A DNA stretch of 64,000 nucleotides from Sphyrna mokarran (taxonomy: Eukaryota), in assembly GCA_024679065.1 (NCBI GenBank), contig JAGIQG010000014.1:39060001-39124000 (forward strand), given 5' to 3'. Both the position numbers and the translations under genes were made by a program. This document shows, one piece after another, positions 1-64,000 of the stretch. Within the stretch, counting starts at the first letter, position 1. Each line of letters begins with the position of its first letter. Under the pieces are notes generated by a model that saw nothing but the letters and a program-made list of their open reading frames with translations, had not been told where the DNA came from and did no database searches.

Positions 1-246
1 CATGTTAAATATACAAGCTTCAAAATCTCATCATTGAGACATCTACAGATCCCACATTACAACATGATTAGCAAGCTTCTTGGTAACTTTTTTAAAATGA
101 GTTTTTAAAATGTGTCTGTAAGTACCCTGATGCCTAACAAATTTGTACCCTATATATTCTCATGGTTTCAGTTTACACATGAGCAGGGAAATTTATCACT
201 GATCAAAGTTGTTTGATGGTTGAAGGAAGCATTGAGGGTAGCAGTG

Positions 247-512
247 AGTGGTAGCACAGTGGTTAGAACTGCTGCCTCACAGCACCAGAGACCCGAGTTC
301 AGTTCCCAACTTGGGTCACTGTGCAGATTCTGCATGTCTAACGCGTTTCCTCCGGGTGCTCCAGTGTCCCACCACAGTCTTGGTGGTTGGGTGCATTGGA
401 TATGCTAAATTCTCTCTTAGTGTACCCGAACAGGTGCCGGAGTGTGGTGACCAGGGGATTTTCACAGTAAATTCACTGCAGTGTAAATGTAAACTTATAT
501 GTACCACTAATG
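247..512 (+). mobile_element. tRNA-derived V-SINE (HE1-like), tail type B
   Basis: A-box TAGCACAGTGG, B-box-like GAGTTCAGTTCC, V-core (TTTCCTCCGGGTGCTCCAGT..CCCACCACAGTC), tail GTGTACCCGAACAGG...GGATTTTCACAGTA. Confidence 0.85.
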
Positions 513-529
513 ATGTAGACAGGTTTATT

Positions 530-1167
530 AATGAGGATGAAGTAGAAAAGGTCAAGAGCTTCAATTTCTTAGGTGTCCAGGTCACCAACCACCTGTCCTG
601 GTCCCCTCCATATCAATGCTGTAGTTAAGAAAACCCACTAACGCCTCTATTTTCTTCAAAAGCTAAGGAAATTTGGCATGTCCACTATGACTCTCAACAA
701 CATTTACAGATGCACCATAGAAAACATTCTTTCTGGTTCTGTCACAGTTTGGTATGGCTCCTGGTCTGCCCAAGACTGTAAGAAACTACAAAGTGTTATG
801 AATGAAGCCCAGTTCATCATACAAACTAGCCTTCCATCCATTGACTGTCTGGGAAAAGCAGCCAGCATAATTAAGGACCTTATGCACCTTGGACATATTC
901 TCTTCACCTTCTTCTGTCAGGAAAAAGATACAAACAACTAGGGTCATGTACCAACTGACTTAAGAACAGTTTCCTCCCTGTTGCCTTCAGACTTTTGAAT
1001 AGACCTACCTCATATTAAGTTGATCTTTCTCTACGCTCTAGTAATGACTGTGCAACTATATTCTGCACTCTTTTCCTTTTCTATGAACAGTACGCTTTGT
1101 CTCTATTGCGTGCAAGAAACAATACTTTTCACTGTATACTAATACATGTGAAAATAATAAATCAAAT
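530..1167 (+). mobile_element. Rex1/Babar-clade LINE, 5'-truncated (RT C-terminus plus 3' UTR)
   Basis: Frameshifted peptide VEKVKSFNFLGVQVTNHLSW / RLYFLQKLRKFGMSTMTLNNIYRCTIENILSGSVTVWYGS..KKLQSVMNEAQFII; ends in AATAATAAATCAAAT. Confidence 0.85.
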
Positions 1168-2011
1168 TTTAAAAACTTTAAAACTTTTTATAAACTTTAT
1201 TTTAGTACTGAGGGCACCTTTCATCGTGTTATATATCACAACTGACATCCAATTTTTAAAACCATTCATAATGTTAAGATTTAATCTCATATAATTGAAA
1301 CACATCAGCAGTGATGTCTGGTAATATACTATGCAAGCAATTAGGAACAGATAAAAGAAACAATACAGCTGTCAATCATTGAGGTGGTGAATTCTTGCTA
1401 CTCAAGTGTCTATTTGCAATCGGTTCACTACCCCACTTTACATCTTGCTGCAGTTTTCACCTGTTCTGTGTTGTAGAATGTTTGCAATAAGGATAGGAAA
1501 TCTTTTAAATATGGGACCCTTAGCTTCTCCCCAAATTCATGTGATCAGTGTAATTAGCTGTGGCTAGAACATTACATACTTCAGTCATAAGTTTTAACAA
1601 GTTCAAGACTAATGACCTCACAGTGCTGGTCTGACAGTAAGGATAATTTAGCCCAGAGTGGCTAATTAAGTAGCAAGGCTATGCTATCAATAATTTTAGA
1701 AAGCTTCTGATAAACTGCAGAGCCTGTGCAGCCCACTGGATTTGATGAGTGTGTTGGCTCATGTTCAAGAAGGGCAATATAATTATCACACCGGTAGAAT
1801 TTCTTGTTACATTTGCTTCCAGCAAAGTTAGTTCATGCAGCCTATTTACATTATTCATTATTGCTTATTAAATTACATAATACATTTGTGCTTATTTGAA
1901 ACATACCTAGTCCTTTTAGTCATCGAAGTTTCTGTACTTAAGAAAGACTTTCAATTATGTCGGTTTGTTCTATCAGAGGAAAATGTGAGCTTTGTTGGTT
2001 TGATAAGTAAT

Positions 2012-2805
2012 ATCATAGGATCATAGAATGATACAGAACAGATGGCAGCCATTCAACCCTTCATGCTCATGCCAGCTCTTTGATAGAGATATCCAAGTTG
2101 TCTCACTACTCTGCTCTTTCCCTATGACCTTGTTTTTTTTTTCCTTTCAAGTATTTGTCTAATTCTCTTTTGAATTTCACTAGTGATTTTACTTCCCCAA
2201 TCCTTTCATGCAGTGAGTTCTGATTCACAATAATTCAGTGAGTAAAAAGAAATGCCTTCTCATGTTGCCTCTGGTTCTTTTATCCATCACTATCTAATTA
2301 CCAATAATTCTGCCATTGGAAACTGTCCCTACTTATTCAGTCCATCAAAATCATTCATAATTTTCAACATCTTTTATTGAAATGTCTTAATCATTTTTAC
2401 TCTAGGGAGAACAGCCCCAGCTTATCTGCTCTCTCCATAGAAAATTACAGCTCAGAAACAGGCCTTTTGGCCTGTGCCGAACCATTTTTTTGCCTAGTCC
2501 CACTGGCCTGCATTTGAACCACGTCTCTCCACACCCCTCTCATCCATGAATCCATCCAAGTTTTTTCTTAAAAGTGACCACTTACTACTTTATCCAGCAG
2601 CTCATTCCACACTCCCACCACTCTTTGCACGAAGAAGCCCCCCCCCAATCTTCTCTTTAAATTTTTCTGCTTTCACAGTTAATCCATGCCCTCTGGGGTT
2701 TTTTCCTCCCCTAGCCTCAGTGGAAAAAGCCTGCTTGCATTCACTCTATCTATATGCGTCAAAATCTTATACACCTCTATCAAATCTCCCCTCATTTTTT
2801 ACACT
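2012..2805 (-). mobile_element. Two CR1/HER1-type LINE 3' fragments (junction near 2436)
   Basis: Reverse-complemented CR1 3' ends (ATCATAGAATGATACAG..GCCATTCAACCC; ATAGAAAATTACAGCTCAGAAACAGGCC), each followed by decayed RT C-terminal sequence. Confidence 0.7.
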
Positions 2806-2850
2806 CATAACTGAAGTTCTTCATCACTGGTATCATGAGTAAAGATGGAT

Positions 2851-3347
2851 GGCAAGGTGGCACAGTGGTTAGCATTACTGCCTCAAAGCACCAGGGAGCC
2901 AGGTTTGATTCCAATCTTGGTGGCCATTTGTGTGGAGTTGGCACATTCTCCTCATGTTTATGTGGGTTTCCTCTGGGGTGTTCCAGTTTCCTCCCATAGT
3001 CCAAAGATGTGTCAGTTCAAAGGATTGGCCATGCTAAATTGTCCCTTAGGATGGAATTTTCCCATCCAGCCCGCCACAGCAATCATAGCAGGTGGTGGGT
3101 GAACCATGCATAGCTCTGTTGACTTTGAGTGAGATATTCCAAATTGAGGCATGGGCAGTTGGAAAATCCTGCCCTTAGTGTCCAAAGATATATATGTCAG
3201 TTAAGCAGATTAATCATGGTAAATGCATGGAGTTACGAGGATGGTGGGGTGGGGGATGAGCCCAGGTAAGCTGTTCTTTTGGAGAGTTGGTGCAGAGTTG
3301 ATGGACAGAATGGCTTCCTTCTGTATTGCAGTGATTCCATGGTTCTA
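2851..3347 (+). mobile_element. V-SINE (HE1-like), CR1-type tail A, interrupted by a MITE
   Basis: tRNA head TGGCACAGTGGTTAGC, V-core, tail GAATGGCTTCCTTCTGTATTGCAGTGATTCCATGGTTCT; split at CCCTTA. Confidence 0.85.
3049..3174. mobile_element. PIF/Harbinger-type MITE, 126 bp, TTA target-site duplication
   Basis: TIRs GGATGGAATTTTCC / GGAAAATCCTGCCC; TTA at 3046-3048 and 3175-3177; removing it restores the SINE sequence CCCTTAGTGTCC. Confidence 0.85.
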
Positions 3348-4072
3348 AGTTTTTTTTGCACCCTGTCTGAGGTCTTGAAAGACTTAAAATGAACACATTA
3401 AAGCAGTGGCAGTCTAACCAGTTTTCTTTAATAAAGTTTAACATAACGTGCTTGATTTTATAATCTATCCTCCATTACTAAGAGCAAGGAGCTCATGCAA
3501 TTTTAATAGCCTCCTCAGCTTTTCCAGCCTATCTCAATACTTTCGCTTCTCCTTTAAAACTGCAGCATACAGTTAATATTGTCTCTCTTCATTCTTCCTG
3601 CCAAAATGCATTACTTTGCATTTCTTTGTGTTAAATTTAATCTTCCATTTTCCTGCCCATTTCATCAGTCCTTGTTTCATATTGCTATCCATCTACTGTT
3701 TACTACATTTGAGTTACACAATATGCAGTGTTCAAAATTATGCCCTGTATAGTTCATGTCATTAAGATGCATCAAATGAAGCAGTTGATCTAATACTGAT
3801 CCCTAGAGAACACTGCTCTGTATCTCCCTCCTGTCTGATAAGTCACATTCATAATATCTCTCAACCTTTTCTCCTTTCATCAAGTTTATATTTTGTCTTT
3901 TGAAATCTTGCATATTGATAGCCTATGATCCATGGAAGCAATTAGATGCGACACATACGAATATGTTGTCCTAGGTTGTGTAAACTTCTACCACTTTAGG
4001 CACACAAAATTCAGATGCAATCTACCACAGGAACTGATGCGACTGAAACAGAAGACCCAGTGAGCAAGTTAC

Positions 4073-5783
4073 ACAAGACTTTTTCTGGTGTAAACCACTG
4101 GGGTCCCATGCTGGGGAGGGTGCACATGTGGACATTGGGGTTTTTCCCAAATTGGGACTCAGTGGGAAAACTGTTTTCCGTTGGTGCAGGAAATATGCAG
4201 ATGAGGACATCTCATGGAACTTGCTGGCTACTGTTCAGAAATCAGGATGCCATTTTTAAAAGGGAACTCAGAGACAGGTCTCCCACCCTTCAAAAAAAAA
4301 ACTGAAATAGTGCCCTCCCACCCCCTGACCAGGGAGGACCGCTCAAAGAGCGGCATTTCCCCCCCCCCCCCCACCCATAAGTAACAGGAACCATCCCCCA
4401 ACACAATGCAGGCATGACAGTGACCTGACTCCCTCTCCCAGACACTCCACACAGCCCTGCTTCCCCCTCAGACCATTACTCAGGCCTTTTATCATAGAAT
4501 AGAATCCCTACAGTGCAGAAAAGGCCATTTGGCCCATCAAGTCTGCACCAACTCTCTGACAGAGTATCTTAACTTGGCCCATTCCCAGCCCTTTCCCTGT
4601 AATTCCACACATTACTAATTCATCTAACCCACGCATTTTTGGACTGTTGAAGGAAACCCATGCAAATACAGGGAGAACATGCAAACTCCATACAGATAGT
4701 CCCCTAAGGCTGGAATTGAACCTAGGTTCCTGGAACTGTGAGGCAGCAGTGCTAACCACTGTGCCACCCTTAAAGTACTTCAAAAGAGTCGACAGAATGG
4801 AGTGCTACAATGATTTAAAAGCCTGTCAGCTGTCCAGGGGACATGCAGATTAAAGTGACCTAAGCACTTTAGAATTTTCACCGCCGACAAGCAGGAATGC
4901 GGATGTTGATCACAGGGCTGTCTGAAATCACCGTGATCTTCAGGTCTGCCAGAGCAGAAGGAGCAGCCCAATCATGACATCCTCATCCTGGTGGAAAGTG
5001 GCGAGCTCAACCTTTTGCCCCCACCCTGAACCTACCCAACTCCCTTGAGGGACTGACTGTTCCTGTGCAGCCTGGCAGTGGCCAAGAGATAAATGACCAC
5101 TGGACTAACCTCTTTGACTCCCTTGAGGCCCAAGGTACCAAGCCAGAATACAGTGCCAGGGGCAGTGCACTGTTGGCACTGCCGAGACACATGGCACGTA
5201 TGGGGGACCCTGAATAGAGGTCGGATGGGGAAGGGGGTCTGGTGGCTGGGGATTGGTGGGGGCAAGATTTGAGGGTGTAGCTGAGTGGAGGGTGTGAGGG
5301 AAAAGCGATTGAGTTGGGGGGGGTGGTTCTAAGAGTGAAGGGTGCTCTGAATGGGGTGCTTGAGATGAGTGGGTGGTTGAGGGGGGGAAAGGTGACTCAG
5401 TGGGTGGGCTGAGGGCAGAAAATCAGGGACGAAGGGGAAATGCCTCTCATTGCTCAGTGATTGGTGCAGCCGTCTGAACCCTTGGGGTCCAACACACCAG
5501 GTCCACGCATGTAAGGGCCTGTACCAAAGCCCACCAGATGCAGACCCCACTGAGGAGGCGGGTGAATAGCAGGACAGAATTGAATCAGGCTAATCAGATG
5601 AAAAAGATGAAATTTTGAATATTTATTGGGCTCTTGTGTGCCTCTGATTGGGAACCTGAATAAGAACCAGGAGCATCAGAACAGGTTTGACAACTGAAGT
5701 AAAACCCGTTTTTCAGCAGATACCCAATTCTCCAGCCAACACAATTCTCAAGGGGAGATAGCAGGCTCGGAGAAATCCCCCCC
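4073..5783. mobile_element. Decayed GC-rich Harbinger-like element (hosts a SINE)
   Basis: GC-rich island with C- and G-runs, ending in TIR-like GGAGAAATCCCCCC similar to the MITE termini. Confidence 0.4.
4491..4770 (-). mobile_element. V-SINE, tail A
   Basis: ATCATAGAAT..CTACAGTGCAGAAAAGGCCATTTGGCCCATC through GCTAACCACTGTGCCACC. Confidence 0.85.
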
Positions 5784-6232
5784 ACTGATATCCTCCTAAC
5801 TGACCAGATCGCAATGTCAAACCAACTTATTCTACACGCACTGTTTAAAAAATTGCACTGCTCAAGTCCATTCAACATATTCACACAGAAGAACATTCAC
5901 AAAACTGCAAGTGGGATGTGCCACTAGCATTATTTAAAGGTCAGCACAACAGGGAGATGGAGAAAAGGCTGTAGAAACAACAAGCTCTGTGTGATGCTCT
6001 GTGCCAAGTTGGAGCCGGACACCTCCATGCTGCTTGACAGTAACAGTTGGCTCTCTGGCAGAGCAGCAAATGCAAACAGCATCTCAGTGTGTGCACACTC
6101 ATTGATGCTGCCCCATTAATGTCTTCATCTGAATGTCCAGTGGCAGAACTCCTGTAACCCTTTAGGATTATGTCCTTCACGTTGTCTCTCCGCATTCTTT
6201 TAACCACAATGAATGATTTCACACATCTGTGT

Positions 6233-6567
6233 GGGCAGCACATTAACAGTGCTTAGCTCTGCTGTTTCACAGCTCCAGGGACAGGGGTTCGATTCCCGGC
6301 TTGGGTCACTGTGTGGAGTTTGTACATTCTCCTCATGTCTGCACGAGTTCCCTCTGGGTGCTCCGGTTTCCTTCCACAGTCCAAAGATGTGTGGGTTAGC
6401 TTGATTGGCCATGCTAAAAATTGCCCTTAATATCCTGAGATGGGTTGGTTAGAGGGATTAGTGAGTAAATACATAGGGATATGGGCATAGGGCCTGGGTG
6501 GGACTGTGATCGGTGCAGACTCGATGGGCCAAATGGCCTCTTTCTGTACTGTAGAGATTCTATGATT
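6233..6567 (+). mobile_element. V-SINE, tail A
   Basis: B-box GGTTCGATTCCC, V-core, tail GGGCCAAATGGCCTCTTTCTGTACTGTAGAGATTCTATGA. Confidence 0.9.
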
Positions 6568-6569
6568 AA

Positions 6570-7490
6570 ATATATCTACTACTTATCTAGCCATCCCACA
6601 AAACTGTCTGTGTCATTTCAAAGTTCTATAATGATGCTCCTCAGTTCACAATACCTCTGCAAATTTTGAGATTGTACCTTGCACACCAAAGCCTTGGTTA
6701 TTTATATAAATTGGAAGAGCAGCATTCCCAGCACTGATCTCTGAAATCTTTCTAGACTGAAGAACCATTGACCTCTATTTTCTGTTTCTCATCACTCAGT
6801 CAATTTTATATCCAATTTGATACTGCCCATTTCATTCCTTAAGCTCTAATATTACTCAAGTCCATTGTTTGGAGAGACTTTGTCAGACGCATTCTCCTCA
6901 TAAACCCGTGCTTTTGCTTCAACAAAAAGCTCAAGCAACTTTATTAAACAGCATAATTTGCCCCGAACAAATCTAGACTGGTTTTCCTCAATTAAGCTGC
7001 ATTTGTCTAAGTGACTAATAAGTAAGGTTGGCATGGTGGCACAATGGTTAGCAATGCTGCCTCACAATGCCAGGGACCTGGTTTCAATTCCCAGCTTGGG
7101 TAACTGTCAGTGTGGAATTTGCACATTCTCCCTGTGTCTGGGTGGGTTTCCTCTAGGTGCTCCAGTTTCCTCCCACAATCTAAAGATGTACGGGTTAGGT
7201 GGATTGGCCATGCTAAATTGCCCCTTGGTGTCAGCAGGGCTAGCTAGGGTAAATGCATGAGGTGTGAGGATAGAGCTTAGGTGAGATTGTGGTCAGTGCA
7301 AACTCGATTGGCTGGATGGCTTCCTTCTGCACTGTATGATTTTATGATTCTATGAACTTTGTCTCAAATTATCATTTGTGGAAGCTTCCCAAGCTTCTAG
7401 AGCTGCTGTTGCTGTATCTTTATAACCTTCTTTAAACAAGGTTATATTCCCAATTTTCTAGTCCTCTGGCACCACCCTTGATTCTAAAAA
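6570..7490 (-). mobile_element. Decayed CR1 RT fragment (SINE inserted at 7026-7354)
   Basis: Minus-strand peptide LIEENQSRFVRGKLCCLIKLLELFVE resembles the CR1 RT motif QHGF.KGRSCLTNLLEFFE. Confidence 0.7.
7026..7354 (+). mobile_element. V-SINE, tail A
   Basis: Full head, core and tail ending TATGATTTTATGATTCTATG. Confidence 0.9.
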
Positions 7491-7494
7491 CAAG

Positions 7495-8000
7495 TGCAGA
7501 AATCATTGAAGGTGGCAGGATGGGTTAGAGAGAGTGTTTACTAAAGCATACAGTATCCTAGGATTTATTGATAGGACATGAAGTACAAAAACAAGGAAGC
7601 TATATTAAACACGTATAATTGTGTCCGGTTTTGGGCACGGCACTTTAGGAAGGTTGTAATAGCATTAGAAAGAGTGCAAAAAATATAGTGAGGAACTGCT
7701 CCATTGGTGGAAGGAAAGAACCAGAGGGTACACATTTAAGGTATTGGGAGAAGCAAAAAACAATGGCTACATGAGGGAAAATACCTTTCATGTAGTAAGT
7801 GGTTAGAATCTTGAATACATAGGCTGGGAGTGCAGCAAAGACAAAGTCAATTGAACAATTCAAGAGTGAATTGGATCACTATCTGAAAAGGAAGAATTTA
7901 CAGGATTATGAGGGGGTGCACAGTAACACCAGGTGAATTGCTTATTCAAAAAGCTAGCACAAACACGGTGAGTCAAATGGCCTCCTTCTATATAGTAACC
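7495..8000 (+). mobile_element. Decayed CR1 3' fragment
   Basis: Decayed KAYSILGFI / CV.FWA.H.RK.V.ALERVQ coding sequence; ends GTCAAATGGCCTCCTTCT. Confidence 0.7.
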
Positions 8001-8774
8001 AAGCCAATTCATGGCCAGTTACTCACCACGTGCTGATACTAAATCTAAAGTGCCATTATCTGAGCTGGTAGCTCTGAGTATTGGATTAATGGACAGGTCT
8101 TTTCCTATGTTGTGGCGATGATGATCTCTCTCTCTCTCTCTCTCCCCCCTGGGTAGGTGACAGTTCTTTAGTGCCTGAAAGTCAAAAAGAGGGAGGTTTA
8201 GGTGAGGGAAAGGATGGAGGGTACAAAGATCCATGGTCATATGAGCATGTTGCTTATCATTCCAAACAGTAGGATATGGATGAGCTGAGAGTTGAAAGAA
8301 GGCAAGAACACACTGTTATCCTCAGTGCTCTTAGGGATGTGATGGGCTCTGTCACAGCCAGCCCCATGATGAGAGATCCATCATCACTATGGTGTTCAGG
8401 AGATCTTCATGTTTTAGTCCCCACTGGCTTTATTCCCATCCATTTCATACTGAGTGAAATTGTGGGTGATTCTCCTAAAAGCATTGAATTGGCAGAAAAA
8501 CTGTTCTAGAAACTGTTTGACTTATCACTTGAATCTCCACACTCTATGCACCGCAGAGGTCACAATCATGAATATTATTAAAAACCCAGGGGATTTCTTG
8601 CACCAGCGTCTAACAGCTTCTGTGCATGCGTAGTGGCCCCGATCTATCAGTCTCCTTTTTTTCTGGCCTGATCAATCGCTGGCCAGCCCAGGGTTCCTGC
8701 AGTGCTGCCTCTCCAGCCCATCCCCATAACAATTCCCAGGCCAGCCTTGACCCCACCTCACCCCAGAGTTTCCC

Positions 8775-10012
8775 CATCAACAAGTTCCATCCCACCATCA
8801 GACTCACCATGGACTACTCTCCAGAATCAGCTGCATTCCTGGACACATGCATTTCCATCAAAGGGGGCCACCTCAGCACGTCACTATATTGCAAGCCCAT
8901 AGATAACCCCACAATGCTCCATGTCTCCAGCTTCCACCCTAAACACGTTAAAGAAGCCATTCCCTAAAGACAAGCCCTCCAAATACGGGAGATCTGCTCA
9001 GATGGAGGAGGATCGCAACAGACACGTCCAGACTCTGAAAGAAGTTCTCATAAGACCAGGATGTGGCGTTCGACTCAATCGAAAGTTCCAAAGCGCCACA
9101 GTGAAAAACCACACTGAGGACAAACACAGAACACAGCTGACAGAGTACCCTTCGTTGTCCAATATTTCCCTGGAGCAGAGAAGCTACGACATCTTCATAG
9201 CCTTCAACATGTCATCGATGAAGACGAACATCTACCAAGGCTATCCCCACACCCATTTCTTGCCTTCAAACAACCGCACAACCTCAAACAGACCATTGTC
9301 CACAGCCTTCAGGAGAACAGTGACCACGACGTACCAGATCATTGACACAATACCATCATCTCGTGTAAGAAAACCATCCACAGTACATATACTTGCAACT
9401 CGGCCGACGTTGTCAACTTCATATGCTGCAGGAAAGAATATACTGAGGCATGGTACATTGGGGAGATCACGTAAACGCTACAACAAGGAATGAATGAACA
9501 CTGCTCGAAAGTCACCAGACAGGAGTTCTTTTCCTGTGGGGGAACACTTCAGCAATCACAGGCATTCAGCCTCTGATCTTCAGGTAAGCATTCGCTAAAG
9601 CGGCCTTCATGACACACGCCAACGCGGAACACTAAACAGAAACTGATAGCCAAGTTCTGCACACATGAGGACGGCCTCAACCAAGATCATGTCACACTAT
9701 CTCTAACCCCCACGACTTGCCTGGGAATTGCAAAATCTCACTAATTGTCCAGGCTGGAGACTATACAGATCTCTTTAACCCGTGCTTAAGCCTCTCTGCA
9801 CTCATTGTCTGTACCTTTAGGACTTGATTACTTGTAAAGATTCACACTCCAACCATTATTTTGTAAATTGAGTTTGTATCTTTATATGCCCTGTTTGTGA
9901 GCTGAACTCCCACTCACCTGATGAAGGAGCAGTGCTCTGAAAGCTTATGGCTTGTGCTACCAAATAAACTTGTTGGACTTTAACCTGGTGCATGAGACTT
10001 CTTACTGTGCTT
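8775..10012 (+). mobile_element. Penelope-like element: RT C-terminus, GIY-YIG endonuclease relic, terminal repeat
   Basis: INKFHPTIRLTMDYSPESAAFLDTCISIKGGHLSTSLYCKP..HPKHVKEAIP (PLE RT C-terminus); TCNSADVVNFICCRK..AWYIG (GIY-YIG); terminal CTGATGA..GAAAGC..AATAAAC..TTCTTACTGTGC. Confidence 0.9.
9914..9950 (+). ncRNA. Minimal type-I hammerhead ribozyme motif in the Penelope terminal repeat
   Basis: CTGATGA at 9918-9924, stem II GGAGC/GCTCT, GAAA at 9939-9942, palindromic AGCT; stem I partly mutated. Confidence 0.65.
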
Positions 10013-10289
10013 GTTTTGCAAGAAAGAGAGCAGAACTTCACTGATTATGCAGTGATCTGCCACCCACTGCTGAATAGCTGAAGGTTCATGGATCCAGCAC
10101 GAGGTGGATAAAAGGCTGGCAGCATTGATAAGTGTGCGAGGGTCAGGTAGAGTTTCTGGATATTAGGCATGGATCCTGAGACTCACAAAATGCTACTGGT
10201 TGAGTGATGGGGGTGTGGAACATTAAGCAGTTTGAGAGACTGGTGATGTGTTGGGTAGGAGATGGCAGGTGAAAATGAGTTCACTGATA

Positions 10290-10620
10290 TTAATCATCTA
10301 GACGAGGTCATTGGACTTCTTGTAGCATTGTTGGCAGGTCTTCAGGGCAAGACTATATTGATCTCCCTATGAAGCACACCTATCATCTCTAATTGAATGA
10401 TGGTGGTCTGTTAATTATCTGCTAAGAGAAGATTGCGGTAATGGGTTGAATCATTGGGGTTAGAGCTGGCATCTAATCTAGATGTCTGAAAACTTTCTCT
10501 TAGAAGGTTCTTTCCAAGATATATCTCCTTCTGTCTATTTTTCATCAAAGCCTTCAGCAGCATATCCATGATATTGGGAATGCTGCACCAGTCCTGGTAA
10601 GGCATTTTTCTTGTTTAGAA
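10290..10620 (-). pseudogene. Harbinger Myb/SANT-like ORF relic
   Basis: Minus strand SLALKTCQQCYKKSNDLV resembles the RT..QCRKKFNDL motif; DMLLKALMKNRQKEIYL resembles the first helix. Confidence 0.5.
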
Positions 10621-11999
10621 TTAGCAACAGTATTTAGCAATAGCCTCCTGTGATTCATTGCAACTTCCCTTTAAGAGGGATGGGCTGCCTTTAAGAGCAG
10701 GCTGGTCATACTGATCACTCAGATAGCTCAGAGCACAGATCCTTCAGGAATCAATGCTACAATCAAGTTACGAGGAAACAGTGCCAAACGTACACACTGA
10801 TTTGCCTCTGCAGCAACAGATTTGGACAACCCCCACACTCCAACTTCTAGCCTGGAAATTATGAAGCACTCAATTTATTAAACTTGACTAGAAGTTTTAT
10901 AAAGAAATTGATTACACTTATTAGTGGTAAATCAATAATGATTTTGTTTCAAAAGGCCACCAAAAAGAACATTTCCCAATTATCAGTAATGTTTTTTTTC
11001 AGGGAAGTAAAGGTTATGCAAGGGGAAATACAAAATATTTCCACTTTTAGCATTAACGTAAAGCATTCCCAAGCTTTTCCATGGTATCACAAGAATTTCA
11101 ATTAATGTATTACTGAACGCAGTGTTGATAAGATGCCAGATTGTGAGGTTATCATTTTACATTTCATTGGTTGTTTTATTCATCATGAGCTGCAGTATCA
11201 CAGTCAGCCAGTGGCTGAATAAAGCTGTCACTACGCTGCTAGACTGTCTGAATTGAAATGCTTTGTTTTGCGTTAAATATGAAGATATGCATTTTGACAA
11301 TATGGGTGGTGTGCTGGAGATATGTATAGACTTTGCTTTATAAATGACAACTCAGACAACACAATTTCTGCATCTATTCAATTCTAACAGCCAGATGACA
11401 CAATGCCCAGATTCCTACCACATAATTTTATTTTCTACGTTGTCCAGATGCAGGAGAGCCTGATGAGGTTTCTGCTTCTCTTGACTTGTAGGAAAGGCTA
11501 GGTCATGGTGTCATTTATAATTAAAAACAGAGCTAAGTCAGATCTAATTTGATCACATCTGTCATCCTATTATTGAACATAAAATTCTGCAGTATTTTCT
11601 GTTTGGACAGATTGACCTCGATTCATTGAAGACTAAAAGTGCACACCAACACTGACTGGAATTTCAAACTTTCCACTCCATAGTACTTACATTTGAATAT
11701 CCCAAGATCAGACACTTGGAAAATATTACTTCAAGGCAAAAGATCCTTCCAATCTGATGAATACTGATTCAAAATGCAGTGGGTATATAAAGATGGAAGT
11801 GATTTTAGTGTCAGAAGTACACCAGCTGAAATTTATTTAACCGGAAATGTTCTGTCCATCTGCCCAGAATATCATAGCGATTGGAAATGACATCTGAGTC
11901 CATCAGGAACTAATAGATTGATGCAATGGACCTACTGAAGTATTCAAGAATGTTAATCATACTGCAGTTCTACACATTGCTGGACAGATCCACAAGAGC

Positions 12000-12720
12000 A
12001 TTTTGAGGACCCCATTGGAAAGCAGACTTCTCTAACTGTACAAATGACTATTGTGTGCAACAAGCAATAGTGGATGTCTGGGACCGGACAGCCCCAGCCC
12101 ACTTTCGGGGTGAGACAGAAGTAGCTGTGCCACACTGTTCAACGCACTGCCCTTGAGATGCAAGTGTGTCAGGAAAGGGAGATTCAGAAGGGCTGGAGAC
12201 TGCCATAATCTTCTGGGTAGAAGACCATGGGATGGCCTCCAGCACTTTCTCCTTCCACAGGGTGTTTGTGGGCCTCTGGAACACTCAGTGGCATGGAGGG
12301 GCAACTGGAGTGAGCTGGTCAACAGTCCTCAGTTTCAGGCTGCTGGCACTGACTGCCACAGCCATCACATCCCAGGTTACATTCGCTTCTCTGCTTCTAG
12401 ATCATTAAGCTTCCCTGTCCCCAGGGCACAGAATGGCCCACTTCTTCTCCACTGCATCAGAAGCCTTCCAAGATCTACCTCCATGAAGTGTGAGGCTGTT
12501 CTCTGTGCTATCGTCTTTCTGGCATGACTGACTGTGAATGCAGAGAATATTGTTCACATTTCCAAGACCCTTGCCTAACCTCTTAGAACCCTATCCACAT
12601 CACCTAGAAGGTTTCACCCTTCCCCTCTTCAACAGTCTCATTGACATCACACCAGGGTTTAAATGTAGCTCTGTCTTGTTAACGGTGCACAGCTAGGAGC
12701 CTATTTGGGAGAGCCAGGGG
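12000..12720 (-). pseudogene. Harbinger Myb/SANT-like ORF relic
   Basis: Minus strand, frameshifted: ASHFMEVDLGRLL/AVEKKWAILCPG and VTWDVMAVAVSASSLKLRTVDQ. Confidence 0.6.
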
Positions 12721-12969
12721 TCTCCATACTAGTACGTTTCACATGGGTGTTGTTTCAGTGCACTAAATGTGGGATGATTGCCTTTGTACTTTGCACTGGT
12801 TTTCTTGCCTGCAATGACACTTGGGAAAATGTTTGCAAGCTTTTGGGAAAATTTCACCTAACAATTGTAGAAAGTATCTTTTACTGGAGTAGCTTAACAT
12901 TTTCAACCGTTTAACATCAGCCCTCTCTTCCCTCCTCTGCATGAGACTAACTATCTAAAAACTACTTGA

Positions 12970-13550
12970 ACTTACACAACACCTTTAACATTATAAAGTG
13001 TCCCAAGAGCAGTTATGAAATAAAATAAAGCATTGAGCCACATAAGGAGATATTCACCGGAACTATATCACCCCGCCTGCTACAGAATTGGCACGGACAA
13101 GGGTCCAACAACAGAAATCTCCATTGGCTTTGGTAGAATTTCCAGTTTCGCCCAAATGAGGCTGTAAAATCCCACTCATTATGACAGATGGTCAAAAAGT
13201 TAAGGTTGGTATCTGAGAAAAGCAAGGTAGAGAGATGGAGACGTATAGAGAGGGAAATTCAGAGTTTAGTGCCAAAACAAAAAGGTTTGGCCACCATAGG
13301 TGAAAGTAGATACCTAAAAATGTTTTCAAGCCGGAATACATTACAGAAATCAGGAGGGGTGAGGCCATAAAGGGATTTGAAAAACAAGGTTGAGAATTTT
13401 AAAATTGAGACCTTATTTAACTGGAATCAACAAGCACAGGGGTAATGGAAGAATGGAATTTAGTGCACGTTAGGAAGCAGGAAGCTGCATTTTGATACCC
13501 TCAGGTTTATAGAGAACTTTATGTGGGAGGCTGGCCAGTAGTGCATCAGC
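12970..13550 (-). mobile_element. Decayed L2-type LINE 3' fragment with a Harbinger-type MITE (~13055-13180)
   Basis: L2-like decayed sequence (GAGGGAAATTCAGAG, GAGAATTTTAAAATTGAG); insert ends GTAAAATCCCACTC. Confidence 0.5.
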
Positions 13551-14089
13551 TCGAATAATAATTTTCAAAAGATAATTGGATGTCATTGAAATTCCTTGCA
13601 TAACCAGTGGGGAAAGACCCAGGCAAGTTGGACTAATTGGCAGTTCTTAGACGATCAGTCGAACATTCTCCCACAAGACAAAATATCCTTTTCACATCCA
13701 ACCTGTCAAGACCCATCAGGATTGTAGATATTTCAATCAGGTTGCCTTATTCTAGTGGAAACAAAAGTAGTCTGTCCAAACAACCTTAAGACAATCCACC
13801 TTAGAACAAAATCTATCAGGACTTAAGGACTTGTCATCCATAGTTCCAACAATTTTCTCAATATCACTTCTTGGTGATTATTACTTTCTTCAGTCCCTCC
13901 ATTTCCTGATTTACAGCTATTCCTGGGATGTTACTTGCATCCTCTTTAGTGAGGACTGATGCAGACTACCTTTTCAATTAATCTGCCATCATCTGCAGAC
14001 GCCTAAATCTTCTCAACTGTTTTTTTTTCCCCCCACAATCTCTCCATTGCAAATACTTCTCCAGCAACAATAACAGTCCACCGGCTTTA

Positions 14090-14535
14090 GAATAGTCAAG
14101 TCTAAAGGTAACAAAATCACGGATGTGAGTTTCAGTAGCAGAAGAGCTGAGGCAGGGACGGAGACATGCCATATTACAGAGGTGGAGGTGTATAGTGTTA
14201 GTGATAGCATGAGTTTATCGCTGAAAGCTCTCCTTAGGGTCAAGGTTGCAACCAGTCTGTTTCCAGTTGGTAGGGATGGAATCGGTGACAAGGGAATGGA
14301 AATTTTGCCATTCTGCCTGCCATGGGAATCAGAACAAGCAAGGGGCGGACCATGGAATGGTTCATTGACCTTGGGCAGGATTTTTTGATTTCAGGGTGAG
14401 TGCAGCTGGAAAATTCTACCCAATGGCTCAGACTTCTCAATATTTAATTCATATAAAACAAAAGGAAGCCTTATATTTATACAGCAACCTTACTATCTCC
14501 AGGACATCGCAAAGCGCTTTGCAGCCAATAAGTAT
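14090..14535 (-). mobile_element. L2-type LINE fragments with a Harbinger-type MITE (~14295-14421)
   Basis: Minus peptide PCLSSSATETHIRDFVTFRLDYSKA resembles L2 AETLIHAFVTSRLDY; MITE termini GGAAATTTTGCC / GGAAAATTCTACCC. Confidence 0.6.
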
Positions 14536-14539
14536 AAAA

Positions 14540-15420
14540 TCGTAGAATGGCTGCAGCATGGAAACAGTCATTTGACACAGAGCTCATGCCACTCACTGCA
14601 AGAGCAATTTAGCTAGTTTTGCTTCCTGATCCATCCCCACATAGTTCTGTAACCTTTTTGCCCTTTGGGTGCTTAACCAATTTCTCTTTGAAAACCATGA
14701 TTGAATCTGCACTTACCAGTGCATTCTGGATCATATTGATTTAACCACTTGTAGCTTAAAAATTATTTTCCCCATATAATTGTCTGTGCTTTTGCTAATC
14801 TCTTAAATCAGTCTCCTCTGGTCCTCAGCTGTTTGCCACTGGGAATATTTTTCTCTATTTACTTTGTCTACACTTCTACGTAATTTCCTCTCAAACTTCT
14901 CTTCACTAAGGAAAATGATTCCAGTTTCTCTGATCTATTCATGAAATGGAAGCACCTGAACCTTGGAATTGTTCTCAGTCTAAAACTTTCACATCCCTCC
15001 TGAAGTATGGTGTCCAGAACTGGATAAATTGAAGTCAAACCAGTGTTTCCTAACTTTCTTTTTTTTTGTACTCTATACTTCCCTTTATAAAGTCCAAGAT
15101 CACACATGCCTTTTTCGCCACTTTCCCAGCTTTCACTGCAACTTTCAATACATTTGGTATATATACTCCTGGACTTCTATTCCTGAATGTTCTTTAGAAT
15201 TAGATAATTCAACTTACGTTGCTACAGCTCTTTCTTCCTACTAAAGTGTATCACTTCTCTGCATTAAATTGCACCCGCCCTATGTCTATCCACCAGTCTA
15301 ATTTTGTCCTCCTGATGTCTGTCACCATTCTACTCATTGATTGCTTTACTTTCAATATTTTATGCCATTTCTAAATTTTGAAATTGTCTCTTATACACTC
15401 AAGTTGAGTTTATTTATACA
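14540..15420 (-). mobile_element. Decayed CR1 3' portion
   Basis: Starts with reverse CR1 tail (ATCGTAGAATGG); minus peptide EKLESFSLVKRSLRGNYVEV. Confidence 0.7.
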
Positions 15421-15799
15421 GATCAAGTTCAGTCACAGTTGTACTGTAATTAATTCCAATTTACTGACAGTTTGCTATTGCATAATCAGTCACTGGGAAC
15501 TTGATAAGCACTGCCAAAATCATTGCAAATTAATAGCCATCATAGAGAACAGAATTCGGTCCACATTCTGAGCACAAAGTTTATGAAGTAGTTCATTTTT
15601 TTTCTATGAATATCTTTTAATTCAATTGGGATTAGTGAAATATTTATTCATGATCCCTACATTTGAGTGTCAACCACGGTAGTACAAAGAACAACACAGC
15701 ATGGAAAACAGGCCCTTCGGCCCAATGAGCCTGCGCCGTCACCTCGACGTTCCCACTTCCACCCATGATCCCTGTCTATGTTTATAGAAATCTGCAATA

Positions 15800-16578
15800 C
15801 TCTCACCTCTGTTTTACAAGGTTCTGGGTTCAAGTCCTGCTCCGTGGTTTGAATGCCAGAATCAAGGCTGATACTTCACTGCAGTACTGAGAGATGCTAC
15901 AATCATTGAAGGTGCCATCTTTATATCATTGAGATATAAAACCAAGGACCCCATCTGCCTGCTTGGGTGGATGTGAAAGATCCAATGAAGCTACTTCAAG
16001 GAAGAGCAGGAATGTTATCTAGTTTAAAGTTTACTTATTCGTGTCACAAGTAGGCTTACATTAACACTGCAGTGAAGCTTCTGTGAAAATCCCCTAGTCA
16101 CCACACTCCAGTACCTGTTTGGGTACACTGAAGGATAATTTAGCATGGCCAATGCACCAAACCAGCACATTCCACACAGTTCCTCCTACCAGACAGTGGG
16201 AGGAAACTGGAGCACCCAGGGGAAACCTATGCACACATGGGGAGAATGCGCAGACTCCACACAGATAGTGACCTGAGCTGAGCATTGAATCCTGGTCCTT
16301 GGCACTCTAAGGCAGCAATGCCAACCACCATGCCTGTGTGCCACTCAAGCGTTCCCCAGGTTTTGCCCTTTTTTTTCCTCTCTCAATTGCATCACAAAAG
16401 AATATTGTATGTGGCCATTATCACATTGCTGCTTGTGGAAATTCTTTGAATGCAAATAAAATGCTATGCTTCTTACATTACAACAGTGTCTACACTTCAA
16501 AAGTGTTGAATTGACTGAAAAGTGCTGTGAAGTACCTGGATGGCTTCTTCCAGCATTATGTAAATGCAAGTCTGTCTT
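15800..16578 (+). mobile_element. Deu-domain SINE (SacSINE1/AmnSINE-related) split by a V-SINE
   Basis: B-box GGTTCAAGTCC; Deu core GCAGTACTGAG..GGTGCCATCTTT..AAACCAAGGACCCCATCTGCC..GGTGGATGTGAAAGATCC..GAAGAGCAGG; L2-like tail resumes after 16345 and ends TAAATGCAAGTCT. Confidence 0.75.
16022..16345 (-). mobile_element. V-SINE, tail B
   Basis: GTCACAAGTAGGCTTACATTAACACTGCAG..GTGAAAATCCCCTAG, followed by reverse core and head. Confidence 0.9.
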
Positions 16579-16974
16579 TAATTTAACTTTAGTGTTCGCT
16601 TTGTGTTCGGATTTTGTAGAGATCAACACTTCACTGACTAAGTTTAGAGAGCAAACTAATTTAAAAACCAATATCTCTGAATATTTAATGGATGCAAGAA
16701 AGTATACAAGTTTTAACTTAAAATCAATCCATGATTAATATTCTGACTTATTCAATAACTTTTTTTTTAAAATCAATATCAGTAGAATCATTTAATTAAC
16801 CATCTCATCAAAATTTACCATCTTATTCTGCTATGAAGAAATAAGAGGACTTTCAAAGCAACAGCCATGGAAGCTGGTAGAAAAATAATATTGAATGGTG
16901 CAGAATAGATTCTGTCAATAGATTTTAATCATATATGAACAAGATTGGAAAAATAAACATGTTCTCGATTGTAC

Positions 16975-17734
16975 TGTTAGGGCTCTGGATCAGAATCCTA
17001 AGGTATATTATGAACCTAAATTTTCTATTTTGTTATAAATTTGAAGAAAGAATGCTTCACTCTAAGAGTAATCCTACTGACACATCAGGAATGTTTTATT
17101 AAAAACAAGCTTTATTCATAATACGGTCTAAGCATGATTCTAACAAAATGAAGCAGTTTAACTCTTAACAGTTGAATGATCTTTAAACATGAAAAGAAAC
17201 AACTTTAAACATGAAAAGAAATAAGTCTAACTTATTACTATTTCAGTTCCAAATAAACAGCATTATTCCTATAGCCTTAAAATCCACTTTAAATATATTT
17301 AGCAAACACAGGCACACTTGCAATAAACAAGTATAGAAAATCTTGGCGCTTTCAGAGAGATTTTACAGACACAGCAGCAAGACGACTTCTGACTTTACCC
17401 AGCTGTAGTCAGCAATTGAACTCTAAACTGAAAAAGAAAACTGATTCTCTGCTACAAACCTAGCTTCTCCCATTAACCATATTATCACAATTCTGTTTAG
17501 GTAACCAAAACCTTACATTCTTTTTAAAAAAAAACCCAGAGGAAATCTCCATTTATAAACAACAGTCCATTAGCCTTATCTTAAACACTACTGGCCTAAA
17601 ATAAGCAATTATCCTGCTTTTCCAGCATCTGAGCTGTATTACTGCCATACATACTGACTGCCAGTAGAAATAAAACTGAACCTTAACATGTTCTACAGAA
17701 ACATAAAATAAATCAGTAGCACAGTATGATCACA
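16975..17734. mobile_element. Solo LTR (Gypsy-like)
   Basis: TGTTA...TCACA termini, near-TSD GTAC/GTAT; same layout as 42789-43660; internal 22-bp tandem duplication at 17181-17221. Confidence 0.6.
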
Positions 17735-17984
17735 GTATTAACAGTTATATAAACAGGTTGCAAAGACTAATTGGTGTTGCCTTGAGTATAAAAGTTATAA
17801 TTGAGTTATGTAAGGTGATTGGAGAATATGTTAGATAGAGAGAAATTATTTTTTCTGTGTTGGAGTCCAAAACATTGGAACATAACCATAAAATTAGAGC
17901 TGGCCCATTCTACGGTGAAACCAGGAAGCACTTCTTCCATGATTTGCATACAGTCCTAAAAACGGCATTGTGATAATTAATATA

Positions 17985-18266
17985 ACATTGTTCTTGTTAA
18001 TATAATGTTGATTGAAAGATAAATATTGGCCAAGACACCGACGATGATTCACCTGTTCTTTGTTTGAGCAGTGATATAAGACGCTTTATGTCCAGTTGAT
18101 AGAAATGCAAGACCTAAATTTAACTTCTACCTGAAAATTGACATCTCCAAGATTACAACACTCCTTAAGTACTGTGCTGGAGTGTCAACCTTGATTTTGT
18201 GCTCAGGTCTCTGAAACTTGAATTTACAATCTTCTAACTCAGTTGAGAGAGTGCCACCAGTTGTTA
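17985..18266 (-). mobile_element. Deu-domain SINE
   Basis: Reverse Deu core GATAAATATTGGCCAAGACACC..CACTCCTTAAGTACTGTGCTGGAGTGTCAACC. Confidence 0.7.
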
Positions 18267-18387
18267 GGCAGCAAGAATATTGCAGGCTGTGGGATTAAAG
18301 TGGTCAGCAAAGCTAGGATGCAGATCTGCCATTGTCAATTTGGATGACAGAACTGGATTTGAGAGGTTACCCCACCTTCTCCTGCAT

Positions 18388-18680
18388 GGCAGCACAATAG
18401 TTTGCAAAGCTGCCTCAGTGCCAGGGACCTGGGTTTGATTCCCAGCTTGGGTCACTGTCTTGTGGAGTCTGCACATTCTCCCTGTGTCTGCATAGGTGTC
18501 TTCCAGGTGCTCTGGTTTCCTCCCACAGTTCATAAGACGTGCTGGTTAGGTGCATTGGCCATGCTAAATTCTCACTCAGTGTACACAAACAAGCGCTGGA
18601 GTGTAGCGACTAGGGGATTTTCACAGTAACTTCATTGCAGTGCTAATGCAAGTCTACTTATGACTAATAAATAAACTTAC
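18388..18680 (+). mobile_element. V-SINE, tail B
   Basis: Core plus GCGACTAGGGGATTTTCACAGTAACTTCATTGCAG..AATAAATAAACTT. Confidence 0.9.
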
Positions 18681-19977
18681 ATTCCTAACCTGTGGCTGCT
18701 TTTTAGAGATATGCTTATAACTTTTCCTTTCATAATGAAGAAGTATGTTTGGTACACCTCTTATTGTTGAGTAGTTCAGTTAAAATATTGAATTTTGTTG
18801 TTAGCTTTGTATGACTAATGTCCAATACATAGAACAAAAGAAAATAATGGAAATTGCAGAGTTTGTTTATTATAACAGAAACTGTGAGTGGTGAATATTT
18901 CTGCAATTGAACGTGCTTTAATGATTCAAAATTATTTTTACTTCTGTTTAGCAAATAAATTCCAATTAATTGTTTTGAATTGGTCACTGGAAATATCCCT
19001 TGCATATTATGTTGCATTTCACTCATCCTCTGTCCCAAGGGGAGTATTATATTTTTCAGCACATTTTAAAAAAACAATAGATTAAATTTAAATTATAATG
19101 GAAATCTTTTGATTCACTTACACATGCAGAAACTATTCTCAAACCATATTTTATGATTCTAAATTATTAATTTGATCATTTGAATTATGATTGTGCTAAG
19201 CAAGTTTATCAATTTCTAGAAATTTTATTAAACTGTCATGCTGCTGAAAAATAAGACCATTAATGTTTACATCTTCAGGTGAAATTTTGGTGATATACAT
19301 CCAGAACAGTCATTCCAAATTTATAACATGTAAAGTTGTATGGTTGATCCATTTCATTAGATCATAAACAGCTGCTGTACTTTATCCATCACTGAAATCT
19401 TGCCAGTGTTTATTCCAGTGGGATCTTATGTTCCTGCTGACAGTGTACCCTTCACCTCTGGGAAACTTAATTGACAGTGATGGGATCACAAAATCCCACC
19501 GACAGTAAATGGCATACCATAGAAGGAAGGGGAGGAGTCCTGCCCAATAAATTTAATATTCATTGGGATGTTTTGACTAGAATGCAAAGCTGTTACAAAG
19601 GAAAAATGTATTGCATGGGTATTCAGAACCAGGATATAGAACTAAACAGAAAGCAAACTGATCACAAGCAATGTGGTTCATATAACTTTTAAAACTTCAA
19701 ACATTTTTTCAATGGATTAGTATTGGGATCAAAAAATTCTCTTAGCACCAACTTAGTTTATATGAAATGACTATTTCACTGTTTTCATTGGTACATAAAA
19801 CATATGTTGCAATTTTATCTTAAATCAATTTGATAAATATTTCCATAATTGAAAATATTGTTTAAGGCTGCTCTTTATAAAATAAATAGTTGTGTTGATT
19901 GTTTATGCTTTTCTTTACTTTTCATTCATGAATCATTTAAATGTACATCTTGGAGACTTTTAACTTTAGAAAATGCA

Positions 19978-20915
19978 GTTATGGGATGTGGAGCTTCTCT
20001 GACTAGGCCAACATTCATTGCCCATCTAATTGCCCTTGAGAAGGTGGTGATGAGCTGCCTTCTTGAACTACTGCAGTCTCAATGATGTAGGTACACCCAC
20101 TGTGCTGTTAGGAAGGGAGTTCCAGGAATTTGGAACAGTGACAGTGAAGGAACAGCGAATTATTTCCAATTTGATCGGGTGAGTGGCTTGGAAGGGAACT
20201 TCCAAGTGATGATGTTCCCATTTGTTTGCTGTTCATGTATTCCTAGATGGGAATAATCTTAGGATTTTGAAGACTGTTGATCAATATCAACTGCATGGTT
20301 TGCATATATTAATCTTTAGTCACTTGTTAATCAATTTGTGCTTCATTAATAATGTTAGAGTCAATTGGAAAGAGTTAAATATTAACATATGTCTCAATGC
20401 AGTGCACGTAGTATGTTGAAATCTATTGAAGACATAAGCTTCCCAATAGCTCATTCAGTTTCGAGAGAAGAGCTACGCAATTCTGAGTTGAAGGTTCAAG
20501 GTTTGATCACTAATATCAGTTGATCTAACTGTGTTGTACAAAAAAAAAATGGAATTGAAAGCCTATATGTGGATGTTACTTGAAGACTGGATCAGGTTTG
20601 GTTGTTTTTTAAAAATGATTCTTTTATGACAATAAGCATCACCAGCTAAGTCAGCATTTGTTGCCTATGCTTAATTAGCCGTGAGGAGATTGTGGTGAGC
20701 TACCCTCTTGAACTTTTCTGTTAGGAAGCAACCTCTGTTTTTGACTGAGCAACAGTGAAGGAACAGCAATATTCTTTCAAGTCAGGATATTGTGTGGCTT
20801 GGAGGGGAACTTGCAAATGATAGTGTTCACATACCTCTAAAGCCCTTGTCCTCCTAGATGGTAGCAGCTGTGTATTTGAAGGTGCCGTTGAAGGAGTCAA
20901 ATTGCTGTAATGCAT
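19978..20915 (-). mobile_element. Two 3' fragments of a second CR1-like (Zenon-type) LINE family (19978-20252, 20615-20915)
   Basis: Both contain CCCTTGAGAAGGTGGTG-like, ACAGTGAAGGAACAGC and GGCTTGGA.GGGAACTT sequence; homologous to 26640-27172. Confidence 0.65.
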
Positions 20916-20954
20916 TTAATAATCTTTCCTATCCTATAATCAAATAGGACTTTT

Positions 20955-21250
20955 TATTTATTAGTGTCATAAGTAGGCTTACATTAACACTGCAATGAAG
21001 TTATTGTGAAAATCCCTAGTTGCCACACTGTGGCACCTGTTTAGGTACACGGGAAAATTTAGTAGGATCAATGCACCTAAACAGCACATCCACATCTTTC
21101 AGACTGTGGGAAGAAACCAGAGCACCTGGAGGAAATCCATGCAGACACAGAGAACATGCAGACTCCACATAGTGACCAAAAACTGCAATCAAATGTGGGT
21201 CCCTGGCACTGATGGGCAGCAGTGCTAACCACTGTGCTACCATGCTGCCC
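20955..21250 (-). mobile_element. V-SINE, tail B
   Basis: TTTATTAGTGTCATAAGTAGGCTTACATTAAC through GCTAACCACTGTGCTACC. Confidence 0.9.
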
Positions 21251-21737
21251 CAGCTAATCCTTACTATCATCTGTTCCCATTTGAATAATAACCACTTTCA
21301 GCAACATGTTAGGGGGTATTTGGTGACTATGAAATATCTGTCAGCAGTTAATGCCTTCAGAAGAGGAGTGAAGTGGAGAGAAAAAAGTCCAATTAATGCA
21401 ACAATATGTGGCAACTAGACATTAAGAAAACCAAAGTGTAGAATCTGGGGAGAAATATTGAAACAATTGCACTCTAAGAATTAAATACTTCTTATTATCT
21501 TTTAAGACAACTTTATTTTTCTCTTTGCCGAAGGTCCTTCACTTTTGAGTTTTGAAAGTTTTTAATCTACCCTAGTAAACAGCAATTGACCTACGTAGAA
21601 TATTACAGTGCAGCACAGGCCCTTCAGCCTTCGATGTTGCACTGACCTGTGAAACCAATCTAAAGCCCATCTAATCTACAATAGAAGACAGATATGGTTT
21701 GTAGTGGCATAAGATTTAAGCTAAAATGTAACATCAG

Positions 21738-22140
21738 GAAAAGAAAGATGTGCCTTTATGTAGCACTTTTATGATTACTGATGTCCCAAAACACATTCTA
21801 GCCAATGACGTCCTGTTTGAAGCTTAATGTAGAAAACACCATAAACTCCCACAGATATATGACGATGACCAGATAATTAGTTCTTTTGTGACGTTGTTTG
21901 AGGATAAATATTGGTCAGCAGACAGGCATTTCTCTCTTGTCTCTCATTAGTGTCACGGGATCTTTTGCATCAACTTGCAAATGGGGTCTTGATTTAACAC
22001 TTCATCCAATAACTGCACCCCACTTCTTCTGCACTATACCAGAGTTTCAGCCTCGATTTGTGCTCAAGTGCCAGGTTTGGACATGACGCCAGATGGAACC
22101 TTGAGCTTCAAAGGCAAGAGTATGACTAATTGAGCCGCAG
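21738..22140 (-). mobile_element. Deu-domain SINE, near full length
   Basis: Reverse L2-like tail (GTGCCTTTATGTAGCAC), Deu core GAGGATAAATATTGG, head end GACTAATTGAGCC. Confidence 0.65.
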
Positions 22141-22389
22141 AACATGAACACTGTATCTAATCTTCACTTTGCCAATGTGTTTCTTTCTCATCGCATGAAT
22201 CACTCATTCTTAGCAACAGTATATACTACTAATGAAAGAAATATAAAAGAAAGTTTCAACGCAAGTATTTTAAGAATGAGGTTTTTTTCAATCCAGTAGT
22301 CAATAACAATATTTCAATATCTGGATGCATTTAAAATTAATTACATAAATATTGTTCATAAATGGGTTATGCTGCCTTATAGAAACAGC

Positions 22390-23065
22390 AGGCAGAATCA
22401 TTTTGAAACTGGAGAGCTAGCAAGGGACCAACATTGCCTGGTTTCATGAAGGCCCACCAAACCTTTTGCCACAGCCTATAGCAAGGTCAATGGAGGGCCT
22501 CTCTAAAATTAAGACCCAGGGACTGGATATCTTGTCCACCAAAAGTGCTGGCCCAGTCAGAGGCCTATACCTCTTGTGCTCAGCATTGCCACTAGGGAGG
22601 TAACGACAAGCTCCAGAGATGCACGATCAAGAGGTGGCCCAGGCCAGTGGGTAGATAATGTTGGGAGGGGCTTTGCAAGGTGGAAAGGAGAGGTGGACAT
22701 CAAGGACAGTGGATGGCTTGCAGCAGGATCTTACTTCCCAATCTTTATTCTTTCAAAGAAGCACTGAGTGAGTCCCAGGAGCTGACAAGTTGGCTACATA
22801 GTTGTGGCTATTATGGCAGCAGGACTGCCCACAGCTGAGTTAATGCTATTGATGATGACAAGTTGAAGTCTTTAAGTGGTTATTAATTGACCACTTGAGG
22901 GCCTCAGTTGGTAGTGGGATGGTTAGTTCAACCATAGGTCTTCCCACCTATAACTGAATTCTGGTAGAGGCAGGAAGCTGGCGGTATTTTGTTGTACTGC
23001 CATACAACCTAATTAAATGCCTGTCACCCACAAAGCTTGCAAACATTGACAGCAGAAGATTCTGA
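22390..23065. mobile_element. Decayed non-autonomous Harbinger-like element
   Basis: GC-richer island with termini GGCAGAATC / AAGATTCTG and internal TTAAGTGG..AATTGACCACTTGAGGGCCTC. Confidence 0.35.
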
Positions 23066-25315
23066 TTTATATTGTTCACTTAATTGTGACTCTTCCTTTC
23101 CTGAAGGCACTGGTTCTTATTGTACTATGATTACACCAGTAAAGATAGACCTTTAGTACCATATTCAAGCAATCATTGATCTTCACAAGTTGATCTTTAA
23201 GTGCCAGGAAGCTAGATGACATGGAGAGCTAACTTGATTATTTCTTCAACCAGTGTCAACACAAATGCATTTTCCACTATCGGTTAGTCGATAATAATTA
23301 GAGGAAGAAAGACCCTCTATATTTTCTCTCTGTAATCCAAGTTTTTGGAGGCCTCATGTAGCATCCAAACTGCTTGAAAAATGCTTATTCATTACCAGAG
23401 CAATGCCATGTGAAACATTTACGCATGAAGCTACAAGAAAAGAAATGATAGATATCAGCCCACTTTTACATTTGTATCAAATTTAAACCAATTAACCCAG
23501 TGAACTGCTCTTGATTGCTACAATGTTTGTATAATTGGAGACGTTTATTGTTGCTTATTTCTAGAAAAACATAGATAAAAAGATGGAGATATTTGTTACA
23601 TTAGTTTTAAAGGTTAGAGATTAACAAGATTTTATTATACGCGAGAACATTTATTCAACAACTTGGATTAACTTGTCTCAACTTTATTTTCAACATAAAG
23701 CTAATTTTATGACTGAGAATTTAATTATTTAACAGGCTATGGGTTAGCAAAGTGGTGCACAACGGAACGTAATAACAAATTTTCAAAGTGCTGCATTAAC
23801 TTTTAGCCTGAAATGTGACATGTTGTCTTCCGAAATTCCTAATTCACGATTTAGAAAATGTCACTGAGACAAAATGGGCTTGTATGTGCAAGATAAGAAT
23901 GATATGCATGCTTTCTACACCATTTTAGCAGACTTTACAAGCAGAATGCAGTTGAATTATCCAAAGTCCATAGAATGAGAAAACAGTTGCATGATAGAGA
24001 ATGTTTCACCTGGAATGGAATTTGGCACTGAAGGGTAGTTGGTTTTGGACTAATGTTTGCTATTGAGTCTTCAGGTCTTTTGAGAGCAACTATTAACAAC
24101 CTTAGCAGTCTTTCAGTTTCAATTTTTGAAAGAAAAAGCAGTTCCAGAGCATTCTATACTGAATGCACATTGTGTTTAAGGGTATGAACATGACATGCTT
24201 TGAAGGGGCATGGTCCAATTGAAATATGCCTGCTTTGTGGAGAATTCAGCTCCATACAATATCAATTCACTTGATAATTTCTGAATTTGTGTCACTTTGG
24301 ATATGGGTGGCAGCACTGAGTGGCTGAGTTAAATCAAAATACTCCTCAGAGTACTTTGTCAGCTTTTAAACATTCACTGCTGCCTCTGAAAAAAGTTGTT
24401 GCAGCCACCATTTTAAATTCTAGTCAGGCTTTGAGAACCCTGTCAGCAGTAACGCCACTTTATTGTTGCGCAGCATGTCAATAAACGGCTAAAATTAAAA
24501 TGTACTAATTTATTTGTGAAACCAAGTTACCAAGGGTCATTCTATTTACTTTAGTCAGTTCCTCTGATTTCATTTGTTGCAAAACTGAGATTGTCCTATA
24601 TAATTACAACCTTGATTTTGAAACAAATAGCAAAAAGAAGAAAGTTATACCCAATAACCTTCAATTTATAGGGTCACACAGCTTTGACTTATTTGTCAGT
24701 GTAATCACTATGTAATGTGAGATGTTTTGTAAACCTAACCTAACTGCAGTTTCTACTGCAGTTCAGAGAGAAAATCCAGATCACCCTGCTGAAAACAACT
24801 CCACAATTGTTCAGCCAGTTTTTCTTAACCTTCCCTTCTGCTACAGTATTTATAATTGACATTCCTCTGTCCATTGCTACCAATTTACTACTGTTCTAAT
24901 TTGCTCAAAGTGCAAAATAATTTGCTTTGCAGATTTTTCTAAAGTCAAATGAAAACAGCAGGGAATCAACAGTAGGTATACTTTGAGAATCAGTTTTGTT
25001 GAACTACCTCCTTCTCCCATTGATACATCAGCAACACGAATCAGGAATGCCACTGTCCTGAACCACTCCAGTTAGTTGATCAGGAAAAAGAATTAACGAT
25101 TCTCCTCAATTTGGGTGGTAGGCACATTTGAATGGTATTTGAGGATGCAAATCAATATAGCCATGGGAATAAAGATTTTCTGTTACAAAGAACTAATTTG
25201 GATGTACAGGCTGTCAAATCCAGGAGAAAACTTTCCCTGAGCAAGTCAGTTTTAACCTTAGTGGAAGTGGGAACCAACAATAATGTAATAAACAATTTGA
25301 GGTGATGGTGAATGA

Positions 25316-25548
25316 ATCATAGAATCCCTATAGTGCAGGAGGAAGCCACTCAGCCCATCGAGCCTGCATTAACAATCCCCCTGACATCAAGCATCAATTC
25401 ACTATGGCCAATCCACCTAACCCACACATCTTTGGAGTGTGTGAGAAGAAACTGGAGCACCAGGAGGAAACCCATGCAGGCATGGGGAGAAGTGCAAACA
25501 CCACAGTCACCCGAGGCCAGAATCGAACTCAGTTTGGCTCCTTGGCTC
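25316..25548 (-). mobile_element. V-SINE, tail A (head partly lost)
   Basis: ATCATAGAATCCCTATAGTGCAGGAGG..CCAATCCACCTAACC..GAATCGAAC. Confidence 0.8.
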
Positions 25549-26329
25549 TGTACCACCTTTGAAGGGGCCCATAATGCAAACTTGTGTCAATTGTAGAGAA
25601 CGTGTAGAGTGTAATCTACAGAGAGAAGCCCAGTTCCAAGGTGCACTTGGCCGAAGCTTATGTTTGAAGTTTAAACAAATAAGGTATTTGTTCCATTTCA
25701 TTCAATTGAAGAGAATTTCATCAGGTTTGGTGGAGTAAAATGATTTGTATAATGTAAGAAATTCTGGATGATTAAGCCTGGTATATTAGGAAATGTCTCA
25801 AACTGTTTACTTTCAAGCTCAAATTCACTAAGCTACAAGAAGAGCTTGTAGCTCTATCACAAGCAGGACGCCAAATGTTTCCTGGAGTGCATATTGCAGA
25901 ATGAGGTGGCCCTACAGGCAAACCAAGTGAGGAAAAGAAGTGGGTAACCACCAAAATGCAAGGAGAAGAATTGAGAACCTGCACTACGTGATTCCTTGAG
26001 ACAATCAAATTGACCACATGGGTATTCAGTATTGAACTGTATTACAATAGTAATAACTCAGACGAAGGTAAATATGCACTATACAATTGCCAAAGGGCAG
26101 GTGAAAATTGAAATGCAGTAATCATAGAGAAATATATAGTCCAGAGAAAAGACAAGTAAATTTGTCGACAGACAAAATTCCAAGATTATGTTTTGCCTGC
26201 CAGGTGACAGGATGTAGGAAATAACAGACAATCGACAAAGTATTTTTAATATGGAAGTAAAACAGCCAGAAGTTGTAGATCATGTTGAACTCAAAAACAA
26301 AGAAAGGATTAGAACAGAGGACCAAAACA

Positions 26330-26620
26330 GTGTACAGTGTTAGCGCTGCAGCCTCACAGCACCAGAAAACCTAGGTTCAATTCCAGCCTCAGATCACTGT
26401 CTGCGTGGAGTTCACACATTCTCCCCTTGTCTGCGTAGGTTTCCTCCCACAGTCTAAAGTTTGAGGATAGTTGGATTGGCCATACTAAACTGACACTAAT
26501 GTCAGGGGGAGGAGCAGTGTAATATGTGGTATTTTGGGAATAAGGTGTGGATGCGATTGAGATTGGTGCAGACTTGATGGGCTGAATGGCCTCCTTCTGC
26601 ACTGTAGGGATTCTGTCATT
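26330..26620 (+). mobile_element. V-SINE, tail A
   Basis: GCCTCACAGCACCAG..GGTTCAATTCC..TGGGCTGAATGGCCTCCTTCTGCACTGTAGGGATTCT. Confidence 0.85.
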
Positions 26621-26639
26621 CAGCATGAAGTTTCAAAAC

Positions 26640-27172
26640 TGCCCAGCATCCACAAGACAAGTCAGGACTGTGATGGAATACTCTCCACTTGTCTGGATGG
26701 GTACAACTGCAACAACACTCAAGCAGCTTGACGCCATTCATGACAATGCACCCCGCTTGATTACCACTATATCTACAAACACTCATTCTCTCCAACAACT
26801 GGCTGTAGAAACAGTGTGTACTATCTATCTACAATATGCCCTGCAGGAACCTTCCAAGTTTCTTTAGAGAGCACCTTCCAAACCATGACACTTCCATCTA
26901 AAAGAACGAGAGCTATAGATTCATGCGGACACCAACACCTGCAAGTTCCCCTCCAAACCACTCACTATTCTGACATGAAAAATATCACTCTTCCTTTGCT
27001 GTTGCTGGATCAAAATCCTGGGCATCCCTTCTTAACAGCATATTGTGGTCAACCCACAGAATGTGGACTGCAGTATTTCAAGAAGGTGACTCACTAATAC
27101 TTCTCAAAGGCAATTTGGGATGGCAATAAATGCTGGCTAGTCAGTGGAAACCTATGTCCCATGAATTAATTT
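26640..27172 (+). mobile_element. CR1-like (Zenon-type) LINE 3' end
   Basis: Peptide QVRTVMEYSPLVWMGTTATTLKQLDAIHDNAPRLI; 3' end GGCAATAAATGCTGGC. Confidence 0.75.
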
Positions 27173-27952
27173 TAAAAGTCTGATCTAGAGTGGGACCACA
27201 AAGCAGTGTATTAAGGTTACTTCCATACCAAACATTGGGCATTATAGTAATACTAAAATAAATGCATGGCTCATAATCACACCATCACTAAGATCACCTA
27301 CCTTTGCAACATTGTCCAACTTCGCCCCATCTCAGCTTATTTGCTGTCAGGTGTGGACTGAACAGTACAAACCAACATCATCTGAACTGGAACATTAATT
27401 GAAGAGTTTCATATTCCAAAGGTCAGGTCTTAAATAATAATGGAGAAGGAAAAGAAAACAAGGAAATCTAAAGGAAAAAGATTATGGAATATAGAAATGA
27501 TGAAATACAAAAACAAGACTTCAATAGAAAACAAAGTTGGAGGAAGAGATTAAAAACAATAGGATTACTAAATGAACAGGGACAGATTTCATTACAATAA
27601 TACAAGATATTTCAATAAAATTAATGAGACAGAGGCATGAATTACTGTGGGAGTGTGGCACAACAACAGTGATGATGATCTGGCTTAGGTGAGGCTGGGA
27701 CTGCTAGATAACCTTTCCTGGGGATGGGATATTCAAGACTAACAGTGGTGCAGAAAGTAAAAGGGTTAGTGATATTAATCAAAGATTCTATAACAAAATC
27801 AGAATATTGCATCTATTTTGTTAGGCTTAAGGATGACAGAAGGACATTGATAAATGAATACCTGGTAGTTTATCTTACTGAAGGCAGCATACAGGAAAAT
27901 ACTTTGAAAGACATTGGTTTGTAGAAAGTAAGTTGTGTCTGTCAAATATTTT

Positions 27953-28233
27953 AAGAAGTCTCACAAAACCAGGTTAAAGTCCAATAGGTTTATTTGGTAG
28001 CACAAGCTTTCACAATGTCGCTCCTTCTTCAGGTAAGTGAGTAGGTGTGTTCACAAACAGGGCATAAATAGACACAAACTCAATTTACAAGATAATGTTT
28101 GGAATGCGAGTCTTTACAGCTAATCAGGTGTTAAAGGTACAGAGAATGAGAGTGGAGAGAGCATTAAGCACGGGTTAAAGAGATGTGTATTGTCTCCAGC
28201 AGGACAGTTAGTGAGATTTTGCAAGCCCAGGCA
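27953..28233 (-). mobile_element. Penelope-like terminal fragment
   Basis: Reverse-complement match to 9712-10005; hammerhead remnant CTGAAGA..GAAAGCTT on the minus strand. Confidence 0.85.
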
Positions 28234-28247
28234 ATGGGCTGTGAACG

Positions 28248-28530
28248 GTTATTTATTAGTCACAAGTAGGCTTATATTCACACTGCAACGAAGTTACTGT
28301 GAAAATCTCCTAGCCACTACACTGTGGCACCTGTTCAGGTATACTGAGGGAGAATTTAGCATGGCCAATTCACCTAACCTATACATCTTTGGACTGTGGG
28401 AGGAAATCAGAGCACCCAGAGGAAACCCCATGCAGACACAGGGAGGATGTGCAAACTCCATGCAAACAGTGACCCAAGCTGAGAAATGAATCCAGGTCCC
28501 TGGCACAGTGAGGCAGCAATACTAACCGTC
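28248..28530 (-). mobile_element. V-SINE, tail B
   Basis: TTATTTATTAGTCACAAGTAGGC..GTGAAAATC..GCAAACTCC..GTGAGGCAGC. Confidence 0.9.
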
Positions 28531-28559
28531 ATGGGTGGCAAATGGATAAAATTAGGATA

Positions 28560-29083
28560 GGATTATTTGGAGTATTGTGTACAATTCTGGTTGCCACACT
28601 ACCGAAAGAATGTTGATGCATTGGAAAAGGTGCAGAAAAAATTTACGAGGATTTGGCTGATTTGGAAGATATGGACTATGAAAATAGTTTGAACAAACTT
28701 GGATTGTTTTCATTGGAGTGCCAGATGATGAGCAGGGACCTGATAGAGGTTTACAAGGTTATGACCGACTTGGACAGAATGGATAGTCAGAGTCTTTTAC
28801 CCAGGATCGAAGGGTCAATTACTTGGGGCATAGGTGAAAAGTGACAGGAGATAGTTTAAAAGAGATATAAAGTGCAGATGGAGATGAATGCCTGGGAGGC
28901 AGCGCTGGAAGCAGATTCTATAACAACGTTCAAGAGGCATTTGGATAGTTACATGAATAGACAGGGAAGAGAGAGAAATGAACCACTTTGAGGCAAAAAG
29001 TATTAGATTTGAGAGATATCTGTGTTGGCACAGACTTGGTGGTCCAAAGGGCCTGTTTCTGTGCTGTACTGTTCTTTGTTCTT
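28560..29083 (+). mobile_element. CR1/HER1 3' fragment
   Basis: LEYCVQFWLPHYRKNVDALEKVQKKFTR / DYENSLNKLGLFSLE..RDLIEVYKVM; tail AAGGGCCTGTTTCTGTGCTGTACTGTTCTTTGTTCT. Confidence 0.85.
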
Positions 29084-29587
29084 CTTTGATGGCAGATGAG
29101 TGAGGCAATCAACAAAGAATGGCAGGTGGGTAGGGTGACAGATGGGTGGTGTGTCAGGTAGTTAGATTGGCTGGCAGATGGGTCAAGTGTCAGGTGGATT
29201 AGGTGACAAGTGGAAAGACTGGTAGGGTAGCTAGTCAAGTCAAATTGAGGGGGTAGTTAGGTAGTGTGGGGTAGTCGAATGGTCTGGGGATCAGTTGGAT
29301 CAGATTGAGAGAAGTTAAAGTCAATGTGAGTGATTGGAATTTCATTTCTATGGTTACCCAGAATTTAGATAAGGATTTTTCTATCATTTCCTGAGTAACT
29401 ATTCCTAGGAAAAATAACTGTGGAACTATCTGAAGTTTTTGATCCAACTCACAGACAGAGACATTCACAGGGGGTCCCGGGAAGCAGAGGAACTCCCTAC
29501 TGAACTTCAAACTTCCCAGGCAATTCCCACAGAAGTCAGCAAGGCAGACCTCAGGGCGATCCTGATGTGTAACTTACATTGTGCTTA

Positions 29588-29822
29588 CTCTGATGAAAGG
29601 CCATAGAACTAAAACATAAAGGACCGGATTCTCCCATCTCACTTGCAGTTGCGATTTTCCAGTCCCACTGCAGTGCCCAGAGATTTGGTTGAGTGCCAAA
29701 TTTTCCATTTTCGCTAGCAGCGGGGTGTAAACAGCCAGAGAATTTCAGCCTAAATCTGGCTCTCTCTCCATAGATGCTGTCAAATCTGCTGAGAATTTAC
29801 AACATTTTCTGTTTGTCTTTTC
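29588..29822 (+). mobile_element. Short Penelope-derived hammerhead-bearing repeat interrupted by a Harbinger MITE (29620-29750, TAA TSD)
   Basis: CTGATGA at 29590; TAA|..GGACCGGATTCTCC...GAGAATTTCAGCC|TAA; resumes TCTCTCTCCATAGATGCTG..CTGCTGAG..CATTTTCTGTTT. Confidence 0.65.
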
Positions 29823-30766
29823 ATACAATGGTTCCTTCCCCCACTAGTTCGATTTTCCATGAGCAAACTATAAAAGATAAAGCTTGCTCTCACACTTGTA
29901 ACCTTCGTGTTGTGGCATTGTAATAAACAAAATGATAATGATGGGATATAAATCTTATGCTTCTGTTGAGATAAAAATTTATAATAGAGAGAAACCTGAA
30001 GTTCCTTAAATACATATTAGAAACTCTTGCAGCAGAGAAACTAATCATTCAATATGCAACAATGCGCAAACTGCTCATTGTCATTGTGACTGAGTATTCT
30101 TTTACAGATTGCTGTGTAACTAATCTGAAAATGAATATTTCATGCATCGTTGCAATTTGAGTCCATTTGTCCATGACTTTTCATATACTCTATTTCCTGC
30201 TAACCAGGGATTGAAAATTTTCAGTCAAACTGGATTCAGACAAATACCTTTGTATTCTGATTCATATCAAAGGTTGAAATCTTAGTTTCTGTCAGTGCTA
30301 CCCAGTGAGGTATTTATTCATTAAACGTGTTTGTTTTCTCAAAAGAAATCTGCCGCTAGAGTCCACAACATCATTATGTACCAACCTGTCTCTCTCTGGT
30401 GGGTAATGCAAAAAAAAGGTAACTTAGGAGCATTCGCAAAACAGAAGGGGGCCATTCACTCCATCTTTCGTTTGGCAGATAAATGTTTCATTGAATTAAT
30501 TTCCTCAGTTGCTATTGAGAAATTTGAGTGTATAATTCCAGATTACTAATCGAGGCCTCTGGATTATACAGCCAGTAAAATAACCACTATGCTACTGTAC
30601 CCTTCATTTTCAAAGGGATGAAGTGGGGAATTAGAAAGATGATTTGTTATTTTGTATGCACATGATTTTAAAAATGAACTTGTCTCGAACTTCAAGCATT
30701 TGAATATTTCAATTATATAAATAGATTGATACACAAAGCTGGTTGACTTTTCGGATTTTGACAACA

Positions 30767-30875
30767 CGGCCTGAATTTTATCATCCCTTCTACAAAGGGA
30801 ATCGGAGGGGTTAAGGACTGACCATGGAAAGGTCCATTGATTTTGGATGGGATTTTATGATTTTGGGCAAGGCCA
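30767..30875. mobile_element. Harbinger-type MITE fragment
   Basis: GGCCTGAATTTT terminus; internal GGGAATC..ACCATGGAA.GGTCCATTGA shared with the MITEs at ~14295 and 52168. Confidence 0.6.
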
Positions 30876-32059
30876 TATGTCTTAAATATGGTTTAATGTA
30901 TTATAAAACATTTCATTCCTGTACATGTTCTAAGAGCTTAATGTAGTAAAGGTAATATTGGAATACAATTGCAATTGCTGAAACCTACAATCATGCAGAA
31001 ATTAAAATATGCTGAATTTGCAATACAAAAGAAAGCCCATTTGGCCCATCTTTATCCTAGTTGTCATGTGAGACTCCCACTTTATTGCCTGAGGCAGTGT
31101 GGAGTAATGGGTTGGGATTTTGCAGCCTGTGTAGCTCTACAGCGTGTTTTCTCTCCAAATTATCTGACATTTTGTACACAGAAAGTCTGGGGGCATGATT
31201 TTCACCACCACACTGGTGGGGCTGGGCTCAGTAGTTCACATCGGCCCTTGCATCTATTCCATGACTGATTTGATTCATGTGAATCTCCAATGTTTACTAC
31301 ATAGGCACTGTTACACTCTGCATCCTTCACCTCCTCTGATGAACTATGTGCCTCCAGTGCTTCACTCTCTTCAAGGTGCACACGTCTCTGCAGGGACATA
31401 TCATTCAGATCATGGTAGACACCACAATGAGGAAACAGACTAGAGCATTCAATTATTCAAGATAATGGAAACTCTTCAGAGGACTAATGCCTGCTCGAGG
31501 GTGACCTTCGTGAGCAAATGGTTTCATTTGAAGCATGTCTACAGCTCAGTTGCAAGCACATACAAAAATGTCATTAAGCATCTATTCAAGGGTCTCCCTT
31601 ATTTCCTAAAAGCAATCCATGTATTTCCATAGCTCATGAAGAAATCCATCACCTTTGATTGATGATGCTATCACGGCAGTTGGCAGGATAATGTGCAAAC
31701 ACATACATAAAGCACCATATGTAGAGTAAAGGGTTAACATCAGAAGCACATGCTGCTGATGTAATATCATGTAACTGAGTAACAGAGAGCTGGAGGGAAC
31801 AAAAGTTTCAACCTCACATGGAGGTGTCAATATGTCTATGGTATGTATAAAGAGTCATAGAATTTTACAGCACAGGAGGCCATTCAGCCCATTGTATTTT
31901 TTACAGGCCCTCAAGAGAGCTACCAGCTAGTCCCGTTCTCCAGCTCTATCCCTTTACGTATCTAAATTGAACATTTCAAATACGTATCCTGTCTCTTTTC
32001 AAACTTCTTATGGGATCTGTCTGCACCATTCTCCCAGAGTATTTTAAATCAGTGTCAAG

Positions 32060-32230
32060 GAGTTTACTTTGACAGAATGGACAAACCCAAATGCATGATG
32101 AAACATCAGTTATGGTCACAGACCAGCTGCTTCTGGGGAGGAAATCTCCTTTGACCTTGATGACCACACAGCTGTAATTGAAAATGCCTTGCACTTGTGA
32201 AAATCAGCTATATACATGAATCCCACTGCC
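32060..32230 (-). pseudogene. Harbinger DDE transposase relic
   Basis: Minus strand VQGIFNYSCVVIK (cf. VQGAIDCTHVAIK) and QLVCDHN..FIMH (cf. NVQLVCD). Confidence 0.55.
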
Positions 32231-32849
32231 CTCTATGGGCATTTATAGCCTTCTTTCATCCCCTTCATAATTTGCTTTCCAACTCATGTTTGTGGCATCA
32301 GCAAATTTGGCAACAATCCTTTAGTTGCTTTGTTCATATATCAATTGTAAAAAGGTGAAGTCTCAACATTGATTCCAATGGCACAGCATTCATCACATCC
32401 CATGAACTAGAGAAAGGCCCAGTTACGCCAACTTGCTGTCTCCTGTCAGCTAGCTAATTTTTAATCCATGCCAGTATGTTACACCTTACACCACAAGCTT
32501 TGATTTTGCACAATATTTTTGACATGCTTGAGATCCAACATGGCTCCTAAGCCTCATTTCAAAAATTGTAAACTGACTTTTAATGAGCAGTAAACTAACT
32601 TGTTAACATCATCACTTGATGCTTTGCATTATTTGGGCAGTTTGCTGAGTCCCAACCAAAATCACTGCACATCGAAACCATATTGTGATGCTGAACGGTG
32701 TAAAATTAGAACCTACCTCCATTCTCAGCCCCATTTTGCTATGACACTTCAGCCTGCATTGTGTATCTCAGAAAAAAAAAAACAGAATTATTGGAAAAGA
32801 TGTTTAAAAAAATCATAGGGACAATACCTGCATTGAGGGGACATACTTA

Positions 32850-34515
32850 CCAAGAAAAGCTGAATGGACTGGGCTACTTTACCAGAGAAAAGAGGTGACC
32901 TCAGACATTTTTAAGATAATGAAAGGGTTTGATAGGGTAGAAGTTGAGAAATACAAAGAACAAAGAACAACACAGCACGGGAAACAGGCCCTTCAGCCCA
33001 ACGAGCCTGCGCCGCCATCCTAACGTCTTAATGACAATTAATGTTGTCCATTTACAACATTTTCCATTGTACAACATTGGGCCAAATGTTTCCATTTGTA
33101 TGAAGGTTCAAAACTGGAGGTCATAAATAATAGATCAAAATGAATAGATCCAGTAGAGAATTCAGGAAAAATGAATTTATTTGAAGAGTGGTAAGAGTGT
33201 GGAATCTATCACCACTCCCACAAAAAGTATGCGAAGCAAATAGCACAGGTTTATTTAAGGGGAAGTAGATAAGTATTTGAAGCAATAGAAGGGTATAAGA
33301 TAGCACTAGGTGAAATAGTAGGCTTAAACAGAGCATAAGGCCAATATGAATCAGTTGAGCTGAATTCAATATATGTATACCTGTGTACACACACTCAATC
33401 CAACTCAGTGGAAATATGAAATCTTTGATGACAACACGTTATTAAAAAGCATACAGAACTCTCAGCCTCATTAATAGAGCAGTGATGTAAGAAAGAAAAT
33501 AAGTAATGCTAAAACATCATAGATTACTAGTTAGACCCTATTTGGAGTTATATGGCTAGTTCTGAGAACCAAACATGAAGGTTTTGATTGAGTATGTTCT
33601 AAGTATGTTCCTGTTGTGGAGGAAGGACGTAACCAGAGGTCATCAATATAAGATAGTCACCGAGAAACCCAACAGAGACAAAAACAGAAATTGCTGAAAA
33701 ATCTCAGCAGGTCTTTACAGCAGCTGTGGAGAGAGAAGAGGGCTGACATTTCAAGTCTAGATGACCCTTTGTTATGGTGAAGAGTCAGTATTCCGCAGTA
33801 GGGAATTCAGAAAAAACTTCCTTACCCAAAAATTGATAAGAACACAGAGATCTCAACCACAGGGAATGGCTGAAGTGAATAATATAGATGCATTTAGAGG
33901 AAACGTAGACCAGCCAATAAGAGAAAAGAAGAATTGAAGATTATGATCTTAGCTCTAGAAAGGAAAAGATGTGAGGAGATTCTAGTGGAGCATAAATGCT
34001 GACATGCACTGATTGGGATGAATGGCTTTTCTCTGTGTTGTATATCCTATGTAGAGGAATAATGTCAAGGTTTTAATGAGGTTCTAGAACAGATTTACTA
34101 CCATGTCGCCAATTTTGTGACTAAACTGGAGAATCTGGGTTTTTTCTGCTTAGGACAGAGAAGATTAAGTGGTTTTTCAAACATGTGGTCAATATCATAT
34201 TGATGGAATAAATAAAGAATAACTGTTTTCAGTGGCAGAAGGTCAATTACCCAAGGACTCCAAATTAATGGCAAAAAAAAACAGGTAACATAAAAAAATG
34301 CAATAGTTTGTCATGATTTGGAATGCACTGCCTGAAAGGCTGGTGGGAACAGATTCAATCATCACTTTCAAATGAAAATTGGTAAATTTTTTTAAATGGA
34401 AAAAAATTGCAGGGCTCTGGGGAGAGAGGAGTGGACTGAAACTTTTTTGCTAGCACTTGTGAAGCATTGCCAGAGACACACTGGGCCAAATGGCCTCCAT
34501 TTGCACAGAATTGTT
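32850..34515 (+). mobile_element. Cluster of decayed CR1 3' fragments
   Basis: Repeated decayed E.L..LGL / GDL...FKIMKG.D segments and CR1 tails (GAATGGCTTTTCTCTGTG, GGGCCAAATGGCCTCC). Confidence 0.6.
33678..33785 (-). mobile_element. Short Penelope-derived repeat (same family as 29588)
   Basis: AAAACAGAAATTGCTG..CTCAGCAGGTCT..GTGGAGAGAGAA is the reverse complement of the 29760-29815 sequence type. Confidence 0.55.
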
Positions 34516-34777
34516 CCACAATTTTAAAAAAGTCACAATCTCAAATATTTCTGCTTAAACACTCAGACCAAGTCATCCTACCTCAAAGTATACTTACATT
34601 GTAATTATTTTTTTCCCACTGTGATGGTGATATATGTGAAACATATATTACTTTGTTTTATTTATATAGGTGGGCTCTGTCTCTTCTCTTTTCTAAGAAA
34701 TGTGACTCAACTAGCATTTCATTCCAAGAGACACCTCATGTATCTGATTCTTAACCTGGCACTTCACTCAAAAAAAA

Positions 34778-35082
34778 AATGTAGAAATCCTACAGTGCAG
34801 TTCAGACCAAGTCTGCACTAATCACAATCCTACCCAGTCTTCATTCCTGTAATCCCACAAATAACCCTGAACTACACAACCTAAGACACTAAGGGGAAAC
34901 TTGGGATGGCCAATGCACCTGACCTGTGCATTTTTGGATGGTGGGAAGAAACTGGAATATCTAGAAGAAACCCATGCAGACACAGGGCAAACATGCAAAC
35001 TCCACACAGACATTGACCCAAGCCAGGAATCAAACCCAGGTCCCTGGTGCTGTGAAGCAGCAGTGCTAACCACTGTGCTAGC
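34778..35082 (-). mobile_element. V-SINE, tail A
   Basis: TAGAAATCCTACAGTGCAG..GGCCAATGCACC..GCAAACTCCACACAGAC..GCTAACCACTGTGC. Confidence 0.85.
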
Positions 35083-35637
35083 TCTGTCAAGTGATAGTTC
35101 TTTGTGTGTCAGACTGGATAACGATGTTCAGCGAATTATTTCAAAATGAAGGAGCATTAAAGCAAAATACTATCCTTTCTACATTCAGTGTTTGCATGTG
35201 TACACCTTCCAGCAGAGAGCCCTTGGTGACAATTATAAATGATGCTCTTGCAGATTTTACCCTTCTTCCAGCATGACTCATCAACTAACCTAAGGATGGA
35301 ATCTGGCACTTTCATTATCTGCATGTTTCAGTATGATACCATAGAAGAAAGACAGAAAAGAGAAGAAAGAAGAGATGAAAAAAAGAAGCATCTCAGGATG
35401 TCCCACATTGATTTATAGCAAACAAAATACTTATTGATGTGTTGCAATTAAATATCCATTAACCTATTGCATGCAATTTTTTTTGCAATGCAATTGTATA
35501 TTTTTCACAATCACATTTATTCTTTTATTGTTCTTCAACTTAAATAGATAAAAATCACAAACAAAAACCTTGTGGATATTTCAAACAGATATTGTTTTTT
35601 CACCCCCAAATATAGTGGTCAAACACTTACCCATAGT

Positions 35638-35683
35638 GAACAACAGATGGCAGTATTGTAACAAAGTGGTTTCCATAGCAACC
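35638..35683. promoter_or_regulatory. RFX X-box next to a CTCF-like motif
   Basis: GTTTCCATAGCAAC at 35669-35682 (X-box consensus); CAACAGATGGCAGTA at 35641-35655; unique-sequence context. Confidence 0.35.
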
Positions 35684-36164
35684 TTAAATTTCTGTGTTTT
35701 GTTATCATAAGAAATATTTCACTTCAGTTCACCTAAAGCATTTATTCCCAGGTTCAGATATGTAAAATTTCTAAATTCTGTTTTACAGATATTTTATGAA
35801 GTTATCATTGCACTCTCCTCCCTTATTCAGGTCACAATGGGTCTTGAATACTAAAGACATTTTTCCATAGTCGATGCATTTTTATTACTGTCAGTGTCCA
35901 GTCAAGTCAAAACCAAACTCTAGTACCATAATTAGATAAAAACCAAGATTATTGCGAGAGCTATACATGTTAAACAAGTCTAAATTAAATAATCTTTGAT
36001 ACAATAGACAAAACATATGGCAAAATCATAAAATAACTAATATTCAATGGCCCATATTTGTGAACAGTGAAGAAGGAACAGAGCAGGACAGATAGTTAGG
36101 TTGTTGTTAAGAAGCATATAGGATACTTGCCTGCATTAATTGAGGCACTAAATATAAGAGTTAG

Positions 36165-38000
36165 TTTTTCATTCCTTACCTCTAGCCAGAGACTCTCTCC
36201 TTGACTCATTGAAGCGTCCTTTCTCTTCAGTACTGTAATACCATCTTTAATCAATACTTCCATTTCTGCACCACTTTTTTTCCTTTCCTATCTTACCTAA
36301 AGATCTTGCACCCAAGGATATTTAATGCCCAGTTCTGCCCTTCTTTGAGCCAGGTCTCTATTATAGCGATAACATTATAATTCCATTTGTCAACCTGTGC
36401 CTGTTGTTTACCAATATTACTAACAACACTCACATACATGCACATTAACTTTGATTTAGGTATTTTTACTTTCCTTCTTACTGTAGCCCTAACTAATGAC
36501 TTACTTTTGCATACTGTAATTTTATCAAACTGCCAAAGTACTCTATTTACCTTAATAATGTATCCCTGATGTATCCTCCTTGTAAGTTAGTATTTCTCAT
36601 CTTCACACTGCCAGCTTTTCTGCTGTCCATTATTGCATTTCCCCTCATGTTCCCATCGTCCCTGACAATCTAGCTTAAACCCTCCCCAACTGCATTGGTA
36701 GGTCTCCATGAATGACATTTATTTCAGTCCTGTTATGGTATAACCCATTCTTCTTGTACAGGTCCCACCTACCCCAGAACCAGTCTCAGTGCCTCAGGAG
36801 TCTAAAGCCATCCCTCCTATTCCACTTCTCAAGCCATGTGTTGAACTGATCAATCTTCTCATTTTTATGTTATCTAGTATGTGGAACTGGGAATAATCTT
36901 AATATTACTGCTTTTGAGAACATGTTTTTTAATTCCCTTCCCAATTCTCTAGGTTCCTTTTCAAGGCTTCATTTCTTTTCCTAGCCATGACATTTGTCCC
37001 AATGTGGACTGCAACCTCTGGCTGGTCACCTTCACCCAACCCTCTCTTTGCCCCAACCCAAAGAATGTCCTCCAAACACAATCTGTGACATCATTGACTC
37101 TGGTACCAGGGAGACAATATACCATCCTGCATCATGCCTATAGCCACAGATTTCCTGATTGCTCTCCTAAATATGGAATTCATATGACTTCACAATCACA
37201 TTTATTCTTTTATTCTACACTTCTTTTTTGTTGTGTAGCTGAGCCACTCATGATGCCACGAACCCAGCCCTGACTAAAGTCTCCTAACGAACCATCTCAC
37301 TCACCAGAATTCAAATGGCTAAAGAGCAGGATCACCCTAGTGGGTTCCTGCACTACATTCTTGTTTTTCTTAGATACTATGGCAGTCACCCATTCCCTCT
37401 TTTCCTGAATACTTCTTAGCTGCAAAACTTGCTGTTCTCAAAATCCTCAGTCTTATGGACACAGCAGAAAGAAAGAGAGCTAGAATTTACAGAGCAAACC
37501 TAAAATTGATGTCACTGGAGTCCCATATGTTGATTGGTTGATAAATTTAGGTCTTTCCATACTTAGCACAGAGGAGACCAATTGGTGAATGACAGGTGAG
37601 CAATTACCTGATGATTCGAGCTACCACTTGAGTTCTGCAATCCAGAGCTCAAGTTTCTGCTGCTAATGACACTTCTGGCAAATGTAGTCATCATTTGATC
37701 TCTGCAACAATTCCCACATCCTGCAGGGTACACATCCCACAGGCTGAGCTGGTCTGATATACCTTAATCTTTATATAAAGTGTTAACCGCAGTATAAGAT
37801 AATTGTTCACCTGTCACTCACCAATTGGTCTCCTCTGTGCTAAGTCTGGAAAGGCCTAAACTTATCAACCAATCAACATCTGGGACTCCTGTGACATCAA
37901 TTTTAGATTTGCTCTGTAAACTCTGACTCTCTTTATGCTGCTTTATGGGCTTCCTTTCTCAGAACCCCCGCTGTTTTATATGATTCCCCATAATAAAGTA
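36165..38000 (-). mobile_element. CR1 5' portion: 5' UTR, ORF1 zinc finger, decayed ORF1 and endonuclease
   Basis: Minus strand PCRMWE..DDYICQKCH..QKLELWIAELK (CR1 ORF1 zinc-finger/leucine-zipper pattern) at ~37620-37750. Confidence 0.7.
37463..37942. repeat. Inverted duplication, ~146-bp arms (37463-37609 and 37797-37942), ~187-bp spacer
   Basis: ACTTAGCACAGAGGAGACCAATTGGTGA vs TCACCAATTGGTCTCCTCTGTGCTAAGT; arms align throughout with scattered mismatches. Confidence 0.9.
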
Positions 38001-38744
38001 AGAGCCAACTGCTGAAGGCTGATGACAAGTAGGAAATGAAAGGGTCACCTCCTTTCTTCTTTACCAAGCTTTCTCATTCACCAAGTTCCAACTTAAGCAT
38101 CTTAATATACATAAAACAAAACTCTAGTGTAGACTATGTGGAAGCTGAGGAGCTGATGGTAATAGAATTGTGAAAAAATCTTGGTTAACAAATCTGCTAT
38201 TGCACATAGAGTATAAATTGCTAATCTGCAGTTAACTTGATAAACGGCCCTGTAGAGAAAGATTTTCTAATGATAAAGGTCCGATTTTCCTGCAGCTCTT
38301 CATTCTCTTTTACATGTTTTACTTGAAGAAGATAATTATCCATGAAATATCAATGGCAAATATCAATGTCCTATTTTAACACCCTGGCAGATTAAAAAAG
38401 GCTGAAGAGGGAACCAAAATATCTTGCAAAGCACTATTGTCAAACATCAAATAACTATAATGTCTATATTCTTACCATGATGTATAGATAATTGCTGTCT
38501 GCAAAATGAACCAGGAGGCCAATATTGCTCTGGGATATCCAAATTGATGCTAGATATGATTAATGAGAACAAGCTATTGCAATTTGGCATTCAACTATCA
38601 TAGAACCCCCAAAGTGCAGAAGGAGGCTATTCAGCCCAATCATTCCCAAAGTGCATCTTAACCAGTTATAGAATCCTATGACATGTTAAATCATTTGCCT
38701 AACTACTGAGATGGATTTTCTTTTGGTTACAATGAAACTCTGAA

Positions 38745-39050
38745 TCATAAAATCGTAACTATCCTACAGTACAGAAGGAGGTCATTTAGTCCATCAAATC
38801 TATATCGATCACAATCCTATCCAAGTTCTGGTAACCTGCACATTTATCCTGCTAATCTCCTGACACTAGCATGGTCAGTCAACCTAACTCACATACCTTT
38901 GGACTTGGGAGGAAACCGGAATACACGGAGGAAACCAATACAGACACAGGGAGAAAGTGCAACCTCCACAAACAGTGACCTGAGGCTCACCTCAAAACCT
39001 GGCTCACTGGCACTGTGAGGCAGTAGTCTAGCAATTGTGTCACTCATGCC
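38745..39050 (-). mobile_element. V-SINE, tail A (extra tail fragment at ~38597-38660)
   Basis: CCTACAGTACAGAAGGAGG..GGAGGAAACCGGAATAC..GGCACTGTGAGGCAG. Confidence 0.8.
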
Positions 39051-39534
39051 ACTTTACTGCCCATCATTGTTAACATTACTCATATGGTTTATTTTAATTC
39101 TTTCATCTGGTGTAAGCATTGCTGGCAAGGCCAGCGTGTGATGCCCACCTGAAGTTGAACCACAAGAGACTTGGAAGAGGTGAGATTTCTGATGAGGCAG
39201 GAAATGCTGGGTTTTTGATCAAAATCCTATCTGCAGGCATTTCGCATTGGGGTCTGGGTGGGTCGAAATTTTGTCCCACCTCAAAAATGGCCTTTGATGT
39301 GACAGAACTATTGGTCACCTAAAGGTACAAGTTCAAATTTCTGATCAGAACACCAACATTAACTTGGCCAGCTGGTTAAAATTGAGGAGGTGGACTAAAG
39401 AGCATATCAGCTGTGCACAATAACCATTCTTTCAAGTTGTCCTTTAAAAAGATGACCCTGCCAGTGACTCTGGGTATTGTAGTGAGATCAAAAGCATGCA
39501 TGACGATGACTGACCAGGCATGTCCCAGTAACTG

Positions 39535-39835
39535 CAGCAACTGACAAAACCTCCTTTAACAGCACATGACATCAAACACTTAAAAAGATAAAGGCAGTAG
39601 GCACATGGGAACATCACCACTTGCACATTTCCCCCTCCAAATCACACTCAGTTCTGACTTGGAACGAAATCATTGGGTTTTCACTGTCAGTGAGTCAAAA
39701 CCTGGACTTACTTCCCAACAAAACAGTGGGTGTTCCTACATCACATGGACTGCAGCAATTTGAGAAAAGCAATTAAGAATGAGCATCAGATGCTGGCCTT
39801 GCCAGCAATGCTCGCATCTCATGAAAGATTTAAAA
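39535..39835 (+). mobile_element. CR1-like (Zenon-type) LINE 3' end
   Basis: CATGGGAACATCACCACTTGCA..CATGGACTGCAGC..ATGCTGGCCTTGCCAGC. Confidence 0.65.
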
Positions 39836-39867
39836 GAAACCATGTGAGTAATGTTGACAATGATGGA

Positions 39868-40158
39868 TGGCACAGTGGCATGGAGGCACAGTGGTTAACA
39901 CTGCTGCCTCACAGGATCGGGAACCCGGGTTTGATTTCTGGCTTGGGTCACAGAGCCTGCTTGTTCTCCCTATGTTTGCTTGGGTTTCTTCCACATGCTC
40001 TGGATTCCTCCCACAGTTTGAAAGACGGGCTGTTTAGATGCATTGGCCATGCTGACTTCTCCCAAACAGACACCAGAGTGTGGCGTCTGAAGAATTTTTA
40101 TAGTAACTACAATGCAGCATTAATCTAAGCCTACTTGTGACACTAATAAATAAACATT
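39868..40158 (+). mobile_element. V-SINE, tail B
   Basis: GGCACAGTGGTTAACACTGCTGCCTCACAG..GCCTACTTGTGACACTAATAAATAAAC. Confidence 0.85.
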
Positions 40159-41231
40159 ACATTTAAAATGATTATCGGCTTGAAAGTCTGACAAATAAGG
40201 TAATTGTGACAAATTCCTCTTCCATTTCAGAAATGGCTCCTGCTTGTCATTGCAAACATCAAGCACAACCTATTATCTCTGAAGAAGCTGAAACATTAAA
40301 AATTCTGATTAAATATTTTATGATATGTTGCAAATCTGTTTTGTGTTCTCTATTCCATTCACAAAAATATCATCTGAACACAATGCTTGGAATCGATCAA
40401 TATAACTTAGGAGTCAAATTCCAAAAGAAAGCTCAACTTAACATAAAAGGGCAAAGTGTATGCTCAAGATATGGATTCTACAGTGTATTGCTTTGTGGAT
40501 TGTGAAGTTTAATGAAGAACAATCAATTCAGTGTCCCTTCTACTCATGGGAGTTCCAATTTTGCTCCAAGGCCCATAATAAAGGACACCTTCAAAAGAGA
40601 GGAAGTAAAGTGTTGCCAAAATTAGGCTTTAAAAGTTTGAAGTTATGAATTTGCAGTTTTCCTTCTGTTCCAAAAAAAACCCCAGAAGATAGTTTTGGTG
40701 CGATTTACTTATTGACTATAACTGATATTTACTCGTGCTTTTACTGTGGAAAATATTCCAAGGCACTCTACAGTCAGAAAGAGGGCATAAAAATAAATCA
40801 TATTAACAGATTTCTTAAGAAAAACTTTATTTTATTAGAACTGATAATTACATTTTTGAGATTTAGCACACATTATACATTACAGACATGTAGGCACATA
40901 GCATAACTTCCAAAAAATATGTTTTGTAGTATATGGCAATTTATAAGATCACACAAATTGATATCAACATCAAATTTTATATTAGCAGTGAATAGAATTT
41001 AGAATATATTTTATAGAACTCTTGAATAATGTAAACAACAAAGTATCCAGAGCAAAGACCTTTAGACTATTACTTCCTTACTGGATCACTGAAGACACCT
41101 TTTTTTTAATCAACATCAGTATTATGAAGCTAGTGTTTGATCTAGCTAACTTGCTATTAACTTTCTTTAGTCTCACGTGAAATTTTATCAAAATCTTTAA
41201 GATTCACCATGCTATCAATTCCGCTACATCT

Positions 41232-41870
41232 AGAGGGATCTGGGTGTCCTAGTGTGTAAATCACAAATGATTTGTGTACAGGTACAGAAAGTAATTCGGC
41301 AAGTGAATAGAATGTTACTGCTTATTGTGAGGGCAATTCAATACAAAAATAAGAAAGCTATGCTTCAGTTATATCGGGCATTGGTGTGACCACTTGTGAA
41401 GTACTGTGTACAGTACTGACCTCCTTATTTAAGGAAGGATGTAATTGCATTAGAGGCAGCTCAGAGAAAGTTTACATCTGAAGGCAAGTTGGATTGGTTA
41501 GACTTGTATCTGCTGGAGTTCAGAAATGTTAGAGGTGACTTGATTGAAATAAATCAGATACTGAGGGGAGGGGATGTTCCTTGTCGGAGAATTGAGAACT
41601 AGGGGTCATTGTTCAAAAATAAGTGTTCATCATTTATGAGCTGGTCATAAGTCTTTGAAGCTCTCTTCCACAAAAGTGGTGAAAGCAGAGTCTTTTAAAG
41701 CAGAGATAGATAGATTCTTGATAAGCAAGGGGGACAAAGATTATCAGGGGTAGATGGAGATGAGGCGTTGAGGTTCAATCAAATCAGCCATGATCATATG
41801 AATGGTGAAACAGGCTTGAGGGGCTGAGTGGCCTACTCCTATTCCCAATTTCATAAATTTGTATGTTCAT
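41232..41870 (+). mobile_element. CR1 3' fragment
   Basis: RDLGVLV..AMLQLYRALV..KYCVQY..LRKDVIALEAAQRKFT; tail GGCTTGAGGGGCTGAGTGGCCTACTCCT. Confidence 0.8.
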
Positions 41871-42788
41871 ATTTACAAGGAACTGCAGCTGATATTTTGA
41901 AAGATCAAGTTTTTACTAATGTTCAAAGTTTGGTACAGCGTCTCGCATTCCAGTAATATATAAAAAGAATTCAATCATCAAGGTCACTGGGCATTTTTTA
42001 TGTTTGTGACTATTTTGCTAAATTAGTAGGGCTGGACAAAAGCAAGTTGATGTCTTATACACGCCAAATGCCTGATCTGCACATATAATGCACAAACTTC
42101 TATATCAGACACAGCAGCTGTAAAATGTACCCTTCTGGAGTTTTGTATCTCCATACTGTTTCCTCAAGACTGATTTCAGACTGAATGATTACATGAATTT
42201 GCTTATATTCTAGGTAAGATGATGATGACATTTGCTATCGTGCAGCCTGAGATGACAGGGTAATTTTGAAACAATATATTTTCGGCAATTTCCATAAAAA
42301 AATCTTAGTCAACAGCAATCAAGAATTCTTAGGATATGCTGAGGAAGAAAAATAATTATCTTTTACTGATTCTTTTTGACCCCCAATTTCCTCTAATGTT
42401 TTCACTATTTAATCAACAAGCATGAGAACATAATAAATTACTTTATAATAGCTATTCAACCTATGCAGCCTGCTCTTGCCTAGAGACAAGTACACTGTTG
42501 TGGGGTCCACATTACATATTTAAATACCTAAAGGAGATGAATAACCACAAGGAAAACTTTCAAGAAGGCTAAGGACTGTGAATCTTCTCCCTGAACACCA
42601 GAGCTAATTGGCTAAATTAAAAAAAACCCTGTATTCTTCGGTCGTGATTGGATGCGTTGGACAGATGACATTTTCATTGTCCCTGAAAGACATAATCCAG
42701 TTTTCTGTGTATGATTACCATTACAATCTTAACATCTATTCATAAATATGTTTATTCTTGCTTCTCTTTAAGAGTGTTAATTAATTCC

Positions 42789-43660
42789 TGTTATAATTCA
42801 GGTCAAAAACTCCAAAAGTGTTTTATGAAGCCCATCTGGATGATAAGTTTTGCACTTTGAATTTGGCTAGGATAAGCATGATATGTTTCAATTCAGGTAT
42901 GCTTCAAATGGCCCATTAGGGAGCTTTTATCAGACAAAGTTTATTTAAGAATATAGTTAATATGTACAGTAAGAAAATTAGCAATAACTTTTATCAATTA
43001 CACACAAAAACAAAACAGCCAAGGTAATGTATATCCCTTACCAAATTTATCTACAAAATTCCAATCAAATAAAACCTTTAAATTGACAAGAAAAAACCCT
43101 TGCATAGGTTTAACACGGCAAATACTAATGCTCTTGTGATACTGGAATTGAATTCTTTAGTTGGAGAATTAAAAATCCTGACTTCTCAGCTTTGAAACTT
43201 CTAGCAGCCCCCTGGACACAGTCAGAACAGTTTGAAGTCAGAACAGTTTCCCAGAACACCAGGGAGAGACTCTGGTCAAGTACCAACAGCAGATGTTTTA
43301 CTGCAGGAAGGCAAAAAGTCTTGTTTTTAGCAAACCAACAGAATTTCCAAAACCAAAGAAAGAAAGAAACATTTATTTTCAGCTTGATGTCCTTTATAAA
43401 ATTAAACACTGTATCCAACCAAAAGAGAAGCTGAAATGTTAAATTCACTGGGAAGAAAAATTTGTCCAAAACCCGTGACCTTCTTCCTAATAATGCAGAG
43501 TCATAAAAGATCCCAGATTAGAAATAGCAACCCCATTTAAACCACTGAAGGAGCAATAAAAAGACTTCTAGTAGCCCCCAGCAGCAATGAAACCAAAACA
43601 GCTTATAATTGCAGGGAACATGATTTTTAAAAAATTCTTAAAGGTACCACTAACATCACA
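42789..43660. mobile_element. Solo LTR (Gypsy-like)
   Basis: TGTTAT...ATCACA termini; same architecture as 16975-17734; TSD not clean. Confidence 0.55.
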
Positions 43661-44059
43661 ATCTATTTAATGGTTGCTTATACCCTACATCTATAATGAT
43701 GACAAACAAGCCTACTCACCAACATTGTTTTAAGCCTTCCTTCTTTTATTTTATTATTATTTTGTTTTGGGGTTCTGCGAACAGATTACATGAATGGGTA
43801 TTATTCAGGACTCAGCTTACGTTTATATAGCACCTTTCACATAAAGAAATTCTAGTGCTTTACAAAGGGTAGAGGTTTGCACAGAGCAACCAAACCTGTC
43901 AATCAAAGTGGCCTTTTTAAAAGATTACCTGCAATCTACTTTTTCAAGTTGAAGAGCAAGGCATTTAAAAAACCTCTGATCATGATAGTTATTCAGATCT
44001 TATCTGCCCTTTAAAAGTATTTATTTTTCTGTTCCATAAATTGGTGATCCCCACACTGT

Positions 44060-44153
44060 GGCTGGGATTTTACTGGCATGCCCACCCCGATTCTCTGTCA
44101 GCCTCGGGCAGGATTGTCCAAACCTTGGCGGACATTTCGGTAAAATTCTCCCC
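44060..44153. mobile_element. Harbinger-type MITE
   Basis: TIRs GGCTGGGATTTTAC / GTAAAATTCTCCCC. Confidence 0.6.
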
Positions 44154-44158
44154 ATTGT

Positions 44159-45428
44159 GGGTTTGATTTTACCATTGTGTCATGCCCATTTTCGAGCGTG
44201 GAAACATGGTAAAGTTGGGTGTGAGGCCGTTAACACGATCTGTGTCTATGTCTGAATGGCTGTGATCCGATTTGTGCCTGAAATGGGTGCAACAGCGATT
44301 TAAATGCATTTGCATGCATTTAAATTGAATTAATGAACTGCTGTTCCCGATTTCATCAGCATTTCCCTCTTTACCACCGTGTTTGCCAATCCAGAATCAG
44401 GCCATTTCAGAAAAGTCTGTTTCGGGCACTCTAGCTGCTGAAGAGCTAAGTTTGGTGCTTCCAACAGCTCTCTGACTCAGATCGGTGGTGAGGGTGAGGA
44501 GGAGGGAGATGAACCAGATCATTCTCTGGTTGGGAGGCGCGAAGGGAGGTCCAACCATTGTCTGCTTAAGGGATGGGGAGAGGAGGGCAGATCGCTGTCT
44601 AGTTGGGGTTGGTGGAGGAGGGCGGGGGCATGGTGGAAGAGGGCAGATCGTTATCTGAAGGGTGGAGGGAGAAGGCAGACTGTTGTCTGGTTGGGGGGAA
44701 GGAGGAAATATTGTTGTTTGGGGAGGGTGGAGGAGAGCAGATCATTGGTTGGGGGGGTGGAGGAGGGCAGATCATTGCCTTGGGGGGAGGTGGTGGGAGT
44801 GAGGCCAGATCGGTTTCTGGTTTGGGAAGGAGAAAGGAGGGAGGCGGGTAAGATGTATCTCTGGAGGAAGGGGAAGCCCATTCATTGACTGGGGGCGGGG
44901 AGTGGGGGGGTGGTGGTAGGAGGCCAGTTGGATCTCTGGTGGTGGGGACGGGGGAGGCCTGACTGTTCACTGATGGAAGGGGGGAGGCCAGATGATCCCT
45001 GGTAGGGGTGATGGGGGGGGGAGGGTTAGAGGGGGGTCCGCTACCATTCTGCAAGCGATTGGTGGGGGGGAAGGCGGCAGGGGATCATGATTGGTCTGGG
45101 TGGTTGGGGGGGGCGGTGGATAAGGGGGACAGTGATGTCAGTGGGAGCCATCGCTCCTGCTTTTTGCTCCCAGGCCACTTTCCCCACTTTCTGCAGCTCG
45201 GGAGCGATCTGACACGGGCATGCTTTTTAAAATTCTTTTTTAACTGTGCATGCACAGTTCAGAGCTCCGATTGTTTCAGGCACGCTAAGCCCTGCCGCAA
45301 CACAATTCAGACCTGCGACTTTATTCTTCAGGCTGAGTGCTAATGGGAATACCTGAAAGCAGATTTCCAAGGCAGATTTGAATTGTGCCCAGATTCAGCA
45401 CTTCAAATAAAAATGATAAAATCGGGCC
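44159..45428. mobile_element. Non-autonomous Harbinger-type element carrying a G-rich minisatellite
   Basis: TIRs GGGTTTGATTTTACCATT / AATGATAAAATCGGGCC. Confidence 0.65.
44490..45125 (+). repeat. Degenerate G-rich minisatellite, ~30-35-bp unit GGAGGAGGGCAGATC..TGGTTGGGGGG
   Basis: GGGCAGATC / GCCAGATC recurs about every 30-40 bp with flanking G-runs. Confidence 0.8.
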
Positions 45429-45964
45429 TTGTGTGTCAGATCTTGCAAAAGTCAAAATCTGGTCTGTTTGAACTGTAAACTGAGGTCAAATGGGCCTGTT
45501 GAATTTGGGTTTCCTGCCTGTATGTGAATTACATCCCACCTCCTTTTCTCTATGTGCAAAAATTGGATTTGTTGGAGATGAGGGGTAGGGGTTCCAACCA
45601 CTATTTTCAATGGCTCATGGATTTTTTCTGACTCCACAACAATCCAACTCTAATAATCAAAACATGGTGAGGAAGTAGCAGCAACTTGGAGTCATGAGAA
45701 TTACAAATTAAATACTAACAGAACTGCAATTGTTTGATGTGTTTACTGCAATAGCTCTTGCATGCAATAACATTAAAATACATTCCATAAAAATCATCCA
45801 AAAATTGCAATACTTTCATTTTGCTCCCAAAGAAAGGACTTCAAAGATCTGTAAAACTTGTGTCTTTCAGTACGTTTAATTTGTTCTATAAAAGTCAAAC
45901 AAAAGTTCTTAAGCACTGTGATTACAGATTCTTATATTACGTGAAGCTCGGCAAGTTAGTTTTA

Positions 45965-46250
45965 AAGGTTATTAGTTTCACAAGTTTCATACTGCAATGA
46001 AGTTACAGTGAAAATCCCCTAATCACCACACTCTGGTGCCTGTTTGGATACACTGATGGAAAAATTAACATGGCTAATCCATCTAACCAGCATGTCTTTT
46101 GGACTGTGGGAGGAAACTGGAGCACCCAGAGGAAACCTATGCAACTACGGGATGAATGTGCAGACTCTGCACAGGCAGTGACCCAAGCTGAGAACTGAAC
46201 CCAGGTCCCTGGCCCTGTGAGGCAGCAGCAATAAGCACGGTGCCACCATG
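45965..46250 (-). mobile_element. V-SINE, tail B
   Basis: ACTGCAATGAAGTTACAGTGAAAATCCCCT..GGACTGTGGGAGGAAAC..GTGAGGCAGC. Confidence 0.85.
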
Positions 46251-46461
46251 CATTGGATCATATCAAAGAAGAAAATCAAAGCATATATTTATTTTTAACC
46301 TTTTACTTAATGTTTGTGACCAGAGTGCTTTCATTATTTTCACCTCCTAATGCTGCAATGGTGCCTCAAATTTAATTCCAAATGTAATGATCCGAATAAT
46401 AATGCATTTTGTATATTGCTATATTTATGAAATCTATTTAATGCTATCGATTATTGTCAGA

Positions 46462-46620
46462 AGGGAGATCTTGTGGTATAGTGGGTAATGTCCCTATCTC
46501 TGAGTCAGAGGTTCTGCGTTCAAGTCTCACTACAGGACTGAATGGCAATGGATATAATATGCAATCATAATATAGCCAAGCAAGTTGATTATCAATCTAC
46601 AAATCCTTCCAATATGTGCC
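46462..46620 (+). mobile_element. Different tRNA-derived SINE head
   Basis: A-box TGGTATAGTGG, B-box-like GTTCAAGTCTCAC. Confidence 0.5.
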
Positions 46621-48214
46621 GATAGCAAACTGTAAGTGTGGGAGAGATGGATTGAAAAAGATGGAAAGTTGGAGTCTTTACCATCACTATCCAAAGCTCC
46701 AGTTTACAACACACAAATAAAAGTGCATGCTGCCACAGCAACTCAGACTCCCTAAGTAATCTATAGCACACCACCACTATTTTTAGGGAAACAATTTTCT
46801 CATCATGATGGTGGACAGCGAGGCAAATGGCAATCAGCGACAATAATAAATGAGTGCCATTGTTTTCTTTTTTACAAAGAGTATGATCCAATATCCAAAG
46901 CTGATTGGGCAACAAAGGGTGAGATTTCCCTCCCAAAAAACTGTCATAACAGCAAGAAAACTGGAGTGATTCATGAATCACTTGCCAGGTGTGCTCTAAA
47001 CTGCAAAGATCCTACACTTAAGTCATTTTTTGGGAGAATGGTGAGTTGCACTTGTACTGGAAGGGGTAAGGTCTAAACAAGCTGATGAGTGCAGCTGCAG
47101 GAACCTTGGGTGCAGTTTCACACCCAAATTTAACTGTGTCACCTTTCAGCTGCCTATGTTCTAAGCTCCCTAAACTTCTCTGCTTCTTTACCTACATTAA
47201 GACACTCCTTAAAACCTACTTCTCACCTTTCCGAAAATTACTTTATATGCTCACTGTCAAATTTTATCTGAAAATACTCTGTAATATATTTTGTTTCAAT
47301 ATGTTTTAGTACATTAAAGACACAATATGAATACAAGTTCTTATCGTTCTTGTTGAGTAGATAGTGTTAAAAGAGACCTTCTTATTTTAGATTATTTATG
47401 CAACAACCATATCAATAAGAAACATTGTAACTCTTCCAAAACCATGTCCCTGTGCAAGTTAAATTTATATATCAACCAAAAGCAACAGTGCAATGTTGAA
47501 ATAATTTTATAGATACAGAATAAATGGTAAATACTTAAAAGTTTAAAACTTTTGGCACAATTCAGGTAAGTTTAAAAGGGACTATATAATGTGCTAATAT
47601 TAATTCCAGATATACCAAAAGAAACAGCAGCTGCAAATTGAAAGTTACAAAATATAAAATGAGTTATGAGGTTACTAAAATTTTTATATCAGGAAGAGCT
47701 TTGAAGAGCCTTTTCATTGAGATTCACTCTTGAATTTTTGCAAAGACTGTGACATTTTCTTTCTCAAACTAACTACAAGTTTGTCAAGCTTCAACCAATT
47801 TTGATAATTGCATGGTTTTAGACATGGAACCAATTTTTCTAAGAAATTAAGTGTTTAATTGAATGGATCTTGATGTACACTGATGCAATTTTCTGAAAAT
47901 TAATAATGTTCAAAATGAAGAACATACAGAGCACTATTGTTTATGTGGTCATTATCAATTTTGTTTTGTTGCTCTGCGTTCATTGTAGACTGTATTGGAG
48001 GCTATTTTAATAATGATACAATATTAAATGGTTAAAATGTATCACAATGATGTCAAACTAGAAGGAAAATTCAAATCAAATGACACTTTTCACTTTAATT
48101 CCTAAGTTATTCCATCATCATTAATTTAAACAGATTTAAATCTGGTAATAAAAAGGCAAAATACTGCGGAAGCTGGAATTTGAAACAGAAATAGAAAATA
48201 CTGGAGAAACTCAG

Positions 48215-49200
48215 CAAGTTTTTAGCTTTTTTTCATTCTTAATTCTATCTATGTTAATATTACTTCTATTAATAACTTCAGCATCTGATGCTAAGAGTTG
48301 AGCATTATCTTCAAGAGTGAAGACTAATACAAAGTACTCATTTAATATTTCCACTGTGCCCAGAGAGTTCTTCACACCCTCTCCTTGTACATTTTCAATG
48401 GAACAATATAGTCCAGAAAAGTTCTCTGACTCTTCATAGTTATTGAAAAAATCTTTTCCCATTACCACCATAATTACCTGTGATCTTATTTTCCCCTGTC
48501 ATTTTATCTCATCGAATAGCAATCTCTGTTTTCTGTTGACTACCATTTACTGAACTCTGCTTAGCTAAGCATTCAATGTTTTTGATTTTTGTTTACATTT
48601 TACTTGTCTTTATGCCTAACCAGCCAGCAATGTTCTCCCTAAAGAGGCCAAGCACTATTTGGCTCCTTTAAATTACCATGTGTTCGTGATGCAATAAAAT
48701 GAGAAGGGCTGGTGAACTTAAATGAACAGGTCACGCTTATAAATAAACATTAGAGGGAACATTGCCAGTTTGCCACTTTGAGTTTTTGTTGATCACATTT
48801 TTCTTTTGACTGTGGATAGATTCTTGTCTTCCGTTTGTGTTTATCATTCTCTTAAGAACTTCCTATTTGCATTCTGTATTATTCTCATTTGAGTTTGCCA
48901 ATTCACCATTCCAAATTGCTAGTTTAGTGATGTTTGCCTTTCTGAAATCTATTACAAAGTTCCCTGCTGTTTTTTGGGGTGCATCTAGTTGCTGGGTATC
49001 TGTTCTTTGCCCTTGGCATCCTTTGTGTGTTAAAATGTCCAGAGATGTGGTTAACCTCTTGACACTGGCCTATATAGGTACGTGAGCATCTACTTCCTGT
49101 GAAGTACAATGTCACAATAAGTCTTATTCCTTTGCAACTTAGGGCAGTGGTACACACCCAGACTCTGTGTTAGTTGGATCCAATTTTAACTCATTCAAAA
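48215..49200 (-). mobile_element. Decayed CR1 endonuclease-to-RT linker
   Basis: Minus peptide VEILNEYFVLVFTLED (cf. CR1 AEILNEYFASVFT.ED). Confidence 0.6.
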
Positions 49201-50555
49201 GCTATTCACTTACACAGAATTAGAATTGGGTCTATTGTAGCAACTTAAAAAATGTTCAAAGTCAAATAATGAAAAATCAGAATTTTCATCAAAACCTAAA
49301 ACCTTACTGAGTTCTGTAAAATTTGTTAGTTTGAGCCAGAGTTTATTGCAGAACTATGGTAAGGTTAGCAGTCTTCAGCATTATTTATACACAAATCAAA
49401 CAGCAATTTCCAAAGACAAACATCGCAAGTTGCTGTCAAGAGATACACGGCACCTACATTAAGGTACAAAGTTCCTGTACAGACATTGTAGACACAGAGT
49501 AAACTTGCTGCAAATGATGTCTACTGTTTTTTCCAACATATGTATCCTTTTAACAGTATGGTAAATCTTAACTACCATCTTGCCCAAGACTGAAAATTGA
49601 CTTTTTTAGTTCCATTCTTTCAATTTTCAATTACCGTTGGAGATATAAAAACATTTGTTATTTTATTTTTCTTTCTGTCTCTTTATCTTTCTTTCTCAAT
49701 TCAGTCCATCTCTTCATTTTATTTTCTTTGCCTAATTCAACATTTCACTATTCTAATTGGCACTATGGGAACTGCCTGAGGTTCGTACGATCCTGCCCAA
49801 TGCCAATGGAGAATGCTGTTTTCTGAGTCTGACCCACCCCCTAAATCGGGGTGGCTGTACCGGTAAAATTCAGCTCCATTATGGAGTGCAATTTACACTG
49901 CCAGTGGGTTCAATGGCAGGTATGGGGGAAAATATGGCAGGAAGCCCAAAATTCAGTTTCACACTGGTATAAATTTATAGTTGGATCTTCTGCTTGAGCC
50001 TGCAGATGATGGCTAGTACCCTCCATGCCAGATTCTCTGCGATTCCACAATGCAAGAAGGAGAACACAACAATGTGAAACATGTTCAGAACAATGTGATT
50101 TATAGGTGTCGAGGTTCACTTGAACAATGCTTTGGGCTGCAGGGGAATTCAGAATGGAAGCCGGTTGCAATTCTGGTCCCCAGAACACCGCAGCAGTATG
50201 AAGGGGAGCATCTGCAGGTGGACCAGGAAAGTATCCAGGAAAGGGGGGGGGTCCATTTTCCAACCTCAGACTGTTCCTGGGGACTTACCTCCACTCTCAC
50301 GAAGTCCATCTTCCAGTCTTAGAGTGCTCCTGAATATCCATCTTCATTTTTAGCTGATCCACCTTTTTTCTTCAATAGTGGGTCAATGACATTAGACACC
50401 TTCTCAGTATGGCATCCAGACAAGATGGGGGATCTATGCACCATTCAGGCCTTCCCTGCCACTGAATATGGTGCAAAATCCCTGTCTGTATAATTAAGAG
50501 ATCAGGAAGATTTGATGTGTTTTCCCTCCAATATTTGCAACAGGAAAACACATCA

Positions 50556-50850
50556 GTGGTGGCACGGTGGTTAGCATTGCTGCCTCACAGCTCCAATGAC
50601 CCAAATTTTATTCCTGGCTTGGCTCACTGTCTGCGTGGAGTTTGCACATTCTCCCCGTGTTTGTGTGGGGCTCCCCCAAGTGCTTTAGTTTCCTCCACAA
50701 AGATGTGTGGATTAAGTTGATTGGCCATGCTAAATTGTCCGTAGTATCCCAGGATGTGTGGAGTTGTGGGGATAGGGCCTGTGATGGGATTGAGTGCAGA
50801 CTCAATGGGCCAAATGGCCTTCTTCTGCACCGAAGAGTTTCTACAATTTC
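50556..50850 (+). mobile_element. V-SINE, tail A
   Basis: GTGGCACGGTGGTTAGC..TGGGCCAAATGGCCTTCTTCTGCAC. Confidence 0.85.
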
Positions 50851-51061
50851 TTTGATTTTGTTTCTAAGTACTCCACATGTCTACCTAAGCAATGTGGTTT
50901 AGTGGTTTAGTCTCAACATAGAAGAACTGCAACCCATATGTCCAGAATCTGCACTGTGCATTGATAATTCTTCAGTCTGATTAGGTGGGGTCGGGGGAGG
51001 GGGGTGGTGGGCAGGGTACACAGAAGAGTACCTTACTCAAACAGATCCAGATATTCTTTTA

Positions 51062-51341
51062 TGCTGCCTCACACTGCCATGAACCTGGGTTCAATTCCTC
51101 GCATGGGTCACTGTCTGTACGGAGTTTGCATTCTCTCCCATGTCTGCGTGGGTTTCCTCCAGGCACTCTGGTTTTCTCCTACAGTCCGAAAGATGTCCTA
51201 GCTACGTGCATTGGCCATGCTAAATTCTCCCTCCACGTACCCGAACAAGCACCGGCGTGTGGCGACTAGGGGATTTTTCACAGTGACTTCATTGCAGTGT
51301 TAATGTAAGCCTACTTGTGACAAATAAACTTAAACTTAAAC
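51062..51341 (+). mobile_element. V-SINE, tail B ending in TAAACT repeats
   Basis: GTACCCGAACAAGCACCGGCGTGTGGCGACTAGGGGATTTTTCACAG..TACTTGTGACAAATAAACTTAAACTTAAAC. Confidence 0.9.
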
Positions 51342-52167
51342 TGTTTGGATGATTGTAACCTGCTAGGGAAAAGAAGAACAGCCTTTTCCTGTTAAAGTTT
51401 ATGGGCAACAGTGAACAACAGTTTCCTGTTCATCGCAAAATCTAACTCAAGATTGTGCATTTATTAGGTGTGATTTCACAGCATCAGCTCTGACATACAA
51501 AATGCAGAATAATGAGAGATTTTGAGATGGTAGGGCACTGATTTGAAAGAGTTCTCTACAGCAGTAACTTTTACTCCATTTTTATGACCTTTTCTTTGAC
51601 ATACCCTGAGAATGTTTGACATTTGATTCATATACAGGGTTGGGACTTTAGGGAATTTGCAGTTAAATGTTACTTGAAAATGTGAAAACAATATACACGA
51701 TATAGATGCTTTAAAAGTCAACTTTAGACATTTGAAAAAGTCAGTGCTATTATAAACTGTATGCTATGTTTAACCCTCCATGATTTGTCAGGGTAATTGT
51801 ATCAGCTCTGTAGGGCACTACATGAGCCAGCACTGCAGTTACAAAGAGACTGTTTCAAGTATTTCAATAGTACCATCTCTAAGTGGCTGCTATTGTATTT
51901 CCAGATGATTTTAGCAATCACAGTATGTGGTGATTGGGGAGGCTGTATGCCAAACTGACTCACTAATGGTCTGCATATCCCCTCCTCTCACTTCAGATAA
52001 TTAACACACTTTCTGTTGTTATCATTTCCAAATTGTGTGCAGAATAGTTGGCTCTTACTTAGGCAAGAGATTTTGTTCCCTCTCATGCCTTAAAAAAGTT
52101 GCACTGTATATTCAAATCAGTCAGATGTACTGTACATTTTCAGTGGGAGGGCAGTAGTTCATACACA

Positions 52168-52292
52168 GGGCATGGTTTTATTGTCTCACTCGTCCCAAAA
52201 CAGTAAAGTCCTGCCCAAGGTCAACAAAACTTCCATTGTCTGTCCTTCGCCTGCTCCGATTCCCTGATGGTCAAGGCGGCAAAATTCTGGCC
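52168..52292. mobile_element. Harbinger-type MITE
   Basis: TIRs GGGCATGGTTTT / AAAATTCTGGCC; internal sequence is a reverse-complement relative of the ~14295 MITE (CCTGCCCAAGGTCAA). Confidence 0.65.
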
Positions 52293-53120
52293 ATAATGTG
52301 AGGTCTGGAAAGAATGTAATTGCAGCATATCATTGGTTGAAGGAAGTCAGTAAGCAACTCCTCAGCAACAGTGACTCTACAAATGCATCGCAATTGGTTC
52401 CTCAGCCCATTTGCAGTCTGGATATTTTGAGCCAGAGGAAGATGTTGGCTGAGTTCACAAACAGCTGTTTTTGGGTGAGGCTTTTGGATCAACACAGGTT
52501 CTTAGTCATCAAACACTGGGGTAGGGTTACTCCTTCTTTACATGTTTGTGCACAGGCACTGACTGGGGTGAGTTGGAGAGCAACTGATAGACTTCCCAAT
52601 TTAGAATTCTTCCTGTTTAGTCAGTCTCTTGATGTCAGTGACACTAGGAGAGGTGTCTATGGTTCTAAATGTGTTCCGCAGTGAGAATCCAATTTAAGTG
52701 TACAGTGTTCATGTGAAGTGGGAGAGGAACTTAGATATAGCCCATGGAGACTCCATGAGGAAATTTCCATGGATAACAGCCTTTGATACAAAATGAAAGA
52801 GAAAAAAGTCTGCAATGCTGAGGGAAAGAGTTTTAAACTGCTAACACAAGATTGCCCAAGTAGGAAAAGTATGTTAGCAGGCTGGTTAATGACACTGCAT
52901 TTGATTGCATGTGTTTACTGCCTCACAGTGTTACTTACATTGTGATTACATCAATCACTCTAAAGCAAAGTTAACCTAACTTGAAATTCTCATTGTCAGG
53001 GGACTAAGAACTCATATCTATATCATTATATCTAATTACAAAATATTAAAATCTAGACAAACACTTTAAAATGACTGAAGCCATGACTGGCTATAAATCA
53101 AACAAACAGGAACTTTCTGG

Positions 53121-53388
53121 CATTCAGAAAAGTACTCAGTAAGAATTTAGCAACACCAATTTTTAATCCAACCGATTTATTTGATAGTAAATCCGCGAGC
53201 TTTCAACACTCTGTGTCTTCCTCAGGCAAATGCCAAATGCATTTGCCTGAGGAAGACACAGAGTGTTGAAAGCTCGCGGATTTACTATCAAATAAATCGG
53301 TTGGATTAAAAATTGGTGTTGCTAAATTCTTACTGAGTTCTTACCACCCCAATCCAACGCCGGCATCTTTACATCATTCAGAAAAGTA
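53121..53388. mobile_element. Young palindromic Penelope-derived insertion with 14-bp TSD
   Basis: Perfect arms 53134-53233 and 53239-53338, loop CAAAT; PLE end CCCCAATCCAACGCCGGCATC; CATTCAGAAAAGTA at 53121-53134 and 53375-53388. Confidence 0.92.
53241..53281 (+). ncRNA. Minimal hammerhead ribozyme (mirror copy on - strand at 53191-53231)
   Basis: Stem I ATTTGC/GCGGAT, core CTGAGGA, stem II GACAC/GTGTT, GAAA, palindromic AGCT, CUC triplet. Confidence 0.75.
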
Positions 53389-54129
53389 GGCATCCATTTA
53401 CATTCCTTAAGGCAAGCTTGTCAATAGGGATTGCTGGTCTGCTAGGACAAAAGACTCCAACACCTCTTTTGAAATTCCTATTGGTTGAAACATTATCAAC
53501 TTCTAGAATCTTGACTAAGGAATATACATCCTTTGTCAAAGCTAAAGTGGAGAGAAGGGAGACACATAGCCCCCTCCTCCCCCTTCCCCATACTCAAAGC
53601 TGGTGCAAAGTATAATATTGCTTTGTGAAGTTACAAAGCTCAGTTTACCATCTTTCATCAACCAGGAAGAAGCTCAGAGAAAGGGTGAATGATAGACACC
53701 CATCTATGTTCTTTTTACTTGAACTTCTGTGTCATCACTTAAAGATTAATTCACCTCTGTGCCCTACCTCATTGTGCAAGTCATGTCTATTGGAAAAGTG
53801 GATTTTCCAGCATCAGGTTCAGCCTGCTGATCTCTACGAAGGAATACACCATTGGTCTTTTGATTCTGGACTCTGGACTGATATGAAACAATAATTCTTA
53901 TTCTCTGTGGTATTTGCCTTGTATGTTTTTCTTTCCTTTGTCTCTCTTTTATTGCATGAAAGCAAAAGGAGGGGAAATTGCAACCCTCTTTTGACACTTT
54001 GCATTTGTGTAATATAAACTACCTCTCTAAGTTTATCCTATCTCAGGTTTGCTGTGGGATTACTAATAGTAAATTGGAAACTGAAAGGGAGAATTTCTCA
54101 ACCGGTAGCACCCCCTATCTATCTAACTT

Positions 54130-55250
54130 CAACCCATTCTCTGAGGCCATCAAGTATCCTAGATTCATTCTCAAATTTGAAGAGGATGATATGGAGCCAT
54201 TTTTCACCACTCTTGAGAAAATAGCAGAACTGTAAAATGACCATCAGATAGCTGTCAGGGAGATGCTGCCTTCTGATGTGTCCCTTAATTGTGATCAGAC
54301 CAACGCTGTCACTATCACAGCCTATGAGCTAGTCTTGAAGTCATATTGCCAGCAATTCTGGAACATTTGTAAGAAACCTACATAGACTTAATTCGAAGCT
54401 GAAATAAATTGCATTTGACCATTGGGTAAGACCCCAAAAATTTGAATGCACCAGTGAAGGGTTGCATAAGTTGGTTTTGTCAGAGGGATTCAAAAATTGC
54501 CCAGCCTTCATCCTGCAAATACACCAAGAAGAGTAGACAGTCCTCACAGACATGGGTGCAATAGTTATACCAGAGAGTTATCATCTCACCCGCAGGCCAG
54601 GAAATTCTGGCACACCATTTCCAAACCACCCCCAATAAGCAGAATGATTTGGATAACAGGGTTCCTCCCTCCACCCAGAAAAGAAAACACAAAGGAGAGC
54701 ATGAAAAGCCGTTCTACAGCCTGAATGTAGAACCTTCTGGCAGCCTGTGTATTCCAAATTAAAATAAGATAGGTCATTTCAGACTTCAGTGCTAGAGATT
54801 TCACAGGAAGCCCATTGATCTAATAGGGCTCTATACGAGTAGTCCCCTGAAGATGCCCCAATGCAACGGAACAGTGGAGAGCCTCACTACAGAAACTTTC
54901 CCTTTGAAAGGCATAACACTATGTGTGTCTGAGCTGGATAAACTTACAGAGATATTGGGGAGTTATTTCCTGCCAGGAACATGTGATCCCCTATCCATCC
55001 CAAAATATGAGCAAGTTCATTTTACTGCTACAGAACACAGAGGCCACACAATCTTTGATGTTTGAGAGAAACTTAAATCTCCACCCACCAACTTTGAAAG
55101 ACAAAGCCCTGACTAGTGGAGTGGGAGGAAGATCTGTGTTTGTTTCCCTGCATGAGGTCCTCACAGAGTGCGACATTGTTTCAGACCATGTTAGAGTAGG
55201 AATTGTCCTTGAACCGCAAGTAGCAGGAATATTTTGGTTGGCAGTATAGT
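54130..55250 (+). pseudogene. Gypsy LTR-retrotransposon gag/protease relic
   Basis: ILKFEEDDMEPFFTTLEKIA, AYELVLKSYCQQFWNI, LVLSEGFKNC (gag); VSLHEVLTECDIVSDHVRVGIV (protease region). Confidence 0.7.
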
Positions 55251-55639
55251 CAGCAAAAGAAAATAAACCAAACTCAACCAGCAGAAATCTGCAGAAGAGC
55301 AAAAGGCTGGGAAATGTCCAGAATCCTCAGGGGATGAGATAACACACATTGACAATGAGTGAGGGCTGCTTGAATGCAACAAGATCTAAGCCAAGCCAGT
55401 AAAATTAAAAGAGAAAAACCATTAGCATCTAAAACAGATTCACAGAAAATCCCAGGATGAATTTCTAAAGCAGGGAAAGAGGAGGCTGAACCAAGTAGCA
55501 AAAAAAGCCTAAAAAAAGCCCAGAAAGAAAAAGTTTAAGTGCTTGCCTGTAGTATGGCTAGCAGAATCCTTCTTTCTAAGCAGAATCAAAGGAAGTATAA
55601 CTGGAACCTCAGCCATGGAGTGAACTGAATTGGATGAAG

Positions 55640-57075
55640 ACTGACATATATGATGCTGTGGACCTCCAGAGGTGGTCCTCTGGCTGAAGATTGTTACAAA
55701 TGCTTCAGCCTTATAATTTGCACTGATATGTTGCTTTGTAGCTTCTCATCTCATTTTTAGGTATCCTGGTGTTACTCCTAACATGCCATTCAGCACTCTT
55801 CATTGATCCAGGGTTGATTCCTTAGCTTGGTTGTAACGGCACAGTGGGGGATATGCGGGGAATGAAATTACAAATTGTGTGGGAGTAAAATTCTGCTGCT
55901 GCTGATGGTCCACAGCATTTCATAGATGCCCAATTTTGAGCTATTACATCTGTTTAATCTAACATAGTGGTAGTCCCACAAAAACAATGGAGGCTATTTT
56001 CAGTGTGGAAACAGGACTTGGTCTCTGCAAGAACTGTGCGGTAGTCACTCCTACAAATGCTATCATAGACTGATTTTTCTGTGGCAGACAAGCTGGTGAA
56101 GATGAGGTCAAGTATGTTTTTCTTTCTTGTTGGTTCTCCCATCACCTGCCATGGTCCCAGTCCAGCAGTTATGTCTTTCCGATACAGCCAGCTCAGTCTA
56201 TGGTCATACTATTGAGCCACTTTTGATGATGGACATTGAAGTTCCCCACACAGAATACATTCTGTACTTTTGCCCCTCTCAGTTCTCCCTCCAACTGGTG
56301 TTCAGCATGGAGAAGTACTAATTCAAAAGCTGAAGAGGATGTTTCGTGATAATGAACAAAAGGTTTCATTGCCCATGTTTGGAGTGGTTGCATATGAATT
56401 TGTGGGGTCCAAATGTTGATGTTAAGGACTCCCAATGCAACTGCCTCCAAACTACATACCACTGCACTACCACCTCTGCTGCTTTTGCTCTGCTAGTGGG
56501 ACAGGACATATCTGAGAGATGGTGATGGTAGTGTCTGGGGCATTATCTGATTCCATAAGTATGACTATGTCAGGCTGATGCTTGACTAGTCTGTGAGACA
56601 GCTCCCCCAATTTTGGCAGAAACTTCCGGATGTTAGTAAGGAGGAATTTGCAGAGTCGACAGGGCTGGGTTTGCTGTTGTCGTTTTCTGTGCCTAGGTCG
56701 ATGCTGGGTCATCTATCCAGTTTCATTCTTTTCTGATTCATTTATAGCATCTAAATATAACTGAATAGCTTGTAAGGCCATTTCAGAGAGCATTTAAGGA
56801 TCAACCAGATTGCTATGGGTCTGAGATCACAAGAAAGCTAGACCAGGTAAGGACAGCAGCTTACTTTCCCTAAAGGACATTAGTGAACCAAATGGGTTTT
56901 TCCAACAATCAACAATAGTTTTATGGTCATCATTACTTTTAATTTCAGATATTTTATTGAGTTTGTTAAATTCCACCATCTACTTTGGTGCAATTTGAAC
57001 CTGGGTCCCAGAGGATTATCCTGGGTCTCTGGATTGCTGGTCAAGCAACAAACCCACTGTGCCACTGCCTCCCTC
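55640..57075 (-). mobile_element. CR1-like LINE 5' portion: tRNA-like head followed by APE endonuclease relic
   Basis: LTNIRKFLPKLGELSHRLVKHQPDIVILMES, VGNFNVHH, EPTRKKNILDLIFT, SDYRTV (APE motifs); upstream A-box TGGCACAGTGG and B-box GGTTCAAATTGC at 56990-57064. Confidence 0.8.
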
Positions 57076-57306
57076 CATATCCTTTTTTTTATTGTATGAA
57101 TGCAAAACGAGAGTAACATCGTGACCCCCTTACATTTTGAATGCATATAAAGCAAACTAACCATTTGAGTTTATCCTATTTCAAGTTAGCTGTGAGGTTG
57201 TTAGTAGAAAATGATATCACAACAAAACTGAGTGGTTGATGAATATGCAACCAATAGTAAAGGGGGAAATCAATAATCAAAAATAACTTTGTTTATTGTG
57301 GGTGCT

Positions 57307-57588
57307 ATGATGTGGAGATGTCAGTGTTGGACCGGGATGGGCACAGTAAGAAATCTCACACACCAAGTTAAAGTCTAATAGGTTTATTTCGAATCATGAG
57401 CTTATAGACAAAGGCAGTTGCAGGATAATGGTTGGAATGTGAGTCTTTTCAGATAGTCAAGTTTTACAAGTACAGACAGTGCAAATGGAAAGAGGGATGT
57501 GAAACCTACTTCTCCACTCACCTGATGAAAGCTCATGATTTCGAATAAACCTGTTTGACTTTAGCCTAGTGCTGTGAGACTTCTTACC
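57307..57588. mobile_element. Older inverted Penelope terminal-repeat pair
   Basis: GTAAGAAATCTCACA..GGTTTATTTCGAATCATGAGCTT vs AAGCTCATGATTTCGAATAAACC..GTGAGACTTCTTAC; CTGATGA kept but stem II deleted. Confidence 0.8.
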
Positions 57589-57774
57589 ATTGATGGATGG
57601 TGAGAGGAGAAATCATGACTGTTTAAATTAAATCTCTCCTGTCTTTAACACTGAAATATTCTTTTGTTTCCTTTGATAAAATGGAGCTGACTATCCTAAG
57701 TTGAGTTTTTTCACTAATCCTCAACACAGAGTAGTTACTGCCAAATACGTTCCCATACAGGAATAATAAATGTG

Positions 57775-58508
57775 TAGAGTATAGGGCTAATGGTGGGATT
57801 CTTAACAGTGTTGATGAACAGAGGGATCTTGGTGTATTTGTGCATAGATCCCTGAAAGTAGGCAGTCAAGTCGATAAGGTTGTTAAAAAGGCATATGGAG
57901 TCTTAGCTTTTATTGGTAGGGGGATTGAATATCAGAGCCGCAACGTCATGTTGCAACTGTACAAAACTCTAGTGCGGCCGCACTTGGAGTATTGTGTGCA
58001 GTTCTGGTCCCCACATTATAAGAAAGATGTGGAGGCATTGGAGAGGGTACAGAGGAGGTTTACCAGGATGTTGCCTGGTATGGAGGGCAGGTCTTATGAA
58101 GAGAGGCTGAGGGATTTGAGGTTGTTTTCGTTAGAAAGGAGGCGGCTAAGAGGGGACCTTATCGAAACATATAAGATGATTAGAGGTTTAGATAGGGTGG
58201 ACAGTGATAGCCTTTTTCCTAGGATGGAGAAAGCTAGCACGAGGGGACACAGCTTTAAATTAAGGGGTGATAGTTATAGGACGGATATCAGAGGTAGGTT
58301 CTTTACCCAAAGGGTGGTTCGGGAGTGGAATGCCCTGCCTGCAGCAGTTGTAGATGCGCCAAGTTTGGTGGCGTTTAAGAGGTTAGTTGATAAGTATATG
58401 GAAGAGAAGGGAATGGTTTAGTTTGGAGGGGCATTGCTTTTTATATTGGTCGGCGCAACATCGAAGGCCGAAGGGCCTGTTCTGTGCTGTAATGTTCTAT
58501 GTTCTATA
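57775..58508 (+). mobile_element. Young 5'-truncated CR1/HER1 LINE with uninterrupted RT C-terminal frame (to 58421)
   Basis: QRDLGVFVHRSLK..LYKTLVRPHLEYCVQFWSPHYKKDVEALERVQRRFTR..FFTQRVVREWNALP; tail TTCTATGTTCTAT; CpGs retained. Confidence 0.95.
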
Positions 58509-59892
58509 CTCTTTGTGCCAATACAGAGAGAGGATTTATCTAGTAGTTGATTTTAATTTCCCATGTGCCGCATATGTGAAAATGTGTTTGATAAATCAAC
58601 TTCCATAATTTTACAATCAAACTCTGCAATTGGATACACATCACTTTAGTATAAAACCCATAGACTGTATTCAGGTGTGCAAAACTTAACGAATGATTCA
58701 TCTTGAGTTTTCAGTAAATGAGCCAGTGTAGCCAGGGCAGTTACTGGTCTTTTCAAGGTAGCTAATTGGTCTTTGTGTGTGAGAGAAATGCATGATCTGT
58801 ATTGTGTCAGTCTTTGCTATTGAGCAAACTAAAGGAAGAAGATTCTGATAAAGTTTCTTTTGGGCAATCTTCCAGTTGCAGAGAGTTTTGATGGCTTTGC
58901 ATGTGTGATACATGTTACCCATGGTTTTATGGTTACACATGTATGTATATAAATGCTACATTTGATCACAGAAAATTAAAGATGATTATAATAACAATAA
59001 TAGGGACAATACTTCCCAGCAAATAATAAGTGACTGATACATTAATAGATCTTTGCTGCATCCCCTATGTGGAAAATGGCAGAGGAAAGCAATGATCATG
59101 ATGCTTTGTTGCCAGCTCAGTAAGGATTCGAGTTACAGCAACTGGCTGCTCGTTTCTGCAGTTGAGGTGACTAGGTAGCCTGCCTCGGTGCAAAGCCAAC
59201 TGGGGCCTGGGCGATCGCTGATTTATCCACGGTCTCAGAAGCTTGAGAAATCAGGTAGTGTCTTATTGTGGGGGAGGGGGTTCATCTATATATAAAACAA
59301 AAAAAAATTCCCTCTTCACCACTTTGGATGCGGCCTGTCTTCTAGATTGTGTCCTTGCCTACTTGTCCAAGATGGCAAACTCCCAATGAGTTTGTGCAAT
59401 GAGCAAGCTACTAGTCAGAGTGTGGTGTGGTTCCTTTGCCTTTATTTAAAACCCTGTGGACCTGGATTAAATTCAATCATTAGTACATTGCTTTATATGT
59501 AACACTGTTTCTTTTAAAACATGACTTGTCCATTCATTGCAGTCAGGAACAGCATCAAAGCTCAGCCCAGGTAAAAATAGACAGTAGAAGCTGCTAATCA
59601 GTCCCAAATGTTCATCCTCAAAATCCAGCCAAACTGTTGGAAAATTCAGCGCCAGGTTCTCAAAATTTATTTTAACCCAGTTTTAAATGAAAGATTGACA
59701 TGATGTTCCTTGCTAATAACCTTCCCATCAATGGAGAAGATAATAATCATCTTCAAGCAACAAGTCACTGAAGGTGCTGGAAATCAGAAACCCAGAAACA
59801 TTTGGAAAACATGGAAATCACAAGGTTCAGGTGATATTCAGAGATCACAGGATCCTGGGCCTGTCCTTCACATCAGGTGGATGACAATGAGA

Positions 59893-60190
59893 GTTTATTT
59901 ATTACTTATTAATGTCACAAGTAGGCTTACCTTAACGCTGCAATGAAGATACCGTGAAAATCCCTGAATTGCCACACTTCAGCACCTGTTCAGGTACACT
60001 GAGGGAAAATTTAGCATAGCCAATGCACATAGCCAGCACGTCTTTCAGACTGTGGGAGAAAACAAGAGCACCCGGAGGAAACCCACGCAGGCACGAGGAG
60101 AACGTGGAGACTGCACAGTCACTCAAGCCAGGAATTAAACCCAAGTCCCTGGCACTCTGAGGCAGCAGGCCTAACCACAGTGTCACCCAA
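59893..60190 (-). mobile_element. V-SINE, tail B
   Basis: GTCACAAGTAGGCTTAC..GTGAAAATCCC..GCACCCGGAGGAAACCCACGCAG. Confidence 0.9.
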
Positions 60191-61031
60191 AAGGAAGGAA
60201 AACAGAAGCACCACACAGTAGATTGACCGAATGGCCTGTGAAGTGTTCAGATAGAGAACAGGAGGTCGTCGAAATGGCAGGACTGATAAGGAAGAAAAGA
60301 AATGATAATCCAAGAAATAAAAGGCATTTGTATTATCTAACCGTGAGGTAGAGAAGTGGAATAGTGTAAAGGGCGACAATTGTGAAATTAAAAGCACGAA
60401 TATGACAAACTGAACCAGATTCTAGTGGAATAGGAGCTTTGTGGAAAACAACCTTCAGGTCGAAACGGCGAATCACGGCTAAGTGCCTGCCACAGACACA
60501 TACAGAGTCACTGCCAAAATGCACACTTGATGCTACTGACATGACGGTTAACTGTCACTGCACGTTACAAACGCCCACTTAAATATTCAGGGTGGAAGTT
60601 TGTGTTAGAAATTACTGGCGCGCACCCAAGAACAGAATCCAACAACAGAAACAAAGCGCTTCAAATGCTAACGAGAGAACGCTGCTCGCGTCTGTCACCA
60701 ACATAGAGAAATCAGCTGGGCAGAGGATTGCATTGATATCCTGAAACTCTGGTCCAAGTAATGCTCAGAAAATATCGATGGGAATAGTGATTACATCTAG
60801 ACTGTAAAAAAAAATCGATCGCTTCAAACTGAAGTATCATCCTGCCCGCACGGTGCCGTTATATAATGCAAGAAATATGCATGACTATTCAACAACATTT
60901 AACTGGTTCGACCAACGCGCCTTTCCTAATTAAAAATATATACATTTGGAAAGCCTAAAATTAATATTAACCGAATGGGGGGTGGGGGAGGGACGCCAGT
61001 GATAATGGAATGACTCGTGTCAATGCTGCAG

Positions 61032-61071
61032 CAAGGTCAGCCTTTTAAAAGGTCAGCCTTTGAGGAGGTCA
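61032..61071 (+). promoter_or_regulatory. Three AGGTCA nuclear-receptor half-sites at 16-bp spacing
   Basis: CAAGGTCA 61032-61039, AAAGGTCA 61048-61055, AGGTCA 61066-61071. Confidence 0.5.
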
Positions 61072-61199
61072 ATCTTCTTGTTTACACTGATGGGAGAAGT
61101 TGTGCGTAGGAGGGTGACAAACATTCCTGATAGACACTGTGTCAGCGAGGAATCCGGATCGATAAATTTGGGGGTATGGCGGGGGGGGGGGGGGGGAGG

Positions 61200-61296
61200 G
61201 TGCGGTTATCATCAGTATTCAGGACCACTCTCTCAAAAGGGGGTTCGGCTCGTCACTCTGTACGACCAGCTCCGAAGCACTGTGTACACCGCTCAA
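61200..61296 (+). other. Candidate non-coding first exon of complexin (start uncertain)
   Basis: Donor CAA|GTAAGA after 61296, downstream of the half-site array and G-run; the coding exon has an acceptor, so an upstream exon is required. Confidence 0.35.
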
Positions 61297-63448
61297 GTAA
61301 GATCGCTTGAAATTGCTCATTCAGAGGCAGCCAGGGGCTGGCTGGCTGACTGACTGACTGATTGAGGTTTTTCCTCATCAGTCACGTTAGCGCCCCGCCA
61401 AAGTGTTCCACAAGCTCACTGTGGTTCGTTAGCCTGCTGAAGACCTTACACCCTTCCCCAGGCAAGGCGCCAAGAACGCTGGCTTCAGTTTGATGAGTGT
61501 TGTTGCTGCGTGCTGAGGTTGCCTGATAATCTTTAATCTTAAGAGAGAGGTAGGGAAAAAAAGAAACTGGCTGGTGTAAAACATTTGTGTTTTATATGAA
61601 GTGGAAAATGAGCGATTGCGCTCGCTTGTCGAGTGCGCCCACACCTCCACTTTCCCAGTGCTGTAAAAAATGCGTTCAGAAAGCGTTTGAGAATTATCTC
61701 CCGTGTGAATCAGTTTTCACATCCTTGCGACGTACATCAGATAAGGTCCCTGCTCACAGACTGTTCATTACCCACGCTGCACGGAAATTAAATTGGGTTA
61801 CTTTTGGGGCTGGGGAGACGGAGCCATGTCTGGTGACACCATCTGAATACTGCAAGGAGATTTTTTTATTGCTAATCAGCGTCAGTAAAATCCGACTGAA
61901 TCTCACGATTGAGTTACACAGCACCACATCCATTGCAGCTTAATTGTACCAAACCCACTACTCAAAGCGTTGTTTGATGGAGTTTATTATACCTATAATT
62001 CTTTCCAACTTCCCCGTCCCTGCCCCGGGAGGGGGGCTCCTGAATGCTGCTATGAATATGTTCAAGGCCACCGAATTCGGATAAATGTATCCAAATGTGT
62101 CCATATGTGCAATTTAAGGGACAGAGGAATGGCACCTGCATTTTACTTGTATTAATATTGCTATCAATAATGTTCTAACATTGCAGTGGGGAAAATTGAG
62201 CTTCGAGTAAGCAAAGTGAACTTCTTGCCTTGCGTTCTAAGCTTTACTCACCGTAGCTTTTAATTTCCCAATTAGTGCACAGGGATGTACCGGTGCAGAC
62301 TGCAACATTCGCAATGAGGCGGCGCAATTATTTGTGTCTTTTGATGACTTGTGACAGGAGGACGGTTAATCAAAGCGAGAGCTAATATGATCCCAGGCTG
62401 GACTATTAATTGGCTTTATCATTTTCTTTGAAGTTTAGTTGCTCGCATCTTCACTTTGAATTTCAAAAACACCGAGGGAGAAAGTGGGAAGCTTTAATGA
62501 GGGACAGGCAAGGATTGAAACTGTGGGGAACCAGTTCGGGCCAAGATCCTGCCACTGGCTGGAGCAAGAGGCAATCTATTGATCAGGATCACCTTCAGAG
62601 TAAACATTACGATGCTACCCAGCCGCATTGTCCTAGCCACATAACTGGCTTACAAATTGTACACTGACCTGCACGTTAACTGAAATCCGTGTGTAATCAT
62701 GTGCCTTGGACTTGGCTATAACTTCGACATTCCTGAAAGAGAAAGCAGCCTTGCCCCAATCCACCTGTAGGAGCTGTTCAATATAGTAAAGAATGAGCTC
62801 CCGATATCAACAAGTAAATGACAATGAAACCCAAAATATATTCGGCAGTTCAGGCTGTGTCATGGACAAGGGCAGCCAGTGGATGACCGTTTGCCAGAAC
62901 TGGATGCTGGAATACCTGCGGAATATTTGAAGCATTTTTTTTTGCTGCAGCAGCAGCCGCACTATGTTGCTTTAAGAGGTACAGAGATCAAGGTTTCACT
63001 GCAGTGTTTTTAAATAAAAGAAAAAAATAAATGCATATATATTTAAGAAGCATATATAACTGCAGCTTCTAATGTAACAAGTGCACACGCTGTTTTGTAC
63101 AATCGAAGGTGTGATAACTGCATCATTCCCCTTCACCACTAGAGAGAGTCATGTTTTCCACACAGCGTCGCTGCCTTTAGCCTCCGTAACTTACAGACAC
63201 GCCTTTAGTTGTTGTACATCCAAAAAAATAAGTGAAAAAGGAGTCGGCGTCCGCAGGTCCCATTTCACAGCGACTAAGGCAACGGTACACACGTCCCGTC
63301 CTATTTTGGGGTTTAAGAGCGCCCAGCCTACTCTGTGATAGAAACAGACGGAAGCCAGGGCGGCTGAACTTAGTTCTGGCAAAGCGCGGGTGAGACAACA
63401 GGGCGATTGGAAGCACATTAATCTGTTTTGCTTGTGTCTGGTTTCCAG

Positions 63449-63543
63449 GTCTGACGACGCTCCTGAGCAAATTCAACCAGGAGAGGGAAAAAACCTGAAT
63501 GAAATTTTCTGAAGTCACCAGTGAAGACGCTTAGTTCAGCACC
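63449..63543 (+). other. 5' UTR part of the complexin first coding exon
   Basis: Acceptor TTTGCTTGTGTCTGGTTTCCAG| ends at 63448; 95 nt to the ATG. Confidence 0.75.
63499..63534 (+). promoter_or_regulatory. 11-codon uORF (MKFSEVTSEDA*), in frame with complexin
   Basis: ATG 63499, TAG 63532-63534, 9 nt before the main ATG. Confidence 0.55.
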
Positions 63544-63574
63544 ATGGATTTCGTGATGAAGCAGGCGCTGGGTG
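63544..63574 (+). CDS. CPLX1/CPLX2: Complexin-1/2 first coding exon (MDFVMKQALG + 1 nt); rest of the gene lies beyond the window
   Basis: Kozak CACCATGG; ATG GAT TTC GTG ATG AAG CAG GCG CTG GGT G|GTGAGT; matches the complexin-1/2 N-terminus and its 31-nt phase-1 first coding exon; paralogue not resolvable from 10 codons. Confidence 0.95.
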
Positions 63575-63815
63575 GTGAGTGAAAAGCCAGTGCTTGTACT
63601 GTTCGAACCAGTCTCTCGATGCCCTTAAGCCGAACGCGGAAGGATGATTTAGGAAGCTGATTTTCTCCTTTTTTTAAAAAACACACTTGACAGTGCTCAT
63701 GTCGACCGTCTCCCCGCGCTCCCATCTCGTTCTTAACCCAACTCAGCTTTTCATTGAGAAAATAAAAGGTTAAAATAGAACGGGGGCATGTCAGGGAGGG
63801 AGGTTCCCCGAGAGC

Positions 63816-63873
63816 TCAAGGTCAGGCTGTCTGCTCGAAACCGGTGTAAAGGTTAAACGACGCTCCGAGGTCA
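63816..63873 (+). promoter_or_regulatory. ERR response element plus a second half-site in the intron
   Basis: TCAAGGTCA 63816-63824; AGGTCA 63868-63873. Confidence 0.45.
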
Positions 63874-64000
63874 AGCAGCCAGGGGTGCTAAGGGATTAGT
63901 GCCGATAATAAGCCTATGCTCCCCAGAGGCACTGTGACTAGCGTACAGTCAATGATGTTCACAAACTCGGCATGTCTTCTTAAAGGAACAGTGCACTTTA

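Follow-up and report, generated by a model that had tools for sequence, protein, structure and literature searches.

The question raised by this locus is how a long, mismatch-free inverted repeat with a hammerhead motif in each arm came to be inserted in shark DNA, i.e. whether it is a mobile ribozyme hairpin in its own right or the product of an ordinary retroelement integration. An exhaustive scan of the whole 64-kb stretch of Sphyrna mokarran DNA analyzed here (the window) for exact inverted repeats with loops of up to 11 nt revealed two arms of 100 bp each (53134-53233 and 53239-53338), separated by the loop CAAAT. This agrees with the first-pass annotation, which had described mismatch-free 100-bp arms around a 5-nt loop; under the same loop limit, the runner-up exact inverted repeat in the window measures 12 bp. 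The arms lie within an insert of 240 bp between the two copies of a target-site duplication (TSD), and the flanks of the insertion are single-copy within the window. The features of the insertion, which we assign to the Penelope-like elements (PLEs), are as follows:

53121-53134: left copy of the TSD, 14/14 exact, its final base common to the inverted arm
53134-53233, minus strand: inverted, tail-less, 5′-truncated pLTR fragment (left arm; profile E 1.5e-8)
53227-53245: inversion junction, a 7-nt tandem duplication overlapping a 12-nt perfect palindrome
53239-53338, plus strand: direct 5′-truncated pLTR fragment (right arm; profile E 3.6e-12 with the tail)
53339-53374, plus strand: PLE tail of 36 nt, present at one end only and probably extending to 53377 (3-nt overlap with the TSD)
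53375-53388: right copy of the TSD, 14/14 exact

The two TSD copies differ at the base immediately beyond each end. A match of this length is expected by chance at a level of about 6e-6 (composition, over 1,000 placements); when position pairs were drawn at random from this repeat-rich window, 3 of 20,000 gave one. The exact 14-bp duplication reported previously is present, but its outer bases are shared with the element: because the left arm overlaps the TSD by 1 base and the tail probably by 3 nt, the true length is probably 10-14 bp. The loop is non-random. It lies at 53234-53238, within a centre made up of the 7-nt tandem duplication (53227-53233 and 53234-53240) and a perfect palindrome with zero spacer (53234-53245). 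The odds of a loop completing the 12-nt palindrome are about 1 in 600 by composition.

To trace the origin of the arms, we searched the window with a profile that excluded the element itself and was trained on four older copies (A, 9880-10010; B, 27952-28075; C, 57307-57403; D, 57499-57587). The search yielded six matches, namely the four training copies and the two arms, which supports the Penelope origin proposed earlier. With blastn, the right arm matched two other places in the window weakly (67-69% identity, E 0.06-0.2). The short Penelope end noted beside the palindrome corresponds to the known 30-40-bp PLE tail, here 36-39 nt. The full extent of the older copies is:

8776-10010, plus strand: copy A, an old 5′-truncated PLE reaching from the RT thumb to a GIY-YIG remnant, with a decayed hammerhead at 9918 and a tail-less end
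27952-28234, minus strand: copy B, an old pLTR with a decayed hammerhead at 28032 and a tail-less end
57307-57495, minus strand: copy C, an old pLTR, internally deleted but with its full tail, in head-to-head orientation to D
57498-57587, plus strand: copy D, the old tail-less inverted partner of C, in the same architecture as the insertion at 53121-53388

Copies C (with tail) and D (without) meet head-to-head at 57495/57498 and show 83% identity over 59 nt. They have variants in common that distinguish them from A and B, and each contains an internal deletion in the hammerhead region. The pair (57307-57587) represents an older inverted insertion, 4 kb from the palindrome. No convincing TSD was found around A, B or C/D.

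The broken ORF of copy A (stops written as X) matches 61 of 159 candidate proteins; a species name is attached to 27 of these 61, and all 27 come from sharks. Its close relatives contain an RT end, a Cys-rich linker and a GIY-YIG motif. Pfam searches detected RVT_1 together with GIY-YIG in one of six relatives scanned, below the curated cut-offs, and found no family in any of the three frames of copy A, whose identity is given through its homologues. The Cys linker is described as a mark of the Neptune group (PMC3846280). Judged from sequence comparison, the arms are 3′ ends of a PLE subfamily that is related to, and distinct from, the older copies; its clade is probably Neptune-type, as suggested by the 67-69% pLTR identity to these copies and by the Cys linker in the relatives of copy A. 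No other member of the parent subfamily is present in the window, the nearest relatives there being the 67-69% identical ones. In combining pLTR homology, an inverted 5′-truncated copy, a 36-39-nt tail and a TSD, the insertion shows the pattern of endonuclease-containing PLEs. It has no RT/GIY-YIG ORF of its own: the insert is 240 bp long, and stops occur in all three sense frames of the right arm. An ATG at 53237, within the central palindrome, opens a 47-codon frame that runs to 53377 with one stop, at hammerhead position 11.1; a single stop in 47 codons is not unusual. As a candidate start of the parent ORF this ATG is unsupported: the frame has no protein relative, none of three candidate proteins having scored (a weak negative).

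Each arm contains a candidate ribozyme:

53241-53281, plus strand: minimal type I hammerhead motif, recognized by motif, pairing and homology; predicted cut after 53275
53191-53231, minus strand: minimal type I hammerhead motif, mirror copy, with C3 at 53225

The right-arm motif is composed of (i) a 6-bp stem I (53241-53246 with 53276-53281), (ii) the core, starting at 53247, (iii) a 5-bp stem II (53255-53267) and (iv) GAAA, AGCU (53271-53274) and CUC (53273-53275). An extra A is placed between hammerhead positions 9 and 10.1. The characters of a minimal type I hammerhead, i.e. the core boxes, stems I and II, the palindromic 15.1-16.1 segment, the NUH triplet and the extra base at 9/10.1, are present, and the earlier claim of a minimal core in each arm holds, except that pair 10.1-11.1 is G-U and not the conserved G-C in both arms. 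Copies A and B likewise have G-U at this pair, which may be a trait of the family or a result of CpG decay; the literature searched contained no assay of how it affects activity. No Rfam family reached its gathering score in the window, and none of the 24 matches obtained for 53000-53500 at E values up to 10 is a hammerhead, the best being generic hairpin matches. Because Rfam finds no hammerhead family, the ribozyme call rests on motif, pairing and homology. A relaxed scan of the window, allowing an extra base before stem II, gave nine core-like matches, four of them in PLE copies; a strict pattern without that base misses the element.

The first-pass annotation had stated that both stems differ from those of the copy at 9918 and yet pair, which would suggest selection on structure. 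This holds cleanly only for stem II, in which three of the five pairs are changed on both sides. Stem I is broken by a 7-nt insertion in the copy at 9918, where position 17 is U; stem I of the element itself contains two G-U pairs. Since copies A and B have decayed in place, the structural conservation is best assigned to active parent lineages and not to the element's own copy.

The general architecture is known. Arkhipova et al. (2013) described inverted pLTRs with a tail at one end, TSDs of 8-10 bp and palindromes at the inversion junction, for which self-priming was proposed (PMC3846280), and the account of Craig et al. (2021) includes an inverted 5′-truncated copy beside a direct one and a 30-40-bp tail, often at one end only (PMC8557442). 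The palindrome is mostly an ordinary PLE insertion form, unusually short and clean. The closest counterparts are Pen2a, Pen2 and Pen3a of Adineta vaga, which, as described (PMC3846280; scheme in PMC8557442), share the head-to-head inverted 5′-truncated copy, the 30-40-bp tail at one end, the junction palindrome and the TSD. The shark insertion differs in that it has no ORF and consists of two almost equal copies of about 100 bp, in its TSD of 10-14 instead of 8-10 bp, and in having a 7-nt duplication rather than a clean overlap at its junction. We regard it as very probably a single, young, dead-on-arrival insertion of a shark PLE in the inverted pLTR plus tail form, with both copies extremely 5′-truncated.

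The age signs are the identity of the arms (100/100) and of the TSD copies (14/14); arm-to-arm conversion could keep the arms alike, but not the TSD. In addition, the element retains five CpGs, an observed/expected ratio of 0.87 where the window as a whole has 0.25 and the old copies have 0-0.38, although 183 of 3,193 equal-sized windows hold as many. The insertion is young, and undated. The earlier description of a very recent, ORF-less unit of about 240 bp is borne out by the identical arms and TSD and the lack of an ORF of its own.

The 3′ ends of the pLTR copies bear on the mechanism. Measured from a shared hexamer, all six ends in the window fall into two clusters: an inner one (B at 0, D at +1, the left arm at +6, A at +6 to +8) and an outer one (C at +40, the right arm at +42 to +45); the sample comprises six ends from one window, and decay has made those of the old copies less sharp. 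The left arm has its outer end within the 8-nt zone where the three older tail-less copies (A, B and D) stop. Because A and B, which have no inverted partner in the window, also end there, this outer end looks like a priming site and not like a point at which copying came to a halt; the inner end site thus acts as an independent start site. Copies A and B may, however, have lost a partner or a tail after insertion. Set against the published description, the two clusters fit the two RT start sites of the Anolis carolinensis element Poseidon_Ac (PAc). In that study, by Frangieh et al. (2024), the PLE protein is described as cleaving and extending both target strands from the same start sites; two RNA start sites bound the 30-40-bp tail, ribozyme cleavage is dispensable, and initiation in vitro proceeds without the need for target homology (PMC11167929).

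The likeness to PAc, as reported there, extends further: the hammerhead precedes two end positions that lie 30-40 nt from each other, the inner ends scatter over about 8 nt, the template is uncleaved RNA, and an ATT motif is found at one target edge. The shark element would belong to a different clade, to judge from the Neptune-type Cys linker of the copy A relatives, and an ORF start within the hammerhead is unsupported in it. In the parts of the PAc report available to us, two-strand extension is not tied to inverted pLTRs (PMC11167929). At the junctions of the shark insertion, element and target sequences overlap by 3 nt on the right and 4/5 nt on the left, which may be due to chance, as initiation in vitro needs no target homology. 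The arms reach 37-42 nt 5′ of the predicted cut site, which implies a template that was uncut or religated.

The end clusters, the junction overlaps, the arms extending past the cut site and the palindromic centre lead us to prefer a model in which each target end primes on its own pLTR copy and the products are joined at the palindrome; we give it close to an even chance. According to this model, (i) the GIY-YIG domain would nick both strands 10-14 nt apart; (ii) the bottom-strand end would prime reverse transcription at the tail-end start site; (iii) the top-strand end would prime 36-39 nt further upstream, at the internal start site, using a second pLTR copy, which may be a separate RNA or the other pLTR within a tandem transcript; (iv) both cDNAs would pass the uncleaved hammerhead and halt 8 and 13 nt 5′ of its core, within the short palindrome; and (v) the two cDNAs would be joined head-to-head, with fill-in creating the TSD. 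The ribozymes would then be inherited passengers of the insertion. The two RNA copies could be held together by the central palindrome, for which an intermolecular 12-bp duplex is predicted at -32.3 kcal/mol, compared with 2 x -9.7 kcal/mol. The anatomy, homology, end positions and predicted folding were obtained here, the two start sites, two-strand cleavage and extension and ribozyme dispensability are taken from the papers cited, and the order of events is what we infer.

The main competitor, a close one that we consider somewhat less probable, starts from the same one-off PLE insertion, in which a tail-primed cDNA stops at the palindrome, folds back with a 7-nt slip and copies itself; resolution of the hairpin at the boundary of the tail would then allow it to be linked to the opposite end of the target. 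The identical arms speak for such self-copying, and two observations fit it as well as they fit priming from both ends. One is the near-symmetric centre (a perfect palindrome plus a 7-nt duplication); the other is that the arm with the tail exceeds its partner in length at each of the two inverted loci, as fold-back requires (by 5 nt here and, at C/D, by about 100 nt). Palindromes at inverted junctions had led to the proposal of self-priming (PMC3846280), and endonuclease resolution was put forward for the tail (PMC8557442). The lack of a TSD around C/D, A and B counts against the favoured reading as a whole. On the other hand, self-copying needs an extra step to explain why the copied arm ends within the 8-nt zone of the unpartnered copies A and B, only a weak DNA hairpin (-0.8 to -4.2 kcal/mol) is predicted for the end of the cDNA, and the later in vitro work, as described, accounts for the tail by two RT start sites (PMC11167929).

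A further possibility, suggested in part by the first-pass annotation, is a non-autonomous, ORF-less family of palindromic hairpins, re-amplified as a 240-bp unit by a PLE protein in trans. Its assessment depends on the predicted behaviour of the RNA. In an isolated arm, stem II forms with a pair probability of 0.95-1.00, while that of stem I is 0.65-0.79 in a 47-mer and 0.04-0.10 in the arm with the tail; in RNA that includes the other arm, both stems fall to 0.00. The penalty for adopting the ribozyme fold amounts to 51 kcal/mol for a start at 53200 and to 76.8 kcal/mol for the whole unit, and even in isolation the ribozyme-region folds are no stabler than shuffled sequences (z 0.07 to -0.34). 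Another structure is affected in the same way:

53297-53363, plus strand: predicted pLTR stem-loop, arm paired with tail (0.73-0.99 in the single arm, 0.00 in the full hairpin)

As the two motifs lie on opposite strands and are never both on one RNA, the cis dimer, the form that minimal hammerheads are thought to need, is not available. For a trans dimer, nearest-neighbour energies, which ignore tertiary contacts, predict the active form (-13.3) to be less stable than the best dimer (-24.1) or two monomers (-19.4). In published assays, a single minimal motif did not cleave (PMC4209133), the Anolis motif did not cleave without protein (PMC11167929), and one of nine Xenopus retrozyme dimers did (bioRxiv 10.64898/2026.07.22.740005), as far as these accounts go. 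On these predictions the ribozymes are probably not functional at this locus, and as a ribozyme element in its own right the insertion probably has no activity. A read-through RNA, in which the antisense arm comes first, would be expected to fold as a 100-bp dsRNA hairpin and not as a ribozyme. The earlier proposal that transcription gives either the same ribozyme or a dsRNA hairpin is therefore retained for the hairpin and, in view of the 76.8 kcal/mol penalty, dropped for the ribozyme.

We consider such a hairpin family improbable. It draws some support from the ability of pLTRs to mobilize intervening DNA in trans, as reported in PMC3846280, and from PLE-derived non-autonomous retrozymes in vertebrates, which according to the preprint include one cartilaginous fish (bioRxiv 10.64898/2026.07.22.740005); the copy is also young with a clean TSD, and the non-consensus U11.1 occurs in both arms, so that it may predate the insertion in its source. 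Against this, no second copy of the element was found in the 64-kb window, which is weak evidence in a multi-gigabase genome, and the ribozyme and the tail stem-loop are both predicted to be absent from the hairpin RNA. With the stem-loop lost, this RNA would be a poor template, if structure matters as it seemingly does in Anolis. Moreover, ordinary PLE integration already gives every feature. Thus, where the earlier annotation left a choice between a hairpin family and an integration product, the latter is upheld and the former has no positive evidence, one locus being present in 64 kb. A shared hairpin centre would be too loose a test for a family, since a palindrome native to the parent would give independent insertions a similar centre. 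Contigs of prokaryotic genomes contained no match to the element, as expected. A literature search covering few subscription papers and none of the 2005-2008 Penelope reviews gave no report of ORF-less palindromic PLE families, nor of priming from both target ends for inverted pLTRs; both are weak negatives.

Non-LTR retrozymes, as described in PMC7229834 and bioRxiv 10.64898/2026.07.22.740005, resemble the shark unit in being short, non-coding and pLTR-related, with a type I hammerhead and a similar size. Known retrozymes, however, form head-to-tail arrays with the ribozyme twice on one strand, so that each RNA has two ribozymes and can release circles, whereas the shark unit is head-to-head, with one ribozyme per strand and no monomer excision; no tandem head-to-tail array was found at the locus. 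The minimal hammerheads of metazoan PLEs (PMC4209133) are likewise type I motifs without loop 3, with a palindromic AGCU and an extra nucleotide at 9/10.1. Among them, Cervera and de la Peña (2014) describe dual minimal hammerheads in Schistosoma, about 100-700 bp apart on opposite strands (PMC4209133). The shark motifs differ from those reported there in having G10.1-U11.1 instead of the conserved G-C, in the distance between the cores, which start at 53247 (plus) and 53225 (minus), only 22 nt apart, and in stem lengths (stem II 5 bp and stem I 6 bp, compared with 7-8 and 4-5 bp in the Schistosoma families).

An assembly or library fold-back artefact is very unlikely. Perfect palindromes are a known class of artefact. 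Inverted PLE structures are also said to trouble assemblers (PMC8557442), but here each outer end passes via an exact direct duplication into single-copy flanking sequence, while a read fold-back would invert the flanking DNA and create no such duplication; furthermore, the asymmetry of the structure is the PLE tail, and a natural older example (C/D) lies 4 kb away. Least credible of all is a MITE, a foldback DNA transposon or a host microRNA hairpin. Inverted repeats of this length flanked by a duplication would suit it, as would the sub-threshold Rfam matches to mir-4796 (50.9 bits) and mir-581 (48.9 bits), but the repeats are not terminal (36 nt separate the right arm from the TSD, with no counterpart at the left arm), the profile identifies the arms as retroelement 3′ ends, and the Rfam scores, far under the gathering values of 90 (mir-4796) and 100 (mir-581), reflect the hairpin alone.

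The interest of the insertion lies in what such loci can show about the origin of PLE inverted repeats. The 2013 and 2021 papers, as described, invoke self-priming or undefined steps (PMC3846280, PMC8557442), and the 2024 biochemistry explains the tail only (PMC11167929). The insertion records both priming sites and the central joint within 270 bp, and a genome-wide census of such tiny, young, TSD-flanked loci would separate priming from both target ends from fold-back copying by computation. If priming from both ends is correct, the locus would be a minimal footprint of the origin of inverted pLTRs. It also points to a recently active PLE subfamily in the shark and, if transcribed, would be a source of perfect dsRNA. 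Were a hairpin family to exist after all, it would constitute an inverted counterpart of retrozymes with its centre fixed by a short palindrome, and each copy would be a ready source of 100-bp dsRNA against the parent family.

We also inspected the surroundings of the insertion. Immediately to the right of the TSD, the host sequence at 53389-53403 is similar to the tail terminus, with 13 matching positions and a 2-nt gap. In a loose test, an equal score was reached by 89 of 5,000 random sites; in a position-fixed test, selected post hoc, it was reached by none of 5,000. The endonuclease of Drosophila Penelope reportedly needs tail sequence for recognition (PMC11167929), and target choice by likeness to the tail is possible. 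The empty target (53115-53131) contains a 6-bp inverted repeat whose 5-nt loop includes the left edge of the TSD; 194 of 10,000 random sites are equal in this respect.

Two other inverted repeats are present in the window. The first (37472-37612 and 37794-37934; 141 bp, 91% complementary, 181-nt spacer) is single-copy in the window, has no clear TSD and no match to the PLE profile, and is possibly a MITE. The second is a 103-bp pair (39045-39147 and 39780-39882; 83%) beside SINE copies, probably two copies of a common repeat. A Pfam search for host genes gave no match in 13 open frames or in the 150 longest of 285 unmasked ones, and a bacterial promoter scan, irrelevant to shark DNA, stayed at background level. 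A 228-codon open frame at 57735-58421, without a Pfam match, presumably derives from the 3′ end of a CR1/L2-type LINE, which it resembles. A dispersed repeat of about 250-300 bp, which we take to be SINE-like by resemblance, is abundant at 70-85% identity (e.g. 249-511, 7029-7232, 16021-16343, 18416-18681 and 59892-60169). At 60000-64000, the CpG observed/expected ratio rises to 0.5-0.8, compared with 0.25, and this region, 7 kb from the insertion, is possibly a CpG island or promoter.
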